Program-made: the position numbers and the translations under genes | Shown here: one piece after another, positions 1 to 44,991 of the stretch | Layout: every line of letters starts with the position of its first letter | How positions within the stretch are numbered: the first letter of the stretch is position 1 | The notes under the pieces: generated by a model | Seen by the model: the letters and a program-made list of their open reading frames with translations, nothing else | Databases searched by the model: none | Told to the model about the DNA's origin: nothing | Source: a phage | Sequence record: PZ379602.1 | Reading direction: 5' to 3' (one strand) | Length of the DNA: 44,991 nt

Positions 1-10539: not shown

Positions 10540-10544
10540 GAGTA

Positions 10545-10781
10545 ATGGCAATTTTAACATTTGACAAACAATGGGAACTATTTCAGGCAATGGTGGTTCA
10601 GGAATTACACAAGGCTGGATATAAAGGTGATGTTTGGGATTTGGCCTGGTGCCTTGATTACAGTTTTGAGGAAGATTACTTGCGAACCGATATCGAAACG
10701 TGGCGCGACCGCATGGTTGCAGATATCGCAGATATGAAAAAGATTGCCCGGAGGATTTTGAATAATGAAAATCGTAGATAA
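10545..10781 (+). CDS. hypothetical protein (78 aa)
   Basis: ORF tightly packed after the previous gene. Confidence 0.5.
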   Translation: MAILTFDKQWELFQAMVVQELHKAGYKGDVWDLAWCLDYSFEEDYLRTDIETWRDRMVADIADMKKIARRILNNENRR

Positions 10782-10890
10782 GGAGATGTTCGAGATTGCG
10801 CAAGTTTATGCGATTGATGCGGTTAAGAATAAATCAGAGTGGTCATGGATGTGCGCTCGTGAATATCTGAAATTGGCATACGGCTTATGA
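10765..10890 (+). CDS. hypothetical small protein (41 aa)
   Basis: ATG ORF overlapping neighbours at both ends (ATGA overlap with the next gene). Confidence 0.3.
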   Translation: MKIVDKEMFEIAQVYAIDAVKNKSEWSWMCAREYLKLAYGL

Positions 10891-11129
10891 TAGTTGAAAC
10901 AGGACGGGCCGCAGTCTGGGCCCACTGCGCAGAGGCTGGCATTCAGGACGACATTAAGATGATATCTAAGTACTTCGATATAAAAGATATCAGTGTCATC
11001 TTCAACGGTAAGTTTACGTACATGGATGAAAGGCCGCGCAAGTATCTCAGGGTTAAACCTGGCGTCACGATAAACACGAATGAGTTCCTGAAAGAGAAGG
11101 GATTCAAATTTAAGATAACGAAGGGTTAA
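10887..11129 (+). CDS. hypothetical protein (80 aa)
   Basis: ATG overlaps the upstream stop. Confidence 0.45.
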   Translation: MIVETGRAAVWAHCAEAGIQDDIKMISKYFDIKDISVIFNGKFTYMDERPRKYLRVKPGVTINTNEFLKEKGFKFKITKG

Positions 11130-11131
11130 TT

Positions 11132-11383
11132 ATGTTTGGATTAGATTTCCAGCCAAAGCATTATGATTTAGTGCATGGTAGTAGCGGAGCCAGGTTTAGA
11201 GCGATACCTATTGATGACTGGTTTCCACCTGACTATGTGGATGTTAACGCGAAGACGAAGGACGGTAAATGGGTACAGATTTACTACTCTCCAGCGTGCG
11301 GTAATCTGTGCATGACAGACATGGACCAAAAATTAGCAATTAGTGCTGATTTGTTGGATTTCTGGTTAAAAGAGGTTGAATGA
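11132..11383 (+). CDS. hypothetical protein (83 aa)
   Basis: ORF starting 3 nt after the previous stop. Confidence 0.45.
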   Translation: MFGLDFQPKHYDLVHGSSGARFRAIPIDDWFPPDYVDVNAKTKDGKWVQIYYSPACGNLCMTDMDQKLAISADLLDFWLKEVE

Positions 11384-11464
11384 GGTACGTAGCCCTAGTA
11401 GCATTAGCACCACTGGTTAGCTTTACTATCTTATATTTTATCGTGATGAACTAAGGACTTAAAA

Positions 11465-12600
11465 ATGGCAGCAGCAAAGATTACCAACGAGCAATTAATC
11501 GAAGAACTGAAAAACGGCCTTACTAACAAGGCGATTGCAGAGAAGTATGGTATGAACATTCGTAACGTTGAGATTCGTCGCAGTAAGTTGGCTAAGAGTG
11601 GCTTGTTCGGGCATGGTAACGAAGGCATTAAGAAGCTAGTACCGGACGGATACTTGGTAAAAGGCACTTCGACCATGATTGATGCGGATGGGAATGAGAA
11701 GCTGCGTTGGGTTAAGACTTCAATTGATAATGAGCGCCTTGAGATTCTGCTTGAGCAAGCACGAGAGGCATTTTGTTCTGACTTACCAAAGGCAGTTGCC
11801 AGTGAGTGCCCAGACATTGATTTTGATGATGACACGATGGCTATGTATCCGGTTTTCGACCTTCACATTGGCGCAATGGCTCATAAGCATGAGTGCGGTG
11901 AAAACTACGACACTGCAACAGCAGAGAAGGTAATGAATAGCTTCTTTGATTATGCTGTAGATAAGGCTCCTAAATCAATAAATGCGACATTAGTTTTGGG
12001 GGTGATTTTCTGCATTACGACTCTCTAGAGGCTAAAACACCAGCATCAGGACATATCTTAGACAGCGACAGTCGCTATGCTAAATTGGTTTACGTAGCAA
12101 TCCGCTCAGTGCGTCGTGCGGTTTCAAGGATGCTTGAGAAGCACCAAATCATTGATATTAAAGTAATAAGTGGAAATCACGACGAAGCTGGGATGGTTTG
12201 GTTGCGTGCAGCATTGGCGGCATTCTATGAAGACGAGGAGCGAATTACTGTCGACGTAAGCCCAGCAGCAATGCTGATGACAAGCTTCGGCTCAACATTG
12301 ATTGGTTATACTCATGGTCACCAGATGCGAAAAGCTGAAACTCGACTTACAGTAATGGCTACAGACTTTCGTAAACTATTCGGTAACAGCGAATATGTCT
12401 ATACACACTCGGGCCACTGGCATAGTCAGAAAATTACAGAAACAAACCTGGGTATCGATGAAGTTCATGGTCAGCTTGGCGCGCCAGATGCCTATTCAGC
12501 TAATGGAGGATGGCGCTCAATGCGTCAAGCAGCGGTAATCGTTTACCATAAGCGTTTTGGTGAGGTTGGTCGATTTATTTGTCGCCCTGAGATGTTCTAA
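11465..12600 (+). CDS. calcineurin-like metallophosphoesterase with N-terminal HTH domain; split by a frameshift at a G5 run
   Basis: N-terminal HTH-like NKAIAEKYGMNIRNV; motifs DLHIG, GDFLHYD (only after a +1 correction at 11998-12002) and GNHDE; two ORFs 11465..12028 and 12085..12600 in different frames. Confidence 0.6.
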
Positions 12601-12660
12601 GTAGCACTTTTGTTAATAAAGCCTCAAAGGATTGAGGCAAAATGAATAAACGATAACGAG
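12601..12660 (+). promoter_or_regulatory. promoter-like element variant (box GTAGCACTTTTGTTAATAAA, hairpin GCCTCAA...TTGAGGC)
   Basis: Starts immediately after the upstream stop; weaker -10 hexamer and leader box. Confidence 0.35.
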
Positions 12661-12673
12661 ATGAGGAGTTGTA

Positions 12674-13147
12674 ATGATTTACGTGTTTGATATTGATGGA
12701 ACTATTGCTAACAATGAACATAGAAGCCACCTCTTACCATCTAGTGACCTTCACTTGACTTCAAGTTGGAGTGATTACAATAGAGCCTGTTCTGGAGATT
12801 CACCGATAATTCCAATGATAAACATGATGAATGCGTTAGCTGAGTTATCGCCAGTTTACATCATGACTTCAAGAAGTGACGAAGTCGAATGTATGACGCT
12901 TGAATGGCTTCAGTATAATAATATTAATTATGATGGAATATATATGAGGAGTAGATTGGATAACAGAAATGACTATATCATTAAAGAGATGTGGCTAAAT
13001 GATTTGTGTAATGGTGACAAAGCAAGTGTGATAATCTTTGAGGATAATCCTAATGTTATCAGTCACCTAAGGAATTGCGGATATACTGTAATGTCAGTTT
13101 GTGAATATAAAGAATTACCAAAAGACTGCGAATCTCACGGAGAATAA
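12674..13147 (+). CDS. HAD-superfamily phosphatase
   Basis: Motif I FDIDGT near the N-terminus; IMTSR and FEDN resemble HAD motifs II and IV. Confidence 0.55.
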   Translation: MIYVFDIDGTIANNEHRSHLLPSSDLHLTSSWSDYNRACSGDSPIIPMINMMNALAELSPVYIMTSRSDEVECMTLEWLQYNNINYDGIYMRSRLDNRNDYIIKEMWLNDLCNGDKASVIIFEDNPNVISHLRNCGYTVMSVCEYKELPKDCESHGE

Positions 13148-13148
13148 A

Positions 13149-13703
13149 ATGAAAAAGTTAATCATCCTTAATGCACCCCCTGGTGCTGGAAAAGATACAG
13201 TTGCAGATATCATTGTTAATCTTGGAATTTGCAAGGATAAGGTTTCATTCAAGTCACCAATGTTTAATGTTGCAAAAGGAATACTATCAAGCGATGAGTT
13301 TGATGAATTTATTAAGAATTACGATGACCGAGAGTACAAAGAATCACCACATGAATTTCTTGGTGGAATGACGGTTCGTGAATTTATGATTTGGATTAGT
13401 GAGTCAGTTATGAAGCCAGTCTTTGGTGATGATGTTTTCGGTAAAAGGCTAGCGCAATCACTTGGTGATGGTTGCTATATCTGTGCTGATGGTGGCTTCG
13501 CTAGCGAGATTAATACTCTCATTGATTCAGGGGTTGAAGTTACTTTGATTAGACTTTTTAGGCCTGGCTATACTTTTGATGGAGATAGCCGCTCCTACAT
13601 TCGCGGTGTCTGCGCAAGAGAAATTGACGTTCATGTTGTAGATGGTGATATTGATGGAACCTCTGCTTTGGTAATGCACGTAATAAATAGCACGAATTGC
13701 TAA
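13149..13703 (+). CDS. P-loop nucleotide kinase (dNMP kinase-like)
   Basis: P-loop ILNAPPGAGKDTVADII resembles phage dNMP kinases (compared from memory); start at ATG 13149 just after the upstream stop. Confidence 0.6.
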   Translation: MKKLIILNAPPGAGKDTVADIIVNLGICKDKVSFKSPMFNVAKGILSSDEFDEFIKNYDDREYKESPHEFLGGMTVREFMIWISESVMKPVFGDDVFGKRLAQSLGDGCYICADGGFASEINTLIDSGVEVTLIRLFRPGYTFDGDSRSYIRGVCAREIDVHVVDGDIDGTSALVMHVINSTNC

Positions 13704-13748
13704 ACAATCGCCGGAGTAATCCGGCATAATTACTACATCGAAAACAAC
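13687..13748 (+). promoter_or_regulatory. modular promoter-like element (box, hairpin GCCGGA...TCCGGC, CATAAT, CATCGAAAACAAC)
   Basis: Box is inside the last codons of the kinase gene, which ends NSTNC; canonical spacing. Confidence 0.55.
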
Positions 13749-13761
13749 AGAGGATTCAAAA

Positions 13762-13935
13762 ATGACTAAATTATACTGCGTTAAAAACAACTCAAAGACA
13801 CTGCCGTTCACCGAAAACCAGCCGTACAGCGCAGAGTCTCTAGGTGACGGTTACTACAAAGTTTACGGTGACGATATGACTCACATCCTTGCGCCGATTG
13901 ATGGCTCTTTGGTGGAATTTATTATCGCAGATTAA
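13762..13935 (+). CDS. hypothetical small protein (57 aa)
   Basis: ATG ORF after AGAGGA RBS, between a promoter element and a strong terminator. Confidence 0.45.
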   Translation: MTKLYCVKNNSKTLPFTENQPYSAESLGDGYYKVYGDDMTHILAPIDGSLVEFIIAD

Positions 13936-13961
13936 CACATCAAAAACATAGATTTGCATGC

Positions 13962-13988
13962 GGGGGGCCTTTTGGCTCCCCTTTTTTT
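13962..13988 (+). terminator. rho-independent terminator
   Basis: 8-bp GC stem (GGGGGGCC / GGCTCCCC with one G-U) followed by T7. Confidence 0.7.
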
Positions 13989-14062
13989 GCTTATAATTTG
14001 CCACCGCCTAATGTATGATATTTGCACTATGTATTGACAAATTAGGATTTAAAGGTGATCAC

Positions 14063-14278
14063 ATGAGGGAAGTAATTAACGCCGCCACGGCATCAACCGG
14101 CGGAGCCGCTGTAACTGGTGCCGCAACTGGTCAAATGACTATAGCAATAATCAGCCTTGTGGCTCTTGTTGTTTTCGGGCTGTGGGGAGCATATTGGAAG
14201 TTTAAGGACAGTCAGGCAATCAGGAAGGCTCTAGAGTCGGGTGATTTAAAGACAGCTATCAATATTAGGAGTAAGTAA
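14063..14278 (+). CDS. holin (single predicted transmembrane helix)
   Basis: 71 aa from ATG after AGGTGA RBS; hydrophobic stretch IAIISLVALVVFGLWGAYW; charged C-terminus; immediately upstream of the endolysin. Confidence 0.65.
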   Translation: MREVINAATASTGGAAVTGAATGQMTIAIISLVALVVFGLWGAYWKFKDSQAIRKALESGDLKTAINIRSK

Positions 14279-14763
14279 TGAAGCAGAAGCTGGTAATTAG
14301 TGCAGCGACGGCTGTGGCAATATACATCGCAGCGCCGATTATTGAGCTAGTAGAAGGTGTGGAATACAAGCCTTACATGGACATTGCAGGCATTCCTACG
14401 GTTTGTTCAGGTATCACTGGTCCTGATGTGGTGTGGGGTAAAAAGTACAGTGCAAGGGAGTGCAGGAACTTACTGGAGAAACACATCCAGATTCATGGAA
14501 AGTATGTGCAGGATGCAGTAACTTACCCAATCTCTCCACAGACAAGGGCGGCGTTAATCAGCTTTAGCTACAACGTTGGTGGCGCTGCAATGAGGAAGTC
14601 AACGGCAGTAAGGCTGATTAATCAGGGCAAGATTGAAGAGGGTTGTAATGCTCTCGCCTCCTGGAATAAAGCTCGAGTAAATGGCAAGCTAAAAGTTGTT
14701 AAAGGCCTCGTTAACAGGCGCAACGAGGAGATTAAATTATGCTTAAGTGGGGTGGGTAAATGA
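14278..14763 (+). CDS. SAR endolysin (lysozyme-like muramidase with N-terminal signal-anchor-release domain)
   Basis: Weakly hydrophobic Ala-rich N-terminus followed by an E-x8-D-x5-T catalytic arrangement (E...MDIAGIPT). Confidence 0.8.
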   Translation: MKQKLVISAATAVAIYIAAPIIELVEGVEYKPYMDIAGIPTVCSGITGPDVVWGKKYSARECRNLLEKHIQIHGKYVQDAVTYPISPQTRAALISFSYNVGGAAMRKSTAVRLINQGKIEEGCNALASWNKARVNGKLKVVKGLVNRRNEEIKLCLSGVGK

Positions 14764-15146
14764 AGGCTGCGTTAATTGCTGCGGTAATTATACTTTCTGG
14801 TTGCTCGGCAACATCTGCGCTGACCGGGTTGATTGGTAGTAAGCCAGAGATTAGCGCTCAAGCAGGTGCGGAGAATAACAAGGTTGGAGTAGGGCTAACT
14901 AATAAGGTTGATTCAAGTTCCAGCGCAAAGGCTGAAGTGAAGAACTCTAAGGTTGACACTCTTGATAGTTCAAGCGGTAAAAAGACTTCTGATAACTCAA
15001 TCAAGGCATCAACAATCACGGCTGAGAAGATTGAAATCACCAACAATGATTCGTCTGCAATCCCGTGGATTGGGAGTGGAATCATGTTTTGCGTCATCAT
15101 CATTCTGCTCTTAATGATATTCAGGAAAAACAAAAAAGCCCCGTAA
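14760..15146 (+). CDS. unimolecular spanin (lipoprotein with C-terminal transmembrane domain)
   Basis: Lipobox ILSGC at the N-terminus and a C-terminal TMD (IMFCVIIILLLMIF); start overlaps the endolysin stop. Confidence 0.8.
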   Translation: MKAALIAAVIILSGCSATSALTGLIGSKPEISAQAGAENNKVGVGLTNKVDSSSSAKAEVKNSKVDTLDSSSGKKTSDNSIKASTITAEKIEITNNDSSAIPWIGSGIMFCVIIILLLMIFRKNKKAP

Positions 15147-15160
15147 TGGGGCTATTTTTA
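15137..15160. terminator. bidirectional rho-independent terminator
   Basis: Hairpin GCCCC-gtaat-GGGGC flanked by an A run upstream and a T run downstream; spanin stop lies in the loop. Confidence 0.65.
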
Positions 15161-15493
15161 TGCAAACAATTCGTCATCACTCATGTTGGCTATGTTCATC
15201 ATCTCACTGACGTAATCACTGGACCTACCTTCAAGGCTCATGAATTCAAACTGAAATGGTCGCTTAATTGAACCCTTACACCAGTACACTCCATTAACTC
15301 CATCAAGATACCCAGCCGTAAGCATTCTCGCCATAAACTCCTTCGAGCAACTTGAGGCAAAATACCTTTCATCAACCCCGGCAGCCTTGGCCATCCTTGC
15401 GCAATCCTTGTGCTTATAGATGAATCTTGCCAGGTGCTGGCGGTTGAAGTTCTTGTATCCTTCGCAGAAATTATACAGGTCGAGCAGGTACAT
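15158..15493 (-). CDS. hypothetical protein (111 aa)
   Basis: Minus-strand ORF tightly following the 527-aa gene. Confidence 0.5.
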   Translation of the reverse strand: MYLLDLYNFCEGYKNFNRQHLARFIYKHKDCARMAKAAGVDERYFASSCSKEFMARMLTAGYLDGVNGVYWCKGSIKRPFQFEFMSLEGRSSDYVSEMMNIANMSDDELFA

Positions 15494-15496
15494 AAA

Positions 15497-17080
15497 TTAC
15501 CCCAGCAATCGTGGATTAATGTAAATTTTATCACCAATCAGGCATGTGTAGTTTTTCTCATCAAGCATAGGAATCAAGTGGTCCTTAATGCGAGTCATAA
15601 TTCCAGCCTGAGCTTCAAAAGGTTTAACCTTGCGTGCAGCCTCATACAACGAGCGAACACCAACAACACCTTTACCATTCTTGCCTTGCTTAATCAGGAT
15701 ATCAACCAGCTTGTTCATCTCGGCATTGTCACCAGCATGACCAGCAGCACTAGCGGATGATAAATAAGTCTTGCTTAGTTCGTTGAAAATCATAACCGCT
15801 TCCTGCATTGTATCCAGTTCAATCTCTCTTGACTTTTGAGGGCTGGATCCGGCTGGTGAGAACCAGTTACGAATTACGTGCAGAACAGAAGCGATGCGGA
15901 TTGCTTGCTTATCAAACTTACCAAGAGCACCGCGCAACATTGTGTGAGAATACTTGCCACCATCACCAAGATGAGGCTCCATCTCTTGACGAGCGCGGTT
16001 AAGGTAACGCATTGATGACGCGCTTACAGTAAGTTTCGCTTCAACTTCATTCATAATCTCATGAACAAGACGGAAATAGTCTGCTTTCAGGCCGCCATCA
16101 ATAGCCTCATAGGTTGAATCACCATTCTCATCAACAAATACGCGCTCACCAAGAAATGACTTCTCACGCACCAGAAGGAAGCGCTCAGATACACCGATAC
16201 CACGCGCACCGGCATTCATAATGGCGTTAATTGTTTCATCCTGCGCAATTACAGAGATACAACCCATAGCCACGAAACTCATGTTGTTTTCTGCATTCGC
16301 GCGCGCAATAGATACATTACCCGCATCCCACGCCTTAAGCACAAGTTCGCTGTTCGTTTTCTTCGAGCCATCACCGTAAGTCATGCCTAACAGTGAGTTG
16401 ACGCTAGTAGCCTCATCAGATATTACCGCAAAATTACCCTGGCGATTGTTGATTCGCGCAAGACCTTCCGGTGTAGTATCGGAGACAGGGAATACTATAT
16501 CGCATAGCTTCTCGAGCTTCTCCTCTAAATCCTCCTTCTCCTCAAAAAGTGAAGCCATTTCAGAAGGTGATTTCTCCTGCTTCATCTCTTTAGCCAGAGC
16601 GGACAGTTTAGCCATAATCTTTTTTCGATCACGTTTACGTACTTCATTCAACCGCTCAGTCTCAGCAATCATCGGCGCAATTGATAGCGAGTTAATGGCT
16701 GATTTACCAGTTGAAGGCGGCTGACTTGTTACCACGTACAAAGATGTTGGCTGTTGGGTTCCATGATACTCGACAGTAAAACGCCCAAGCATTGCAGCAG
16801 AAACACAACCAAGAAAGTGCATGTAAGCTGACGACTCAGGGAACTGAACCGAGCGAGCGATATTAGCCGATAGCTTACCAACAACATCAATATCATTACC
16901 GAGTGAGATTACTGGATACTTATCATTACCTGTATCAATCTCGACAGGTGCTTTCCAGAACGATTGAGACTGTCGATAGCCATTGGCATTAATAGCCACG
17001 CGAAGCGGTGGTAGGTTGTCATTGGCAGCGATTGCCATAACCTGCTCAACAGATAGTTTATCTTCGTTGAAATCAAACAT
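15497..17080 (-). CDS. large early protein of unknown function (527 aa), possibly replication-associated
   Basis: Long ORF with a promoter-like element and GGAGAG RBS upstream; no P-loop or methyltransferase motifs recognised. Confidence 0.75.
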   Translation of the reverse strand: MFDFNEDKLSVEQVMAIAANDNLPPLRVAINANGYRQSQSFWKAPVEIDTGNDKYPVISLGNDIDVVGKLSANIARSVQFPESSAYMHFLGCVSAAMLGRFTVEYHGTQQPTSLYVVTSQPPSTGKSAINSLSIAPMIAETERLNEVRKRDRKKIMAKLSALAKEMKQEKSPSEMASLFEEKEDLEEKLEKLCDIVFPVSDTTPEGLARINNRQGNFAVISDEATSVNSLLGMTYGDGSKKTNSELVLKAWDAGNVSIARANAENNMSFVAMGCISVIAQDETINAIMNAGARGIGVSERFLLVREKSFLGERVFVDENGDSTYEAIDGGLKADYFRLVHEIMNEVEAKLTVSASSMRYLNRARQEMEPHLGDGGKYSHTMLRGALGKFDKQAIRIASVLHVIRNWFSPAGSSPQKSREIELDTMQEAVMIFNELSKTYLSSASAAGHAGDNAEMNKLVDILIKQGKNGKGVVGVRSLYEAARKVKPFEAQAGIMTRIKDHLIPMLDEKNYTCLIGDKIYINPRLLG

Positions 17081-17154
17081 TACTTCTCTCCGTGTTGTTC
17101 TGAGCGGCCATTATATCAATAGCCGCTTATAATGCATTATCAATTAGTGCTATT
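17081..17154 (-). promoter_or_regulatory. modular promoter-like element for the 527-aa gene (box AATAGCACTAATTGATAA, hairpin, TATAAT)
   Basis: Box at 17137-17154 overlaps the stop of the upstream minus-strand ORF; 22-bp spacing to TATAAT. Confidence 0.5.
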
Positions 17155-17310
17155 TAGTAAGATGCAATCTATCTTGTAGTAGTCAAAGTGATTTTCTGAA
17201 GATGTTTCTTTGTTATATTTAAACTCCTGTGCTTTGAATTCTTCATCGAAAGCGGCAATCACTTCGCTTCCATCATAGTGTGTGCAACCACTTACAATGT
17301 ATAATTTCAT
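17140..17310 (-). CDS. hypothetical small protein (56 aa)
   Basis: ATG ORF whose C-terminus (LNSTN) is encoded by the promoter box; start overlaps the upstream stop. Confidence 0.35.
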   Translation of the reverse strand: MKLYIVSGCTHYDGSEVIAAFDEEFKAQEFKYNKETSSENHFDYYKIDCILLNSTN

Positions 17311-17696
17311 TTGTATTGAGCCTCAAAGTGGTAAGTTTCACACAACGTATAAAAGCCAACATCTTCGCTGCGATATAGCTGCCAGGCGTTGCCATCTTCA
17401 TCGTAAATGTATCCAGCTGACTGACCAAGTCCGCTATGCATGTTGACCTGGTATCGCTTACCTTCTTTGAAGTCTTTCTTAACGCCAGACTTATGGTTAA
17501 CCTTTGTGCAGTAAAGAGTTTTGGTTTTAATGTATTTTCCACGTTCTTCCAGGTTGATCCATTTGCCGTCTTTTTTGATTTGCTCAAATTCAACTTCCTC
17601 AGCGACACCGTTAACCCACTGGTGAATCTTTTTAACGCGAGCTTTAAATAGCTTGTTGTCGTTGCTAATGAAATTTTTGGTTATCGTAGTAGTCAT
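17307..17696 (-). CDS. hypothetical protein (129 aa)
   Basis: Clean ORF with ATG start overlapping the upstream stop (TAATG). Confidence 0.55.
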   Translation of the reverse strand: MTTTITKNFISNDNKLFKARVKKIHQWVNGVAEEVEFEQIKKDGKWINLEERGKYIKTKTLYCTKVNHKSGVKKDFKEGKRYQVNMHSGLGQSAGYIYDEDGNAWQLYRSEDVGFYTLCETYHFEAQYK

Positions 17697-17857
17697 TATT
17701 TTAATCTCTTAGTTGTCCACATGAATTTGTTTGGTACTGATTTGCGCACAATACGCACAACAATCTTATCAAACTTCTGAACTAAACCGTAAATCTTACC
17801 ATCTAGCGACGCCCTGAGAACCGCCTCTTCCATCTCGTCATAAAAGTTGTCGAACAT
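17696..17857 (-). CDS. hypothetical small protein (53 aa)
   Basis: ATG (MFDNFYDEM...) downstream of a promoter-like element with a canonical leader box. Confidence 0.45.
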   Translation of the reverse strand: MFDNFYDEMEEAVLRASLDGKIYGLVQKFDKIVVRIVRKSVPNKFMWTTKRLK

Positions 17858-17932
17858 GATCTCTTGCTCTCTTCGTTTCGATGGAGTAAATATACGCCAT
17901 CCGTGGCGGTGAGTTTTAGCAATTAGTGCTAT
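17858..17932 (-). promoter_or_regulatory. modular promoter-like element (box ATAGCACTAATTGCTAAA, hairpin CGCCA...TGGCG, TATATT, CCATCGAAACGAAG)
   Basis: Read on the minus strand; box overlaps the stop of the upstream small ORF. Confidence 0.55.
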
Positions 17933-18080
17933 TTTTTCTGGCCTTCTCAATTGCCTTCAACATAATCTCGTGAGACTCAAGCAGGTCCTCGTTAAACCAG
18001 TCCCCGCAAGGCCAACCCTTTCCGCTGTAAGCACTAATTATTTCCAGATCGAAATAGTTTATCTCAGATGGTAAAAGCAT
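17916..18080 (-). CDS. hypothetical small protein (54 aa)
   Basis: ATG ORF; C-terminus KNSTNC encoded by the promoter box. Confidence 0.4.
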   Translation of the reverse strand: MLLPSEINYFDLEIISAYSGKGWPCGDWFNEDLLESHEIMLKAIEKARKNSTNC

Positions 18081-18283
18081 TATTCAATCACCTTAAAAGT
18101 TGCGATGCCGTGGATGATTACGTAATCAAGGCATTTAAGCGCCTGGAACGTGTCGTGATGCTTGTGTGGACGTTCGCCGGTAACAAGGCACACGTCATCT
18201 TTAAACTCGGTAGCGTTGTATTCAGAACCCTTATTGAAGGCATCGTTAAAGTCTTTAATTACGTTCGTGCAAATTAGCTTCAT
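18080..18283 (-). CDS. hypothetical protein (67 aa)
   Basis: In-frame ATG (MKLICTNV...) chosen within the longer ORF-track frame. Confidence 0.45.
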   Translation of the reverse strand: MKLICTNVIKDFNDAFNKGSEYNATEFKDDVCLVTGERPHKHHDTFQALKCLDYVIIHGIATFKVIE

Positions 18284-18294
18284 TATCTCATTCC

Positions 18295-18480
18295 TTACCA
18301 GGGTAAACATTCGTCGCAGCCGAGGCCATCGCAGCACAGATATTCATCATCTGACTGGAATTGCTTAGCAAGGTCGATATCGATGCGTCCGCGTAAAACC
18401 ATATCAGTATAGTCACTGTTCAATCCAATCAGCGCACATTCCTGCTTTAATTGCTCAAATGCTTCGTCTTTAAGTTTCAT
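18295..18480 (-). CDS. hypothetical Cys-rich small protein (61 aa)
   Basis: ATG after GAGGAGAGAG RBS; C-terminal CCDGLGCDEC cluster; first gene of the minus-strand early block. Confidence 0.5.
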   Translation of the reverse strand: MKLKDEAFEQLKQECALIGLNSDYTDMVLRGRIDIDLAKQFQSDDEYLCCDGLGCDECLPW

Positions 18481-18552
18481 ATCTCTCTCCTCGTTGTTGA
18501 TGGATTCATTATGGTATCGTCGCCAGTTTTTGTCATTAGCAAAAAGTGCTAT
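18481..18552 (-). promoter_or_regulatory. promoter-like element for the minus-strand early block (box ATAGCACTTTTTGCTAAT, CATAAT)
   Basis: Read on the minus strand; 23-bp spacing from TTGCTA to CATAAT. Confidence 0.45.
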
Positions 18553-18567
18553 TCGTTGGATTTATCT

Positions 18568-18980
18568 ATTGTTGCAGCTATTGCAATGATTATCATGATT
18601 ATTGCACATATAGCAATATTGCATGGAATGCAATGATGTTTTTGATTGTTGCAGAATTTGCAATGATTGATGTGGGGTGAATGAATGGTGGATGAACTAC
18701 CATACAAGTTGATTTTGATTCTTGCTGAGCCAATTTGGATATACACGTTATCGAAGTTATGGTGTGTATATGAGGTGCGCTTCCGAAGAATCATACACGC
18801 CTACCACGCTAGATTACGCAATGGTTACATAATAATATCTATATATATCAACCTTTTACTATATTATTATTATTATTATATATATGTATGTATATGGTGT
18901 AGATTGGTCGTATGGATGGGTCGATAGTTTTTCTATGAAAACTACTAATTTTATCTATATAGATACATATGCATATCCCC
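18568..18980. other. putative origin / regulatory hub: iteron-like direct repeats plus AT-rich low-complexity tract
   Basis: ATTGTTGCAG-N3-TTGCAATGATT at 18568-18591 and 18645-18668; TGCAATGAT also at 18629-18637; (TTA)n and (TA)n tracts around 18840-18960; lies between divergent transcription units. Confidence 0.4.
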
Positions 18981-19152
18981 GGCGAATCCGCGTAAAATCT
19001 TACACAGGGTAATTACACCAGCTATAGCTGGGCTGAGAGGTCAAAAAGCGTAACCAATGCAGATATAAACACAACATAACACTTGATAACGCGTATATTC
19101 ATGATACCATGGTTTCATCTTAACGAAGAGCAACCAATCAGGAGTAACGAAT

Positions 19153-19674
19153 ATGTCAGAACATAAAGAAGCAGTAAGTTTGGGTGAAATCATTCGATAC
19201 ATGGCGAGTCAGGCGCTCAAGTCAGAAGACAAAGTGTGCACAGTCCCTGTGACCATGATTGCTCGTCAATACTTCGGCATGAGTCGTGAGACGTTCGTAT
19301 CGCTAAGTGGTGAGGAGGTTCTACCTGGTGGTGAATACCACATGCCAAAACTAAAAGCGTCATACGTTTCAAACACCGTAAGCCGAATGCCTGAGATTAA
19401 GGCGGCTGACGTGCGCTCAAGGTTCTCACTTAGTTTTACCGACTTTGAGGGCGAGAGTGAGACATACTGCGCATCACTTAGCCTGGTTCCTGGCGCTGTA
19501 AAATCCGGCTCAAGAAGCAAAGCAGAGCAAGAGAAGGAGGCGGCTACCATTGAAAGGTTCAAGGCTCGATTGTTGAAACTATCACCAAGCGTCGCTGGTC
19601 TTGAAGGTGATGAACTTAAGGGTGCAGTATCAATGATTAACGCATACCAAGAAATGATTAAGGAGACTAAATAG
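19153..19674 (+). CDS. hypothetical early protein (173 aa)
   Basis: First plus-strand gene after the divergent region; AGGAG RBS. Confidence 0.6.
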   Translation: MSEHKEAVSLGEIIRYMASQALKSEDKVCTVPVTMIARQYFGMSRETFVSLSGEEVLPGGEYHMPKLKASYVSNTVSRMPEIKAADVRSRFSLSFTDFEGESETYCASLSLVPGAVKSGSRSKAEQEKEAATIERFKARLLKLSPSVAGLEGDELKGAVSMINAYQEMIKETK

Positions 19675-19676
19675 TG

Positions 19677-19700
19677 GGTATGGTAGTCTACTACCATACC
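19677..19700 (+). other. stable hairpin with perfect 10-bp stem and no U tract
   Basis: GGTATGGTAG-tcta-CTACCATACC directly after the stop codon; followed by tandem GAGGAT-like hexamers at 19713-19736. Confidence 0.5.
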
Positions 19701-19781
19701 ATCCGCGGTACAGTGAGGATGAGGATGAGGTTGAGGTGGCTATGGATTTATATCGGAAAGCTAAATTACTACTGAATGGAA

Positions 19782-19843
19782 ATAGCACTTTTTGCCTAAC
19801 GCAATAATGCCATGGATGGCATAATTATCTCATCGAAACGAGA
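19782..19843 (+). promoter_or_regulatory. modular promoter-like element (box ATAGCACTTTTTGCCTAA, hairpin TGCCAT...ATGGCA, CATAAT, CATCGAAACGAGA)
   Basis: Canonical 22-bp spacing and leader box 5 nt after the hexamer. Confidence 0.55.
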
Positions 19844-19862
19844 GGCACAAAGGAAAACGAAA

Positions 19863-20051
19863 ATGGCTAAGCGCATCACTAAAGAACTTAAAGTCCTGAA
19901 TAAAGAAAACGTAATCACCATCCTGACAATGTTCGGATACAACGAAGAGTCAGCGATTGCAAAGGTTGAGGCTGGTTACGATGTTGCAGTACGTAGTATG
20001 CCGGAAGCAACCTCAAAAGGTATCGCCGACTTCCTGGCTACCTGCTACTGA
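19863..20051 (+). CDS. hypothetical small protein (62 aa)
   Basis: ATG ORF downstream of a promoter element. Confidence 0.5.
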   Translation: MAKRITKELKVLNKENVITILTMFGYNEESAIAKVEAGYDVAVRSMPEATSKGIADFLATCY

Positions 20052-20106
20052 GTTATCTTACAAGGCATCTCGCGGGGTGCCTCAATAAGACAACTGGAGA
20101 AACAGC

Positions 20107-20292
20107 ATGAAAACTAAAATGGTACATAAGAGCGAAGTTAAGATTGGCGATACTGTTATCCATCGTGGCTATCTTAGAACTGTAAATGCCAACACTTTTA
20201 GTAAGGATGAGTTTATGGGACTACTTCTTTGGGGCGACTCCTACCGGCTTGGGCAGGAGATGGTTGAAGTCATAATTGATGTTAAGTTTTGA
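20107..20292 (+). CDS. hypothetical small protein (61 aa)
   Basis: ATG ORF after GGAGAAACAGC. Confidence 0.45.
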   Translation: MKTKMVHKSEVKIGDTVIHRGYLRTVNANTFSKDEFMGLLLWGDSYRLGQEMVEVIIDVKF

Positions 20293-20360
20293 ATAGCACG
20301 AATTGCTAAACCTTCCGCAAGGCCATTTGATATAGTGGCCTTATTGAAGCAAAGCAAAAG
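20293..20360 (+). promoter_or_regulatory. promoter-like element (box ATAGCACGAATTGCTAAA, hairpin AAGGCCA...TGGCCTT, TATAGT; degenerate leader box)
   Basis: Box begins right after the upstream TGA stop. Confidence 0.5.
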
Positions 20361-20368
20361 AGGATGTG

Positions 20369-20599
20369 ATGGAAAGGAGCAAATATGAAAGAGAGATTAT
20401 CGGGCTTAATGGCGAGCGTGCTATTGTTGATGTGTATCGCACGCTATCAGCGTTCAACGTTACAGACCCGGCGTGTCAGCATGCAATTAAAAAGCTTCTA
20501 TGCATGGGTTTGCGAGGCCACAAGGACGTAATTACTGACCTTGATGACGCAATAGACTCACTGAACAAGATGAAAACTTACCTGGAACAAACGAAATGA
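20369..20599 (+). CDS. hypothetical protein (76 aa)
   Basis: First in-frame ATG after AGAGGA RBS. Confidence 0.5.
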   Translation: MERSKYEREIIGLNGERAIVDVYRTLSAFNVTDPACQHAIKKLLCMGLRGHKDVITDLDDAIDSLNKMKTYLEQTK

Positions 20600-20829
20600 T
20601 TACAATTAACCTGTCAGAGAAAAATGCAGCAATCCTTAAATCGATCATAATGAAGCCGATGCACTCTACGCTAACATTTGAGCAGATGCGTGTCGTGAAA
20701 GAGACTGGAGCACAAATCAACAATCAGCAGTTCGACGTATCAGACTTCGAGTCATCGCGCCAGTATGAGGCATTAAGCATTCAGAACGCTGGCTACCTAA
20801 CTAACTGGGATAAGGCGACTAAGAAATGA
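20596..20829 (+). CDS. hypothetical protein (77 aa)
   Basis: ATGA start/stop overlap with the upstream gene. Confidence 0.5.
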   Translation: MITINLSEKNAAILKSIIMKPMHSTLTFEQMRVVKETGAQINNQQFDVSDFESSRQYEALSIQNAGYLTNWDKATKK

Positions 20830-20975
20830 TTTTATATATCCATGAGTACTGGACTGGGAAGTTTAACACCGTTCGACATGTTAGAGTTTATGAAGATTAT
20901 GTGAGTGCTTTCAATCAACAGAAGGTACTTGGTGGCACTGTCAAGGTTTGCGATGTTATAGATGAGATTTACTAA
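20826..20975 (+). CDS. hypothetical small protein (49 aa)
   Basis: ATGA overlap with the upstream gene; ends just before a promoter box. Confidence 0.35.
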   Translation: MILYIHEYWTGKFNTVRHVRVYEDYVSAFNQQKVLGGTVKVCDVIDEIY

Positions 20976-21037
20976 ATAGCATGAATTGCTAAACAATTGC
21001 CGGAGAAATCCGGCATAATTACCACATCGACAACGAG
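20976..21037 (+). promoter_or_regulatory. modular promoter-like element (box ATAGCATGAATTGCTAAA, hairpin GCCGGA...TCCGGC, CATAAT, CATCGACAACGAG)
   Basis: Hairpin arms nearly identical to those of the element at 13687. Confidence 0.55.
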
Positions 21038-21050
21038 ATGGAGTATAGAT

Positions 21051-21263
21051 ATGAAAATTAAAATTATCGACGTGAACTACATACCAGAAGAAGGCGTTCT
21101 GACACTTGAAGAATGCGGGTTTAAGGTTGGTGACGTATTAGAAGTAACCGGTCGGTTCGGGTGTGGTAGCTTATCAGCTCGAGCGATTCGTGATACTGAG
21201 TTAGTATCAATAGGACAGATGGTTAGTTTTGAAGAAGGCGAGTACAAGGTGGTCGAAGAATGA
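21051..21263 (+). CDS. hypothetical protein (70 aa)
   Basis: ATG ORF after a promoter element. Confidence 0.5.
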   Translation: MKIKIIDVNYIPEEGVLTLEECGFKVGDVLEVTGRFGCGSLSARAIRDTELVSIGQMVSFEEGEYKVVEE

Positions 21264-21439
21264 AATTCCAGCAAAGTAACCCTAAGCTCCAGGCTAACAA
21301 CTTCGATGGTTACACAACATTTATCATCGCCCAGGCTTTCGGTTTGCATGATGAACCTAAGGTTCATACTATCCACTTAAATGAAGAGCAAGCTCGAGAA
21401 CTGGCTTTCGAGATTCTTGATCAATTGAATAAAATTTAA
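21260..21439 (+). CDS. hypothetical small protein (59 aa)
   Basis: ATGA overlap with the upstream gene. Confidence 0.4.
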   Translation: MKFQQSNPKLQANNFDGYTTFIIAQAFGLHDEPKVHTIHLNEEQARELAFEILDQLNKI

Positions 21440-21449
21440 GGTTTATAAA

Positions 21450-21872
21450 ATGAAATTAAGCAAATCTCAAAGGGAAGAGTTGAAGGGCAAGTTCGGTGGT
21501 CGCTGCGCTTATTGTGGGTGTGAACTACCTGAGAAAGGCTGGCATGCTGACCATGTTGAACCGGTGCTACGTAAATCTGAGGTATGCATGAAGGCAGCGG
21601 AGAAAGGAACTTTCAAGCTGAAGGCGACAGGTGAGTTTAATCGACCACAAGCTGATCGAATGGAAAACCTTTACCCTGCATGTGCTCCATGCAACCTCAT
21701 GAAAACTTGCTATTCCCTTGAAATGTTCAGGGAACAGGTGTCTCTTCAAGTCGCTCGCGGGCGTAAGAGCAGCATGAATTTTCGCACGGCAGAGCGGTTC
21801 GGCCTCATCTCCATAGTGGAGGATCCAGTTGTTTTCTGGTTTGAGAAGTTTGAGCAAATTAACAAAATCTGA
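21450..21872 (+). CDS. HNH endonuclease
   Basis: CAYCG...HADHVEP...NLYPACAPCNLMK: Cys pairs flanking His and Asn as in HNH nucleases. Confidence 0.75.
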   Translation: MKLSKSQREELKGKFGGRCAYCGCELPEKGWHADHVEPVLRKSEVCMKAAEKGTFKLKATGEFNRPQADRMENLYPACAPCNLMKTCYSLEMFREQVSLQVARGRKSSMNFRTAERFGLISIVEDPVVFWFEKFEQINKI

Positions 21873-22035
21873 GGATAGAGAAATGAATACTGGGTTAATG
21901 ATGGATGAAGTTCTGGTTTAAGCATTGCCATGGTTACTCTGGTTATTGGGCTTCATGATTATTTACATGATTTCAGCAGCCGTAGATGACGCTAAAAGCG
22001 ATTCTAACGAACTATAATTTAAGTGAGGTGATTGC

Positions 22036-22197
22036 ATGATTAAGATCGTATATATTGGTGAGGATGATTATATGGCGCGCTTAAAGCATGGCGACGTATT
22101 CTATGCAGAGCCTAGCGAAGATGGCAATGGGTACTTCATTAAAAACAAGCACGATGAGGAGCTTTACATAGCAAACCACGAGGCTCTTGTTTACTAA
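22036..22197 (+). CDS. hypothetical small protein (53 aa)
   Basis: Strong RBS AAGTGAGGTGA before the ATG. Confidence 0.5.
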   Translation: MIKIVYIGEDDYMARLKHGDVFYAEPSEDGNGYFIKNKHDEELYIANHEALVY

Positions 22198-22337
22198 TGG
22201 ATAACTACGAAACACCAAGCCAGTGGGCTAAACGGATGATGGATGAGGCTAAGACTGGCGAGGTTGCCATGATGTACTTCGAGCTGATGAATCTATGGAA
22301 GGAGCGTGAAGATAAAATAAACAGCACGAATAGCTAA
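22197..22337 (+). CDS. hypothetical small protein (46 aa)
   Basis: ATG overlapping the upstream stop; C-terminus INSTNS encoded by the box variant. Confidence 0.4.
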   Translation: MDNYETPSQWAKRMMDEAKTGEVAMMYFELMNLWKEREDKINSTNS

Positions 22338-22385
22338 ACACCAAAGGCATGGATGCCATATAATTTATATATCAAACAGCGAGAG
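22322..22385 (+). promoter_or_regulatory. promoter-like element variant (box CAGCACGAATAGCTAAA, hairpin GGCAT...ATGCC, TATAAT)
   Basis: 22-bp spacing to a perfect TATAAT; degenerate leader box. Confidence 0.45.
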
Positions 22386-22393
22386 GTTAGAAA

Positions 22394-22630
22394 ATGTTCG
22401 GGTTAGACGACGCATACTTTAACGCAGTTAAGCGACAGGCTGACAAGCTGAATGACGAATACGGCAAATTGGGCGCAAAAAAGAAAGATGATAAGGTTGT
22501 TGCGGCGCTTATCACTCAGATATGGGGGCCGGTATCCACGATAATCGCACGTGATAAGTTTGTGTGGATAGCGGGCTATCGTCGAGGGCGTGTGGGTCAT
22601 GATGAGAATGGGAATAGCCTTTATGAGTGA
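22394..22630 (+). CDS. hypothetical protein (78 aa)
   Basis: ATG after GAGAGG RBS. Confidence 0.5.
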   Translation: MFGLDDAYFNAVKRQADKLNDEYGKLGAKKKDDKVVAALITQIWGPVSTIIARDKFVWIAGYRRGRVGHDENGNSLYE

Positions 22631-22814
22631 TAACGACAATAATCACAAACATCATTACATTTACGTGTTCACATCAATCATTAACGATTTTGACATTAAG
22701 GCGATAAGCTATGCATACCACGAGTCAACAAAACCAAGTGTATCAATAGGTGAAACATGTGCGTTCTACGAGTGCAAAGATTGTGGCAAGATGCTTATAA
22801 CTGAGGAGTTTTGA
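22623..22814 (+). CDS. hypothetical Cys-containing protein (63 aa)
   Basis: ATG overlapping the upstream gene; C-terminal CAFYECKDCG suggests a zinc-binding knuckle. Confidence 0.45.
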   Translation: MSDNDNNHKHHYIYVFTSIINDFDIKAISYAYHESTKPSVSIGETCAFYECKDCGKMLITEEF

Positions 22815-23011
22815 TGAATAAAATTATTAAGAAAGGCGATGCTATCAAGTGCACAAAGGCGGCATCGGATGACTTCATGGATGGATGCGATTACCAGGTC
22901 GAAAAGGTATCGAAGACTGGCCACGTATTCTGCTACAGCGATAATGGCGAATTGGTGAGCATTGACTACCCGTATGACCAGAATTATGGGAAATTCGAAA
23001 GAGTAAGTTGA
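22811..23011 (+). CDS. hypothetical protein (66 aa)
   Basis: ATGA overlap with the upstream gene. Confidence 0.45.
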   Translation: MMNKIIKKGDAIKCTKAASDDFMDGCDYQVEKVSKTGHVFCYSDNGELVSIDYPYDQNYGKFERVS

Positions 23012-23199
23012 CACATCTAACCCTGACTGGTACATTAACAACTGTAGACAGACGAGGCCACCAAGTGGCAACGGCGCACGGAGCGCAACACAAAGTCCAT
23101 AGCTCACTAAGCAGCGTATATGGCGAAATCGGTCGAGAAACTCGACGCTGGAAGCGTAACCAGCAATCCTTCAATAGCGCAATCGCTACTCAAGGATTT

Positions 23200-23275
23200 G
23201 TTCTGCTGGCGTAACAGGATAACGCAAAGACCTCCTAAGTCTTAGTTACTGGTTCGAGTCCAGTGCGGAACACCA
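23200..23275 (+). tRNA. tRNA-Arg (anticodon CCU, reads AGG), CCA encoded
   Basis: Manual fold: acceptor GTTCTGC/GCGGAAC (one G-U), D stem GCGT/ACGC, anticodon stem AAGAC/GTCTT with loop CTCCTAA, T arm ACTGG-TTCGAGT-CCAGT, discriminator A, CCA. Confidence 0.85.
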
Positions 23276-23306
23276 AATTAAGAAACCAATAATCCTGGGG
23301 GATTAA

Positions 23307-23519
23307 ATGAAAAAAGTAACAATCATCGTAAAAGATATTGAAAGCGGCACTTCCCAAAAATTCAACGCAACACTTGACCGTGAACATAAATGCTTAAAGG
23401 GTGTGATTGGCGGGGTTTCAGTTAGCGCGGATATTAAAGGTTATCTCGAGCTTGAAAGAGAAACTCAAAACTATAGCAATCAGAGCGGGAAGATAAAAAA
23501 TGCAGCTTTGGGATGTTAA
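23307..23519 (+). CDS. hypothetical protein (70 aa)
   Basis: ATG after GGGGGA RBS, just downstream of the tRNA. Confidence 0.5.
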   Translation: MKKVTIIVKDIESGTSQKFNATLDREHKCLKGVIGGVSVSADIKGYLELERETQNYSNQSGKIKNAALGC

Positions 23520-23688
23520 GCTTTCAATCCGATTAATGGGTCGTAGTTGCAAAAGTTGCACTCAAGAATTTATCGCGTCGGTTACTGCTAAGTCCTCAGA
23601 GGAAGCAGTAGCGAAAGTTAAGGTAATGTCTGGTGCCGACCCGGATTACCACAAATTCCTAGTAGCTTACGTTCGTGAGCGAAAGTAA
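23500..23688 (+). CDS. hypothetical protein (62 aa)
   Basis: ATG ORF overlapping the end of the previous gene. Confidence 0.45.
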   Translation: MQLWDVKLSIRLMGRSCKSCTQEFIASVTAKSSEEAVAKVKVMSGADPDYHKFLVAYVRERK

Positions 23689-23741
23689 AAGAAGTTCTAC
23701 TCTCTGTTTGTTTCATATCTCTCGTTGTTGTTCGATACTTC

Positions 23742-23766
23742 GCCCTCTTCTTGAGGGCTTTTTTTC
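23742..23766 (+). terminator. rho-independent terminator at the early/late boundary
   Basis: Hairpin GCCCTC-ttctt-GAGGGC followed by T7; then TATAAT and AAGGAGGT RBS before terminase. Confidence 0.7.
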
Positions 23767-23812
23767 GTTTGCTATATGATATAATGCATCTCTAAACAAA
23801 GGAGGTAACAAA

Positions 23813-24337
23813 ATGAAAGACGAAAACTTCACCAGTCAGGCGCAAGAAAAGGTCCGCTCTGGCAACTTTAAAGCCATGTACAATAAAAAGTACTCAGACA
23901 TTACAACGCTAGCCAAAAACCGAAGCATGACACCCGAACAGCTATTTGAATTCGCCGTGAAATACTTCTCATGGGCTGAGGACCAGGCAATCAAGGCAAT
24001 CGAGACAGCCAGCTTCCAGGGTGTGGTAAAAGAGAGCCTGGTGCACAAACCACGAGTCTTCACGCTAACCGGATTCTGCCTTTACTGCGGTGTCACCCAT
24101 AGCGCCATCGAGAAATGGAGGAAGTCGGCTGGTTATGATGAGGTGATTGCGTTCATTGATTCCGTGATTCGCGAGCAGAAATACCAGCTTGCAGCATCTG
24201 GCATTGTTAACCCTGGCATGATTTCCAAGGAGCTTGGAATCGACAAACCGCAGGAGATCACTATAAGCAATAACTCTTCTGCTAACGACGTCGAAACGAT
24301 GAAGGAAGCTCTGGAGTCTGTGATTAGTAAGCTGTAA
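23813..24337 (+). CDS. terminase small subunit (by position)
   Basis: 174-aa ORF immediately upstream of the large terminase; strong RBS. Confidence 0.55.
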   Translation: MKDENFTSQAQEKVRSGNFKAMYNKKYSDITTLAKNRSMTPEQLFEFAVKYFSWAEDQAIKAIETASFQGVVKESLVHKPRVFTLTGFCLYCGVTHSAIEKWRKSAGYDEVIAFIDSVIREQKYQLAASGIVNPGMISKELGIDKPQEITISNNSSANDVETMKEALESVISKL

Positions 24338-24457
24338 TAACATGGGGTAGATTGGCGTGATCAAATTAATGAAGGCGTTATTGGTGTATTACATGATGGC
24401 AGCTACATGCTTCACAACTGGATTCTTAATTGGCGTGATGGTTGGATTGGTGAAATT

Positions 24458-26026
24458 ATGGCTAATTTAGTTTGGGAGGAAATGACGCCAGCAGAAAAGA
24501 TGGCGGTTAAGGCGATATCCACTCATAGCTTCGAGGGTTTCTTACGAGTGTGGTTCCAGCTTACCCAGGGAGAGCGATACATACCTAACTGGCACCATAG
24601 ATACCTTTGCAGAATTATCGATGAGATTATTGCTGGTGAGCGTAAGGACACAATCATTAACATCGCTCCTGGCAGTGGGAAGACAGAGATTGCCTCAATT
24701 CACTTCCCAGCCTACTCAATGGTTAAGTTGAGAAAGGTAAGGAACCTGAATATATCGTATGCTGACTCACTGGTTAAGCGTAACTCCAAGCGTGTGCGCG
24801 ACTTAATTAAGTCTGTTGAGTTCCAGGAGTTGTTCCCATGTAAGTTTGGTACGTGTAAGGATGATGAGCTACAGGTCCTGGATGACTATGGCAAGGTCAG
24901 GTTTGAGTCAATCTCTAAAGCCACTGGCGGCCAAATTACAGGCGCGAGGGGTGGATATATAACCGATTCGTATAGTGGTGCGGTACTGTTAGATGATTTT
25001 GACAAACCAGCCGACATGCTTTCTGCTGTTTTTCGCGCTAACAATCACGTGATGCTAAAGAATACAATACGCTCTCGTAGGGCGAGCTCCGTAAAAGGAA
25101 AGGCGACGCCGATTATCTCTATCCAACAGCGCCTTCATGTGAACGATAGTACGTGGTTCATGATGAATGGCGGTATGGGTATTAGCTTCGACTTGATTAA
25201 AATACCGGCGCTCGTAACTGAGGATTACGTCGACACGCTTCCTGACTGGATTAAGCAGCAATTCATTGATGACGTTCTATCAAGCGAATATATTGAGCGT
25301 GATGGTGTTAGGTACTATAGCTATTTCCCTGGCAAGGAATCTGTTCACGACCTAGTTGCAATGTGGGATTCTGATAGCTATACATTCCTTAGCCAGTATC
25401 AGCAAGAACCAGTAGCACTTGGCGGCAACCTGATTAACGTAGACTGGCTTCAACGCATTAGCGACACTCTGCGACCGCCAGCTAAGTACGATTACAGGTT
25501 TATGGTCCTTGATACTGCGATGACAACCAAAAGTTACAGCGACTTTAGCGTCATGCAGCTATGGGGTTATAAGGATGGGAAGATTTATCTGCTTGACCAG
25601 CGGCGCGGTAAATTTGAAGCTCCTGAGCTCGAGGCTGAGTTATTGGATTTCGAGAAGATGGCTAGGGCATCCAATCAGATAGATGGCATCCTTCGTAAAA
25701 TCATCATCGAGAAGAAAGCCTCTGGTATTGGCCTGATTCAATCAGCCGGAAGGGTTATGCGAACGCCTATCGAGCCGTACGTTCCGGATAACGATAAGCT
25801 GACTCGCGTAATGAGTGCATTGCCGCAGATTAAAGCTGGTAACGTAATCCTTCCGGAGTCTGCTACTTGGCTTAATGGCTTGCTAACGGAGATTGCGGCA
25901 TTCACGGCAGATGATTCACATGTTCACGATGACCAGATAGACTGTTTGACAATGGCTGTCAACCTGGTACTGAACATTGCAGAAGACCCTAAATCGAGGA
26001 TGATGCGCCTCGCTGGCATCAAATAG
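24458..26026 (+). CDS. terminase large subunit
   Basis: Walker A-like NIAPGSGKTEI; acidic nuclease-type C-terminal half; start at ATG 24458 (an alternative ATG exists at 24407). Confidence 0.85.
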   Translation: MANLVWEEMTPAEKMAVKAISTHSFEGFLRVWFQLTQGERYIPNWHHRYLCRIIDEIIAGERKDTIINIAPGSGKTEIASIHFPAYSMVKLRKVRNLNISYADSLVKRNSKRVRDLIKSVEFQELFPCKFGTCKDDELQVLDDYGKVRFESISKATGGQITGARGGYITDSYSGAVLLDDFDKPADMLSAVFRANNHVMLKNTIRSRRASSVKGKATPIISIQQRLHVNDSTWFMMNGGMGISFDLIKIPALVTEDYVDTLPDWIKQQFIDDVLSSEYIERDGVRYYSYFPGKESVHDLVAMWDSDSYTFLSQYQQEPVALGGNLINVDWLQRISDTLRPPAKYDYRFMVLDTAMTTKSYSDFSVMQLWGYKDGKIYLLDQRRGKFEAPELEAELLDFEKMARASNQIDGILRKIIIEKKASGIGLIQSAGRVMRTPIEPYVPDNDKLTRVMSALPQIKAGNVILPESATWLNGLLTEIAAFTADDSHVHDDQIDCLTMAVNLVLNIAEDPKSRMMRLAGIK

Positions 26027-26087
26027 CACGTTTTGCTAAAGACGCGCCGCCAAGGATGGCTTATAGTTACTTCACGCAAACGAGAGG
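26023..26087 (+). promoter_or_regulatory. promoter-like element (box ATAGCACGTTTTGCTAAA, hairpin GCCA...TGGC, TATAGT)
   Basis: Box overlaps the TAG stop of terminase; 23-bp spacing. Confidence 0.45.
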
Positions 26088-26095
26088 AGTAAAAA

Positions 26096-26449
26096 ATGAA
26101 AGCAGTATTTAAAGGGTATAAAAAAGCTGGTTATTTTGATTTTACCGTTGGTAAGATTTATGACTTATCAAGAACGCCTGGAAGTAATAATGAATACGTC
26201 AAAGTTAAGGATGATAAAGGCTATTTGGGCGTAATTAATCTTAGTGTTTATGATTTCGAAGTTATAGAGCCTACCGATTTTGTCGTTAAAGGTGATAATT
26301 TTAAAGTTGAAAAGGCTGGGATTAAATACTTCATCAACAAAGACATAGTAACTAAAGAGGCATTTTATGAAGTCAGAAGGGAGGTTCGCCAGTTAACACT
26401 TAATGGAGTGAAAACATCATCAATCAAGTTCGAAGTAAAATTCGAGTAA
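26096..26449 (+). CDS. hypothetical protein (117 aa), moron-like insert between terminase and portal
   Basis: Own promoter-like element upstream and own terminator downstream; Lys-rich. Confidence 0.55.
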   Translation: MKAVFKGYKKAGYFDFTVGKIYDLSRTPGSNNEYVKVKDDKGYLGVINLSVYDFEVIEPTDFVVKGDNFKVEKAGIKYFINKDIVTKEAFYEVRREVRQLTLNGVKTSSIKFEVKFE

Positions 26450-26471
26450 CCATAAAAGCTATGCTAAACTA

Positions 26472-26493
26472 AGCCCCTAAATGGGGCTTTTTA
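26472..26493 (+). terminator. rho-independent terminator
   Basis: Hairpin AGCCCC-taaat-GGGGCT followed by T5. Confidence 0.65.
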
Positions 26494-26507
26494 TTGGAGC
26501 AAATAAA

Positions 26508-27785
26508 ATGGTAAAAGCAGATTCATACGCCACGCAATTTCTTGGTGGCCCCAGTGATGGTAGCGAGATTTACGGGCACTTTGGCAACACGTATCTTACA
26601 CCTCCTTTCGCTGATTCACTGTACGCATCAAACTCAATTGTACGCCGCATCGTCGACACCATACCGGAGACAGCAATCGCCGCAGGTTTCCATATCGATG
26701 GTATTGATGACGAAGGTGAATTCTGGTCCAGGTGGGATTACCTGAAGGTTAACGAGTCAATCTCTGACGCATGGTCATGGGCGAGGTTATTTGGCGGCTC
26801 TGCAATTGTGGCTATCGTTAAGGACAATCGTGCGCTAACTAGCCCGGTACGTGAAGGCGCGGAACTTGAATCACTTCGCGTTTATGAGCGTAGCCAGGTA
26901 AGAGTTCAGACTAAGGAGGAAAACCCTCGCAATGTGCGATTCGGTAAGCCATTAACGTACCGCATCACGCCAGAAGGTGGCGCCATGTTTTATGATGTGC
27001 ACTACTCGCGAGTTCACATTATGGATGGCGAGAAGATTCCTAGTTCATTGCGTCGCGGTAATGACGGGTGGGGTGCTAGCGTTCTGGTTCCTGACCTGCT
27101 TGAATCAATCAAGGATTATCAGACGTGTGAGAAACTGGCAACTCAGTTATTGCGCCGCAAGCAGCAGGCGGTGTGGAAGGCTAAAGGCCTTGCTGAACTG
27201 TGTGACGACGCGGAAGGTTTTGGTGCGGCCAGGTTGAGGCTTGCTCAGGTTGATGATAACTCTGGCGTTGGTCGCGCGATTGGTATCGACGCTGAAGCTG
27301 AAGAGTACAGCGTTCTTAACTCGGATATTGGTGGGATTGATGGATTCCTCGATAAGAAGTTCGACAGAATTGTTGCTCTGAGCGGTATCCATGAAATCAT
27401 TCTCAAAGGTCGTAACGTTGGCGGGTTATCATCTAGCCAAAACACAGCGCTAGAGACATTCCATAAGTTGATTGACCGCAAGCGTAACGAAGAGCTACTT
27501 CCAGTTCTTGGGTTCTTAATCCCGTTCATCACAACCGAGCAAGAATGGTCAGTTGAGTTTAACCCTCTAGCTCAGGAATCGAAGAAAGACCGCGCTGAAA
27601 TACTGAAGAATAACGTTGATTCAATTACTGCTCTTATCACTAACGGCGTGATGGATGCAGACGAAGCACGAGATACCTTGCGCGCATTAGCCCCTGAGGT
27701 TAAGATTGGTGAAGGTTCAATTGAGACAGAGGTAACAATCAATGAAACCAGTGAAGACCCGCTGGAAGTACCCGCAGACAATTGA
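26508..27785 (+). CDS. portal protein
   Basis: 425-aa ORF between terminase and head morphogenesis genes. Confidence 0.75.
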   Translation: MVKADSYATQFLGGPSDGSEIYGHFGNTYLTPPFADSLYASNSIVRRIVDTIPETAIAAGFHIDGIDDEGEFWSRWDYLKVNESISDAWSWARLFGGSAIVAIVKDNRALTSPVREGAELESLRVYERSQVRVQTKEENPRNVRFGKPLTYRITPEGGAMFYDVHYSRVHIMDGEKIPSSLRRGNDGWGASVLVPDLLESIKDYQTCEKLATQLLRRKQQAVWKAKGLAELCDDAEGFGAARLRLAQVDDNSGVGRAIGIDAEAEEYSVLNSDIGGIDGFLDKKFDRIVALSGIHEIILKGRNVGGLSSSQNTALETFHKLIDRKRNEELLPVLGFLIPFITTEQEWSVEFNPLAQESKKDRAEILKNNVDSITALITNGVMDADEARDTLRALAPEVKIGEGSIETEVTINETSEDPLEVPADN

Positions 27786-28470
27786 GAATCAGGTAAACCG
27801 CAACCTTAGCGTTGCGGTAACTGAGCTAATATCTGCAATGAAAGAATCAGCTACGCGGCTTAAGATTGACACTGCCGAGGAGCTAGAGCAGGAAGATAAT
27901 TATCTCGACGCAATCATAGCAGCGCTTATAGCTTCTGTTGTAGCTACACTTCCGGCAATTGGAGCGTCAATATACAGGTATAATTCATCGCAGTTTCTTG
28001 TGCTGGCAATCAAGACTGGTGGCGGCTCGGTTCAGTCAGTTATGGACTTGAGACTTAACGGTATAAATGGAGATGAAGATTGGTATCAGCCGGATTTAAA
28101 CCAGTGGCTTTACACATCAAATAAGTCCGTTGAAAAGTTACTCAACAATATCAAGGACGACTTTATTCAGTCTGCATCAATCATACAGAGTGGTGACTAC
28201 CTTAAGATTAACGAAAGGTACAAGATTTACCGCAAGAGAACTGCTAATATAGCCTCAGGCATCACGTCCAGTATTAACTCTACGTTCATGCGCAGGAGGC
28301 TAGAGGATGCTGGTGTTACCCATTACATTTGGCACGGCATGCTTGATGAAAGGGAGCGAATGACCCATTTCAAGAAAGAGGGCCTAAGCTTCAGGTTGAG
28401 CGGTAACGATCTCTTCCCTGGTCAGGAATACGGCTGTCGTTGTTGGGCTGTGCCGGATTGGGAGTCATAA
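27742..28470 (+). CDS. head morphogenesis protein (Mu F / SPP1 gp7-like)
   Basis: C-terminal ...GQEYGCRCWAVPDWES resembles the conserved C-terminus of this family; overlaps the portal end. Confidence 0.7.
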   Translation: MKPVKTRWKYPQTIENQVNRNLSVAVTELISAMKESATRLKIDTAEELEQEDNYLDAIIAALIASVVATLPAIGASIYRYNSSQFLVLAIKTGGGSVQSVMDLRLNGINGDEDWYQPDLNQWLYTSNKSVEKLLNNIKDDFIQSASIIQSGDYLKINERYKIYRKRTANIASGITSSINSTFMRRRLEDAGVTHYIWHGMLDERERMTHFKKEGLSFRLSGNDLFPGQEYGCRCWAVPDWES

Positions 28471-28518
28471 CATGAGGATGAAAGATGAATTCGATGGATT
28501 TTAGTGAGGAGAATTGGG

Positions 28519-29625
28519 ATGTATAAGAATCGCTTTGATACAGCAACATTCAAAGCCACCATTGACGAGAATGGTTTTCTCGTCGATACGCCAGTAGTAG
28601 CAAGGGTTGGTGTGCAGGTTTATTTCACAGAGGACGGTTCGACTGTTCGAGAGTTCAGGCCAGCAGAAGAAGTCTTCAAAGAGGAGTCGCTAGCCAGTTA
28701 CCAGGGTAAGCCAATGACTCTTGACCACGTCTTTGTAAACTCCGATAACGCTAAAGACGTAGTGGTCGGCTCGGTAACTGGTAAAGCTGAGGCTCTAGGA
28801 AGTACGGTAATTGCGCCAATTGTCGTATACTCTCAAGAAGCTATTGACGAGGCTCGCTCAGGTAACGCTAAGGAATTATCTGTAGGTTACTCGGCAGTTC
28901 TTGATGAAACTCCAGGTTGGGGCGACCCGGCAACTGGTAAGTACATTCTTAGGACTGACAACACGCAGGGTTTGGATATACCCCCTGACTGGCAAGAGTT
29001 CGACGCAATCCAGAGAGACATTAAGGTAAACCATTTAGCTATGGTCTTCAGGGGTAGGGCTGGAATTGCTAAGCTAAATATGGACGGGCAGCAAGAAAAC
29101 CCGTATACTGACAACGTTGATTTAAATACTAAGGAAAACAAAATGACAGTTAAGATTAAGATTGACTCTGTTGAAGTTGAGGTGTCTAAAGAGGTTGCAG
29201 ACCACATCTCCAAAATTAACTCCGCTGTTGAAGCACAGAAAGCTAAGGTTGATTCCATCGAAGCTGAGCGTGACGCACTGAAAGCCAAAGTAGACGCAAT
29301 GCCCGCTGAAATCGAGAAAGCAGTCAAAGCTGCCAAAGCTGACGCTGAAGCACTTGCCGCTCTGGTTACTGTAGCCACTGAAGCTGGTGTTAAGACTGAT
29401 GGCCTGGATGCTAAAGGCATTAAGGTATTATACGTTAAAGAAGTTTCCGGCCTTGATGTTTCCGAGAAGTCCGACGCATACATCGATGCAGCGTTCGACA
29501 TTGCCAAAGATTCTGATAAAATGGCTGAAGTTCGCAAGGCAACCGCAGCTTCCGACAAATCTGATGCTGCCGACGCACCTAAGAAATTAGACCCGCGCAC
29601 TCGTTTAGCAAAAATTAAAAAGTAA
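28519..29625 (+). CDS. capsid scaffolding protein, possibly with protease function
   Basis: C-terminal half is Ala/Lys/Glu-rich coiled-coil-like; position between minor head and major capsid genes; GAGGAG RBS. Confidence 0.55.
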   Translation: MYKNRFDTATFKATIDENGFLVDTPVVARVGVQVYFTEDGSTVREFRPAEEVFKEESLASYQGKPMTLDHVFVNSDNAKDVVVGSVTGKAEALGSTVIAPIVVYSQEAIDEARSGNAKELSVGYSAVLDETPGWGDPATGKYILRTDNTQGLDIPPDWQEFDAIQRDIKVNHLAMVFRGRAGIAKLNMDGQQENPYTDNVDLNTKENKMTVKIKIDSVEVEVSKEVADHISKINSAVEAQKAKVDSIEAERDALKAKVDAMPAEIEKAVKAAKADAEALAALVTVATEAGVKTDGLDAKGIKVLYVKEVSGLDVSEKSDAYIDAAFDIAKDSDKMAEVRKATAASDKSDAADAPKKLDPRTRLAKIKK

Positions 29626-29636
29626 GGAGATAGATA

Positions 29637-30167
29637 ATGGCAATTCGTTCTGTAGCACTGGCAGGTATGGTGGCTGATACTTCCCTGTACAATATCGATG
29701 GCGCTTGTGTAGTTGGCGGTACTGCCGCCACACGTATCCCTGTTGGCACATTCGTGGGTGTTAGCACCGCTCAGCCTGTAGATGGTCACAAGGTTGTCGC
29801 CCTTCCAGCCGTATCAGGGACTGCAATTAAACCTTACGGTGTTGTTGTTCGTTCTCACTACGAGACTCCGGATGGTCAGGCTCGCGGCCTTGAAGCAGTT
29901 AACGTCATGACCTCTGGCCGTATTTGGGTTCGCACCACTCTGTCTGCGGCTCCGGCATTTGGCGATAAAGTTTACGTAAATGCTTCTGGTGTTGTGACAG
30001 CTAAAGCAGCTACTACAACTTGGGAAACTGGTTACAGGTTCGCTGGTGGTTTCCTTTCTGGTTACGTTCCCGGAAGCGACCATATCAAGCAAGGTGAGAG
30101 CTACGACGGCGCTCTGGTTGAAGTTCAATTGATTCAATCCGCAGATTCGGTATTAGCTACTGCTTAA
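29637..30167 (+). CDS. hypothetical head protein (176 aa)
   Basis: Gly/Val/Thr-rich ORF between scaffold and major capsid genes. Confidence 0.45.
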   Translation: MAIRSVALAGMVADTSLYNIDGACVVGGTAATRIPVGTFVGVSTAQPVDGHKVVALPAVSGTAIKPYGVVVRSHYETPDGQARGLEAVNVMTSGRIWVRTTLSAAPAFGDKVYVNASGVVTAKAATTTWETGYRFAGGFLSGYVPGSDHIKQGESYDGALVEVQLIQSADSVLATA

Positions 30168-30188
30168 CAATATTTGAATGCACGAATA

Positions 30189-30212
30189 AGCCTCCTTCGG
30201 GAGGTTTTTTGT
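30189..30212 (+). terminator. rho-independent terminator
   Basis: Hairpin CCTCC-ttcg-GGAGG followed by T6. Confidence 0.7.
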
Positions 30213-30318
30213 GTCTTTTGCCATCCAGATTTAAGCCTCATGTATGATGCTATTGTAACAACCACAAAGTCGTGTATAATTGACTCGTACATACCTAACT
30301 GAAAAGGAATAAACAAGA

Positions 30319-31259
30319 ATGGCCATTAAATTTGATGCAGAACAAGCAAAAATCACCGCTCACCTTGAGCAAATGGGTGTAGATAAAGCTGATGCTGCTG
30401 GTATCTGGACCGTCAAGCAGTTGACCGCCAACCTGGCGCGTGCGTACGAAGCAGAATATCCGGAAAACTCCGTAGTTAATATCTTCCCAGTAACTAACGA
30501 AATCCCGGCCCATGCAAAGTATTTTGAGTACCCTGAGTTTGACGGAACGGCAATCGCACAGATTATCGCTGATTACTCTGATGACCTTCCGCTGGTTGAT
30601 GCGTTCATGACCGAGAAGCAAGGCAAAGTTTTCCGTTTTGGTAACGCGTTCCTGATTTCCACCGACGAAATCAAAGCTGGCGCAGCAACTAGTCAGTCAC
30701 TGTCAGCTCGTAAACAGGCTTTGGCTTTTGAAGCTCATGACAACCTGCTCGATAAACTGGTATGGTCTGGCTCTGCACCGCACGGCATTCCTGGCGTATT
30801 CAATGCGCCGAACGTTAACCAGGTTGTTGCTGGTACTTGGAACTCCGCGGCTGCTGCTATGACTGATATCACAGCGCTTATCGATGCTATCGAAACAGCT
30901 ACCAATGGTGCTCACACCGCGACTGATATCCTGCTGCCTGCTTCCGCTCGCCGCCTGATGCAAGAACTGGTGCCGAACACCTCTATCAGCTACGCGCAGT
31001 TGTTTGCAACCAATAACTCCGGCATCACTCTGCGTTATCTGCAATTCCTGGATAACTACGACGGTGCTGGTGGCAAAGCTGCACTGGCATTTGAAAAAAT
31101 CCGCTCAACCTGAGTATTGAGATTCCGGAAGTGACGAACGTGCTACCTGGCCAGCCGAAGGATTTGCATTTCAAGTACCCGGTAACCTCTAAAGCGACGG
31201 GCTTGATCATCTATAGGCCGCTAACTGTATCAGTACTGAAGGGCATTACCTACGCCTAA
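30319..31259 (+). CDS. major capsid protein; ORF ends at 31113 but coding continues in the -1 frame to 31259
   Basis: 264-aa ORF after AAAAGGAAT RBS; about 50 more codons of protein-like sequence follow in the -1 frame after an A6 run 31094-31099, up to a TAA and terminator. Confidence 0.75.
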
Positions 31260-31265
31260 TAAATC

Positions 31266-31288
31266 GCCCTCTACGGAGGGCTTTTTTC
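31266..31288 (+). terminator. rho-independent terminator after the capsid gene
   Basis: Hairpin GCCCTC-tacg-GAGGGC followed by T6. Confidence 0.7.
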
Positions 31289-31351
31289 GCCTGTACCAAA
31301 ATGATATGATGGGTTATAATCAACCATCAATTAATAAAAGGAGAGCAATAA

Positions 31352-31597
31352 ATGATTCGTTTAGAACACACTGGCGCGTGCATGATTACCTTTCGTGGAG
31401 TGAATTACATGCCAGGTGAATTCATTGAGGTTGAGGAAATCAACGCTGGACTTAAAAGCCTCATTGCAGAAGGTCGCTTGCAGGTTGATGGAGACGCGAA
31501 GGCAACCAAAGAGATTATCGCAGAGGTTAAATCAAAATCTAAGCGCAAAGAACCGAAGACCATTGACGAAGCTCAGACTGGTCAGGAATATAAATAA
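31352..31597 (+). CDS. hypothetical protein (81 aa)
   Basis: ATG after AAAGGAGAG RBS. Confidence 0.45.
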   Translation: MIRLEHTGACMITFRGVNYMPGEFIEVEEINAGLKSLIAEGRLQVDGDAKATKEIIAEVKSKSKRKEPKTIDEAQTGQEYK

Positions 31598-31638
31598 CCA
31601 AATGGGCGCTTAGGCGTCCGTTTTTGTATGGAGGTTTT

Positions 31639-32034
31639 ATGAACGAACAAGCATTAGCCTTTATGAAGTCGCTGGTTCCTGCTCTTAAGAATATTCCAGA
31701 TGAAACGCTGGACGTATGGCTTGAGTTAGCTAAGCTATACATCTGCACCAGTAAGTTTGGTGATGATGCTTATAAAGCGCTGTCGCTATACACTCTGCAC
31801 ATTGCCTTTCTTGATGGCGCGCTTAAGCAGAATGAGTCGCTGGATGATTATGGCAAGAAGGTGGCAAGTTACTCCCTGAGCGGTGAATTTTCTATCAGCT
31901 ATGAATCCACCTCGCAAACTCAATCATCATTGACAGCTACGCCGTGGGGCCGACTTTACTGGAATCTCCTGCGCAAGAAAGGCGGCGGATTTGGCTTGAT
32001 TACGTCCGCTGGGCGTGAGTGCGGTTGCCAATGA
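31639..32034 (+). CDS. head-tail connector / adaptor protein (by position)
   Basis: 131-aa ORF with ATG after GGAGG RBS. Confidence 0.45.
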   Translation: MNEQALAFMKSLVPALKNIPDETLDVWLELAKLYICTSKFGDDAYKALSLYTLHIAFLDGALKQNESLDDYGKKVASYSLSGEFSISYESTSQTQSSLTATPWGRLYWNLLRKKGGGFGLITSAGRECGCQ

Positions 32035-32402
32035 ATTACTCCCAAGTAGAATCATTAATGCGCACGGGCATCAATATCTTTAGTGATGGCGATGGTACAT
32101 TCACGATGAATACTGGTAAAGGTGGTGTCGAAATTGTTGACGGCGTTGAGGTTCCTGTAGCTGGCGGCACTGCATTAATCAATGGGCTGGTGAGGGAGAT
32201 TAAAACCAGAGATATTGATGGCGAATATATCCAGTTTGGTGACAAGCGTGGAATTTTCACTTCTGAAGTCCCAATCTTGCAGGGCTACAGGATTATAGTT
32301 GACGATGAAACTTACACTGTAGTCGACCCGAGGCCAGTCAAACCAACAGGAACTATAGTGGCTTACAGACCAATTCTAAGGAGGGTTGCTACCTATGGCT
32401 AG
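32019..32402 (+). CDS. head closure / neck protein (by position)
   Basis: 127-aa ORF overlapping the upstream gene. Confidence 0.45.
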   Translation: MRLPMNYSQVESLMRTGINIFSDGDGTFTMNTGKGGVEIVDGVEVPVAGGTALINGLVREIKTRDIDGEYIQFGDKRGIFTSEVPILQGYRIIVDDETYTVVDPRPVKPTGTIVAYRPILRRVATYG

Positions 32403-32832
32403 AAATATTGGTGGGTTGGCTACATTTACGAATAGTATTGCTGATTGGATTGATAGAGCTGATGATAACTTCTCTGATATTGTTTCTGGCACTGTAATTA
32501 AGGCTGCTAACGCCATCGTTGATTTATCGCCTGTTGATACTGGTAGGTTTAAGGCTAACTGGCAGATTACAGCGAACTCCCCAGCCGCTCAGTCTCTGAA
32601 TGATTACGACAAAACAGGTGGAGATACAAAAAGGTATCTGGCAAGGCAAGCTCGAGCTGTGGCTAATTCACCAGCGACAAAGGTTATCTACATAACTAAC
32701 AGGCTTGATTACGCCTCTGACCTTGAGTATGGATCGTCACAACAAGCGCCAGCAGGTGTACTTGGTGTAGTCAATATCCGGCTTGGGCGTTACTTCGAAG
32801 AAGCCGTAGCTGAAGCAAGGAGTAAACGATAA
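32386..32832 (+). CDS. neck / tail-component protein (by position)
   Basis: 148-aa ORF overlapping the upstream gene. Confidence 0.45.
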   Translation: MLPMARNIGGLATFTNSIADWIDRADDNFSDIVSGTVIKAANAIVDLSPVDTGRFKANWQITANSPAAQSLNDYDKTGGDTKRYLARQARAVANSPATKVIYITNRLDYASDLEYGSSQQAPAGVLGVVNIRLGRYFEEAVAEARSKR

Positions 32833-33229
32833 TGCAGTATGAATTATCTTTGGCGGCAAGGAGGTTTGTGACTGATTTGGTTAAAACGTTTCCAGTCAGG
32901 TATCCAATCTCCTATGAAAACGTAGCCTTTTCCCCTCAAGAAATGGCGGCATGTGGCTGAAGTACGATTATACCGAGGCTGACACAGTAACCTATAGCTT
33001 GAGTCGCAAGTGTAAGTATTATGTTGGCATGGTTCAGGTATCTGTCTTTTTCTCACCAGGTGATGGTGTTGATAGTGCGAGGAGAATTGCTAATCAATTG
33101 GCAGAATCAATGCTTGATGGTACAATGCTTGACACAGGCTACATTTATGAGGGCGGAGTAGTTCACCCGGTAGTGAAGTCAAAATCTGGCTGGTTTATTC
33201 CAGTTCGTTTCTATGTTCGTCTTGACTAA
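32832..33229 (+). CDS. tail completion-like protein, apparently split by a frameshift near 32928-32950
   Basis: 42-codon ORF 32832..32960 and ORF 32951..33229 together give about 133 aa; T4 and C4 runs at 32928-32935 are candidate sites. Confidence 0.4.
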
Positions 33230-33239
33230 AAGGTTGCAA

Positions 33240-33725
33240 ATGAAAGAGTTCTTAAATTCTCTTTACGATTATCGCGATGGTCAAATCTTTCATAAAGGAG
33301 GTTCAAAGCCATGTGGGTATGGAAAGCCTAACGGATACATTCAAACTTACGTCTCAAAGACTGGTAAGAAGTATGTTCACAGGATTATTTGGACAATGCA
33401 TAATGGAGACATCCCAGAAGGCATGCAAATTGACCATTTAAATGGCAATAGGAGCGACAACCGCATTGAGAATTTAAGGTGCGCATCAGTAACTGAAAAT
33501 AGAAGAAATTCAGGAACGAAATATAGGTATCGTAGATTCCCTGGTGTTAATGGTGTAAACTACAATAAGCGCGATAATCTTTGGCATGCAATGATTTCTG
33601 ATAATGGCGTAGCTAAGAGCCTTGGTCATTACAAGTCATTTGTTAGTGCATGTGAAGCTAGAATTATCGCAGAAGTAAATCTTGGATACCACGTAAATCA
33701 CGCGATGCGTGATAGCGTATATTAA
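33240..33725 (+). CDS. free-standing HNH homing endonuclease with AP2-like DNA-binding domain
   Basis: HRIIWTMHNG...QIDHLNGNRSDNRIENLRCASVTENRRN is an HNH motif; C-terminal YRGV-like region; inserted between tail completion and major tail genes. Confidence 0.8.
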   Translation: MKEFLNSLYDYRDGQIFHKGGSKPCGYGKPNGYIQTYVSKTGKKYVHRIIWTMHNGDIPEGMQIDHLNGNRSDNRIENLRCASVTENRRNSGTKYRYRRFPGVNGVNYNKRDNLWHAMISDNGVAKSLGHYKSFVSACEARIIAEVNLGYHVNHAMRDSVY

Positions 33726-33734
33726 CTTAACTCT

Positions 33735-34412
33735 TTGAATTGGAGGTGTATTATTGCCCATCTCAGCAATGGCACTCAGGTCTTCGTAGAAGGCACTAGG
33801 GGAGCTGCTATCGACGTAACCGCAATTTCCAACGCGGTTAATCCTGTTTTAACTTTGTCCAGCGTTGCAGATATTGCACGCGGTGACTACCTGTTGTTTA
33901 CCAGCTCCGCTTCAACTCTGCTGGCTGATAAGCAAGTTCGCGTTACCGCAGTGTCTGGTTCAACCGTAACTGTTGAAGGTATTGACACCTCCAGCACCAC
34001 CAAGTTCCCGGCCGGTTTAACTGGTGAAGTGGTTAAGATTCTTAGCTGGTTTGAGGTTCCTTGCGTTCAGGACGTATCCACTGACGGCGGCGAACAGCAG
34101 TTCGTTAACTTCCAGTGTTTATCCGATGACCGTGAGCAACAGATTCCAACTTATAAATCTGCGGTAACTAATACCTACACTTTCGCGCACGAATACACCA
34201 ACCCGATATATCCGATTCTGCGTAACTATGACGAAGCTGGTACTGTTGTTGCTATCCGTCTGTTCGTACCTCGCGCTAGTGAGATGCGTCTTCAGTCTGG
34301 CACTATCGCTTTCAACGACACGCCGAGCATTGGTGTTAACGAAATCGAAACGGTATCCATTGCGGTATCTATTCGCGGCAGGCTGAGTTCTGTAGCTTCT
34401 GAACTGGCATAA
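33735..34412 (+). CDS. major tail protein (start codon uncertain)
   Basis: Thr/Ser/Val-rich 225-codon frame; no in-frame ATG near the GGAGG RBS at 33742-33746. Confidence 0.55.
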   Translation: MNWRCIIAHLSNGTQVFVEGTRGAAIDVTAISNAVNPVLTLSSVADIARGDYLLFTSSASTLLADKQVRVTAVSGSTVTVEGIDTSSTTKFPAGLTGEVVKILSWFEVPCVQDVSTDGGEQQFVNFQCLSDDREQQIPTYKSAVTNTYTFAHEYTNPIYPILRNYDEAGTVVAIRLFVPRASEMRLQSGTIAFNDTPSIGVNEIETVSIAVSIRGRLSSVASELA

Positions 34413-34418
34413 AAATTA

Positions 34419-34441
34419 ACCCTCTTCGGAGGGTTTTTTAT
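34419..34441 (+). terminator. rho-independent terminator after the major tail gene
   Basis: Hairpin ACCCTC-ttcg-GAGGGT followed by T6. Confidence 0.7.
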
Positions 34442-34443
34442 TG

Positions 34444-34505
34444 ATAGCACTTTTTGTTAAAGGCTAAGTCGCGGATTGCTGTATAGTTCATTCATCGAAA
34501 AGAAA
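34444..34505 (+). promoter_or_regulatory. modular promoter-like element inside the tail module (box ATAGCACTTTTTGTTAAA, TATAGT, CATCGAAAAGAAA)
   Basis: 22-bp spacing; leader box 5 nt after the hexamer. Confidence 0.5.
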
Positions 34506-34520
34506 TGAGAGATTAATGAA

Positions 34521-34769
34521 ATGAACAACGTTAAAAATATCATCAAACTTGCTGCTGCTCTTGGTGCTTTCTACCTGGCAATTCAGATTGTCAACCCAAC
34601 TGGTGGCGCAACCGCTAACTCTGATGCAATAAAGTATGAACATGAATTTAATAGTGCATATTCTCATTGTGAAAAAGTAGCTGGCGATAAGACAAATCAG
34701 ATTCTGCATTATGGTCGCGAGGTGTGCACCGAAGTTGCTCACAACATTGTAAAAAACGAATCAAAGTAA
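34521..34769 (+). CDS. small secreted protein with predicted signal peptide (82 aa), moron-like
   Basis: N-terminal hydrophobic segment IIKLAAALGAFYLAIQIV; own promoter-like element; located between the major tail and chaperone genes. Confidence 0.5.
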   Translation: MNNVKNIIKLAAALGAFYLAIQIVNPTGGATANSDAIKYEHEFNSAYSHCEKVAGDKTNQILHYGREVCTEVAHNIVKNESK

Positions 34770-34804
34770 TATAATCATTCAACACAAACAAAGGAGATAA
34801 CGAG

Positions 34805-35119
34805 ATGGCAAAATTTAAACTTTCACTTAAGGCGCTGCCTGACTTTAAACTTCCGGTTAAGTTTCAGTTAGCGAATGGTGAAGATGCAGAGGTGGTACTA
34901 ACAGTTAAGCACAAGAAATCATCTGAACTTCAGGAGATTCTTAATCGTGAAAACTTCAGCACTAAAGAATTGATTAACGAAATCTGCTCTGACTGGGATT
35001 TAGAAGAACCATTTAACGATGAGAACGTCGATGAGTTTGCAAACCTATTCCCAGGTGCAGTTCCATCATTGATGGATAGCTACATGAAAGCGCTGGCTGG
35101 GCAGCGAGTAAAAAACTAA
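34805..35119 (+). CDS. tail assembly chaperone (G-like)
   Basis: 104-aa acidic ORF immediately upstream of the tape measure gene, ending at a slippery sequence. Confidence 0.65.
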   Translation: MAKFKLSLKALPDFKLPVKFQLANGEDAEVVLTVKHKKSSELQEILNRENFSTKELINEICSDWDLEEPFNDENVDEFANLFPGAVPSLMDSYMKALAGQRVKN

Positions 35120-35433
35120 AACGCGCAGTATACTTACAATACCAGTCACCACCAACGGATGCCGAACTCGAAGCTATCGGAATGAAACGTTCCGATTATG
35201 AAGGTGATGAGCCTGAAGAGTTATACTTCGATGAAACAATGATGCAAAGCTGGGATGTGTACTGTGCCATGTCAACTCAATGGCGAGTAGGGGCTTGCGG
35301 TGCCACAGGCCTTGATTATAATTGCCTTCCATTCTTGTTCAAAGTCTATAAAATAGATGATGACGAAATGGTACTTAACGACATCAGAATACTTGAGGCT
35401 AAAGCCTTAGATATGATGAACGCCAAGAAATAG
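34805..35433 (+). CDS. tail assembly chaperone frameshift product (GT-like), via -1 programmed frameshift
   Basis: Heptamer A AAA AAC at 35110-35116 in the zero frame; the -1 frame is open from there through ORF 35182..35433. Confidence 0.55.
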
Positions 35434-35456
35434 CCATCCTTCGGGGTGGCTTTTTT
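35433..35456 (+). terminator. rho-independent terminator
   Basis: Stem GCCATCC / GGGTGGC (one G-U) with ttcg loop, followed by T6. Confidence 0.6.
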
Positions 35457-35470
35457 ATTATGGAGACAAC

Positions 35471-38443
35471 ATGGCAACTAACGAAATTGCTGGTATCACG
35501 CTAGCCGTCGACGTAGCTCAGGTCGATAAGGGTACGCAATCCTTACAGAAATTCAGGCAAGCAAACGAGCAAGCTGCAACAGGCATTAATAGCTTCGTCA
35601 ACGCCGAACTTGTAGCCAAGACTCAAGCAAGGGACACTGCAAGGCAGCTTGAGGAGCAGCGCAAATCTTTCGCATCACTTCAGCAAGCCATAGACCCAAC
35701 CGCTGCTAAATTCCTGAAGTTGCAGAAAGCAGCAACAGATTTGGACAAAGCATTTGAATCCGGGATAGTTCCTGATGATGAATTCTTCAGGCTTGGCTCT
35801 GTTATTGAAACTCAAATCAATAAGCTAAACAGGTCTAAAGCCGCTCTTAGCGAAGAAGGCAGGGCTGCACTACAGGCATCAATAGATAAAGAGAAAGCAA
35901 CAACAGCAGCACAAAAGTTCATTCAATCTCTTGAGAACGAGGCGAATGCAGCAAGCCTGACAAGGACTGAACTTCTTCAGCTTAAGGCTGCTCAGCTAGG
36001 AGTTAGTGACCAGGCTGCACCGATTATCGACAGGATTGGAAAGGCTGCCGAGGCATCTGCGGTACAATTGCAGAAGCAAAGCTCCGCTTTTGTTAAGTCT
36101 GGGCTTAGTGCCGGTCAATACAAGCAAGCAATTCGACAGCTTCCAGTGCAGATTACAGATATCGGAACCTCTCTAGCTGGTGGTATCCCAATCTGGCTAA
36201 TTGCAATTCAGCAGGGTGGGCAGATTAAGGATAGCTTTGGTGGTATTGCTAACACCGCAAGGTTCGCACTGGCAGCCATTAACCCATTAACGGCAGTTGT
36301 TGGGACTTTGGGCTTGGCCCTCGGCGCTCTTGGTGTTGCTGCTTATCAGGCTGACAAGAACACTCGCGGACTAGCATCAACGATAACATTGGTTGGCAAC
36401 TCAACTATCACGTCGACAGCGCAGATAAATCAGGTTGTTGATGGAATTGAGAGTTCAACACTAGCCACGCGCGGACTTATCCAGGAGATAGCTAACAGCC
36501 TGGTAGCAAACGGTAATCTGACTCTTACGCAGATAGATAAGATAACCAAGGCGACAGCACAATGGGCAACTGTAACATCAACAGACTCGAAAACTATTCT
36601 TGGATACTTTGATCAGATTACAAAGGACCCAATTCAAGGTCTGATTGCACTCGATAAGCAGTTCAACTTCCTTCAGTCTGGGCAATTGAAATACATTGAG
36701 AATATCAGGAAGACGGCTGGAGAAACAGAGGCTGTAACCGCAGCTACTGAGCTATTCGCTAACGTTATGGAAAACAGGCTAGCAGACGTAGCACTAAGCC
36801 TTAACCCTCTTGAGAGCGCATGGAATAGCTTCAGGAAGTTTGTAAGTGAGATTTGGGATGATATAAGCAAAAGGACGCTTGGGGCGCTTAACTTAATAAC
36901 TGACGTTGTTGCTGGGACTATTGAGCAGATAAGGTCGTTAATAAACTCCGGTGATATCCTATTGGGCGAGTTTGCAATAGCAGCAACCAAGACACTTCAG
37001 TCAATACCTGGACTTGGCGATTTAGGCAATGAAGCAATCGCTGAGCAGCAAAAGATTGTTGATGCAGCTAAGAAGCAAAATGAGGAGTTAGCAAAAAGCA
37101 TAGCTGAGCGAGATGCGAGAATCAGGAAGGGTGAGCTTGGTTATGTCGAGAACAACAATAACACCAACCTTAGCGGAAATAATGCATCAACCGATAAGGA
37201 GTTTGCAGCAAGGAAGAAGGCTCTTGCCGATGAGTATGATGCGATAAAGAAAGCAGGGAGTGAGAGGAAAAAGGCTGTAAAAGAAGAAAGGGATTTAACT
37301 TTATCTTATGAATCTGGCGTTCTTGCACTTCAGGCTCAGTTAAAGGTCTTACAAGAGCACAGAACGATAAATGATGTAATAAGCAATGAAAGAAAGCAGT
37401 TATTCCAGGAAGAAGCGAAGTTTGCAATACTTGAACAAAGACAAGCGGATGGTACGCTTACAAAATCACAGGCTAAGCTACTTGCGCAGAAGAATATCAT
37501 TCTTGAACAGGCTAAACAGAAGGCTGAACTTGGTGACCAGATTGTGCTTCAGGAGAGGTCAAACAAGTTACTTGATGACAACCTTAAGAAGACTGTGCAG
37601 ATTACAAATGAAGCAAATAATTTTTCACTTGCTGCTAATTTATCTGACAGGGAGAAGCAAAGAGCAAAAGAGCTTCAGGCACTTCAATCCAATCAGGTAA
37701 ACAAAGGTGGTTCTGTAGATGATACTGATTTTCAGGCATTACTAGAAGCCAGGCGTAATTTCTATGCTCAAGAGGATGCGCTACGTGAAAACTGGCTTGC
37801 TGGTGTGCAATCATCCTTCGCTAATTGGGCAGAGAGCGCGACAGATGCATTCTCTATCGCTGGTGAATTGACCACTTCCGTCTTTACCGGAATTACCGAG
37901 CAGATCACCAGCCTTGTAACAACTGGCACGGCAGACTTCAGGAGTTTTACCGTTGAGATCCTGAAACAGATTGCCAGGATTGCGACTCAACTCTTAATTG
38001 TTAAGGCCATTGAGTCAAGTCTGAGTAGTTTTGGTGGTACTGGCGGCGCTATTGGTTCAATTGGTAGTGCGCTTGGTTTTGCTGGCGGAGGTTATACTGG
38101 TGATGGCGGGAAATATCAACCTGCTGGGACTGTTCACCGTGGTGAGTTTGTATTCACAAAAGAGGCTACAAGCAGGATTGGTGTTAAGAATCTGTACAAG
38201 CTGATGCGCGGTTATGCAAATGGAGGTGCTGTTGGTGGGCCATCTGGTTATGCTAATGGTGGGGTTGTCGGCGGTACTAATGTCAGTGTTGGTGGTGTGA
38301 CGGTTAACGTAAACTCTGGAATCGGTGGCGGAAATGATGCTAAGGCGATAGAATCTGGAGTTAAGGTTATCGTGGCTGAGGAAATCAGCAAATCATTCCA
38401 ACAGGGTGGCAGAGCGTATCAGTTCTTGCGCGGTTACAACTAA
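35471..38443 (+). CDS. tail tape measure protein
   Basis: 990 aa; long Ala/Gln/Lys-rich helical N-terminal part and Gly-rich C-terminal region; position after the chaperones. Confidence 0.9.
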   Translation: MATNEIAGITLAVDVAQVDKGTQSLQKFRQANEQAATGINSFVNAELVAKTQARDTARQLEEQRKSFASLQQAIDPTAAKFLKLQKAATDLDKAFESGIVPDDEFFRLGSVIETQINKLNRSKAALSEEGRAALQASIDKEKATTAAQKFIQSLENEANAASLTRTELLQLKAAQLGVSDQAAPIIDRIGKAAEASAVQLQKQSSAFVKSGLSAGQYKQAIRQLPVQITDIGTSLAGGIPIWLIAIQQGGQIKDSFGGIANTARFALAAINPLTAVVGTLGLALGALGVAAYQADKNTRGLASTITLVGNSTITSTAQINQVVDGIESSTLATRGLIQEIANSLVANGNLTLTQIDKITKATAQWATVTSTDSKTILGYFDQITKDPIQGLIALDKQFNFLQSGQLKYIENIRKTAGETEAVTAATELFANVMENRLADVALSLNPLESAWNSFRKFVSEIWDDISKRTLGALNLITDVVAGTIEQIRSLINSGDILLGEFAIAATKTLQSIPGLGDLGNEAIAEQQKIVDAAKKQNEELAKSIAERDARIRKGELGYVENNNNTNLSGNNASTDKEFAARKKALADEYDAIKKAGSERKKAVKEERDLTLSYESGVLALQAQLKVLQEHRTINDVISNERKQLFQEEAKFAILEQRQADGTLTKSQAKLLAQKNIILEQAKQKAELGDQIVLQERSNKLLDDNLKKTVQITNEANNFSLAANLSDREKQRAKELQALQSNQVNKGGSVDDTDFQALLEARRNFYAQEDALRENWLAGVQSSFANWAESATDAFSIAGELTTSVFTGITEQITSLVTTGTADFRSFTVEILKQIARIATQLLIVKAIESSLSSFGGTGGAIGSIGSALGFAGGGYTGDGGKYQPAGTVHRGEFVFTKEATSRIGVKNLYKLMRGYANGGAVGGPSGYANGGVVGGTNVSVGGVTVNVNSGIGGGNDAKAIESGVKVIVAEEISKSFQQGGRAYQFLRGYN

Positions 38444-38474
38444 TTAATGGGGCTTCGGCCCCTAAGGATTTTAA

Positions 38475-38822
38475 ATGGCATTGCAAACTTTTAATTGGTG
38501 CTTGAACGTTCAGGCTGGATTATCATTCTCAAACCAGAATAACGTCAGAGTTGTATCATTTGGGAATGGATTCCAGCAGCGTGGAACTGGTGGGTACAGG
38601 ACAAACAAAAGGACTTACACGGTTAGCTACGTTGGTCGTGAGTGGGAGGCAGTAATGAACTTCTGCTTTGACCATATCGTAAAACCTTTCGCATGGACTA
38701 CGCCGCAGGGTGAGCTAAAACTTTTTGTTATTCAGCAGGATAGCATTAGCGTCTCTCCGAGCACAAAAGAAGTTCAGACTGTTAGTATGCAATTTACTGA
38801 AGTTTTCACGTCAATGAGTTAA
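38475..38822 (+). CDS. minor tail protein (lambda M-like)
   Basis: 115-aa ORF directly after the tape measure gene. Confidence 0.65.
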   Translation: MALQTFNWCLNVQAGLSFSNQNNVRVVSFGNGFQQRGTGGYRTNKRTYTVSYVGREWEAVMNFCFDHIVKPFAWTTPQGELKLFVIQQDSISVSPSTKEVQTVSMQFTEVFTSMS

Positions 38823-38826
38823 ACTA

Positions 38827-38848
38827 AGGCTCATGTGGGCCTTTTTTT
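38827..38848 (+). terminator. rho-independent terminator or attenuator inside the tail operon
   Basis: Short GC stem followed by T7. Confidence 0.5.
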
Positions 38849-38860
38849 ATTGGAGAGAAT

Positions 38861-39616
38861 ATGGCAAGTGTAAAGTTTGAGAACCAGCTTCAATCACTTT
38901 TCCCTGGTGAGGTGGTTACGCTTATTGAGGTTGACGGCAGTAAGTTTGGCGCAAGGGTTTACAGGTTCCATGGTGAGAACATCTCATACACGCCTGAAGA
39001 AATCATGCAATCACAATCCTCTGGCCAGCCACTGCCAGCCAAGACAATTACATTTCGTGGTGAAGAATATGGAGCAAGGCCATTCGGTATTAGCGGAATT
39101 AACCTAACTTCTGACGGCAAAGCAAACAAACTCACGCTAATTCTATCAAACGTTGACCAGGCTGTTTCAGCGCTAATCCGTCAGTATAATGGTATGGTTC
39201 AGGCTAAGGTGACAATCTGGGTTACCATCAAGGATAATATCAATGAGGATGGCAGCATTGCAGATGGCGATTATCGTAAGATGGTTTACTTTATTGAGCG
39301 ACCAAAGCAGGTTGACTACAAAACTGCTTCTTTTGAGCTATCTAGTCCAATTGACATGGATGGTATTTATATTCCTGCGAGGTTAGTCCAGTCAGTATGC
39401 CATTGGGCTTCTCGTGGCTGGTATCGTAGTGGTAACGGTTGTGATTATGCCGGGAATCGATACTTTGATAAAGACAATAATCCGGTTGATGACCCTGGCC
39501 TGGATTTCTGCGCCGGAACTGTTGATGCATGTAAGTTAAGGTTTGGTGAAAACAACCAGCTATCATTTGGAGGTTGTGCCTCCGCTAGCTTGCAAGCCAA
39601 GAATAACCAGAACTAA
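38861..39616 (+). CDS. minor tail protein (lambda L-like)
   Basis: 251 aa; C-terminal Cys cluster CHWASRGW...GCDYAG...CAGTVDAC, as in L-type proteins. Confidence 0.7.
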   Translation: MASVKFENQLQSLFPGEVVTLIEVDGSKFGARVYRFHGENISYTPEEIMQSQSSGQPLPAKTITFRGEEYGARPFGISGINLTSDGKANKLTLILSNVDQAVSALIRQYNGMVQAKVTIWVTIKDNINEDGSIADGDYRKMVYFIERPKQVDYKTASFELSSPIDMDGIYIPARLVQSVCHWASRGWYRSGNGCDYAGNRYFDKDNNPVDDPGLDFCAGTVDACKLRFGENNQLSFGGCASASLQAKNNQN

Positions 39617-39626
39617 GGAGTCTAAA

Positions 39627-40385
39627 ATGCTTACACCAAAAGTTAAACTAGAAATCATGCGCCACGCAAAAGAGGATTACCCAAACGAGTGCTGCGGCGT
39701 AGTCACCCAAAAAGGCATGGCACAAAAATACCATAGAATCACCAACGCATCGAAAGACCCTGAAAATGAGTTCATTCTTGACGCCAGTGAGTACATGAAT
39801 ATTGTCTTTAATCTTGGCTACAGCGAGTCAATTGTTTACGTAGCTCACTCACACACTGGAGATGGTGCAACTACAAGGCCTAGCCCGGCAGACATATGCA
39901 GTTGCAATGAGTGCGAGATTCCATATGTCATCGTTAGTTACCCGGAAGGAGATCTGCGAATCCTTGAACCAGTTGATATGCCGCTAGCAGGAAGACCGTG
40001 GGGTTTGGGTAGCTTCGATTGCTGGGGATTGATAATGTCATTCCACGCAAAGCACGGCGTCAAACTGGCTGACTACCGCGTTAATTACCCATGGTGGAAC
40101 AAGGAGTATGGAGAAAATATCTATGATGACAACTGGATTAAGGAAGGATTTGAGCTAGTCGAAACTGATGATATTCCAGTTGGCTCCATGATTATGATGC
40201 AGATTCAAAGTGAGGCCACAAACCACGCAGGAATCTACATTGGAGACAATAAGTTCTTGCACCATCTTTACGGCAAGATGAGTAAAGTGGATACCTATAG
40301 TGATTACTGGCGTGAGCGTACCGTTCGAATCGTTCGCCACAAAGATTTACCAGAAGGAGCAAATTACAATGCAGAGACTGATTAA
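39627..40385 (+). CDS. tail assembly protein (lambda K-like; JAB/MPN plus NlpC/P60 peptidase domains)
   Basis: CCGVV...AHSHTGDGATTRPSPAD resembles a JAMM motif; FDCWGLIMSFH resembles the NlpC/P60 catalytic Cys region. Confidence 0.8.
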   Translation: MLTPKVKLEIMRHAKEDYPNECCGVVTQKGMAQKYHRITNASKDPENEFILDASEYMNIVFNLGYSESIVYVAHSHTGDGATTRPSPADICSCNECEIPYVIVSYPEGDLRILEPVDMPLAGRPWGLGSFDCWGLIMSFHAKHGVKLADYRVNYPWWNKEYGENIYDDNWIKEGFELVETDDIPVGSMIMMQIQSEATNHAGIYIGDNKFLHHLYGKMSKVDTYSDYWRERTVRIVRHKDLPEGANYNAETD

Positions 40386-40944
40386 GGTTAAGCTGGGCTT
40401 GTCACTTGGCAGAAGGTACGGGAAAGTCCATGAGTTGTGCGTGGAGTCTGTACCGGAAGCAATTCGAGCATTATCGGTAAACATTCCAGCATTTAAAGAG
40501 TTCATGCAAAGCCATGCTGGACAAAGGACTAGGTTCGCAATATTTGCTGACGGGAAGAACCTTAATGAACATCGTATCAAGGATTTTAAGGCAGTTGGTG
40601 AGATTCGTATTATGCCAATACCTCAAGGAAGAAAAAGCGGAGGGTTATTCCAGACAGTACTAGGTGCGGCGCTCATTGGTGCTAGCTTCTTCCTTACTGG
40701 TGGTATTGCAACCGCTGTTCTTGGTGCTGGTATCTCACTAGCTGCTGGCGGTGTAGCTCAGTTACTTTCCCCACAAGCAACTGGATTAAAGACGCAGGAG
40801 TCTGCGCAAAACAGGGCTTCATACGCATTCGGGTCGGCTGTTAACACTGTAGCTGCTGGATACCCAATATGTTTGCCATACGGTTATCGAAGTGTTGGCG
40901 GCTCTGTATTTAGTGCTGGGAGTTACTCAGAAGATATCGCTTAA
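40369..40944 (+). CDS. tail assembly protein (lambda I-like)
   Basis: 191 aa; Gly/Ala-rich hydrophobic C-terminal region; overlaps the end of the K-like gene. Confidence 0.7.
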   Translation: MQRLIKVKLGLSLGRRYGKVHELCVESVPEAIRALSVNIPAFKEFMQSHAGQRTRFAIFADGKNLNEHRIKDFKAVGEIRIMPIPQGRKSGGLFQTVLGAALIGASFFLTGGIATAVLGAGISLAAGGVAQLLSPQATGLKTQESAQNRASYAFGSAVNTVAAGYPICLPYGYRSVGGSVFSAGSYSEDIA

Positions 40945-40950
40945 ATTAAG

Positions 40951-40972
40951 ACCCGCCTAGTGCGGGTTTTTT
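40951..40972 (+). terminator. rho-independent terminator
   Basis: Hairpin ACCCGC-ctagt-GCGGGT followed by a T run. Confidence 0.65.
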
Positions 40973-40984
40973 ATTTAGTGTAGA

Positions 40985-43900
40985 ATGGCACAAATGGTCA
41001 AAACAAATGCGGAGCTATGTGATATGGCGGAAGAAATTAAGATTTATGGAAGTAAGGGCGGACAGCCAAAGCAGCACCAACCTGTAGAGCAGCCTGATAA
41101 CCTGATATCCGTAAACAAGGTTAAGGTTTTGCTAGCTGTCTCTGATGGTGAGGTTGATAGCTCATTCTCCCTAAAGGACCTTTACCTTGCTGACGTTCCT
41201 GTACAGAACCAGAATGGCACATACAACTACGAGGGTGTAACGGCAGAGTTTCGCCCTGGCACACAGAGTCAGGATTACATTGCCGGGCTAGAGGGTGCTA
41301 ACTCGGAAGTGCAAGTGAACAGGGAGATTAAAAACTCAACTCCTTACATCATTGCTGTTAATAACACCCAGCTATCAGCGATTAGGGTTAAGCTGTTTTG
41401 GCCTCGTCTGATTAATCAGGAAAGTAACGGAGATCTTAACGGTACCACTTGCGAGTATGCGATTGACCTGTCCGTTGATGGCGCTACATACACTGAGTAC
41501 ACGCGCGGAGTAGCTAATGGCAAGACAACTAGCGGGTACGACAGAAGTATCAGGGTTAACCTTCCTGCTGAGTTCTCGAGTGCGTTGGTGAGGGTTCGTA
41601 AGATAACGGCAGATTCAGAAAGTTCGACGCTGGTTAACGACATGCAAATTACGACCTATCAGGAAGTAATTGATGCTAAATTCCGCTACCCACTTACAGC
41701 GCTGGTTTACGTTGAGTTCAGTTCTGACCTCTTCCCTAACGGAATCCCGACGATTTCAATCAAGAAGAAGTGGAAGTTGATTCGCGTTCCAACTAACTAC
41801 AACCCAGAGACAAGGACTTACAGCGGAACCTGGAACGGCACCTTTAAGATGGCGTATTCCAATAACCCGGCGTGGGTTCTTTACGACTTGGTGACGAATC
41901 AGCGTTACGGACTTGACCAGCGAGAGCTTGGCATTACTATTGATAAGTGGGGTCTGTATGAGGCGGCGCAATTCTGTGACCAGATGGTTCCAGATGGTAA
42001 GGGTGGAGTTGAGCCGCGCTACCTGTGTGATGTTGTCATTCAGCAGAAAGTTGAAGCATATCAGGTAATCCGTGATATTTGCTCTATCTTCCGTGGGCTG
42101 ACATTCTATGACGGCGAGCAGATAGGTATTGTTGTCGATAAGCCGCGTCAACCATCGTACGTATTCACCAATGACAACGTTGTTGATGGATTGTTCAACC
42201 GTACATTTGGTAGCGATAAGTCACTTTACACGGTTGCCAACGTTCAGTTTGATGACGTTGAAAACTCATACCAACAGGATGTTGAGCCAGTATTCGAGTT
42301 AGAGGCAACAAGGCGTTTTGGTTACAACCCGGTCGACCTTACAGCTATTGGATGTACTCGCAGGAGTGAGGCAAACCGCCGCGGGCGCTGGTTATTAAAG
42401 ACGAACATTCGCAGCGAGACTATTAGTTTCACTACTGGTCTGGAAGGTATGATTCCAATGATTGGTGAGGTTATTGCAGTTAATGACCAGGCATGGTCTA
42501 GCAACTACACCCTTAACCTTTCTGGTCGTATCGAGTCAGTAAGTGGGTTGCAAGTTTTTGTGCCATTTAAGATTGATGCTACTGCTGGCGACAGGATTCT
42601 AATAAACAAGCCTGATGGAATGCCAGAGTACAGGACCATTGCATCTGTATCTGAAGATGGTATGACGCTGCAACTTAATACAGCGTTTAGCTTTACTCCT
42701 CAGCCTGACACAGTATTTGCGATTGATAAGGAAAATCTTGCTCTTCAGCAATATGTTGTGACCGGTATTCAAAAAGCAGACAGCGATGGAGATGATGCGT
42801 TTGGTTACACGATTACCGCAGTTGAGTACGACCCGAACAAATACGACGAGATTGATTACGGCGTAAACATTCAGGACAGGCCAACTTCAATCGTGGAGCC
42901 AGATACATTACTGGCACCCGAGAATGTTCAGGTTAGCAGTTACAGTAAGGTTGTTCAGGGTTTATCAGTTGAGACAATGGTAATCACGTGGGACAAGGTT
43001 CAGTACGCGAAAACCTACACGGTCCAGTGGCGCAAGGAGAACGGAAACTGGATTAACGTGCCGCGCACAGCAAGCACAGAGGTTGATATTGAAGGTATCT
43101 ATGCCGGAATTTACCAGGTTCGCGTAAGGGCCGTTTCTGATACTGAAAACGTATCCGCATGGTCTGACATTGTTTCAGTAAGCCTCACAGGCAAGATTGG
43201 GACCCCTTCTTCACCTACAGTAATCACCGCTTCAGATGATGAAATATTCGGCATTAGGGTTAAGTGGGGATTTCCTGAAAACTCAGCCGATACGTCATAC
43301 ACTGAATTGCAGCAAGTAGCCGACAATGGTGATGGTACTTATACACCAGAGAATGCTAGCCTTCTGACTCTGGTGCCTTACCCGAGTTACGAGTACTGGC
43401 ATACTACACTTCCTGCTGGAAAGGTCATCTGGTACAGGGCGCGACTGATTGACAAGATTGGTAACGTCTCACCATGGACTGATTTTGTAAGGGGTATGGC
43501 AAGCGATGATGTGTCGTCAATCATTGGTGATATTAAGGTTGATATAGAAAACTCAGATGGGTTCAAGTATCTCCAACAGAATGCCATTGAGTCAAACGGA
43601 GCTATTCAGGCGCAAGCGGAATCAATAATTGAGAACGCCCTGGCTAATGATGGTGACGTGCGTAGAATGACGAAGGAAAACGGCAAGAGGAAGGCCGAAT
43701 TTGTTCAGGCTGTGAATCTTATCGCCGATGAAGAAAGGGCTCGCGTAGAGGCTCTGACGCAGCTTAAGGCGCAGATTGATGATGAGATTGTAGCTTCATT
43801 GACAAGGATTGATACGGCGCTAGCGGAAGAGACGCAAGCAAGGACCACTGCGGACACTGCTTTATCTGCAAGGCTAGGTGATAATGAGGCTGCGTTAAAT

Positions 43901-44410
43901 GAGAAGTTGGACACTTACGTTACTGCCGATTCAATTGGTGCTCAGTACGGGATTAAACTTGGCCTCAAATACAATGGCGTTGAGTACAGTTCTGGCATGA
44001 GTATGGAGCTAACTGGTTCTGATGGCAATGTTCGTAGTCAGGTCATCTTTGATGCTAACAGGTTAGCAATCAGTAACGGCATTAGCTCTGGATCCGGTCA
44101 GTGGTCATTGCCTTTCGTAGTTGAAGGTAATCAGGTATTCATTCAAAGCGCAGTGATTCAGGATGGTTCAATCACTAACGCGAAGATTGGTAACCGGATT
44201 CAATCTAATAACTACGTGGCTGGTTCTCAGGGTTGGGCCATTGATAAGTCAGGCAGTGCGGAACTTAACAATGCAACTGTAAGGGGTAGTCTGTACGCAA
44301 GTAACGGCAACTTTGCGTTTAACGGAACCAACAACACTGTTCAGATTAACAATAATGGAATTACAGTTAATTTACCGAATGGTGGAAGGGTTGTAGTTGG
44401 AGTGTGGTAA
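40985..44410 (+). CDS. tail tip / host specificity protein (lambda J-like)
   Basis: 1141 aa; N-terminus GSKGGQPKQHQPVEQPDNLISV... follows the J-type pattern; position after the I-like gene. Confidence 0.85.
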   Translation: MAQMVKTNAELCDMAEEIKIYGSKGGQPKQHQPVEQPDNLISVNKVKVLLAVSDGEVDSSFSLKDLYLADVPVQNQNGTYNYEGVTAEFRPGTQSQDYIAGLEGANSEVQVNREIKNSTPYIIAVNNTQLSAIRVKLFWPRLINQESNGDLNGTTCEYAIDLSVDGATYTEYTRGVANGKTTSGYDRSIRVNLPAEFSSALVRVRKITADSESSTLVNDMQITTYQEVIDAKFRYPLTALVYVEFSSDLFPNGIPTISIKKKWKLIRVPTNYNPETRTYSGTWNGTFKMAYSNNPAWVLYDLVTNQRYGLDQRELGITIDKWGLYEAAQFCDQMVPDGKGGVEPRYLCDVVIQQKVEAYQVIRDICSIFRGLTFYDGEQIGIVVDKPRQPSYVFTNDNVVDGLFNRTFGSDKSLYTVANVQFDDVENSYQQDVEPVFELEATRRFGYNPVDLTAIGCTRRSEANRRGRWLLKTNIRSETISFTTGLEGMIPMIGEVIAVNDQAWSSNYTLNLSGRIESVSGLQVFVPFKIDATAGDRILINKPDGMPEYRTIASVSEDGMTLQLNTAFSFTPQPDTVFAIDKENLALQQYVVTGIQKADSDGDDAFGYTITAVEYDPNKYDEIDYGVNIQDRPTSIVEPDTLLAPENVQVSSYSKVVQGLSVETMVITWDKVQYAKTYTVQWRKENGNWINVPRTASTEVDIEGIYAGIYQVRVRAVSDTENVSAWSDIVSVSLTGKIGTPSSPTVITASDDEIFGIRVKWGFPENSADTSYTELQQVADNGDGTYTPENASLLTLVPYPSYEYWHTTLPAGKVIWYRARLIDKIGNVSPWTDFVRGMASDDVSSIIGDIKVDIENSDGFKYLQQNAIESNGAIQAQAESIIENALANDGDVRRMTKENGKRKAEFVQAVNLIADEERARVEALTQLKAQIDDEIVASLTRIDTALAEETQARTTADTALSARLGDNEAALNEKLDTYVTADSIGAQYGIKLGLKYNGVEYSSGMSMELTGSDGNVRSQVIFDANRLAISNGISSGSGQWSLPFVVEGNQVFIQSAVIQDGSITNAKIGNRIQSNNYVAGSQGWAIDKSGSAELNNATVRGSLYASNGNFAFNGTNNTVQINNNGITVNLPNGGRVVVGVW

Positions 44411-44415
44411 TGATT

Positions 44416-44440
44416 AGGCCCCTTTCGGGGCCTTTTCTTT
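44416..44440. terminator. bidirectional rho-independent terminator
   Basis: Hairpin GGCCCC-tttc-GGGGCC followed by TTTTCTTTT; the convergent minus-strand gene ends at 44440. Confidence 0.65.
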
Positions 44441-44897
44441 TAGTAGAAGTTTGGTATGAATGGTAGAGCCATTGATATGTTTGTGTCGAATGGGAATTGG
44501 GCTCCCGTCTGCGTTGAGTAGTTCCCTATCACAGTGCCTGGAACTGCCCTTACGGCACCACCAGACATGCATATTCCCTTGTACCTTAAGTTGTTATACC
44601 CTCCAGTAACTCTTGTTGTAGCGCCGCACCTGAGCAGTGGGAAGAACCCTCCATTTATTGACTGGAAACCATTGGTTATTTGTATAAAGCCACCAAGCAC
44701 GAACGGTCGCCTGACGCTTGAAAAACAATCTGTCCAGAACTATTAGACATTGTGAGTCCTGGGCCAGCTACTGGAGGGTCATTCCTGAATATCACTAACT
44801 GTACGTAAGTACTTGCTGCAACGTCATCTATGCCGCTGTAGTTTATGTTGCGTGCACCAAATTGTATTACCGTCGTTCTCCAGATGCAGCGGCGCAC
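44440..44897 (-). CDS. hypothetical protein (about 150 aa), apparently split by a frameshift at an A5 run
   Basis: ORFs 44676..44897 and 44440..44700 join into one Gly/Asn/Thr-rich protein if the run at 44721-44725 is one base longer; alternative start codon upstream. Confidence 0.4.
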
Positions 44898-44991
44898 GAA
44901 AAACGCGAAAGCGTTTCACGATAAATGCGAAAACTGTTTCCTCCTCTAACTGGGACATGGTTAAACACCTACCGAATTGAACGAAGTAAGG

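What the first reader, a model, noticed from the sequence alone, without database searches (positions are those of the whole stretch)
33240..33725. Free-standing HNH-AP2 homing endonuclease inside the tail module; three endonuclease-type elements in total
An HNH nuclease with an AP2-like DNA-binding tail is inserted between the tail completion and major tail genes. Together with the HNH gene at 21450..21872 and the LAGLIDADG intein, the phage carries three homing-type elements. The insertion borders a split gene (32832..33229) and a major tail gene without a clear start codon, suggesting local disruption by the element.
Basis: partly seen in the sequence, partly recalled or inferred. Interest (0 to 1): 0.45.

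Follow-up and report, generated by a model that had tools for sequence, protein, structure and literature searches.

The report
HNH-AP2 homing endonuclease beside tail-tube gene
A small selfish nuclease gene of a well-known kind sits between two tail genes of this E. coli phage; it did not break its neighbours, but the piece of DNA that carries it has replaced the normal ATG start of the essential tail-tube gene with a rare ATT start.

Summary
The ORF at 33240..33725 is real. It is a 161-aa I-HmuI-like HNH nuclease (Pfam HNH_3, E 1.5e-23) with a C-terminal domain that folds like AP2. It lies in the spacer between the tail terminator gene and the major tail (tube) gene of an Rtp-like coliphage (Drexlerviridae). 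Close relatives (ES, Rao1, IMM-001, IME542) lack it precisely; others carry it at the same site. It belongs to the described HNH+AP2 homing endonuclease class.

The "split gene" 32832..33229 was not caused by the element. It is a 1-base loss (CC to C, about 32936), one of at least seven single-base indels in this assembly, six of them homopolymer contractions. Near-identical contigs with the same HNH have the gene intact.

The missing start codon of the tube gene is real and linked to the element. Every allele whose HNH is 60% or more identical reads GGAGGTG-N4-ATT (one has ATC) where HNH-free phages read ATG. Three genomes have no in-frame canonical start upstream of the conserved N-terminus. 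Two HNH-less isolates (DTL, MM01) keep this ATT segment as a scar.

The "LAGLIDADG intein" is a split intein with a free-standing LAGLIDADG gene between its halves.

The parts
33240..33725 (+). Free-standing HNH-AP2 homing endonuclease gene (161 aa). Residues 1-45 form an N-terminal beta region, about 46-90 the HNH beta-beta-alpha-metal core (D65 H66 N74 N78 N87), and 106-148 the AP2-like three-strand sheet plus helix.
   Evidence: Pfam HNH_3 E 1.5e-23. phrog_99 E 1e-44. I-HmuI 1U3E is the best PDB match by sequence and by fold. AF2 pLDDT 89.7. Invariant residues. dN/dS 0.04-0.15 between alleles.
33234..33755 (+). The whole inserted segment (522 nt). It replaces the 10 nt 'AAAATATATG' of HNH-free relatives. 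The left junction follows GACTAAAAGG (33224..33233). The right junction precedes GCCCATCTC (33756...).
   Evidence: Alignment with Rao1, IMM-001, IME542 and RobRod40. Junction tables. GC about 39% against 44-51% in the flanks.
33228..33233 (+). AAAAGG: the native ribosome-binding purine tract of the tail-tube gene in empty alleles. Here it lies 6 nt before the HNH ATG.
   Evidence: Empty alleles read GACTAAAAGGAAAATAT-ATG; the window reads GACTAAAAGGTTGCAA-ATG.
33742..33748 (+). GGAGGTG, a perfect Shine-Dalgarno sequence carried at the 3' end of the inserted segment.
   Evidence: Identical in all alleles whose HNH is at least 60% identical and in the DTL and MM01 scars.
33753..33755 (+). ATT, the inferred AUU start codon of the major tail protein. 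It sits exactly where HNH-free phages have ATG, with 6 nt between GGAGG and the codon.
   Evidence: tblastn places residue 1 of the ES tail protein at 33753. The codon is ATT in 9 HNH+ assemblies and 2 scar alleles, and ATC in L015. phiEB49, L015 and DTL have no canonical in-frame start upstream of the conserved N-terminus.
33753..34412 (+). Major tail (tube) protein gene, Phage_tail_3, 219 codons counted from the ATT.
   Evidence: Pfam E 2e-67. 95.9% aa identity to phage ES over residues 1-219. In the first 35 codons dN is well below dS.
33735..33737 (+). In-frame TTG, 18 nt upstream of the ATT. Gene callers use it as the start (225 aa). There is no Shine-Dalgarno sequence in front of it. This is the rival start.
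   Evidence: Present in the window, RobRod40, L013, L016-18 and MM01. Absent in phiEB49, L015 and DTL.
32832..33229 (+). Tail terminator gene (Phage_tail_terminator_5), read as two ORFs because one base is missing near 32936 (CCCCTCCAAG has become CCCCT-CAAG).
   Evidence: The gene is an intact 132 aa in L010, L011 and L012, which carry the identical HNH.
34418..34443 (+). Intrinsic terminator after the tail-tube gene. None lies between the terminator gene, the HNH and the tube gene, so the HNH is inferred to be transcribed with the late tail operon.
21450..21872 (+). Second HNH gene, of the zinc-finger HNH type. Present in ES and AN_ECEAS; absent at this place in Rao1, TR2, TR3 and CY1.
6713..9582 (+). 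Fractured helicase gene. It consists of helicase-N plus IntN, then a free-standing LAGLIDADG ORF (7350..8204, in another frame), then IntC plus helicase-C. In this assembly it is further broken by four 1-nt indels.

Best explanation
33240..33725 encodes a free-standing homing endonuclease of the HNH+AP2 class (I-HmuI-like HNH_3 core, AP2-fold DNA-binding tail).

Shown:
- The gene is part of a 522-nt segment that replaces the 10-nt spacer and ATG between the tail terminator gene and the major tail gene of a Braunvirinae (Rtp-like) coliphage.
- The segment is absent, with clean junctions, from the closest relatives. It is present at the same site in two Drexlerviridae subfamilies, and its presence is patchy on the tail-gene tree.
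- The ORF is under strong purifying selection.

Inferred:
- In a mixed infection the enzyme nicks or cuts the empty allele around ...GACTAAAAGG/AAAATATATGGCCCATC.... Repair from the HNH+ genome then copies the segment in.
- Its own allele is immune because the segment splits and rewrites that site.

The segment brings replacement translation signals. The HNH uses the former tail-gene purine tract plus an ATG. The tail-tube gene is now served by a perfect GGAGGTG and, with 6 nt after GGAGG, ATT (ATC in one lineage). The tube protein is therefore most likely initiated at AUU/AUC.

The HNH ORF can be lost while this 3' end stays behind, as in the DTL and MM01 scar alleles. Such an allele would be HNH-less and presumably cleavage-resistant.

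The split tail terminator gene is an unrelated single-base error in this assembly.
For: Identity.
- Pfam HNH_3 E 1.5e-23.
- Invariant D65/H66/N74/N78 and N87 conserved in at least 90% of 82 homologues.
- I-HmuI is the best solved relative by sequence and by fold (E 4.7e-4, prob 1.0).
- An AP2 fold follows the HNH core. Homologues at 36-45% identity score Pfam AP2.
- No group I intron is present in the window.

Presence/absence.
- Rao1, IMM-001, IME542 and ES lack exactly this segment.
- RobRod40, phiEB49, L010-L018 and L027 carry it at the same site.
- Relatives at 46-54% identity sit in other genomic contexts. The family has 1279 phage records.
- On the tail-gene tree HNH+ and ATG alleles are interleaved.
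- L010 is identical to the window from 32184 to 33820 and then diverges to 88-91% identity inside the tail gene.

Selection: dN/dS 0.04-0.15 with saturated dS.

Start codon.
- Junction tables.
- phiEB49, L015 and DTL have no in-frame ATG, GTG or TTG upstream of the conserved N-terminus.
- The N-terminal codons vary synonymously, with dN well below dS.
- GenBank and RefSeq annotators truncated the gene to 184 aa (phiEB49) and 130 aa (DTL).

Split gene is an artefact.

The class is known. The HNH+AP2 'IPA-HNH' homing endonucleases were found often, though less consistently than T5orf172 ones, near essential phage genes (PMC10448857).
Against: - No cleavage, nicking or homing has been shown for this protein or any close homologue. 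The target site is inferred only from the junctions.
- Divergence of the HNH roughly tracks that of the tail gene (81/89, 70/62 and 60/60% aa identity to the window for RobRod40, phiEB49 and L015). Much of its history is therefore vertical, and strong purifying selection could equally mean domestication.
- AUU is reported as an exceptional and weak start: 6-8 times below AUG in a reporter (PMC3592434). That is odd for one of the most abundant virion proteins.
- In the ATT alleles a +1-frame TTG (33754..33756) lies 7 nt after GGAGG and could compete.
- The window and several relatives have an in-frame TTG at 33735.
- The more distant allele L027 has the HNH at this site with a normal ATG.
- The Pfam AP2 score is below threshold.
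Confidence: 0.8

Rival explanations
1. Domesticated nuclease. The HNH-AP2 gene is a long-resident, vertically inherited gene kept because it helps the phage, for example by excluding co-infecting relatives or nicking DNA. It would no longer be an actively homing selfish element.
For: dN/dS is 0.04-0.15 with saturated synonymous divergence. The site is the same in two subfamilies, and HNH divergence parallels tail-gene divergence. No terminator separates the gene from the late tail operon.
Against: The gene is dispensable: the closest relatives (ES, Rao1, IME542) and the scar alleles (DTL, MM01) lack it. Its distribution is patchy among near-identical tail genes. Members of the same family are scattered over many other sites and occur in several copies per genome in relatives. 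The two readings do not exclude each other.
Confidence: 0.2
2. The insertion damaged its neighbours, leaving a split tail terminator gene and a tail-tube gene that has lost its start, so the phage is locally defective.
For: In this window the terminator gene reads as two ORFs, and the tube gene has no ATG at its conserved N-terminus.
Against: The frameshift lies about 290 nt from the junction. It is a 1-nt contraction, absent from L010, L011 and L012, which carry the identical HNH. The window has six more single-base indels, including in the capsid and helicase genes. The ATT arrangement is conserved in four isolated, propagated phages, and the coding sequence downstream of it is under constraint.
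Confidence: 0.03
3. The tail-tube protein does not start at AUU. It starts at the in-frame TTG at 33735, possibly by re-initiation after the HNH stop codon 9 nt upstream, giving a protein with six extra residues (MNWRCII-AHL...).
For: The TTG is in frame and present in the window, RobRod40, L013, L016-18 and MM01. Gene callers choose it. UUG is a commoner start than AUU.
Against: There is no Shine-Dalgarno sequence before the TTG; the GGAGGTG would lie inside the coding region. The TTG is missing in phiEB49, L015 and DTL, which keep GGAGGTG-N4-AT(T/C). In MM01 and DTL there is no upstream HNH ORF to re-initiate from. The extra codons are conserved as nucleotides, not as varying synonymous codons.
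Confidence: 0.2
4. The HNH is a packaging-associated HNH working with the terminase, as in HK97-type phages, and not a homing enzyme.
For: Some siphophages do need an HNH for DNA packaging (general knowledge).
Against: It is not next to the terminase genes (23813..26026) and is absent from the closest viable relatives. It is of the I-HmuI/HNH_3+AP2 type, whereas terminase-associated HNH proteins are, from general knowledge, of the Pfam PF01844 type.
Confidence: 0.02

Closest known systems
HNH+AP2 homing endonucleases of phages ('IPA-HNH' of Barth et al. 2023, PMC10448857; the class they cite as previously identified in protists, cyanobacteria and phages)
   Same: N-terminal HNH_3 nuclease with a C-terminal AP2-fold DNA-binding domain. 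Free-standing, next to an essential structural gene, and variably present among relatives.
   Different: Barth et al. name Barbaviruses and Flaumdraviruses as the lineages where the class is abundant, not T1/Rtp-like phages. No paper found here describes this insertion site or the replacement of the neighbour's start codon.
I-HmuI (PDB 1U3E), the intron-encoded HNH nicking endonuclease of Bacillus phage SPO1
   Same: Best solved match by sequence (E 0.0067) and by fold (Foldseek E 4.7e-4, prob 1.0). It shares the N-terminal beta region followed by the DH...N...N HNH core.
   Different: I-HmuI is encoded in a group I intron and, from the literature as I recall it, ends in helical/helix-turn-helix DNA-binding modules. 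This protein is free-standing, with no intron, and ends in an AP2 fold. Whether it nicks or cuts both strands is unknown.
HNH endonuclease genes of Escherichia phages RobRod40 (WWD13273.1) and phiEB49 (gp45, YP_009018659.1)
   Same: Orthologues at the same site, with 80.7% and 70.4% aa identity and the same GGAGGTGTATT-ATT junction.
   Different: They sit on different backbones (phiEB49 is Rogunavirinae). Both are annotated only as 'HNH endonuclease'. Their tail genes are annotated from the TTG or from a downstream ATG.
AUU-initiated E. coli genes infC and pcnB
   Same: An AUU codon at the start position behind a Shine-Dalgarno sequence. AUU is described as exceptional and weak (PMC3592434).
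   Different: In infC and pcnB the weak start limits or autoregulates a low-abundance protein. Here it would serve one of the most abundant virion proteins. Nothing is known about any dependence on IF3.
Fractured genes: a split intein with a free-standing endonuclease gene between the halves (Dassa et al. 2009, PMC2677866). This applies to the helicase locus, not the HNH.
   Same: The helicase is broken into an N-part plus IntN and an IntC plus C-part, with a separate endonuclease ORF between them.
   Different: The endonuclease here is LAGLIDADG_2. The main text of that paper does not mention LAGLIDADG. The loci here are in cultured coliphages (ES, AN_ECEAS), not marine metagenomes.

Membership tests
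HNH_3 / I-HmuI-like HNH endonucleases | Match to the family profile above the curated threshold | tested here: met
   PF13392 at 82.5 bits against a cut-off of 24.8, covering the full model 1-46.
HNH_3 / I-HmuI-like HNH endonucleases | Conserved catalytic and metal-binding residues of the beta-beta-alpha-metal motif (DH...N...N) | tested here: met
   D65, H66, N74 and N78 are invariant and N87 is at least 90% conserved in 82 homologues. They align with DHKDGNKDNN...N of I-HmuI. The catalytic roles of the I-HmuI residues are taken from memory of the literature.
HNH_3 / I-HmuI-like HNH endonucleases | Fold similarity to a solved member | tested here: met
   Foldseek top hit is 1u3e_M, E 4.7e-4, prob 1.00, using a model with pLDDT 89.7.
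HNH_3 / I-HmuI-like HNH endonucleases | Site-specific DNA nicking or cleavage | not testable with these tools
   Needs purified protein and an empty-site substrate.
AP2/ERF DNA-binding domain | Match to Pfam PF00847 above the gathering score | tested here: not met
   15-17 bits against 33.3; E 0.006-0.03; only the first 27-34 of 54 model positions match. Homologues at 36-45% identity do carry PF00847 hits.
AP2/ERF DNA-binding domain | Three-stranded antiparallel sheet packed on one helix, similar to solved AP2 domains | tested here: met
   Strands at 106-109, 114-121 and 124-131, and a helix at 134-148. Foldseek hits 1gcc_A (TM 0.72 per target, prob 1.0), 3igm_B, 7et4/7et5, 7wq5 and 5wx9. E-values are only 0.04-0.35 because the domain is small.
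Free-standing homing endonuclease gene (mobile element) | Precise presence/absence polymorphism at one site among close relatives | tested here: met
   (empty) against (occupied).
Free-standing homing endonuclease gene (mobile element) | Distribution incongruent with the host-gene phylogeny, and mosaic boundaries next to the element | tested here: met
   HNH+ and ATG alleles are interleaved on the tail-gene tree. L010 is identical to the window up to 33820 and diverges afterwards. General recombination could also give this pattern.
Free-standing homing endonuclease gene (mobile element) | Not embedded in an intron or intein | tested here: met
   It is intergenic, with its own ATG and ribosome-binding site. 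The only Rfam hit in the window is one tRNA.
Free-standing homing endonuclease gene (mobile element) | The enzyme cleaves the empty allele and is copied into it (super-Mendelian inheritance) | not testable with these tools
   Needs cleavage assays and phage crosses.
Genes initiated at AUU/AUC | No canonical in-frame start is available; a near-cognate codon lies at proper spacing from a Shine-Dalgarno sequence; the sequence just downstream is under coding constraint | tested here: met
   phiEB49, L015 and DTL have no in-frame ATG, GTG or TTG upstream of the conserved N-terminus. All have GGAGG-N6-AT(T/C). In codons 2-36 dN is well below dS.
Genes initiated at AUU/AUC | The protein N-terminus or initiating ribosomes mapped to that codon | not testable with these tools
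   Needs N-terminal sequencing, mass spectrometry, or start-site ribosome profiling.

The most novel reading that the evidence does not exclude
The DNA segment that carries this homing endonuclease has rewired translation of an essential, very abundant virion protein. It replaced the tail-tube gene's AUG with AUU/AUC behind a perfect Shine-Dalgarno sequence. This state has been kept through saturating synonymous divergence in two phage subfamilies, and it persists after the nuclease ORF is lost (DTL, MM01).

The change would not then be a neutral accident. It would be selected, either as part of the cleavage-immune allele (it removes the G of ATG|GCCC in the presumed target) or as a device that sets the tube-protein dose.
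Probability: 0.3. Interest if true: 0.6.

Novelty: new member of a known kind. Interest (0 to 1): 0.32.

Why it matters
The nuclease itself is ordinary. HNH+AP2 homing endonucleases next to essential phage genes are already described, and orthologues are annotated in GenBank.

Three by-products have practical value.

1. Annotation. In HNH+ and scar-bearing Drexlerviridae the tail-tube gene is mis-annotated in public records: truncated to 130 or 184 aa, or extended to a TTG. The cause is the non-canonical ATT/ATC start.

2. A natural allelic series at one locus: empty ATG, HNH+ ATT, and HNH-lost ATT scar. The ATT scar alleles and most other alleles come from cultured coliphages. This gives a ready system for testing the invasion, fixation, loss and resistance cycle of homing endonucleases. 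It also allows a test of how a strong Shine-Dalgarno sequence compensates for an AUU start on a highly expressed gene.

3. Data quality. This assembly has frequent single-base indels, mostly homopolymer contractions, so 'split genes' in it should not be read as biology.

Tried and rejected
- Stop-codon read-through or an HNH-tail fusion. The HNH and tail ORFs share a frame, separated by one TAA, in the window, RobRod40 and phiEB49. They do not in L013 or L015, so the idea was dropped.
- Programmed frameshift in the tail terminator gene. Rejected because near-identical contigs have the extra C and the window has many similar indels.
- RNA structure at the HNH/tail junction. Window 33700..33800 folds no better than shuffles (z 0.03).
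- Terminal inverted repeat of the segment (33237-50 with 33729-42, 86% complementary) and a hairpin over the HNH start (33240-50 with 33283-93). Repeats of this size are common in the region (12 pairs in 1.8 kb), and by eye they are not conserved in RobRod40. Treated as chance.
- Group I intron or other RNA. The only Rfam hit in the window is one tRNA.
- Own promoter or terminator for the HNH. Only consensus-level promoter-like hits at the background rate, and no terminator before 34418.
- Pattern searches for more ATT alleles. In IMG/VR only DTL and phiEB49 were found, plus two unrelated hits. The three hits in JGI metagenomes were all unrelated.
- The search for related loci with the tail protein returned only 8 loci, so the ATG/ATT survey rests on about 25 sequences. 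The length pattern of 89 BLAST hits was not checked one by one.
- Flank identity as a co-conversion signal. The last 140 nt of the terminator gene are 100% identical between the window and the HNH-free ES and Rao1. That stretch is conserved in all relatives, so it is uninformative.
- Packaging-HNH idea. Rejected on position, family and dispensability.
Full report
WHAT IS THERE

The window is an essentially complete genome of an Rtp-like coliphage (Drexlerviridae, Braunvirinae). The best matches in the phage collection are phages ES, IMM-001, TR2, AN_ECEAS and Rao1, at 83-90% nucleotide identity over the late region.

Around the finding the gene order is:
- head closure gene, 32019..32402
- tail completion/Neck1 gene, 32386..32832
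- tail terminator gene, 32832..33229 (read as two ORFs)
- the ORF in question, 33240..33725
- major tail (tube) gene, ending at 34412
- an intrinsic terminator at 34418

The ORF therefore lies between the tail terminator gene and the tube gene, not directly after the tail completion gene.

THE ORF

It encodes 161 aa. Pfam HNH_3 matches over its full length (E 1.5e-23, 82.5 bits). PHROG 99 'HNH endonuclease' gives E 1e-44.

In an alignment of 82 homologues, H47, D65, H66, N74, N78, L79, R80 and G129 are invariant, and N87 and N90 are at least 90% conserved. The only significant solved relative by sequence is the nicking homing endonuclease I-HmuI (1U3E). Its DHKDGNKDNN...N stretch aligns with D65-H66...N74...N87.

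An AlphaFold2 model built on that alignment is confident (mean pLDDT 89.7). It shows an N-terminal beta region, the HNH core, a poorly ordered linker at residues 91-100, and then three strands (106-109, 114-121, 124-131) and a helix (134-148). Foldseek against the PDB ranks I-HmuI first (E 4.7e-4, prob 1.0). It then lists AP2 domains:
- PF14_0633 (3igm)
- AtERF1 (1gcc; TM 0.72 normalised to the target, prob 1.0)
- TEM1
- WRINKLED1
- ERF96

Pfam's AP2 model itself scores only 15-17 bits, against a threshold of 33.3. 'AP2-like' is therefore supported by fold and by family context, since many homologues score AP2. It is not supported by a passing profile match. There is no intron signature: the only Rfam hit in the window is a tRNA.

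IS IT AN INSERTION?

Yes. Rao1, IMM-001, IME542 and ES read ...GTTCGTCT(T/A)GAC TAA AAGG AAAATAT ATG GCC CAT CTC.... That is a 12-13-nt spacer between the terminator gene's stop codon and the tube gene's ATG.

The window reads ...GACTAAAAGG | TTGCAA ATG...(HNH)...TAA CTTAACTCTTTGAATTGGAGGTGTATT ATT | GCC CAT CTC.... So 522 nt (33234..33755) replace 10 nt. The segment has about 39% GC, against 44-51% in the flanks.

The same gene at the same site is found in:
- RobRod40, 80.7% aa identity
- phiEB49, 70.4% aa identity, which belongs to a different subfamily, Rogunavirinae
- several metagenome assemblies (L010-L018), 60-100% aa identity
- a distant phage, L027, 50% aa identity

Homologues at 46-54% identity sit in early-gene regions of other phages. 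The family has matches in 1279 phage records, and RobRod40, phiEB49 and DTL each show three to five matching places.

On a neighbour-joining tree of the tube protein, HNH+ and HNH-free alleles are interleaved. RobRod40 is sister to IME253 (ATG). The window clade is sister to ES (ATG). A clean ATG spacer cannot be regenerated by simple deletion of the segment, so the patchiness requires horizontal movement of one allele or the other.

One assembly, L010, is identical to the window from 32184 to 33820 and drops to 88-91% identity inside the tube gene. This is a recombination boundary about 65 nt past the segment.

The HNH alleles differ mostly at synonymous sites (dN/dS 0.04-0.15, dS saturated), so the protein is functional and old at this locus. 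All this fits a free-standing homing endonuclease of the described HNH+AP2 class (Barth et al. 2023, PMC10448857). Enzymatic activity and homing remain inferences.

THE 'SPLIT GENE'

The two ORFs 32832..32960 and 32951..33229 are the two halves of the tail terminator gene. They are separated by a 1-nt deletion relative to every relative examined (...TCCCCT-CAAG... against ...TC(T/C)CC(T/A)CCAAG...). The deletion lies about 290 nt upstream of the insertion.

Three contigs encode the identical HNH protein at the same site. One of them, L011, differs from the window at only 22 of 6483 aligned bases. All three have the extra C and an intact 132-aa terminator gene.

Compared with these contigs and with AN_ECEAS, the window has six more single-base indels:

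| Position | Change in the window | Location |
|---|---|---|
| 31093 | A7 to A6 | splits the capsid gene |
| 31281 | T7 to T6 | intergenic T-run |
| 7281 | A5 to A4 | helicase region |
| 9008 | C6 to C5 | helicase region |
| 9558 | G3 to G2 | helicase region |
| 9290 | +1 base (not a homopolymer contraction) | helicase region |

Together with 32936 that makes seven single-base indels, six of them homopolymer contractions, in about 10 kb compared. This is the signature of sequencing error, not of damage by the element.

THE MISSING START CODON

In ten assemblies with an HNH at least 60% identical, the codon aligned with the ATG of empty alleles is not ATG. Nine read ATT: the window, L010, L011, RobRod40, L016, L017, L018, L013 and phiEB49. 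One, L015, reads ATC. In every case GGAGGTG precedes it, with 6 nt between GGAGG and the codon.

An in-frame TTG 18 nt upstream (33735) exists in the Braunvirinae alleles, and gene callers use it. It has no Shine-Dalgarno sequence before it. phiEB49, L015 and DTL have no in-frame ATG, GTG or TTG between the preceding stop codon and the conserved N-terminus AHL(S/A)NG(T/S)Q.

The codons that follow vary synonymously between alleles:
- GCC/GCT/GCA
- CAT/CAC
- CTC/TTA
- AGC/TCA
- AAT/AAC
- GGC/GGA

Over the first 35 codons dN is well below dS (for example 0.04 against 0.53 for L013 compared with DTL). These codons are therefore translated. The simplest reading is initiation at AUU/AUC.

Public annotations instead truncate the gene to 184 aa in phiEB49 and 130 aa in DTL, or start it at the TTG.

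AUU is described as an exceptional start in E. coli, with infC and pcnB as the examples, and as 6-8-fold weaker than AUG in a reporter (PMC3592434). Its use for a very abundant structural protein is unexpected. The perfect Shine-Dalgarno sequence may compensate. In the ATT alleles a +1-frame TTG (33754) opens an 11-codon ORF and might compete for ribosomes. This TTG is absent in L015.

SCAR ALLELES

Two isolated phages without the HNH keep the 3' end of the segment:
- DTL: GAC TAA ATTAACTCATTTATTTGGAGGTGTATT ATT GCT...
- MM01: GAC TAA ATTAACTTATTGAATTGGAGGTGTATT ATT GCT...

The retained ATTAAC matches the last bases and stop codon of the HNH ORF (...TAT TAA C...). This favours loss of the ORF by deletion over a pre-insertion variant, although the evidence is only a few bases.

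Whichever origin is correct, two things follow. The ATT start works without an upstream HNH ORF. And the locus shows three states expected in a homing-endonuclease life cycle: empty and susceptible, occupied, and empty but rewritten. The more distant L027 allele has the HNH with a normal AAGGAG...ATG. The ATT is therefore a trait of one lineage of the segment, not of the site.

MECHANISM, WITH SHOWN AND INFERRED STEPS KEPT APART

Shown:
- the domain make-up and conserved catalytic residues
- precise replacement of the spacer
- patchy distribution
- purifying selection
- the ATT/ATC plus strong Shine-Dalgarno arrangement
- the scars

Inferred:
- The AP2 tail and the N-terminal sheet bind a target spanning the terminator gene's stop codon and the tube gene's first codons.
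- The HNH core nicks or cuts it. I-HmuI-type enzymes nick, from my memory of the literature.
- Recombinational repair copies the segment in.
- The occupied and scar alleles are immune because the target is split or rewritten.
- The G-to-T change in ATG|GCCC may contribute to immunity. This is pure speculation.

THE OTHER TWO ELEMENTS

The gene at 21450..21872 is an intact zinc-finger-type HNH (CxxC...HADH...N...CxxCN; phrog_2118, E 7e-55). It is shared with ES and AN_ECEAS and is missing at that place in Rao1, TR2, TR3 and CY1.

The 'LAGLIDADG intein' is something else. The helicase is broken in motif II (DE|CH) into three ORFs:
- ORF1: helicase-N plus IntN (CLTGDTMI...TSTH..., then a stop)
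- ORF2: a separate LAGLIDADG_2 ORF in another frame (7350..8204)
- ORF3: IntC (...VWDIEMPEHHNFIADGVVAHN|C) plus helicase-C

The same three gene calls recur in independent, divergent assemblies (274/235/549 aa and 269/236/557 aa). All homologues of the LAGLIDADG ORF are stand-alone proteins of 167-294 aa, mostly 230-290. Rao1 has an uninterrupted 664-aa helicase.

This matches the 'fractured gene' arrangement of Dassa et al. 2009 (PMC2677866).

VERDICT

- The interpretation of 'local disruption' is wrong for the split gene, which is an assembly error.
- The element is a new member of a known kind.
- The AUU/AUC start on the tube gene, its linkage to the endonuclease segment, and the scar alleles are modestly novel. 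They can be tested directly in cultured phages.

Noticed in passing
window 6713..9582 (also L007, L037, L038, L039): The helicase carries a split intein, not a contiguous one. It reads N-part plus IntN, then a free-standing LAGLIDADG_2 ORF in another frame (7350..8204), then IntC plus C-part. This 'fractured gene' arrangement is conserved in independent divergent assemblies. The intein sits in helicase motif II (DE|CH). Rao1, TR2 and CY1 have an uninterrupted helicase.
   Followed up: partly
window 7281, 9008, 9290, 9558, 31093, 31281, 32936: Single-base indels, six of the seven being homopolymer contractions, relative to near-identical or 97%-identical relatives. They split the helicase, major capsid and tail terminator genes. 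The assembly appears to have about one such error per 1-2 kb. Other short or truncated ORFs (for example 11465..12028, which matches only the first half of a DNA repair exonuclease PHROG) may have the same cause.
   Followed up: partly
DTL NC_047893 21789..21820 (L031 about 890..921); MM01 MK373793 about 14105..14134 (L032): Two HNH-less isolates keep the 3' end of the HNH segment (ATTAAC...TTGGAGGTGTATT-ATT) in front of the tail-tube gene. This is a scar of endonuclease loss, with the ATT start retained. RefSeq annotates the DTL tube gene as a truncated 130-aa protein.
   Followed up: yes
window 33754..33789: In the ATT alleles a +1-frame TTG, 7 nt after GGAGG, opens an 11-codon ORF (TTG CCC ATC ... 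TCG TAG) that overlaps the start of the tube gene. It could compete with the AUU for initiating ribosomes. It is absent in L015, the ATC allele.
   Followed up: no
window 34441..34462 and 6626..6647; phiEB49 L005 about 2427..2448; L015: The 22-nt motif TTGATAGCACTTTTTGTTAAAG occurs just after the tube-gene terminator and, with 3 mismatches, in the divergent regulatory region upstream of the helicase (0 expected by chance). In phiEB49 and L015 the same motif lies between the tail terminator gene and the HNH, followed there by a GC-rich hairpin. It may be a shared promoter or regulator-binding site.
   Followed up: no
L010 compared with window 33821..34800: A contig with the identical HNH and identical upstream genes diverges to 88-95% identity starting about 65 nt into the tube gene. 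This is a recombination boundary right beside the element.
   Followed up: partly
window 21450..21872: A second, zinc-finger-type HNH gene lies in the early/middle region. It is shared at 98.6% nt identity with ES and AN_ECEAS, where it is annotated 'DNA repair ATPase', and is absent at that position in Rao1, TR2, TR3 and CY1.
   Followed up: partly
ES L006 875..1351; Rao1 L001 1..521; L013 432..1061: Relatives carry further HNH(-AP2) genes at sites that are empty in the window. One lies between the small and large terminase genes (ES). Another lies directly after the major capsid gene (Rao1, L013, phiEB49). The same structural module has several alternative endonuclease insertion sites.
   Followed up: no
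window 23200..23272: One tRNA gene (Rfam RF00005, 58.9 bits) lies upstream of the small terminase gene.
   Followed up: no

What the first reader, a model, noticed from the sequence alone, without database searches (positions are those of the whole stretch)
34444..34769. Moron-like gene for a small secreted protein with its own promoter element inside the tail operon
Between the major tail gene terminator and the chaperones lies an 82-aa ORF with a predicted signal peptide, preceded by one of only two promoter-box copies in the late region. A similar autonomous unit lies between terminase and portal (26023..26493). Such units are typical positions for superinfection-exclusion or host-interaction genes.
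Basis: inference. Interest (0 to 1): 0.5.

Follow-up and report, generated by a model that had tools for sequence, protein, structure and literature searches.

The report
Small exported accessory gene, tail operon
A T1-like E. coli phage carries, between its tail-tube and tail-chaperone genes, a real extra gene for an 82-residue protein that is probably exported to the cell envelope; it belongs to a small uncharacterised family, and its function, possibly blocking entry of related phages, is inferred and untested.

Summary
ORF 34521..34769 follows the tail-tube terminator and a perfect copy of the T1-family 19-nt box. That box has 16 strong copies in the window, only two of them in the late region. 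The ORF is a real gene: dN/dS is 0.1-0.3, and it is 82 aa long and syntenic in 82 phage records. It has a charged N-terminus, a 15-residue hydrophobic core, an A-T-A site, then a two-helix domain with two invariant cysteines. SignalP flagged the positional orthologue in phage MSK. No known family or fold matches.

The slot is empty in the five phages inspected outside Braunvirinae. In five Braunvirinae phages it holds an unrelated lipoprotein instead, and four relatives add a 47-aa membrane ORF. So it is a hotspot for envelope-targeted cargo.

It is not a full moron. There is no terminator after the gene, its GC equals that of the neighbouring chaperone gene, and a conserved sigma-70-like promoter for that gene overlaps its stop codon.

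Cargo type follows the type of the tape-measure central module, not receptor-binding protein type, with one exception. I therefore favour a post-adsorption exclusion role like HK97 gp15, with low confidence. This is a new member of a known kind, of moderate interest.

The parts
34418..34435 (+). Intrinsic terminator after the tail-tube gene; left edge of the slot.
   Evidence: -11.1 kcal/mol. The same hairpin is conserved in ES, EC3a, JulesPiccard, ACG-M12, CY1, 12210I, Rtp and TR1.
34444..34462 (+). T1-family direct-repeat box ATAGCACTTTTTGTTAAAG, a partial palindrome (TAGCA-N5-TGCTA in the consensus).
   Evidence: 16 strong copies, all oriented towards a downstream start codon. It matches the consensus aaATAGCACnnnTTGnTAAAA described for TLS, T1 and Rtp (PMC11447400). 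It lies 77 nt upstream of the ATG.
34482..34487 (+). -10-like hexamer TATAGT, preceded directly by TG. It lies 19 nt after the box and 22 nt after the box's TTGTTA.
   Evidence: Read from the sequence. The 18-20 nt gap between box and -10 is seen in the 12 copies where I measured it. Conserved in relatives.
34493..34511 (+). Conserved leader CATCGAAAA followed by a GAGAG Shine-Dalgarno-like element (34507..34511), 9 nt before the ATG.
   Evidence: Most box copies in the window share the same CATCGAAAcGA...GAGAG leader, as does this slot in relatives.
34521..34769 (+). 82-aa coding sequence, stop codon included. Residues 1-32 (34521..34616) form the signal peptide or signal anchor. Residues 33-82 (34617..34766) form a two-helix domain with invariant C50 and C69.
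   Evidence: phrog_22925, E 6.6e-29. dN/dS 0.1-0.3. 82 phage records. AlphaFold2 helices at 2-24, 30-54 and 57-81, pLDDT 67.7. Invariant residues.
34747..34775 (+). Sigma-70-like promoter TTGTAA-17-TATAAT overlapping the stop codon of the 82-aa gene and facing the TAC gene; right edge of the slot.
   Evidence: 10 of 12 matches. Conserved as TTGCAA-17/18-TA(G/C)AAT in EC3a, JulesPiccard, 12210I, ACG-M12 and contig L030 although the coding sequence has diverged. Annotated as a promoter in KY398841.
34805..35451 (+). Tail assembly chaperone genes (34805..35119 and 35182..35433) and the next terminator (35432..35451). With no terminator in between, transcripts from the box promoter would be expected to read through these genes.
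   Evidence: terminator -13.4 kcal/mol; the cargo-TAC spacer is predicted unstructured.
36350..37255 (+). Central module (about residues 294-595) of the tape measure protein (TMP) gene 35471..38443. The module type ('A') co-occurs with the 82-aa cargo.
   Evidence: TMP alignment and association tables.
26023..26489 (+). Second late-region box unit: box 26023..26041, ORF 26096..26449 (117 aa, rtp22 homologue), terminator 26471..26489.
   Evidence: GC is 0.328, in the lowest 0.1% of late-region windows. Matches phrog_14592 'virion structural protein'.

Best explanation
The unit is a real accessory gene of a virulent T1-like (Drexlerviridae, Braunvirinae-type) coliphage.

How it is probably expressed: one of the phage's standard promoter-leader cassettes (box, -10, CATCGAAA leader, SD) would drive an 82-residue pre-protein. 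The same type of cassette precedes the Erf recombinase, primase, helicase and lysis genes, so I infer expression with the non-structural genes.

Where the protein probably goes: its N-terminal 24-32 residues should send it through Sec. Whether signal peptidase I cuts it after A-T-A or it stays anchored in the inner membrane is open. Either way, a roughly 50-residue two-helix domain with two invariant cysteines would face the periplasm.

The slot: the gene sits in a Braunvirinae-specific slot at the 5' end of the chaperone transcription unit. That slot exchanges envelope-targeted cargo.

What it most likely does: it acts in the envelope of the infected cell after adsorption, interfering with the tape-measure-mediated DNA conduit of incoming related phages. 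That would be superinfection exclusion in the manner of HK97 gp15.

Shown here: the anatomy, that the ORF codes for protein, the slot behaviour, and the co-occurrence of cargo type with the TMP central module. Inferred: export, expression timing, and the exclusion mechanism.

Graded confidence: real gene for an envelope-targeted accessory protein about 0.85; post-adsorption exclusion role about 0.35.
For: Real gene:
- dN/dS is 0.05-0.32 in unsaturated pairs.
- Length is constant at 82 aa and position is syntenic in 82 phage records and in metagenome contigs.

Export:
- Sequence features, and invariant C50 and C69 in the domain after the hydrophobic helix.
- Published SignalP/TMHMM calls for the positional orthologue MSK_000011.

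Accessory and exchangeable:
- The slot is empty in five phages inspected outside Braunvirinae.
- Non-homologous lipoproteins with LAG|C or LTG|C lipoboxes occupy it in five phages.
- An extra 47-aa membrane ORF is present in four phages.

Link to the tape measure:
- Every locus where both could be read has the 82-aa cargo with TMP centre type A (15 loci).
- All five distinct phages (six records) with the Braunvirinae type-B centre have the lipoprotein.
- TR1 has a window-type tail tube (91%), TAC (100%) and DUF1799 protein (95%). Yet it combines an Rtp-type TMP with a lipoprotein only 31% identical to Rtp34. That means two separate patches flank an unchanged chaperone gene.
- Cargo does not follow receptor-binding protein (RBP) type. 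The window's RBP C-terminus resembles TR1's, not Rtp44.

Precedent: HK97 gp15 is a small inner-membrane protein encoded in the tail operon next to the chaperone and TMP genes. It blocks DNA entry with a specificity that depends on the tail (PMC3594210).
Against: - There is no experimental evidence for function, localisation or timing.
- Cargo and TMP genes lie only about 700 nt apart, so linkage and shared ancestry alone could produce the association. At most two independent co-switches can be counted.
- Metagenome contig L030 has a type-A TMP, but its slot holds only a 41-aa ORF that starts like Rtp34. The 82-aa gene is therefore dispensable and the pairing is not absolute.
- Both TMP centre types occur in subfamilies with an empty slot.
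- There is no sequence or fold similarity to any known exclusion protein.
- In the AlphaFold2 hairpin, C50 and C69 are out of register, so a simple intramolecular disulfide is not evident. The model has only moderate confidence.
- In two family members glutamate sits at -3 of the putative cleavage site, so cleavage is uncertain.
Confidence: 0.35

Rival explanations
1. It masks the receptor from the periplasmic side, as T5 Llp, T1/phi80 Cor and Rtp45 do. This would stop progeny and superinfecting phage from adsorbing to infected cells and debris.
For: The protein is predicted to be exported, small and cysteine-containing. Proteins of this kind are established in this phage family: Rtp45 binds LptDE (PMC12685063). 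The alternative cargo in the slot is a lipoprotein.
Against: It has no lipobox. In Drexlerviridae the exclusion lipoprotein is encoded next to the RBP gene downstream of gpJ (PMC8594841), and TR1 and Rtp carry one there in addition to their slot cargo. Cargo type does not follow RBP type.
Confidence: 0.15
2. It is an envelope housekeeping or lysis-timing factor for the phage's own infection. It might reseal the membrane after its own tape measure has inserted, or act as a periplasmic antiholin-like regulator comparable to T4 RI.
For: Its size and layout, an alanine/glycine-rich N-terminal hydrophobic segment plus a helical periplasmic domain, resemble T4 RI as I recall it. Co-occurrence with TMP type would also fit an interaction with the phage's own TMP.
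Against: A complete lysis cassette with its own box promoter lies elsewhere (box 13687; endolysin 14278..14763; holin and u-spanin assigned by synteny with TR1). No structural match to RI appeared. Most Drexlerviridae lack the gene, and so does contig L030.
Confidence: 0.15
3. It is a cytoplasmic or membrane-associated assembly co-factor for the tape measure. It would be co-transcribed with the chaperones, with its hydrophobic helix shielding the TMP's hydrophobic segments.
For: It lies directly upstream of the TAC genes with no terminator between them. Cargo type co-occurs with TMP type.
Against: It has signal-peptide features, and SignalP flagged the positional orthologue. The alternative cargo has a lipobox, so it must be exported. 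Homologous TMP modules assemble without any such gene in other subfamilies. Contig L030 lacks it.
Confidence: 0.1
4. It is a minor virion component.
For: It lies inside the tail gene cluster.
Against: It has a hydrophobic N-terminus. It is not among the proteins the MSK SDS-PAGE analysis names as detected, which is weak evidence. The gene is absent from most of the family.
Confidence: 0.03
5. It is a chance ORF in a long promoter-bearing spacer.
For: It is small and has no known domain.
Against: dN/dS is well below 1, while dN is about 3 times that of the tail tube. Length is conserved at 82 aa, and cysteine and glycine positions are invariant across 50-99% identity. It matches a PHROG family at E 6.6e-29.
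Confidence: 0.02

Closest known systems
HK97 gp15 (the first described moron; YebO-like superinfection exclusion protein)
   Same: Both are small proteins with one N-terminal hydrophobic helix. Both are encoded inside the tail operon next to the chaperone and tape-measure genes, as an insertion relative to related phages. gp15's exclusion depends on the tail of the incoming phage (PMC3594210). Here cargo type co-occurs with TMP type.
   Different: There is no sequence similarity, and no Pfam hit at all. The gene lies upstream of the chaperone genes rather than between chaperone and TMP. It has no terminator of its own. Its relatives are described as virulent or lytic phages, so there is no expression from a prophage. 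No phenotype has been tested.
Rtp34-type lipoproteins of Rtp, AugustePiccard, MM01, RobRod40 and TR1
   Same: They occupy exactly the same slot, behind the same terminator and box promoter-leader, and are also envelope-targeted.
   Different: They are not homologous. They are 126-128 aa long with a lipobox. They are paired with the other TMP central module, and they are likewise uncharacterised.
Periplasmic exclusion lipoproteins Llp (T5), Cor (T1, phi80, N15) and Rtp45
   Same: They are small exported phage proteins containing cysteines that are made during infection.
   Different: Those are lipoproteins encoded next to the RBP gene, and they act on the outer-membrane receptor. This protein has no lipobox and does not follow RBP type.
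T1-family 21-nt direct repeat aaATAGCACnnnTTGnTAAAA (TLS, T1, Rtp, Rogue1)
   Same: The 'promoter box' of the finding is this element, with the same consensus, orientation and distance to the start codon (77 nt here, about 76 in TLS).
   Different: Its function is unresolved in the literature (stoperator, enhancer site or UP element). Here I add three observations. The gap to a -10-like hexamer is nearly constant at 18-20 nt. The core is a partial palindrome. The downstream leader is conserved.

Membership tests
Moron (Juhala/Hendrix sense, as summarised in PMC3594210) | An extra gene between two genes that are adjacent in related phages. | tested here: met
   The tail-tube and TAC genes are adjacent (70-110 nt apart) in T1, AHS24, phSE-2, FritzSarasin and K50_evo20.
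Moron (Juhala/Hendrix sense, as summarised in PMC3594210) | Its own promoter. | tested here: inconclusive
   A complete box/-10/leader cassette precedes the gene. Promoter activity is not shown for any copy, and the same transcript would run on into the TAC genes.
Moron (Juhala/Hendrix sense, as summarised in PMC3594210) | Its own terminator downstream. | tested here: not met
   No hairpin lies between 34769 and 34805. The next terminator is at 35432..35451.
Moron (Juhala/Hendrix sense, as summarised in PMC3594210) | Base composition that differs from the neighbouring genes. | tested here: inconclusive
   GC is 0.394 against a late-region mean of 0.456 (7th percentile), but the adjacent TAC gene is 0.403 and DUF1799 is 0.413.
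Moron (Juhala/Hendrix sense, as summarised in PMC3594210) | Expression from a repressed prophage to the benefit of the lysogen. | not testable with these tools
   Published relatives (MSK, SU57) are described as virulent Drexlerviridae. I made no systematic search for lysogeny genes.
HK97 gp15 / YebO exclusion proteins | Sequence homology to gp15/YebO. | tested here: not met
   No Pfam family matches at E <= 0.1. NCBIfam and PDB profile searches gave nothing credible.
HK97 gp15 / YebO exclusion proteins | Blocks DNA entry without blocking the receptor, with a specificity set by the incoming tail. | not testable with these tools
   Only indirect evidence: cargo type co-occurs with the TMP central module, not with RBP type.
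Sec signal peptide cleaved by signal peptidase I | Positively charged n-region, hydrophobic h-region of about 10-15 residues, and small residues at -3 and -1. | tested here: inconclusive
   K5 and K9, L10-V24, and A30-T31-A32 are present in the window protein. Two family members have E at -3, so an uncleaved signal anchor is equally possible. SignalP 4.1 was positive for the positional orthologue in MSK.
Bacterial lipoprotein (Cor, Llp or Rtp45 type) | Lipobox L-x-x-C at the end of the signal peptide. | tested here: not met
   There is no cysteine before residue 50. The alternative cargos Rtp34 and the TR1 protein do have LLAG|C and LTG|C.
T1-family direct-repeat box | Match to aaATAGCACnnnTTGnTAAAA, oriented with transcription, about 76 nt upstream of a start codon. 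| tested here: met
   0 mismatches to the core pattern, + strand, 77 nt upstream of the ATG.
PHROG 22925 (unknown function) | Full-length profile match. | tested here: met
   E 6.6e-29, residues 1-82 against profile positions 1-82 of 82.

The most novel reading that the evidence does not exclude
The Braunvirinae slot between the tail-tube and chaperone genes may hold interchangeable envelope proteins, each matched to one type of tape-measure central module. The 82-aa helical protein would go with module A and the Rtp34-type lipoprotein with module B. Together they would form a modular 'ejection-conduit immunity' system in virulent siphophages, one that recognises the periplasm-exposed part of an incoming tape measure. 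That would make the envelope-crossing step of siphophage DNA delivery genetically tractable using naturally swapped pairs.
Probability: 0.2. Interest if true: 0.7.

Novelty: new member of a known kind. Interest (0 to 1): 0.4.

Why it matters
How the tape measure of a siphophage crosses the periplasm and inner membrane is poorly understood, and few proteins are known to act on that step.

This locus offers a small exported protein and a lipoprotein that replace each other at one locus, each co-occurring with a different tape-measure central module. The phages involved are easy to obtain: Bas01-03 of the BASEL collection, Rtp, and TR1/TR2. That allows a clean swap experiment.

If the protein only excludes superinfecting phage, it is one more accessory exclusion gene. 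That would still be useful for predicting cross-resistance among T1-like contaminant and therapeutic phages.

The work also places the finding's 'promoter box' in context. It is the unresolved T1-family repeat, here with a fixed geometry that is unlike a standard sigma-70 -35/-10 pair.

Tried and rejected
- Homology: Pfam, NCBIfam and a PDB sequence profile gave nothing credible. The word-indexed search of 5.8 billion proteins found only 8 close clusters. The HMM profile against 1.84 billion representatives found only the family's own cluster.
- Structure: the AlphaFold2 model has moderate confidence (pLDDT 67.7). Foldseek against PDB and BFVD gave no match at E <= 0.001. Small helical hairpins carry little information.
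- RNA: Rfam found nothing near threshold in 34350..34850.
- Positive selection: not found. The gene evolves fast (mature-part dN about 0.55 between clades) but under purifying selection.
- Coupling of cargo to receptor-binding protein type: rejected.
- The idea that TR1 is a near-identical sibling of the window phage: rejected. Genome-wide identity is only about 72-90% in the blastn segments, although the TAC protein is 100% identical.
- Wider sampling: IMG/VR scans with the two TMP modules returned only Rtp or nothing. The single metagenome scan added 6 loci, all of the 82-aa/type-A kind where both features could be read, except L030.
- Literature: a full-text search for the string ATAGCAC was useless, returning primer sequences. 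One search call failed on a term that was too short.
- The KanT1 and BASEL papers say nothing about this gene.

Full report
**What the window is**

The window is a T1-like E. coli siphophage (Drexlerviridae, Braunvirinae-type). In a 601-nt probe across the finding (34300..34900), phages ES and AN_ECEAS are 92% identical over its full length. CY1, TR2, TR3 and Rao1 are about 95% identical over the aligned 89-90%. Around the finding, the genes read in this order:
- an HNH endonuclease (33213..33725);
- the tail-tube gene (to 34412; PF08813, E 2e-67);
- an intrinsic terminator (34418..34435);
- the 82-aa ORF (34521..34769);
- the tail assembly chaperone (TAC) gene (34805..35119; PF08748);
- its DUF1799 partner (35182..35433);
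- a second terminator (35432..35451);
- the 990-aa tape measure protein (TMP) gene (35471..38443).

**Checking the observation**

The box ATAGCACTTTTTGTTAAAG starts at 34444 and the stop codon ends at 34769.

The box is far more frequent than chance. It has 14 matches at 3 or fewer mismatches, against 0.32 expected. A weight matrix built from these finds 16 strong copies. In the late region (23.8-44.4 kb) only 26023 and 34444 score high, so 'one of only two copies in the late region' is correct.

The protein has these features:
- a charged N-terminus (K5, K9);
- a 15-residue hydrophobic core, LAAALGAFYLAIQIV (mean hydropathy 2.08);
- an invariant N-P-T-G;
- A-T-A before N33.

I could not run SignalP. 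The MSK genome paper reports that SignalP 4.1 flagged only two MSK genes. One is the Cor/Rtp45-like lipoprotein. The other is MSK_000011, the gene directly after the major tail gene MSK_000010 and three genes before the 992-aa tape measure MSK_000014. TMHMM also flagged MSK_000011 (PMC8421802). MSK carries a 57%-identical copy of the 82-aa protein. I equate it with MSK_000011 by position only.

**The ORF is a gene**

tblastn finds the protein in 82 phage records at 50-99% identity. It is full-length in all of them and 82 aa long where inspected, except ACG-M12 (annotated as 88 aa) and, by alignment range, its close relatives SCS31 and ECH1. In every record I inspected it lies between the tail-tube and TAC genes.

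Nei-Gojobori dN/dS is 0.05-0.32 in pairs that are not saturated, which indicates purifying selection. Between clades dN is about 0.37-0.41, against 0.11-0.14 for the tail tube and about 0.20-0.22 for the TAC. The part after residue 32 reaches about 0.55. So it is a fast-evolving but constrained protein.

Invariant residues in the 9-sequence alignment include M1-I8, I23-G28, A32, N33, Y39, F43, C50, G55, K57, Q60, I61, G65, C69 and K82.

**No known family or fold**

- The only family hit is phrog_22925, of unknown function.
- Pfam, NCBIfam and a PDB sequence profile gave nothing credible.
- The 5.8-billion-protein search found 8 close clusters.
- An HMM profile against 1.84 billion representatives found one cluster, the family itself.
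- AlphaFold2 (pLDDT 67.7) predicts three helices at 2-24, 30-54 and 57-81.
- Foldseek against PDB and BFVD found nothing significant.

**The promoter box is known, but its function is not**

The element is the 21-nt direct repeat aaATAGCACnnnTTGnTAAAA reported for TLS and noted in T1, Rtp and Rogue1. In TLS it lies in the direction of transcription, about 76 nt upstream of start codons. The authors left its role open: stoperator, enhancer site or UP element (PMC11447400). Here the distances to the start codon are 77 and 73 nt.

Lining up the copies shows a whole repeated cassette:
- the box;
- then 18-20 nt;
- then a TATAAT-like hexamer (TATAGT here, 34482..34487);
- then a conserved leader, CATCGAAAcGA;
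- then a GAGAG-type ribosome-binding site.

The box's TTGnTA is 22-23 nt from the -10 element, too far for a normal sigma-70 -35. The consensus core is also a partial palindrome (TAGCA-N5-TGCTA). I therefore suspect a binding site for a dimeric regulator. A candidate is the phrog_2856 'transcriptional regulator' (6134..6616, minus strand), which is flanked by two boxes. This is inference.

Boxes precede the Erf recombinase, primase, two helicase genes and the lysis cassette. The cassette therefore marks the non-structural genes, and its two late-region copies stand out.

**Is the unit autonomous?**

Only partly. No terminator follows the 82-aa gene, and the spacer to the TAC gene is predicted to be unstructured. 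Transcripts from the box promoter should therefore continue through both chaperone genes to the terminator at 35432.

A good sigma-70-like promoter (TTGTAA-17-TATAAT, 34747..34775) overlaps the stop codon of the 82-aa gene. It is conserved as TTGCAA-17/18-TA(G/C)AAT in EC3a, JulesPiccard, 12210I, ACG-M12 and contig L030, although the coding sequence around it has diverged. The chaperone gene thus seems to have its own promoter at the right edge of the slot.

The GC content of the gene is 0.394, against a late-region mean of 0.456. The adjacent TAC gene is at 0.403, so there is no compositional break.

**The slot**

The tail-tube terminator is followed directly by the TAC gene, with an extended -10-like TGnTAnAAT element between them, in five phages outside Braunvirinae:
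- T1 (Tunavirinae);
- AHS24 (Rogunavirinae);
- phSE-2 and FritzSarasin (Tempevirinae);
- a Klebsiella relative, K50_evo20.

Among the phages I inspected, only Braunvirinae-type phages have a gene there, and the gene differs between them:
- The 82-aa family is present in most of them.
- A 126-128-aa lipoprotein is present in Rtp (rtp34, MKAIIAIMATLLLAG|C), AugustePiccard, MM01, RobRod40 and TR1 (MKAIIAAVIALTLTG|C). The TR1 protein is only 31% identical to Rtp34.
- An additional 47-aa membrane ORF sits between the promoter and the 82-aa gene in CY1. TR2, TR3 and Rao1 have an insertion of the same size at that place.
- Metagenome contig L030 has only a 41-aa ORF that begins like Rtp34.

The replaced segment starts just after the conserved leader and ends just before the TAC ribosome-binding site. 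Every cargo is predicted to go to the envelope.

**Link to the tape measure**

TMPs of the 82-aa phages and the lipoprotein phages share their N-terminal third, which includes the hydrophobic segments, and their C-terminal third. Their central modules are unrelated: about residues 294-595 in the window ('type A'), and about 70 residues shorter in the Rtp type ('type B').

- Every locus in which both features could be read pairs the 82-aa gene with type A. There are 15: the window, ES, EC3a, IME253, IME542, 12210I, DTL, JulesPiccard, two UViGs, a Logan contig and four metagenome contigs. MSK adds a 16th case by TMP length only.
- All six records (five distinct phages) with the Braunvirinae type-B module have the lipoprotein.

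TR1 is the informative case. Its tail tube (91%), TAC (100%) and DUF1799 protein (95%) are of the window's type, whereas Rtp's TAC is 72% identical. Its TMP is Rtp-like, 73% identical to the window's in the N-terminal part and 95% identical to Rtp's in the centre. Its cargo is a lipoprotein. Two separate patches therefore flank an unchanged chaperone gene.

Cargo does not follow receptor-binding protein type. The C-terminus of the window's RBP homologue resembles TR1's rather than Rtp44.

Several caveats apply:
- The two genes are about 700 nt apart, so linkage alone can create the pattern.
- At most two independent co-switches can be counted.
- L030 is an exception.
- Both module types occur in subfamilies whose slot is empty.

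**Most likely mechanism**

Shown here:
- a conserved, constrained gene for a small protein with an N-terminal export or anchor signal;
- a standard promoter-leader cassette in front of it;
- a cargo-swapping slot;
- co-occurrence of cargo type with TMP central-module type.

Inferred:
- the protein is made with the non-structural genes and enters the Sec pathway;
- it exposes a two-helix, cysteine-containing domain in the periplasm;
- there it interferes with the tape-measure conduit of incoming related phages.

The closest precedent is HK97 gp15. [quoted passage not shown] It blocks DNA entry without touching the receptor, and its specificity depends on the tail (PMC3594210).

Rivals are:
- receptor masking (Llp, Cor or Rtp45 type; PMC12685063);
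- a role in the phage's own infection, such as resealing the membrane or timing lysis;
- a co-chaperone for the TMP;
- a virion component.

The Rival explanations section gives the evidence for and against each. I put the real, exported accessory gene at about 0.85 and the exclusion mechanism at about 0.35.

**Verdict**

The moron and exclusion interpretation is partly supported: it is an inserted, exchangeable, envelope-directed accessory gene, but not an autonomous promoter-gene-terminator unit, and its function is untested. It is a new member of a known kind. Interest is moderate, and the cargo/tape-measure pairing is the part worth an experiment.

Noticed in passing
window, 16 sites (1316, 5078, 6137-, 6629, 8034, 10263, 13687, 17153-, 17932-, 18552-, 19782, 20293, 20976, 22321, 26023, 34444): The T1-family box belongs to a fixed cassette: the box, then 18-20 nt, then a TATAAT-like hexamer, then a CATCGAAAcGA leader and a GAGAG SD. 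The box core is a partial palindrome (TAGCA-N5-TGCTA), and its TTGnTA sits 22-23 nt from the -10, unlike a sigma-70 -35. In several copies the spacer holds an inverted repeat or a GGATGGC motif around the -10. The phrog_2856 regulator gene (6134..6616, minus strand) lies between two boxes.
   Followed up: partly
L017 (T1) 1688..1800; L021 (FritzSarasin) 1702..1800: T1 and FritzSarasin have no gene between the tail-tube and TAC genes. Yet the box is present there in reverse orientation (cttttaacaaaaagtgctat), downstream of an extended -10-like TGTAAAAT and just before the TAC start codon.
   Followed up: no
window 26023..26489: The second late-region box unit has a full promoter-gene-terminator layout and very low GC (0.328, lowest 0.1% of late-region windows). 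Its 117-aa product has no signal peptide. It is homologous to rtp22 and matches phrog_14592, which PHROGs labels 'virion structural protein'.
   Followed up: partly
window 33213..33760: An HNH endonuclease gene (PF13392) sits directly before the tail-tube gene. Where relatives have ATG GCC CAT, the window has ATT GCC CAT (33753), 7 nt after a GGAGG. The tail-tube gene may therefore start at AUU, or at an upstream TTG (33735) that has no SD.
   Followed up: partly
window 6713..9036: The helicase gene appears split. Its N-terminal part is at 6713..7306 and its C-terminal part at 8137..9036, with a LAGLIDADG homing-endonuclease ORF (7350..8204) between them and a box copy at 8034 inside that ORF. 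TR1 has one uninterrupted 1995-nt helicase gene.
   Followed up: no
window 44437..44991, minus strand: The homologue of the Rtp44/TR1 receptor-binding protein at the window's end can be followed only by switching reading frame at least twice. That suggests frameshifts, a pseudogene or sequence errors. Its start and any Rtp45-like exclusion lipoprotein lie outside the window.
   Followed up: partly
window 5078..5140: One box copy (GTAGCACTAATTGCTAAAG, + strand) lies between two minus-strand genes, the tail fibre and the primase. After a TATCAT it is followed only by a CCTCCCGAAGGAGG hairpin and no ORF. It could give a very short or antisense transcript.
   Followed up: no
L005 (CY1) 1341..1481; similar-sized insertions in TR2, TR3 and Rao1: An extra 47-codon ORF, MILIGMLTAFFYYATGLTFWVSLGAAIGTYFVSALLALIVRALRNR (phrog_16572, unknown function), lies between the box promoter and the 82-aa gene. 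It looks like a two-helix membrane peptide.
   Followed up: partly
L030 (OERM01001185.1) 196..321: A metagenome contig with a type-A tape measure has, in the slot, only a 41-aa ORF, MKAIIAIMAVAAATTLSIIYVKFCMSVAESCSIWQFATHWH. Its first nine residues equal those of Rtp34. It may be a remnant of a lipoprotein gene or another mini membrane peptide.
   Followed up: partly
L026 (BEK12A, Warwickvirus) 1941..2375: A weak relative of Rtp34 (26% identity, E 1e-3) is encoded in the early region after the helicase and a hypothetical gene, not in the tail slot.
   Followed up: no

What the first reader, a model, noticed from the sequence alone, without database searches (positions are those of the whole stretch)
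35110..35116. Canonical -1 slippery heptamer A AAA AAC at the end of the tail chaperone gene
The heptamer sits in the zero frame two codons before the chaperone stop, and the -1 frame is open from there through ORF 35182..35433, giving a G/GT-like fusion (...QRVKKLKRAVYLQ...). This conserved chaperone frameshift is easily mistaken for two separate genes, and it contrasts with the non-canonical homopolymer breaks elsewhere.
Basis: partly seen in the sequence, partly recalled or inferred. Interest (0 to 1): 0.45.

Follow-up and report, generated by a model that had tools for sequence, protein, structure and literature searches.

The report
Phage tail chaperone -1 frameshift site
This is the ordinary, already described ribosomal frameshift site at which a T1-like E. 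coli phage should make a small amount of an extended tail-assembly chaperone; it is real but not new.

Summary
Window 35108-35119 reads GTA AAA AAC TAA in the frame of ORF 34805-35119 (104 aa, Pfam Phage_TAC_4). The -1 frame is open from 35080 to 35433 and encodes a DUF1799 domain. The pair lies between the major tail gene and the tape measure gene.

- One PHROG family (213 positions) matches both halves end to end.
- The 22 codons between the slip site and the first possible start (ATG 35182) vary like coding sequence in the -1 frame across 81 distinct relatives.
- That ATG has no Shine-Dalgarno sequence and is Leu in 74% of relatives.
- The slip site keeps its position across Drexlerviridae and in distant Ralstonia phages (G_GGA_AAC TGA).

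The identical GTAAAAAACTAA signal is already annotated as a joined CDS in Citrobacter phage Stevie and mentioned in print. It is therefore known, although every record of this phage's own clade lists two genes.

Three qualifications:
- A_AAA_AAC is canonical in shape but a weak shifter in E. coli (0.16% without a stimulator).
- This lineage lacks the downstream hairpin found in T1 and Stevie.

No protein-level evidence exists here.

The parts
33735..34412 (+). Major tail (tube) protein gene; upstream boundary of the chaperone slot. The exact start codon was not determined.
   Evidence: Pfam Phage_tail_3 2e-67 and phrog_584 1e-84.
34805..35119 (+). Tail assembly chaperone gene (G-like), 104 aa, zero-frame product. 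It has a strong SD (AAAGGAG).
   Evidence: Pfam Phage_TAC_4 8.2e-33 over residues 1-104. Anti-SD duplex -8.7 kcal/mol. The exact protein is in public databases as 'tail assembly chaperone' of phage TR1.
35080..35119 (+). Overlap window in which both the zero frame and the -1 frame are open. Any -1 shift must happen here.
   Evidence: The -1 frame opens at 35080.
35110..35116 (+). Slippery heptamer A_AAA_AAC in zero-frame phase.
   Evidence: Same motif at the same place in 59 (probably 60) of 90 loci compared, window included. Third-codon-position variation is suppressed here.
35117..35119 (+). TAA stop of the chaperone, directly 3' of the heptamer. Possible 'shifty stop' contribution (inferred).
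   Evidence: A stop (TAA or TGA) overlaps the invariant -1 frame Leu codon in all 86 informative relatives.
35116..35433 (+). -1 frame extension (T-like, DUF1799), 105 codons plus stop. Translated only as the C-terminal part of the 209-aa fusion, join(34805..35116,35116..35433).
   Evidence: Pfam DUF1799 1.7e-14. phrog_17368 positions 109-211 (6e-50) and phrog_680. Coding-type codon periodicity in the 22 codons before the first start codon.
35182..35184 (+). First start codon (ATG) in the -1 frame, used by annotators for an 83-aa 'TfmS/DUF1799' gene. Judged not to be a real start.
   Evidence: No SD (-0.2 kcal/mol). Lies within a 9-bp hairpin at 35176-35196. The residue is Leu in 74% of 81 distinct relatives, and the first start codon lies 3 to 153 nt after the slip site in different phages.
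35432..35451 (+). Terminator-like hairpin with a T run, right after the fusion's stop and before the tape measure gene.
   Evidence: Terminators are annotated at the same place in T1, Stevie and Shelby.
35471..38443 (+). Tape measure protein gene; downstream boundary of the chaperone slot.
   Evidence: Pfam TMP_2 1.8e-47, Tape_meas_lam_C 1.8e-19, phrog_24 4e-241.

Best explanation
This is a programmed -1 ribosomal frameshift of the phage tail-assembly-chaperone type. Most ribosomes translating gene 34805-35119 stop at TAA 35117 and release the 104-aa chaperone. A small fraction slip back one base on A_AAA_AAC (35110-35116), next read CTA at 35116, and continue for 105 codons to 35433. The result is a 209-aa fusion whose C-terminal DUF1799 domain has no other route to expression.

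By analogy with lambda gpG/gpGT, the shared N-terminal part would coat the tape measure protein, and the rare extension would recruit the major tail protein. The slip rate would then set the G:GT ratio.

Shown here: the sequence geometry, the protein families, the lack of an independent start, and conservation of the arrangement. Inferred: that the shift is ribosomal, that its rate is low (the heptamer is weak in E. coli and has no stimulatory structure here, so the adjacent stop codon may help), and the function of the two products.
For: - Geometry: GTA AAA AAC TAA, with the -1 frame open from 35080 to 35433.
- Families and synteny: major tail gene, then Phage_TAC_4 ORF, then DUF1799 ORF, then tape measure gene, then M/L/K-like genes.
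- Fused family: phrog_17368 matches G at positions 1-107 and the -1 ORF at 109-211.
- Spread: tblastn of the fusion finds 1139 phage records. In 906 of them one place covers at least 80% of the query, and all listed full-length matches are two pieces.
- Junction conservation: YM.ALAGQR.K.L+RAVYL spans the junction and is the most conserved stretch of the fusion.
- Coding signal: the 22 post-slip codons upstream of ATG 35182 show entropies of 0.68/0.63/1.32 at codon positions 1/2/3. This is like the bona fide coding parts (G residues 1-90: 0.83/0.65/1.51).
- No independent start: there is no SD at 35182, the ATG is not conserved, and no start codon occurs between 35080 and 35182.
- Position of the slip motif is conserved while its sequence changes: A_AAA_AAC, A_AAA_G, A_AAG_G, and G_GGA_AAC TGA in a Ralstonia phage about 31% identical.
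- Precedent: the same GTAAAAAACTAA in Citrobacter phage Stevie is annotated as a joined CDS (PMC4319613). Joined CDSs or stated frameshifts also exist for Shelby and Solomon (PMC8407766).
- A_AAA_AAC is a proven, stimulator-free frameshift site in IS1 (PMC4066793).
Against: - No protein or ribosome-profiling data exist for this phage, and I found none for any T1-like phage in the searched literature.
- A_AAA_AAC shifts at only 0.163% without a stimulator and 0.739% with the IS3 pseudoknot in E. coli reporters (PMC4066793, supplementary table).
- No downstream structure: MFE -3.3 kcal/mol, z +0.86; rank 44 of 45 among relatives.
- No upstream SD-like element: -3.8 kcal/mol, 31st percentile.
- The heptamer is not enriched in the window.
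Confidence: 0.88

Rival explanations
1. Two separate genes. The downstream ORF is translated on its own from ATG 35182 as an 83-aa DUF1799 protein, as nearly all database records annotate it. The heptamer would then be incidental.
For: - An ATG exists at 35182, and the 83-aa protein is listed in many records as TfmS, minor tail protein or DUF1799.
- The Pfam DUF1799 model starts near that Met, at residue 22 of the -1 reading.
Against: - The SD duplex is -0.2 kcal/mol, weaker than at 76% of all ATG triplets in the window.
- The ATG sits in a 9-bp hairpin.
- The residue is Leu in 74% of relatives, and the first start codon in this frame lies anywhere from 3 to 153 nt after the slip site.
- The 22 codons upstream of it are conserved as protein in the -1 frame and are covered by phrog_17368 and phrog_680.
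Confidence: 0.04
2. Transcriptional slippage. RNA polymerase adds one A in the A6 run (35110-35115), giving an A7 mRNA. Ordinary translation of that mRNA reads GTA AAA AAA CTA..., which is the VKK-LKR fusion.
For: - The site is a run of six A.
- Three related assemblies carry an A5 run at this site (L010, L058, L069), so the run length is unstable at least in sequencing.
Against: - The RNA:DNA hybrid is 9-10 bp (PMC5009743). From my own knowledge, productive slippage in bacteria uses longer runs, about A9 as in Thermus dnaX.
- Homologous sites in Webervirus (GCA AAA GTT), Rogunavirus (GCA AAG GTC) and Ralstonia phages (G GGA AAC) have runs of only 3-4 identical bases. They still keep a ribosomal slip geometry.
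Confidence: 0.06
3. Assembly or sequencing indel, or a pseudogene. G and T would really be one in-frame gene, or the break is an error like the other frame break in this window.
For: The window has at least one lineage-specific 1-nt deletion that splits a tail gene near 32935.
Against: - The G/T frame break and its exact sequence are shared by independent genomes across several Drexlerviridae subfamilies.
- No good-quality relative has G and T in one frame.
- The few exceptions carry multiple other frame errors.
Confidence: 0.01

Closest known systems
Tape measure chaperone frameshift of T1-like phages (Drexlerviridae), as annotated in Citrobacter phage Stevie (KM236241), Klebsiella phage Shelby (MK931445) and Klebsiella phage Solomon
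   Same: - Homologous gene pair (Phage_TAC_4 plus DUF1799) and the same position between the major tail and tape measure genes.
- Stevie has the identical GTA AAA AAC TAA and a joined CDS.
- The terminator after T is also shared.
   Different: - Stevie and T1 have a hairpin of -16 kcal/mol (z -3.9 and -4.5) starting 7 nt after the heptamer. The window and other Braunvirinae lack it.
- Shelby uses A_AAA_G rather than the heptamer.
- The window's own clade is annotated as two genes everywhere, and the exact fused protein is absent from a 15-billion-protein collection.
Bacteriophage lambda gpG/gpGT (G_GGA_AAG, about 30:1 ratio; Levin 1993 and Xu 2004, 2013, 2014, as cited in PMC5009743)
   Same: - Two overlapping ORFs between the major tail and tape measure genes, with the second in the -1 frame and lacking its own start.
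- A heptamer near the end of G.
- The presumed division of labour: G binds the tape measure, T binds the tail tube protein.
   Different: - Different protein families. Lambda G is Phage_TAC_2/TIGR01674 and lambda T is Phage_tail_T/TIGR01715.
- No detectable similarity to the window proteins.
- The lambda heptamer is an efficient E. coli motif and lies 4 codons before the stop. Here the motif is weak and abuts the stop.
IS1 insA-insB' -1 frameshift
   Same: Uses A_AAA_AAC in E. coli at a low level with no established stimulator (PMC4066793).
   Different: It is a transposase, not a phage morphogenesis protein, and the proteins are unrelated.
E. coli dnaX (A_AAA_AAG)
   Same: Tandem lysine-type -1 slippery heptamer in E. 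coli.
   Different: dnaX has an AAG A-site codon, an upstream SD and a downstream hairpin, and shifts at about 50%. Here the A-site codon is AAC and no stimulators were found.

Membership tests
Tail assembly chaperone G/GT-type programmed -1 frameshift (Xu, Hendrix & Duda 2004 class) | Two ORFs located between the major tail protein gene and the tape measure gene | tested here: met
   Phage_tail_3 gene 33735-34412, G 34805-35119, T to 35433, TMP 35471-38443. One extra small ORF (34521-34769) lies between the major tail gene and G.
Tail assembly chaperone G/GT-type programmed -1 frameshift (Xu, Hendrix & Duda 2004 class) | Second ORF overlaps the end of the first in the -1 frame and lacks its own start and RBS | tested here: met
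   The -1 frame opens at 35080. The first start codon is at 35182, with no SD (-0.2 kcal/mol), and it is not conserved.
Tail assembly chaperone G/GT-type programmed -1 frameshift (Xu, Hendrix & Duda 2004 class) | Slippery sequence in the correct phase inside the overlap | tested here: met
   A_AAA_AAC at 35110-35116.
Tail assembly chaperone G/GT-type programmed -1 frameshift (Xu, Hendrix & Duda 2004 class) | Arrangement conserved among related phages even where the sequence diverges | tested here: met
   87 of 90 loci keep a slip motif at the same position. A Ralstonia phage at about 31% identity has G_GGA_AAC TGA.
Tail assembly chaperone G/GT-type programmed -1 frameshift (Xu, Hendrix & Duda 2004 class) | Fusion protein actually made, at a low ratio to G, and required for tail assembly | not testable with these tools
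   This needs a western blot or mass spectrometry, plus genetics.
Pfam Phage_TAC_4 (PF08748) / DUF1799 (PF08809) chaperone pair of T1-like phages | Sequence match above the curated thresholds | tested here: met
   113.7 bits against a cut-off of 21.1, and 54.2 bits against 26.
Lambda gpG (Phage_TAC_2, TIGR01674) and gpT (Phage_tail_T, TIGR01715) sequence families | Sequence or profile similarity to lambda G and T | tested here: not met
   No Pfam or NCBIfam hit to these families. BLASTP E 0.013 and 39. hhalign probability below 1%. The site works like lambda G/GT but is not a member of its protein families.
Stimulated -1 PRF signals (heptamer plus downstream hairpin or pseudoknot, or upstream SD) | Stable structure 5-9 nt downstream, or an SD-like element upstream | tested here: not met
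   Downstream z-scores +0.86 and +0.72. No consensus structure. Upstream anti-SD duplex -3.8 kcal/mol, unremarkable. No Rfam match.

The most novel reading that the evidence does not exclude
Within one phage family the same chaperone frameshift site comes in at least three forms: a heptamer with a strong hairpin (T1, Stevie), a bare heptamer abutting the stop (this window and other Braunvirinae), and a bare A_AAA or A_AAG tetramer (Webervirus, Rogunavirus).

If the bare A_AAA_AAC, which gives only about 0.16% in E. coli reporters, really supplies enough fusion protein, there are two possibilities. Either the adjacent stop codon acts as the stimulator (a 'shifty stop' with P-site slippage during slow termination), or this lineage assembles tails with a far lower GT:G ratio than lambda's roughly 1:30. 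The family would then be a natural series for studying how the frameshift rate is tuned.
Probability: 0.25. Interest if true: 0.3.

Novelty: already known. Interest (0 to 1): 0.15.

Why it matters
The main value is for annotation.
- In this clade (Christensenvirus-like Braunvirinae), and even in the T1 reference record, the fusion is missing. The downstream ORF is called from an arbitrary internal start.
- It also serves as an internal control for this window. The G/T frame break is conserved and functional, whereas the break near 32935 is private to this sequence.
- Biologically it adds nothing new to the G/GT paradigm, apart from the modest point that the stimulatory hairpin is lineage-specific.

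Tried and rejected
- Motif enrichment: AAAAAAC is, if anything, depleted in the window. In-phase heptamers with long -1 extensions also occur at ordinary gene junctions. Motif statistics were dropped as evidence.
- Downstream stimulator in the window: none by single-sequence folding, by RNAalifold on 22 diverse relatives, or by Rfam.
- The T1/Stevie hairpin tested as a family-wide structure: 68.6% of cells paired against 66.0% in shuffles, and only 3 pairs with changes on both sides. This is not convincing as a conserved element, so it is treated as lineage-specific.
- Upstream SD-like stimulator: not found.
- Rare-codon argument for the CTA Leu codon after the heptamer: rejected, because CTA makes up 17% of Leu codons in the neighbouring tail genes sampled.
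- Homology to lambda G/T: none by BLASTP, hhalign, Pfam or NCBIfam.
- Solved structures: no PDB relative by sequence.
- Structure prediction and the large protein searches were not run, because the answer did not depend on them.
- Apparent exceptions: L010, L058, L069 and L090 have several other frame errors and are probably low-quality assemblies. L068 was a mis-picked ORF and is canonical.

Full report
**1. What is in the sequence**

Window 35100-35125 reads GGCAGCGAGTAAAAAACTAAAACGCG. In the frame of ORF 34805..35119 the last codons are CAG CGA GTA AAA AAC TAA. So 35110-35116 is A_AAA_AAC in exact X_XXY_YYZ phase, and it is followed at once by the stop at 35117-35119.

The -1 frame is open from 35080 to the stop at 35431-35433. 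It is the frame of ORF 35182..35433. The two frames overlap for only 40 nt, and the heptamer is the only slip-type motif in that overlap.

The heptamer as such is not unusual. It occurs 7 times in the window, against 12.7 +/- 3.7 expected. Of 52 in-phase XXXYYYZ motifs in long open frames, three have a -1 extension of at least 100 codons. At least one of these is probably just a neighbouring gene.

**2. What the genes are**

- ORF 34805-35119 (104 aa) is a full-length match to Pfam Phage_TAC_4 (8e-33).
- The -1 reading from 35116 matches DUF1799 (1.7e-14).
- Upstream lies the major tail tube gene (Phage_tail_3, 2e-67).
- Downstream lie the tape measure gene (TMP_2, Tape_meas_lam_C) and lambda M/L/K-like genes.
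- A single PHROG family of 213 positions (phrog_17368) matches the chaperone at positions 1-107 and the -1 ORF at positions 109-211. The family was therefore built from fused proteins, and the two halves abut exactly at the heptamer.

The window is 94-96% identical over this region to E. coli phages ES, AN_ECEAS, TR2, TR3, Rao1 and CY1. These belong to Drexlerviridae, Braunvirinae, and TR2 to the genus Christensenvirus.

**3. Is the downstream ORF expressed on its own?**

- The first ATG, GTG or TTG in the -1 frame is ATG 35182, which lies 22 codons after the slip point.
- Its upstream region pairs with the anti-SD at only -0.2 kcal/mol. That is weaker than at 76% of all ATG triplets in the window. 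The values are -8.7 for the chaperone gene, -6.4 for the tape measure gene, and -5.8 and -6.4 for the next two tail genes.
- The ATG lies inside a 9-bp hairpin at 35176-35196.

I then compared 90 loci: the window, 9 annotated phage records and 80 IMG/VR contigs. Of these, 86 were informative and gave 81 distinct fused coding sequences.

- The residue equivalent to this Met is Leu in 74% of them.
- The first start codon in the -1 frame lies anywhere from 3 to 153 nt after the slip site.
- The 22 codons between the slip site and ATG 35182 are nevertheless the best conserved part of the fusion (mean column identity 0.76).
- They vary like coding sequence in the -1 frame. Entropy at codon positions 1/2/3 is 0.68/0.63/1.32, compared with 0.83/0.65/1.51 for the body of G and 0.84/0.58/1.32 for the body of T.
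- The motif YM.ALAGQR.K.L+RAVYL runs straight across the junction.

These codons are translated, and a frameshift from G is the only route to them.

**4. Conservation of the site**

tblastn with the fusion finds 1139 phage records. In 906 of them one place covers at least 80% of the query, and the listed full-length matches are two pieces in different frames.

| Junction sequence | Loci (of 90, window included) | Lineage |
|---|---|---|
| A_AAA_AAC followed directly by TAA or TGA | 59 (probably 60 with L068) | Braunvirinae, Tempevirinae, T1 itself |
| GCA AAA GTY TAA | 21 | Webervirus |
| GCA AAG GTC TAA | 6 | Rogunavirus |
| A5 instead of A6, with other frame errors | 3 | Probably poor assemblies |

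A_AAG and A_AAA are the known shifty tetramers in E. coli (PMC4066793).

A Ralstonia phage only about 31% identical has CGG GGA AAC TGA, that is G_GGA_AAC abutting the stop, at the aligned position. Its upstream ORF is also Phage_TAC_4.

The slip position is thus held while the slip sequence changes. This is what a ribosomal recoding site predicts. It argues against transcriptional slippage as the general mechanism, because the runs are only 3-4 bases long in several lineages.

**5. How it most likely works**

Most ribosomes terminate at TAA and release the 104-aa chaperone. A minority shift -1 on the heptamer, read CTA (Leu) at 35116, and continue to 35433, giving a 209-aa fusion.

Under the classical tandem model the tRNAs chosen in the zero frame (Lys on AAA, Asn on AAC) re-pair on AAA and AAA. 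The junction would then be ...QRVKN-LKRAVYLQ..., which is the whole of G plus 105 residues. It would be the true product only if tRNA-Lys slips on A_AAA before AAC is decoded, or if an A7 transcript is translated. This point is inference, and mass spectrometry can settle it.

The rate is probably low. In E. coli reporters A_AAA_AAC gave 0.163% without a stimulator, 0.189% with the IS911 stimulators and 0.739% with the IS3 pseudoknot. Background was about 0.055% (PMC4066793 main text and supplementary table). tRNA-Asn cannot re-pair cognately on AAA. The same paper notes that this weak motif is nevertheless used by IS1 without any known stimulator.

I found no stimulator in the window:
- The 54 nt after the heptamer fold at -3.3 kcal/mol, z +0.86.
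- The window ranks 44th of 45 distinct relatives for downstream stability.
- RNAalifold on 22 diverse relatives finds nothing.
- No SD-like element lies upstream.
- There is no Rfam match.

The only remaining context feature is the stop codon directly 3' of the heptamer. It is invariant in position across the family. A 3' stop is a known stimulator of shifting ('shifty stops', Weiss 1987, listed in PMC5009743). That it acts here is inferred, not shown.

The functions of G and GT (coating the tape measure protein, recruiting the tube protein, and a ratio set by the slip rate) are taken from lambda (PMC5009743, citing Levin 1993 and Xu 2013, 2014). They were not tested for this family.

**6. Comparison with what is known**

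The site works like lambda G/GT. The proteins, however, are not detectable members of the lambda families:
- Lambda G and T hit Phage_TAC_2/TIGR01674 and Phage_tail_T/TIGR01715. The window proteins do not.
- BLASTP and hhalign show no similarity.

They belong to the Phage_TAC_4/DUF1799 pair typical of T1-like phages. For that family the frameshift is already on record:
- Citrobacter phage Stevie carries the identical GTA AAA AAC TAA and a joined 'tape measure chaperone' CDS. [quoted passage not shown]
- Klebsiella phage Shelby has a 'tail assembly chaperone frameshift product'.
- The Solomon paper reports the same (PMC8407766).

Annotation elsewhere is poor:
- T1's reference record lists two genes, the second only 55 aa.
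- All close relatives of the window list two genes, or omit T altogether.
- The exact G and the exact 83-aa ORF are in public databases as separate proteins, while the exact 209-aa fusion is absent.

**7. One real difference**

T1 and Stevie have a hairpin starting 7 nt after the heptamer (GGCGGUU..CUGU / AUCAG..AACCGCC). It folds at -15.9 and -16.1 kcal/mol, z -4.5 and -3.9, with 0 of 200 shuffles folding as well. That is the right distance for a stimulator.

The window, AugustePiccard (Braunvirinae) and C119 (Rogunavirus) have nothing comparable. In the window, the synonymous codons for R-A-V and P-P differ from those that form the stem (alignment).

Across the whole family the pairing is not supported by covariation. 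I therefore treat the hairpin as a lineage-specific feature worth an experiment, not as part of this finding.

**8. Verdict**

This is a known kind of element in a known family, so interest is low. Its practical use is to correct the annotation of this phage clade.

Noticed in passing
window 32832-33229 (indel near 32935): A tail gene that is one 133-aa ORF in phages AN_ECEAS and TR2 is split here into 42-aa and 92-aa ORFs. The cause is a 1-nt deletion at a C-rich run (TTTTCCCC-TCAAG versus TTTTCTCCACCAAG). The break is private to this window, so it is either a sequencing error or a recent mutation. It is not a conserved recoding site.
   Followed up: partly
window 33213-33725: A 170-aa ORF lies between the split tail gene and the major tail gene. 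I judged it HNH-endonuclease-like by eye from its translation; no family search was run. AN_ECEAS and TR2 have no gene at this spot, whereas RobRod40 has an annotated HNH endonuclease just before its major tail gene. It is likely a mobile homing endonuclease insertion.
   Followed up: no
window 34418-34769: A terminator-like hairpin (34418-34435) follows the major tail gene. After it comes a small 82-aa ORF (34521-34769, phrog_22925, unknown function; its N-terminus looks hydrophobic by eye). This slot varies among relatives: a 128-aa ORF in AugustePiccard, extra DNA in TR2, and nothing in C119 or tunzivis. A promoter-like site at 34747-34775 precedes the chaperone gene.
   Followed up: no
window 35432-35451: A strong terminator-like hairpin (8 bp, TTCG loop, T run) lies between the end of the fusion ORF and the tape measure gene. 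Terminators are annotated at the same position in T1, Stevie and Shelby. It may attenuate tape measure expression relative to the chaperones.
   Followed up: partly
L092:895-924 (phage T1), L095:764-793 (phage Stevie): A stable hairpin starts 7 nt after the heptamer in T1, Stevie and many Tempevirinae (-16 to -20 kcal/mol, z -3.3 to -4.9). It is absent from the window's lineage. Family-wide covariation is weak.
   Followed up: partly
window 35176-35196: A 9-bp hairpin (AUCGGAAUG AAA CGUUCCGAU) contains the ATG at 35182. The same pairing is possible in C119 but not in all relatives (judged by eye from the alignment). It may simply follow from the I-G...S-D codons.
   Followed up: no
L010, L058, L069 (IMG/VR contigs), L090 (Klebsiella phage KshKPC-M): Three contigs have A5 instead of A6 at the slip site. 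They and KshKPC-M carry further frame breaks inside G or T. These are most likely homopolymer sequencing errors.
   Followed up: partly
protein clusters of window 34805-35116 and 35182-35430: Near-identical copies of this phage's chaperone and DUF1799 proteins are filed in RefSeq under Nitratidesulfovibrio liaohensis (on contigs up to about 46.7 kb) and, in part, under Staphylococcus aureus. This probably reflects coliphage contamination of those assemblies.
   Followed up: no
window 11995-12001: An in-phase T_TTG_GGG lies 8 codons before the end of ORF 11465-12028, with the -1 frame open for 199 codons. The downstream ORF is listed from TTG 12085. This is probably an ordinary neighbouring gene and not a recoding site.
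   Followed up: partly
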